Source: an uncultured archaeon (GTDB lineage: Archaea; Asgardarchaeota; Lokiarchaeia; Sigyniarchaeales; SOKP01). From it: 10,146 nucleotides of DNA. A program made the translations under genes and the position numbers. The stretch spans positions 1-10,146 of the forward strand of contig CAZGJX010000126.1 in the NCBI GenBank assembly GCA_964525635.1, written 5' to 3'. Of this stretch, positions 1 to 10,146 are shown in pieces; within the stretch, counting starts at the first letter, position 1; the number at the start of each line of letters is the position of its first letter. Below the pieces are notes generated by a model that saw only the letters and a list, made by a program, of their open reading frames with translations, had not been told where the DNA came from and made no database searches.

Positions 1-149
1 GAAATTTAAAAAAACCGCTATTTTATAAATGATCCTTCTCTTGTAAAATTAGCCCTAAATTTAGATAATTTTATTATATATGTTTTTATTAATTCCTCCA
101 CTTAAGAAAATTTGTTAAAAACAAATGTAATAAAATGTATCCTTCAAAT

Positions 150-1877
150 CTAAATCATACTTATATAATAATAATTGAAAACGTTATGTTCATCGGAATA
201 CATTAGACTATAAGTAAAATTATCCTTCCAATCATTATAGACATGTAGAATCGTCTTATTTGTTATGTAATAATAATTACCATTTCCAATATCATTTATT
301 ATTTGCGTTTTTAGCATATCGAGATCAGTTGAGTCCTGCATTTCCAAAAAAGTACATTTTTCAAAGAAAAAATAATCTCCCATAATCACAGCGTTTCGAA
401 CTCTTGCATCTTCTTTAGCTATGTGTGAAATTAATGTATCATTTTCACCTAAATTAGCATTAATAATGATATAGAATTTATCGGGACTTTGCCATCTATA
501 AATATTTGGAGCTTGAAGCTTTAATAAAAAATATGCGTATGGTATTATAGATAAAGAAAAGACTATCGTTAATGTAAAATAGATATATTTATATTTAACG
601 TGAAATTTATGGAATAAGAAATTAATTTGCCAAATCTTATTTTTTCTCTTTAAAAATTCTATAAAATCATTTATAAAAAGAATACATAAAGCAATAAAAG
701 ATATTAAAATAGTATCCCATCGTTCGAATGCGGACGGTTGATACAGAATAGAATTTACAGAATGAAATACAATTGAGAAAATAAAGACAAAATAGATCAA
801 TTTTCTTTTTTTAATTACCATAAAGAAGAAAATAAGGATAAATAGTATAAACGAAAAAAAGAAAGCTGTATGGAGAATTGAATAAGAAAATCCTAAAAAC
901 AACGTTGAAATTCCTGTAGCAATCAGATGAATATATCCAAGAAGATCTTCTCCAGAATAAAGGATGAAATATTGATGCTGTTCTGAGTAAAATCCTCGAG
1001 TATAGTTATGAAAGTTAAAATAATCATAGAAATTCCAGCCTAAAGCTGTAGTATACCAAATAATTACTAATAAGACGAATAAACCTGTAACAAAAATTAT
1101 CTTTAAAAGAATTAATACCTTTATTTTCAATGAAATTCCGGTGCGTACAAAATTCAGTGATGGAAGAATATATTCTTTTATTAAATTATAATTTTAGGAG
1201 AAATATTCTAAAATAAATCAATTTATGCATTTTTATCACTAACATTTGTACCTACCCGAAATTCCTTTTTTAAATAGTATTAGAAAAACCAGAAATCCCT
1301 GAAGTACAGAAGATAAATGAGTGCAAATAGCAAATCCTAATGATATACCCATTAAGATTTCATACACCAATTTCTTTTTTTTATTACTAGTCTCAGGGAG
1401 TTTTATATATTTGATTAAGAAAAATATAAATAGGCAATCAAAGACCATGTTTAGAATGTTGTTTTCCATTACGGTTGTTAAATACCAGAATCCAAAATTG
1501 AATAGGATTAACATTGTACCAAAAATAGAAAGTATTAATTTTCGAGTAAGAGAATAGAGAAGGTTAAAAACAATAACAATGATTACAGCTGAAGATAAGG
1601 AATATAACATTGCTGCTCCAAAAAAGGGGTCCCAAATTCCGCTAACAAAGAAATAAAGGTCTGTAAATACTTTTATAAACCATGGTGCCAACATAGAAGG
1701 AGAATATAAATAAATTTCACCTTCATCCAGTCGGGTTAACACATTAATCGTATCTATATCAACCAAGACGAAACTTTTAATGAAATAAAAGAAGTAAGTT
1801 AAGATAGAGAGAAATAAGGTTATATTTATTGCTAAAAGTCCCGGTCTATTGAGTTGATGTGTCATTATTTTATCCAA
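150..1877 (-). pseudogene. GT-C-fold (ArnT/PMT/DUF2723-like) multi-pass membrane glycosyltransferase, interrupted by a MITE; reconstructed ~533 aa
   Basis: ORFs 1239..1877 and 150..1130 are in the same frame. Deleting the 126-bp insertion (element plus one target copy) gives ...LFKKGIS-LKIKVLILL... without a stop. There are many hydrophobic helices, GT-C-like segments (FWYLTTVMENNILNMVF, GISLGFAICTHLSS, FERW) and a soluble C-terminal domain. The family assignment is by motif resemblance only. Confidence 0.75.
1140..1256. mobile_element. 117-bp non-autonomous MITE with GGT...ACC ends
   Basis: Left end GGTGCGTACAAAATTCAGTGAT (1140-1161) vs reverse complement of right end GGTAGGTACAAATGTTAGTGAT (1235-1256): 17/22 identical. 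Flanked by direct repeats tGAAATTCC (1131-1139) and cGAAATTCC (1257-1265). No transposase coding capacity. Confidence 0.88.
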
Positions 1878-1987
1878 ATTTTTTACTCTTTCTTAAGTTA
1901 GGGAAAGCCTCTTATAGCAATTATTAAAGTTTTTACCTAATTAAAATTTTTATATTTTTTCTTTTTTATTTTGTTATGTATACTCTA

Positions 1988-2035
1988 TTTTTGTCAGTAA
2001 ATGTGGATTTTAATTTTGTCACTTTTTGTCAGTAA
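1988..2035. repeat. Direct repeat TTTTTGTCAGTAA x2 plus partial TTTTGTCA; candidate transposase-binding sites of an IS end
   Basis: Perfect 13-bp copies at 1988-2000 and 2023-2035, a partial copy at 2014-2021, and a TGT at 1977-1979 just outside. Lies ~80-135 bp downstream of the transposase remnant. Confidence 0.55.
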
Positions 2036-2113
2036 CATCGTGTTTTTTCTTCTTATTTTGGGATTAATAATTACATTAAATAAAAAAAAATAATTAAGGA
2101 ATAAAAATAGATT

Positions 2114-2308
2114 TTATAGATTTAAAGTTTTTATTAGTATATCGTTTAGGTACACTAATAGATTCTGGCCCTGGTTTTTCTCTTGTACCTCTACGGTCTC
2201 AACACCTAATTTATAGTCTATTGAATACCATTTTCCCTTATATGAGATAGTCCCATTTTTTCTAATTCTCCTAGTTTTATTACTTTCTTTCTTGGATGTG
2301 AATAACAC
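2114..2308 (-). pseudogene. C-terminal fragment of an IS481/IS21-like transposase (Mu-transposase C-terminal-like beta domain)
   Basis: TRRIRKNGTISYKGKWYSI...LGVETVEV...LLVY matches the R.V...G.I...G..Y.V pattern of Mu-transposase C-terminal domains. No DDE core is present upstream; the frame is closed by the TAA at 2333-2335. Confidence 0.6.
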
Positions 2309-2332
2309 TTGATAAGAATGGGTTATTAATAT

Positions 2333-2887
2333 TTATATTGCCATAAGTAATTTCTCATAACTACATCTTGTTTGAATTTCCATAGATGTTCTTATGAATT
2401 TTCTAATAAATTTTGTGAGAGCTCTCTGGAATTTTTTGTATGAATCAAAAAATGTGTTATGGGTTACCTGTTTGCGTAAAAATTTCCAAAACCATTCCAT
2501 TGAATTCAGATCAGGAGAATAGGGGGGTAAATAAAGGAGTTCAAGCTTTTCTTCATTAGCTTTTAGAAAAAGTTGGAGTACTTTAGCTTGATGAATTCGA
2601 GCGTTGTCCAAGATCATAAGAATCTTTCCTGAATCCTTATATCTATAAAGAAGACCTTCAAGAAAATGTTGGAATTGCTCTGTTTTCAAAGTATCAGAAA
2701 ATGCCACGTGTACTCTTCCAGCTTTTGGGTCTACAGCACCAATGAGGTTTTGACGTAATCGACTACTCGATGTGAACACTTCTGGTTGCAGACCTTTTAA
2801 AGACCAGGTGCGCGTGATTGTTGGAGAAAATTGAACACTTGCCTCATCTTGAAATAACACTACATCGTCGGGTTTGAGAGAATCCAC
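2333..2887 (-). CDS. IS630 transposase OrfB (DDE catalytic domain), probably translated as a -1 frameshift fusion with OrfA
   Basis: FQDEASV, MILDNARIH and LPPYSPDLNSMEWFW motifs give an intact D-D-E triad. Confidence 0.92.
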   Translation of the reverse strand: MDSLKPDDVVLFQDEASVQFSPTITRTWSLKGLQPEVFTSSSRLRQNLIGAVDPKAGRVHVAFSDTLKTEQFQHFLEGLLYRYKDSGKILMILDNARIHQAKVLQLFLKANEEKLELLYLPPYSPDLNSMEWFWKFLRKQVTHNTFFDSYKKFQRALTKFIRKFIRTSMEIQTRCSYEKLLMAI

Positions 2888-3408
2888 TTTTTTTGGAATT
2901 GGTAGATGAATTTTACTTGTTGCTTCGGATCTGCTTTTTTAAAGCGATACTTTGGACGTTGTAGCGTAAATCCCAATTCATGAAGTAATCTATGAGCTTG
3001 CCGAGCTCCTAATTCTACGTCAAATTTCTTACTTATGTGAAATGCAACACTTTTTGCTTCCCAATTACTAAATTCATACCCCAATTCATGGGGGTGAGTA
3101 CACACATCATCTCGTAATATCACTTTTTGTTCTTTTGTAAGACGAGAGGCTCGTCCAGGAGGAAGAATGGGAACAATTGCATCTAAACCTCCTTTATTAA
3201 ACGCATGAAGCAAATTAAGTACTGTCCTCCTTGATCGTTTTATTATTTTTGCGACTTCAGTACAATTATTTCCTTCACAGAGTAAATAAAGAGCTTGATA
3301 TCGTTCTTTTAGCCGTAGATCTTCCTCTTTTCTATAATATTCGACCATTTCATCATGATTAGGTGATTTTCTCGTGATTTGAAGTGGTTTCATATGATAA
3401 AATATCAT
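2860..3408 (-). CDS. IS630 transposase OrfA (HTH and winged-HTH DNA-binding part)
   Basis: RYQALYL...EVAKIIKRSRRTV...GGLDAI...PGRASRLT...W...LLHELGFTLQRP is a typical IS630 N-terminus. Alternative ATG at 3393. Confidence 0.9.
   Translation of the reverse strand: MIFYHMKPLQITRKSPNHDEMVEYYRKEEDLRLKERYQALYLLCEGNNCTEVAKIIKRSRRTVLNLLHAFNKGGLDAIVPILPPGRASRLTKEQKVILRDDVCTHPHELGYEFSNWEAKSVAFHISKKFDVELGARQAHRLLHELGFTLQRPKYRFKKADPKQQVKFIYQFQKKWILSNPTM
2887..2893 (-). promoter_or_regulatory. -1 programmed frameshift heptamer A AAA AAG
   Basis: Minus strand reads TTC CAA AAA AAG TGG in the OrfA frame; a -1 shift gives AAA GTG GAT, the OrfB frame. Confidence 0.8.
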
Positions 3409-3541
3409 ATTGAATATTATATAATAGAATATTCTCTAGGTGATATGATCGAATAAATGAGAAAAAATCTATGTCATTATAAATAACTTCCATAATCCTT
3501 TTTAAAAAAGCTTTATTACCTTTTTATAATCTTTTTAAAGA

Positions 3542-3566
3542 AGAACTATGTAAATTATATAGTTCT
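3542..3566. promoter_or_regulatory. Palindromic candidate transcription-factor operator upstream of the ABC operon
   Basis: AGAACTAT (3542-3549) N9 ATAGTTCT (3559-3566): perfect 8-bp arms, with further TA/TA symmetry in the spacer. Confidence 0.35.
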
Positions 3567-3684
3567 ATATATAATATTTGTATTAATTTAATAAGTAAAA
3601 AACCTCTATAAACCTCAATACATAGAACAATATTTTATAAATTTTAAATAAAATAGATACTAAGTATTTAATATATCAACTTAT

Positions 3685-3786
3685 ATGAAAATAAAAATTA
3701 TTTTTATTGCAGTTTTAATTATAGGGATATTTGCAGGTATTTCTTACGTCTTATTGGATAATTATATCCGTTCATTTATTTCATAA
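3685..3786 (+). CDS. Putative 33-aa single-pass membrane peptide (below the ORF-track cutoff)
   Basis: ATG..TAA ORF MKIKIIFIAVLIIGIFAGISYVLLDNYIRSFIS, with a basic N-terminus then ~20 hydrophobic residues; ends 43 bp before the SBP gene on the same strand. Confidence 0.45.
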   Translation: MKIKIIFIAVLIIGIFAGISYVLLDNYIRSFIS

Positions 3787-3829
3787 TCTCAATTAAATTA
3801 TTCAAATAAAAAATATAGTTATTTTAACG

Positions 3830-4951
3830 ATGATTAAATCTCGTAAAATTAAAAAAAATAATAAACTAAAAATCGTAAGCTTTTTTATCTTAGGATTTTT
3901 TATTGGTATCATTTCAACTTATATTATTATAGGAAGTGAGGATTCCACACACATTACTATTATTTATAGTTCCGAAAAAGCTAGTTGGATAAGTGTAGCA
4001 TATAATGACTTTTTGGATGAGTGGGAAAAAAATCATCCCAATGATAAGATAACAATTGATCTACATCCTTATGGTTCGAGTGACTCTTTAATCAGTATTT
4101 TGAATGGTGAAATTTTTCCTACTATTTGGAGTCCAGCAAGCTCAATATGGATGCCCATATTAAATTCAAAATGGGCTGAATTAACGAAGAGTAAAACTCC
4201 GATTGTAAATATAAGCGAAGCTGTAAAAATAATTTATTCTCCAATTGTTATTGCTACATGGGAATCAATAAATCAAACATATAATATAAAAGGATTTTCA
4301 GACCTCTATAATTTAAATCTAAATCCTAATGTAAATTTAAAAATGGCTCATACAGATCCAAGATTATCTAATTCTGGATTTATGACGACTATTATGGCCC
4401 TCTCTACAGCTTCAGGTACACCTTCAGAAAATTTAACAATGAATGATCTTACAAATGTTATGAATCAAAACTGGTTAAAAGTTTTTGAATCAAGTGCTGT
4501 TATGTATGGAAAATCCACAGGTTTTCTTGCTACATATATGGAAGAGGGAGGCCCTAATACTTTAAGCATAGCTTTTCTCTATGAGAATTTAATTAAAGAT
4601 ATATATAATTCTGCTACTGGAGGTAAGATTATCGCTATCTATCCTGAAGAAGGAACATTATATAGTGATCATCCCTTTTGTATATTAAACTCCAATTGGA
4701 TCTCAGCAAAACAACGATATGTAGCAGAAGAGTTTCTTAAATTTCTTAAGGAAACTAGAACAGTAGAATCAGCTATGAAATATGGATTTAGACCTATTAA
4801 TTCATCAATTACCTTAGATCCCGAAGTATTTAATTATGAAAAAAATGGGATCGCATATAACATAACAGTTCCCGAATTAAACGCTCCAAAAGATGGAGAT
4901 GTATTATTGAGAATTCCGGATTTATGGTTATTATGTAAAGCTAACGGCTAA
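3830..4951 (+). CDS. Membrane-anchored ABC substrate-binding protein (PBP type II, SBP_bac_11-like; subfamily often fused to vWA)
   Basis: N-terminal basic stretch plus TM helix; motifs IIYSSEKASW, PTIWSPASSIW, SPIVIA, HTDPRLSNSG, STGFL, LYENLI, IYPEEGTLYSDHPF, YGFRP. First large gene of an ABC operon. Confidence 0.85.
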   Translation: MIKSRKIKKNNKLKIVSFFILGFFIGIISTYIIIGSEDSTHITIIYSSEKASWISVAYNDFLDEWEKNHPNDKITIDLHPYGSSDSLISILNGEIFPTIWSPASSIWMPILNSKWAELTKSKTPIVNISEAVKIIYSPIVIATWESINQTYNIKGFSDLYNLNLNPNVNLKMAHTDPRLSNSGFMTTIMALSTASGTPSENLTMNDLTNVMNQNWLKVFESSAVMYGKSTGFLATYMEEGGPNTLSIAFLYENLIKDIYNSATGGKIIAIYPEEGTLYSDHPFCILNSNWISAKQRYVAEEFLKFLKETRTVESAMKYGFRPINSSITLDPEVFNYEKNGIAYNITVPELNAPKDGDVLLRIPDLWLLCKANG

Positions 4952-4976
4952 AATATTATAAAAAAAAAGGATAAAA

Positions 4977-6638
4977 TTGAGTAAACAAGAAATTATTTTA
5001 GAACCATCCGAATTAGAAAAAGAAGCTAAATTATCCTTAGCTTTAAGAATAGATCGGTTTTTTTCAAAACCTTTATATAGGAAAGGTCTCGATGCAATAA
5101 CAATTATATTTTTTGTTATAATAGTAATTGGACCTGTTATATATATTTTTTTTAATATCTTCTTAAATATTCCATCTATAAATGAAGATATATTTAATGA
5201 TGAGTTAATAGGAGATTTACAATGGAATATTATTTTAAAATCTTTAGTAAATTCATTTTCCATTGCAGGATTAGCTGTAAGTATTGATATAATATTAGCT
5301 TTTCCTATATCCATAATATTGACACGATATAATTTTAAAGGCAAAAAATTATTAGATTCCCTAATTGACCTACCTTTAGCAGTTCCTACAGGTTCTCTTG
5401 GAATATCAGTATTATTATTCTGGGGTTTATTTGGTATTACACCTGGATATAATTTAGTATTATTTGGTCATATAATTTTTACATTCCCTTATATTGTCAG
5501 AAATATGAAAATTGTATTAGAAAAAGCTGATACTCTTTATGATGATGCGGCTAGAACTCTTGGAGCTCCTGGATTTACTGTTTTTAGAACTATAACTCTT
5601 CCATTAATGAAAGAAGGAATCATAGCAGGAGCAATCCTAGGTTTTACGCGAAGTCTAGGAGAAACAGGTGCAACTATTATTCTTTCTGGATTAATTGATA
5701 CAGCTCCTCTTGTAATTGTAGGATTTCGTAGACAATTAAAATTACCTTCAGCTTCATTCTTGGCTGGAATCATGATAGCAATTTCTTTAATATTATTATT
5801 TTCAGTAAAATTTTTTACAAGAAAAGTGGGATTTCCAGTTAAAAAAGTATGGCCGAAAATAGAAAAAAAATTAAGTAATAATTATTTACGCCATCTTAGA
5901 AATATATTAGCAATTATTTTTTTACTTCTTTTAATAATTATTCCATCATTTTATATTCTCTCTCAGATTTCAGGTCCAGAAATCTCGGAACAAATGTTTG
6001 CTGAGGATAATAAATGGGCTTTTTTATATATAGCTTTCATGAATTCCATTCAAATAGCAGGTTTGGCTGTTTTAATCAATCTTATATTCGGAATACCATT
6101 GGCCTTCATTATTGTACGACGAAAATGGGGGAGAGCAATTGCAATTTTAGATACTCTGCTCGATGTTCCAATAGCAATTCCTTCTGCTGCTCTAGGATTT
6201 ACAATATTTTTGTTTTGGGGGCCTCAAGGAATTAATTTATTTTACCCCGGATTTTTCATGATATTATTGGTACATATTACATTTACGTTTCCATATATGG
6301 TTAGACCTATTATTGGTGTTCTCGAAAGATCCAACAAAGGTGTAGAAGAAGCAGCACGTACACTCGGAGCTTCTAATTTAACAGTATTTAGAAAAATAAC
6401 TCTTCCTAATATTAAACAGGGTATTATTGCAGGTGGAATTATGGTATTTACCCGTTCTATTGGGGAAACGGGTGCAACTATTGTTGTGATGGGAGGTATT
6501 AGAACTATACCTGTTTTAATTGTAGATTGGGTTGAAGCTAGTGCTATACCAAGTGCTATATTTGCTAGTTTAATTGCTATTATTTTTTGTGCTATTCTAA
6601 TTATTTTATTAAGAACAACAAGAACAGGAGTTGTATAA
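4977..6638 (+). CDS. ABC importer permease with two fused BPD_transp_1 domains (ModB/CysT-CysW/WtpB/FbpB-like)
   Basis: Internal duplication: LIDLPLAVP/LLDVPIAIP, HIIFTFPY/HITFTFPY, DDAARTLGA/EEAARTLGA (EAA loops), RSLGETGATI/RSIGETGATI. TTG start with AAGGA upstream. Confidence 0.93.
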   Translation: MSKQEIILEPSELEKEAKLSLALRIDRFFSKPLYRKGLDAITIIFFVIIVIGPVIYIFFNIFLNIPSINEDIFNDELIGDLQWNIILKSLVNSFSIAGLAVSIDIILAFPISIILTRYNFKGKKLLDSLIDLPLAVPTGSLGISVLLFWGLFGITPGYNLVLFGHIIFTFPYIVRNMKIVLEKADTLYDDAARTLGAPGFTVFRTITLPLMKEGIIAGAILGFTRSLGETGATIILSGLIDTAPLVIVGFRRQLKLPSASFLAGIMIAISLILLFSVKFFTRKVGFPVKKVWPKIEKKLSNNYLRHLRNILAIIFLLLLIIIPSFYILSQISGPEISEQMFAEDNKWAFLYIAFMNSIQIAGLAVLINLIFGIPLAFIIVRRKWGRAIAILDTLLDVPIAIPSAALGFTIFLFWGPQGINLFYPGFFMILLVHITFTFPYMVRPIIGVLERSNKGVEEAARTLGASNLTVFRKITLPNIKQGIIAGGIMVFTRSIGETGATIVVMGGIRTIPVLIVDWVEASAIPSAIFASLIAIIFCAILIILLRTTRTGVV

Positions 6639-6640
6639 TT

Positions 6641-7786
6641 ATGCCAGCAATTGAATTAAAAAATATAACAAAAACATTTGAAGAAGGAAAAGTTTTAGCT
6701 GTTGATGATATATCTCTCAAGATTAATGAAGGAGATTATATATTTCTTCTTGGACCAAGTGGATGTGGTAAAACAACAACACTAAGAATGATTGCGGGAC
6801 TTGAAATACCTACGCAAGGAAGAGTGTTTATAGATGATAAAGACATCGAAGGAATTCCTCCTGAAGATAGAGATATGGGATTTATATTCCAACAGTTTGA
6901 AATATTCGAGAATATGACTATTTGGCAAAATGTAACTTTTGGTTTAGAGATGCGTGGTTATCCAGATAATTATATTATAAATAAGGCTGAAGAAACTTTA
7001 AAATTGGTAGGTTTGCTAGAATATGCAGATAACTATCCAAATATTTTTGGTGAACCTGGTTTGCAGAAGTTAGGAATTGCACGTGCAATTGCTGCAGGAG
7101 CAAAAATATTAATTATGGATGAACCTTTAGGATCGCTTGATCCAAAAGTTTCAAAAGTTTTCCGCCACGAATTTAGGAACTTGATTAAAGATTTAAGATT
7201 AACTGCTATACAAGTCACTCATAATCAGGAACAAGCTATGGCTGTCGCAGATAAGATAATTGTAATGAGAGCTGGTAAAATACTTCAAATGGGAACTCCT
7301 TATGAATTATATGAAAATCCTCAAAGTATTTTTGTTGCTAATTTTCTAGGTGAGACAAATTTTCTTCAGGGATTTGTTTTAAAATTATTTGAAGAAGAAA
7401 AAATGGAAGTATGGATAAGATTAGGTGGACCAAGAATAATATGCAATAATCCAAATAATAAATTTAAACTAGATGATAATATAATTATTGGATTTCGTTT
7501 TGAAGATGTATATATATTTCCAAAAGATTTTAATTTTGATAAAAGTCCACATGATTGGTCTCATATACAAATATTTTCTGCTAAATTAGAATCTTCTAAA
7601 TTTATTGGAGCAACGAAAAGATTTTATTTATCTTTAGAAAGTGGTGATAAATTCATTTCTATTAAACCTGGTAATTTTGAAGAAAATTACCAAATTGGTG
7701 ATGAATTAATAATTGGTATTCATAGAGGTGATGTCCATGTATTTGAATCTCCTAAAGATTTTTTACATGAAATATCCTTAATGTAA
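6641..7786 (+). CDS. ABC ATPase 1 (PotA/CysA/MalK-like with TOBE-type C-terminus), degenerate signature motif; 381 aa
   Basis: Start reassigned to ATG 6641 (AGGAG at 6626-6630, 2 bp after the permease stop). Walker A GPSGCGKT, Q-loop FQ, Walker B ILIMDE, H-loop VTHN; the signature reads FGEPG instead of LSGGQ. Confidence 0.93.
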   Translation: MPAIELKNITKTFEEGKVLAVDDISLKINEGDYIFLLGPSGCGKTTTLRMIAGLEIPTQGRVFIDDKDIEGIPPEDRDMGFIFQQFEIFENMTIWQNVTFGLEMRGYPDNYIINKAEETLKLVGLLEYADNYPNIFGEPGLQKLGIARAIAAGAKILIMDEPLGSLDPKVSKVFRHEFRNLIKDLRLTAIQVTHNQEQAMAVADKIIVMRAGKILQMGTPYELYENPQSIFVANFLGETNFLQGFVLKLFEEEKMEVWIRLGGPRIICNNPNNKFKLDDNIIIGFRFEDVYIFPKDFNFDKSPHDWSHIQIFSAKLESSKFIGATKRFYLSLESGDKFISIKPGNFEENYQIGDELIIGIHRGDVHVFESPKDFLHEISLM

Positions 7787-7803
7787 TTAAGTTGGTGAGA
7801 TAA

Positions 7804-9027
7804 TTGGTTAATATTAAATTAGAAAATATTTCAAAGTCATTCAATAAACAAACCGCTCTTGATAATATCTCTTTAGAAATTAAAGATAAAGAATATTTTA
7901 TAATTTTGGGTCCTACTGGTGTAGGAAAAACCACATTATTAAAGATAATCGCAGGTCTTATCAAACCAGATTCTGGTTTTGTTTTTTATGATGAAAAAGA
8001 TATGACAAAAAAATCCCCTGGAGAGAGAAATTTAGGTTTTATGTTTGAAAATTATGCATTATTTCCACATATGAATATTTATGATAATATCGCATATAGC
8101 GCTCGAGTTCATGCCCATGATCCAGTAAAAACTCATTCAGTTGTGGAACAAATTTTATTAATGACCCTTTTAACGGGGAGAAATGAAGCATTACCAGAAG
8201 AAATGAGTGGAGGGATGAAACAAAGGGTCGCTCTTTGCAGAGCTTTATTAAATTTAGAACAAACAAAATTATTAATTTTAGACGAGCCTTTAAAGGCTCT
8301 TGATGCAGGTTTAAGAATGAGTTTGAGGAATGAATTATTACAAATGGCAAAATCAAAACTTTTGGAATTAACAGTCATACATGTAACTAACGAGGAAGAA
8401 GAAGCAATGTTCCTTGCAGATAGAATTGCAATAATAAATCATGGAAAATTGATTCAAATAGGAACTCCCTATGAGATCTATTATCAACCAAAAACACTTT
8501 TTATAGCAAACTTTATGAGTGAAATAAATTATTTTGAAGGAATCTGTGTTAAAAATGAAAAAGTGCCTTGGGATATATATAAAAAATCAAAATATGGGGA
8601 TAAATTTTTTGCTAAAATCCAAAAATATTCAATGCCATTACCTATTGATATTGGATTAAATAATATCTTTGCTTCATATACTCAAAAAGAACTGTATGAT
8701 GAAATTAACCATGGAGATGAAGTAATGTTAGTTATAAGGGCAAATCATATGAAACTTCGACTTGGTAATCGAATAAATGAAAAACATAATGCTATAATTG
8801 GAAAGATCAAAAGACGTAAATATATGGGTATGTTTTATAGATTTGAAGTTATTATAAATATAAATGATCAAGATAAATTATTAGTTGCAACAATTCCTTC
8901 CACTTCTAAAATTCATGATACATTTGTAGAAGGAGTTGAGGTTACTATATATTTTCCAAAAGAATTGGGAATTATATTTAGACATCCTGGTGAGGATGCA
9001 ATTAGAGATGTATTAAAATTAGAATAA
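7804..9027 (+). CDS. ABC ATPase 2 (PotA/CysA/MalK-like with TOBE-type C-terminus), altered Q-loop and H-loop
   Basis: TTG start with GGTGA at 7794-7798. Walker A GPTGVGKT, signature MSGGM, Walker B LLILDE, Q-loop FE, H-loop VTNE. Confidence 0.93.
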   Translation: MVNIKLENISKSFNKQTALDNISLEIKDKEYFIILGPTGVGKTTLLKIIAGLIKPDSGFVFYDEKDMTKKSPGERNLGFMFENYALFPHMNIYDNIAYSARVHAHDPVKTHSVVEQILLMTLLTGRNEALPEEMSGGMKQRVALCRALLNLEQTKLLILDEPLKALDAGLRMSLRNELLQMAKSKLLELTVIHVTNEEEEAMFLADRIAIINHGKLIQIGTPYEIYYQPKTLFIANFMSEINYFEGICVKNEKVPWDIYKKSKYGDKFFAKIQKYSMPLPIDIGLNNIFASYTQKELYDEINHGDEVMLVIRANHMKLRLGNRINEKHNAIIGKIKRRKYMGMFYRFEVIININDQDKLLVATIPSTSKIHDTFVEGVEVTIYFPKELGIIFRHPGEDAIRDVLKLE

Positions 9028-9060
9028 ATTAAAATAAAAAACAAAAATAGGTAAATTTTG

Positions 9061-9744
9061 ATGAGTAACTTATTTGAGTGGTTTAAATCTCGAAATGAAG
9101 AAAGTGTAATTAATAAAACTTTAGTGCATATGCAAAAGGTATTGGAAACAGTAGTAGAGTTTGAAAAAGGATTATCTTTCCTAATTGAAGAAAGAAACAA
9201 AGAACTTGCTTTAAAAGTTTTTTCTCGCGTTAATACATTGGAGCATCAAGCTGATATAATAAGACGGAATATCCTTAATACGATTTCAAAAGTTGAACTT
9301 CCATCTAAAATACGTGAAAATCTAATGCATTTGGTGAAAAGGATTGATGATATTGCGAATGCTGCAAATGCAAGTGCAAGAATCTTTATATATATGAATC
9401 ATAATGATTTCTTTAACTTAGATGAGGATATACATCAAAAAATCTTAGAAATGATTAGAATTTCAGTAGAAACAGTAATAAAAGTAAAATATATGGTTAA
9501 TAAATTATTAATCGCAGAGGAAACAGAACTTCAAGAGATAGGGGAAAAAGTTAGTGAATTAGAGCATAAGTGTGATGAATTACAATTTAAAATAAATAGA
9601 ATGCTTGTATCAGACCATCCAGATATTAATCCTTTTAGCGCAATTGAAATTTATAATAGTATTTCAATAATAGAAGTAATTACCGATAATGCAGAAGATG
9701 TCGCTGATTATATAATAATGTTAATTCTTTCAAAAACATCTTAA
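9061..9744 (+). CDS. DUF47/TIGR00153 (PhoU-like) putative phosphate-transport regulator
   Basis: Two-fold repeat LEHQADIIRR...IDDIAN and LEHKCDELQ...ITDNAEDVAD, characteristic of DUF47/PhoU helical bundles. ATG at 9061 (TTG 9058 alternative). Confidence 0.88.
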   Translation: MSNLFEWFKSRNEESVINKTLVHMQKVLETVVEFEKGLSFLIEERNKELALKVFSRVNTLEHQADIIRRNILNTISKVELPSKIRENLMHLVKRIDDIANAANASARIFIYMNHNDFFNLDEDIHQKILEMIRISVETVIKVKYMVNKLLIAEETELQEIGEKVSELEHKCDELQFKINRMLVSDHPDINPFSAIEIYNSISIIEVITDNAEDVADYIIMLILSKTS

Positions 9745-9999
9745 TTACATATATTATATTAGGTTAAAAATATAGAGATTAAATCAAGTTAAGGATTCTA
9801 TTAACTTAAGCTATATTACAAATAATATTTTTACTCCAAAATTTTTTCGAATCATTTATATATATTTTGCTTTTTTTTTTATTAAAAATTTTTCTTTCTT
9901 TCTACGTTTATTAAGATATATTGGTTAATTTTTGTCAAAAGATCTTTTATTTATCTATTATATTTTTACTATTAGATTTACATTTTTAAGTGTTTAATG

Positions 10000-10146
10000 T
10001 TAAAAATCTGAATAAGATATATTATATATTTTATTTTTAGTGATATATTCACTATTGTTTATTTCGAAATTATTTATATCCAACTTTTTATTTACCGTTG
10101 CAAAAAATCTGGACATTATTGGACATCCAGCTTGAGGGCCAACAAC
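10000..10146 (-). CDS. Possible 3' end of a convergent gene running in from the right edge; product unknown
   Basis: 48 open codons VVGPQAGCPIMSRFFATVNKKLDINNFEINNSEYITKNKIYNISYSDF, ending in TAA at 10000-10002. GC content rises towards the window edge. Confidence 0.4.
   Translation of the reverse strand, partial: VVGPQAGCPIMSRFFATVNKKLDINNFEINNSEYITKNKIYNISYSDF

Follow-up and report, generated by a model that had tools for sequence, protein, structure and literature searches.

The window, a stretch of 10,146 nucleotides from a Lokiarchaeial (Asgard) archaeon, carries an ABC type I importer operon of five genes, which encode a substrate-binding protein (SBP), a fused permease, two ATPase subunits (NBD1 and NBD2) and a PhoU_div protein. 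The genes and the coupling loops of the permease were placed as follows.

3830–4951, plus strand: SBP with an N-terminal membrane anchor, operon gene 1 (Pfam SBP_bac_11, 6e-16)
4977–6638, plus strand: fused two-domain permease, 553 aa (Pfam BPD_transp_1 in two stretches)
5541–5636 and 6345–6440, plus strand: EAA coupling loops of the permease, one per BPD_transp_1 half (by sequence)
6641–7786, plus strand: NBD1 ATPase subunit, 381 aa, ABC_tran and TOBE_2 (Pfam, NCBIfam, alignment)
7804–9027, plus strand: NBD2 ATPase subunit, 407 aa, ABC_tran and a weak TOBE_2 (Pfam, NCBIfam, alignment)
9058–9744, plus strand: PhoU_div (DUF47) protein, last gene of the operon (Pfam PhoU_div, 2.8e-25)

All five genes are conserved together in orthologous loci: the SBP gene lies upstream of the permease gene, the fused permease is always present, and NBD1 and NBD2 are in every case separate, nearly abutting neighbours. 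In the window, NBD1 starts 2 nt past the permease stop codon, with AGGAG upstream and an N-terminus (MPxIEL) common to its orthologues; NBD2 starts from a TTG codon with GGTGAG upstream. An alternative genetic code (TGA read as Trp), raised by the low GC content, was ruled out, the open reading frames being identical under tables 4 and 11.

The operon belongs with the TOBE-type ABC type I importers. An SBP_bac_11 protein accompanies a BPD_transp_1 permease with two EAA loops, and in both ATPases ABC_tran is followed by a C-terminal TOBE-type domain (NBD1: ABC_tran 8e-26, TOBE_2 4.8e-5, above cut-off; NBD2: ABC_tran 7e-29, TOBE_2 2.9e-3, below cut-off). The best solved-structure matches of both ATPases, at 1e-62 to 1e-64, were to the PotA/CysA/FbpC/WtpC/MalK class. 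Against the NCBIfam equivalog profiles for PhnT2, PotA, CysA, WtpC, FbpC, UgpC, MalK and PstB, neither ATPase scored above cut-off; PhnT2 came closest (283 and 284 bits, cut-off 458), and PstB gave 130 and 117 bits (cut-off 343). By NCBIfam profile the permease is CysT/ModB/WtpB-like, missing all equivalog cut-offs except that of ModB when both halves were summed. In place of the single homodimeric ATPase gene with two consensus sites, this operon has two ATPase genes with complementary non-consensus motifs.

Motifs were placed by aligning the translations to solved canonical ATPases, NBD1 to 1v43 and NBD2 to 2it1, and every motif coordinate given in the initial annotation proved correct.

6752–6775, plus strand: NBD1 Walker A, GPSGCGKT (K44); K44 in 54 of 54 aligned sequences
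6890–6892, plus strand: NBD1 Q-loop Gln84; 54 of 54 aligned sequences and 120 of 120 close homologues
7046–7060, plus strand: NBD1 degenerate signature FGEPG (F136–G140); aligns with LSGGQ of 1v43
7106–7123, plus strand: NBD1 Walker B, ILIMDE (D160, catalytic E161); from translation and homologue alignments
7220–7222, plus strand: NBD1 H-loop His194; 54 of 54 aligned sequences and 120 of 120 close homologues
7909–7932, plus strand: NBD2 Walker A, GPTGVGKT (K42), retained; K42 in 57 of 57 aligned sequences
8047–8049, plus strand: NBD2 Q-loop Glu82 in place of Gln; aligns with the Gln of 2it1; 120 of 120 homologues and 57 of 57 aligned sequences
8203–8217, plus strand: NBD2 signature MSGGM (M134–M138), SGG intact; SGG in 42 of 42 pairs
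8269–8286, plus strand: NBD2 Walker B, LLILDE (D160, E161), retained in this lineage; from translation
8389–8391, plus strand: NBD2 H-loop Asn196 in place of His; aligns with the His of 2it1; Asn in 120 of 120 close homologues

The two NBDs are non-identical, sharing 37% identity across the NBD core. Each is the closest paralogue of the other within its own genome, and a search of that genome found no further TOBE-type paralogue close to either. Each ABC ATP site is built head to tail from the Walker, Q-loop and H-loop motifs of one NBD and the signature of the other. When the sequences were mapped on this established geometry, E82 and N196 of NBD2 fell into one composite site together with FGEPG of NBD1, and K44, Q84, E161 and H194 of NBD1 formed with the SGG of NBD2 another site that is consensus throughout. 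The altered motifs are segregated into one site, as in consensus/degenerate ABC systems and as had been proposed from the window alone. Since all altered motifs fall into one of the two shared pockets, the pump probably runs on a single working pocket.

Conservation was then examined in close homologues. The signature of NBD1 read F[GA]xPG in 120 of 120 (FGNPG in 110), with the Q-loop Gln, the Walker B DE and the H-loop His all intact; the Q-loop Glu and H-loop Asn of NBD2 were both found in 120 of 120. Canonical motifs in close homologues, which would have spoken for lineage-specific decay, were not encountered in either set. In the taxonomic order of the window, 16 further adjacent NBD1–NBD2 pairs were found, all with a degenerate NBD1 signature and with Glu and Asn in NBD2; those of family f4 additionally have Walker B DE changed to DD. 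Because the complementary pattern is invariant in 120 plus 120 close homologues and in all orthologous pairs examined, it cannot be put down to chance in a single genome.

Against the nearest genomes, dN/dS by the NG86 method was 0.06–0.12 for NBD1 and 0.10–0.16 for NBD2, or about 0.1–0.15, these being rough values with dS near saturation. Both ATPase genes are under purifying selection. That the deviations might be lineage-specific decay of a redundant duplicate, a dying gene, was accordingly rejected, and we give this reading practically no weight: no support for it was found, and it is contradicted by the intact reading frames and invariant replacement residues of 120 plus 120 homologues and of 42 pairs from mostly Asgard genomes, and by the low dN/dS. 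The initial annotation had argued for selection rather than decay, and on this point it is borne out.

The wider survey comprised 42 tandem NBD pairs (41 fetched loci and the window), mostly from Asgard genomes, with one Bathyarchaeia contig. In other lineages, NBD1 signatures read WGNGD, LSAPE/D, LNTPE or VAAAD; the NBD2 H-loop position elsewhere in Asgard is His, Asn or Gln, and some further lineages have Asp or Gln where NBD2 of the window has E161. Whether the NBD1 signature and the NBD2 Q-loop Gln disappear together, a check of the kind put forward in the initial annotation, was scored in these pairs: the two were concordant in 42 of 42 (SGG and Gln both lost in 33, both kept in 9). This concordance does not amount to 42 independent observations, as the signature loss and the Gln-to-Glu change may trace to one or a few ancestral events. 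Single-NBD systems within the same genomes, which served as an internal control, were fully canonical. The asymmetry is conserved rather than sporadic: the complementary defects are kept across the whole order and, in varied form, across the Asgard phylum.

Changes were also counted on a FastTree tree of the 42 pairs. The consensus site showed none at its five key positions (Lys, Gln, Glu and His of NBD1 type, SGG of NBD2 type), against at least 14 parsimony changes in the degenerate site, among them Glu to Asp, Glu to Gln, His to Asn, His to Gln and loss of the Walker A Lys. The catalytic Glu changed to Asp at least twice and to Gln twice, and the Walker A Lys was lost once, always in the degenerate site. 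The Lys loss occurs in the NBD2 of one lineage (L098), so ATP binding at the degenerate site is not universally kept. The NBD1-type sequences that have lost their signature fall into a single clade (support 0.985), and some groupings recur in both the NBD1 and the NBD2 subtree, as would be seen with co-divergence. All trees were built with FastTree only and have weakly supported deep nodes; no conclusions on rooting or donors were drawn from them.

Complementary motifs, gene adjacency and co-divergence together point to formation of an NBD1/NBD2 heterodimer. NBDs of this ABC class are usually homodimeric, and it could be supposed that NBD1 and NBD2 are unpaired, either as separate homodimers alternating on the permease or with NBD2 as a soluble regulator that is not a motor subunit; nothing direct speaks in favour of this. 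If NBD1 paired with itself, neither site would have a signature, and if NBD2 did so, both sites would lack the Q-loop Gln and the switch His; a fully consensus site arises in the mixed dimer only. In every locus the two genes also lie side by side, almost without a gap, and diverge together, and the permease, a fusion whose coupling loops differ, is asymmetric as well. Unpaired subunits are on these grounds very improbable. We consider it probable, judging from the sequences, that the importer is an obligate NBD1/NBD2 heterodimer in which one site is catalytic and the other binds ATP but hydrolyses it poorly.

In the mechanism that we propose, NBD1 and NBD2, which are old, co-diverging paralogues, would assemble on the asymmetric permease as an obligate head-to-tail heterodimer. 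Site 1 (Walker A/B, Q84 and H194 of NBD1 with MSGGM of NBD2) is fully consensus and would be the catalytic site that powers transport. Site 2 (Walker A/B, E82 and N196 of NBD2 with FGEPG of NBD1) retains the A-loop aromatic residue, the Walker A Lys, the Walker B Asp and the D-loop, whereas the Q-loop Gln and the switch His are missing from it, as is the signature on the opposing side. In the alignment, the nucleotide-holding residues of NBD2 are well kept (K42 57/57, D160 57/57, A-loop Phe/Tyr 46/57). With these residues retained and the hydrolysis motifs gone, site 2 most likely binds ATP and hydrolyses it slowly or not at all, by analogy with TM287/288, TAP1/2 and CFTR. It may act as a stable dimer contact or as a regulatory site.

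It could instead be that both composite sites hydrolyse ATP, with E82, N196 and FGxPG as a non-canonical but active arrangement that, as in homodimeric importers, consumes two ATP in each cycle. NBD2 in this lineage does keep Walker A, the Walker B Asp and the catalytic Glu161, and the replacement residues are strongly conserved (E82 in 57/57, FGNPG in 110/120), which indicates constraint and not free drift. Other lineages of the family have nevertheless lost the catalytic Glu, and once the Walker A Lys, and the confinement of these further losses to the degenerate site is the pattern expected of a site whose hydrolysis can be dispensed with. In the ABC ATPases that have been studied, hydrolysis moreover requires the signature Ser/Gly and the switch His, H662 of HlyB and H192 of MalK being the basis for the latter. 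We regard two active sites as unlikely. Some residual hydrolysis at site 2 is possible, as NBD2 keeps Glu161 and the Q-loop Glu could still coordinate Mg2+. MalFGK2 depends on both of its sites, so that a motor with one working site cannot be taken for granted across type I importers. The type I importer HisP2MQJ is cited in PMC3971661 as a case in which one active site can suffice.

The substrate was approached through the SBP, which gave no sequence match to solved structures. Its AlphaFold2 model (pLDDT 93.7) was nearest to the folds of sulfate-, sugar-phosphate-, iron- and polyamine-binding proteins (TM 0.57–0.68, 11–16% identity), and because these matches are spread over several ligand classes at such low identity no substrate was called. 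The modelled SBP fold and the PhoU-type neighbour weakly suggest an oxyanion or a phosphorylated solute. A stand-in for a missing phosphate importer was ruled out, as the genome has pstS-pstCA-pstB-phoU on another contig (C152); it also has a Pit transporter with its own PhoU_div on contig C10. The pst operon carries a fused PstCA, and the apparent truncation of its pstB is a run of N only.

Of the 16 complete pairs from the Loki order, 15 have PhoU_div directly beside them; at the remaining one it lies upstream of the gene for the SBP. It also accompanies a broken pair (L045) and occurs in loci of Thermoproteota type as well as in many further Asgard loci. In a complex prediction with NBD1 (residues 1–375) and NBD2 (residues 1–395), PhoU_div had a partner score of 0.56, against 0.55 when NBD2 was swapped for an unrelated protein. 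The PhoU_div protein is possibly a regulator.

Gene order is the same in the phosphate importer PstSCAB-PhoU, where a PhoU-type gene directly follows the ATPase gene(s) and the permease is fused or paired; the Asgard SBP is, however, of SBP_bac_11 and not of PstS type, its TOBE ATPases fall far below the PstB cut-off, and its last gene encodes PhoU_div (DUF47) and not PhoU. Members of the PotA/CysA/FbpC/WtpC/MalK class (1v43, 2it1, 8y5f, 3d31) share with the Asgard importer the domain layout and the operon logic of a binding protein and a CysT/ModB-like permease, but are homodimers with two identical consensus sites, whereas the Asgard ATPases are diverged paralogues with complementary defects.

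In site design the importer resembles the heterodimeric exporters. TM287/288, TAP1/2, BmrCD, PatAB and MsRv1273c/72c (and, in fused form, CFTR and MRP1) likewise have two different NBDs with substitutions in one composite site and a consensus site opposite, with catalytic-side changes (switch His) in one NBD and the signature change in the other. In TM287/288 the Walker B Glu of the degenerate site is Asp (PMC3971661), a change also seen in some Asgard lineages. Those exporters have type IV/V folds and are fused TMD–NBD half-transporters, whereas the Asgard system is an SBP-dependent type I importer with separate TOBE-type ATPases and a fused permease. The Asgard importer also differs in that its constant change is Q-loop Gln to Glu and its catalytic Glu is kept in the lineage of the window.

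Among importers there are precedents for each half of the arrangement. Besides RbsA and NupO, the CUT2-type importers MglA and XylG have fused tandem NBDs. Degenerate sites are described for the fused NBDs of RbsA and NupO, where one of two ATP sites is degenerate by sequence, as in the Asgard importer; these are single polypeptides with two NBDs in type II importers and have lost Walker A/B residues (PMC11466899), unlike the two separate TOBE-type subunits seen here, which belong to another family and carry another set of substitutions. Heterodimeric NBDs in a type I importer are known from NrtC/NrtD (PMC10945777). The nitrate and bicarbonate importer type NrtBCD/CmpBCD (PDB 8wm7, 9u9z) is also built on two different NBD polypeptides in a pseudosymmetric dimer, but both NBDs of NrtBCD have conserved motifs and bind two ATP-Mg symmetrically, with no degenerate site; its asymmetry lies in the extra regulatory domain of NrtC, and its TMDs are two identical NrtB. 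Given RbsA/NupO and NrtC/NrtD, the Asgard importer is a new variant of a principle already known.

Consensus/degenerate pairs figure centrally in the study of ABC exporters (TAP, CFTR, MRP1, TM287/288), and reviews present them as belonging to exporters (PMC3971661, PMC7756269). Full-text literature searches, which mostly did not cover subscription journals and do not prove absence, returned no account of such a pair in TOBE-type importers. The present family is a conserved SBP-dependent importer family with an exporter-like site design, and its gain lies in breadth and in a good model system. A more tentative proposal, which we think more likely wrong than right, is that heterodimeric NBDs came first and were followed by stepwise, repeated decay of one fixed site, and that the crippled site, perhaps with PhoU_div, is a nucleotide-sensing or regulator-docking switch gating (oxy)anion uptake in an archaeal family spanning Asgard and Thermoproteota. 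If true, no type I importer family defined earlier would have a regulatory ATP site built into it.

For a transporter widespread in Asgard archaea and now labelled only 'Fe3+/spermidine/putrescine-type ATPase', these results provide a better annotation. The system is a simple prokaryotic one, with separate soluble ATPase subunits, in which the purpose of a degenerate site can be asked. Its lineages form a natural crippling series, from SGG kept through Q-loop change, His loss and catalytic Glu loss to loss of the Walker A Lys, and this series could be used to test to what extent a type I importer depends on its second site.

The genome of the window is 4.45 Mb in size with a low GC content of ~28%, the window being its contig C126, and genetic codes 11 and 4 gave identical ORFs there. 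A compact operon of five genes lies on the + strand:

3830-4951, +, membrane-anchored substrate-binding protein (SBP_bac_11)
4977-6638, +, permease with two halves fused, CysT/ModB/WtpB-like, two EAA loops
6641-7786, +, NBD1 (ABC_tran plus TOBE-type)
7804-9027, +, NBD2 (ABC_tran plus TOBE-type)
9058-9744, +, PhoU_div/DUF47 protein

NBD1 and NBD2 are both ATPases of the PotA/CysA/FbpC/MalK type, and both scored below every NCBIfam equivalog cut-off. They share 37% identity and are mutual nearest paralogues within the genome, which has no further TOBE-type ATPase that comes near either of them. Their nearest homologues are in records labelled Lokiarchaeota or Promethearchaeota, which makes the source an uncultured Asgard archaeon of Loki type. 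Upstream of the operon, two overlapping − strand ORFs (2333-3408) encode an IS630-family transposase, with HTH domains at 2860-3408 and a DDE_3 domain at 2333-2887. GC content here is 0.33-0.36, compared with ~0.25 in the surroundings, and the element may be an insertion sequence that is either frameshifted or expressed through frameshifting. Region 150-1877 holds two adjacent membrane-protein ORFs on the − strand (150-1130 and 1239-1877), the second with a weak match to PMT (dolichyl-phosphate-mannose transferase).

Motif positions were set by alignment to the solved canonical ATPases 1v43 and 2it1, and all motif coordinates of the initial annotation held. In NBD1, Walker A (GPSGCGKT, 6752-6775), Q84 (6890), D160-E161, and H194 (7220) are intact, and F136-GEPG140 (7046-7060) occupies the position of LSGGQ. 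NBD2 retains GPTGVGKT, D160-E161, and the signature M134-SGGM138 (8203-8217); its Q-loop Gln is replaced by E82 (8047) and its switch His by N196 (8389). Given the established head-to-tail NBD dimer, the intact motifs would all assemble in one composite site (site 1) and the altered motifs all in the other (site 2). This segregation, as claimed in the initial annotation, is supported by sequence and comparative genomics.

Within the order to which the window belongs, 16 more pairs of neighbouring NBD1 and NBD2 genes, from four GTDB families, could be scored. The NBD1 signature was non-consensus in all 16 (FGxPG, WGNGD, or L[SN]TPE), with the NBD2 E and N present in every one; in the most distant family, NBD2 also carries Walker B DD for DE and Walker A GETGAGKT. 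Among 120 cluster representatives of NBD2 homologues (at least 66% identity), E and N were each seen in 120/120. The 120 representatives for NBD1 (at least 72% identity) all have F[GA]xPG, FGNPG in 110, with Q, DE, and H intact. Because they are invariant across these 120 + 120 close homologues, the replacement residues must themselves be constrained. Comparison with the three nearest genomes gave dN/dS values of 0.06-0.12 for NBD1 and 0.10-0.16 for NBD2 (NG86), which are rough because dS is 1 or more. The pairs, homologues, and dN/dS values bear out the earlier view that the defects are conserved and not decay. Two loci were irregular: L044 (G033:C1) has an NBD1 orthologue with no detectable NBD2 or PhoU_div gene behind it and a partial binding-protein match, and in L045 (G026:C86) the NBD1 gene is interrupted, with residues 78-158 absent and X in the translation. 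Either could reflect local loss or an assembly problem.

Tandem pairs were then surveyed across the phylum by searching 201 genomes and retrieving 40 further loci, to which were added four public contigs under the labels Heimdall-, Hel-, Thor-, and Bathyarchaeota. In total, 42 pairs were scorable (41 fetched loci and the window), falling into two groups. Group A (order: binding protein, permease, NBD1-type, NBD2-type) comprises 33 pairs from at least 12 GTDB families plus named contigs. Its GPSGCGKTT-type subunit always lacks SGG (LSAPE/D, LNTPE, VAAAD, FGxPG, WGNGD), and in no GPTGxGKT-type subunit is the Q-loop Gln kept (replaced by E, n = 31; by A, n = 2). Additional lineage-specific changes are all in the GPTGxGKT-type subunit: H to N, H to Q (the Helarchaeota contig), Walker B E to D in two separate clades and E to Q in two separate genomes, and, in one case, a missing Walker A Lys. 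Erosion of the NBD2-type subunit is greatest in L098 (G192:C101, 5825-6970; GPTGAGPSE, with the Walker A Lys gone, and LDQP, Glu to Gln) and L118 (G143:C7, 8006-9103; LDQP and LTNST); both operons are intact and the partner subunit is fully consensus. Group B (order: permease, GPTG-type, GPSGCGKTT-type, often followed by PhoU_div) comprises nine scored pairs, including the Bathyarchaeota contig, and two further metagenome contigs; sequences related to other group-B-like signatures carry the label Nitrososphaeria or Thermoproteota. Group B is near-consensus at both sites, with any deviations in the GPSGCGKTT-type signature (LSGGA, LSRGA, LPAGT, MSSGE).

The initial annotation had put forward, as a check, the co-occurrence of NBD1 signature loss with the NBD2 Q- and H-loop changes. 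Signature loss and loss of the Q-loop Gln were concordant in 42/42 pairs, but related genomes are not independent observations and the agreement may go back to a single old event or a few of them. On a FastTree tree of the 42 pairs, no change fell on the five key site 1 positions, compared with at least 14 changes at the five of site 2. This repeated later damage, always at the same site, is a stronger argument than the concordance. In the same genomes, single-ATPase systems located beside another kind of permease, which served as an internal alignment control, were fully canonical (LSGGQQQR, FQNY, VTHDQ). Lost-signature NBD1-type sequences formed one clade (support 0.985) and all NBD2-type sequences another (0.83), and the two subtrees have their main groupings in common, as expected of co-diverging partners.

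By motif content, an NBD1 homodimer would lack the signature at both sites, and an NBD2 homodimer the Q-loop Gln and switch His at both. Since only the mixed dimer gives a consensus site, NBD1 and NBD2 would pair as an obligate heterodimer on the permease, which is itself fused and asymmetric. Going by what is established for ABC enzymes, ATP hydrolysis at site 1 would power the cycle. Nucleotide-holding residues of site 2 are kept (Walker A Lys and Walker B Asp, each 57/57; A-loop F/Y, 46/57; also the D-loop), and this site would bind ATP with slow or no turnover because it is without the residues positioning the attacking water and γ-phosphate. That several lineages later lost the catalytic Glu is consistent with dispensable hydrolysis at site 2. 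The histidine permease, a type I importer, can run on one active site according to work cited in PMC3971661. The role of site 2 may be that of a stable contact only or of a regulatory nucleotide sensor.

DUF47 proteins are normally paired with Pit-type phosphate permeases, which makes the link to an ABC importer unusual. The PhoU_div gene follows NBD2 in 15 of the order's 16 complete pairs and lies upstream of the binding-protein gene in the 16th; in L045 it follows NBD2 despite the interrupted NBD1. Heimdall-type loci and group B loci, the Bathyarchaeota contig included, have it as well, and a MazE-PhoU gene lies upstream in its place in the Thorarchaeota locus L049. Asgard and Thermoproteota-type two-ATPase operons with PhoU_div are L028-L043, L046, L048, L102-L107, L124, and L125. 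By analogy with pstB-phoU, PhoU_div may modulate the NBD ATPases.

For the binding protein (3830-4951), no sequence relative was found among solved structures. Its model (pLDDT 93.7) was nearest, at low identity, to sulfate-binding protein, sugar-phosphate binders, FbpA, and PotF; an oxyanion or phosphorylated solute is a reasonable guess for the substrate. HTDPRLSNSG, GKSTG, YPxEGxLxSDHPF, and GFRP are strongly conserved in this protein. Elsewhere the same genome encodes a Pit system and, at L053 (G000:C152, 980-5640), a pst operon made up of pstS, a pstC-pstA fusion permease of 776 aa, pstB, and phoU. This pstB only seems truncated: the assembly has a run of N there, past which the C-terminal part is still in frame.

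Consensus/degenerate pairs are frequent in exporters according to reviews (PMC3971661; PMC7756269), and, among importers, degenerate sites have been noted in RbsA and NupO, whose NBDs are fused (PMC11466899). The design here is that of TM287/288, TAP1/2, BmrCD, and CFTR, and some lineages also share the Walker B Glu to Asp change, but the transporter is a type I importer that depends on a binding protein and has its TOBE-type subunits separate. NrtC/NrtD also represents type I importers with two different NBDs, but there both sites match the consensus and ATP binding is symmetric (PMC10945777). No published consensus/degenerate pair in the TOBE-type importer class was found in the full-text literature, coverage of which was incomplete. 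The motif observation is confirmed, and sequence and comparative genomics support its interpretation as an asymmetric importer with one consensus and one degenerate site, the mechanism of which we infer. The consensus/degenerate principle is known, and the TOBE-type importer pair is a variant of it.
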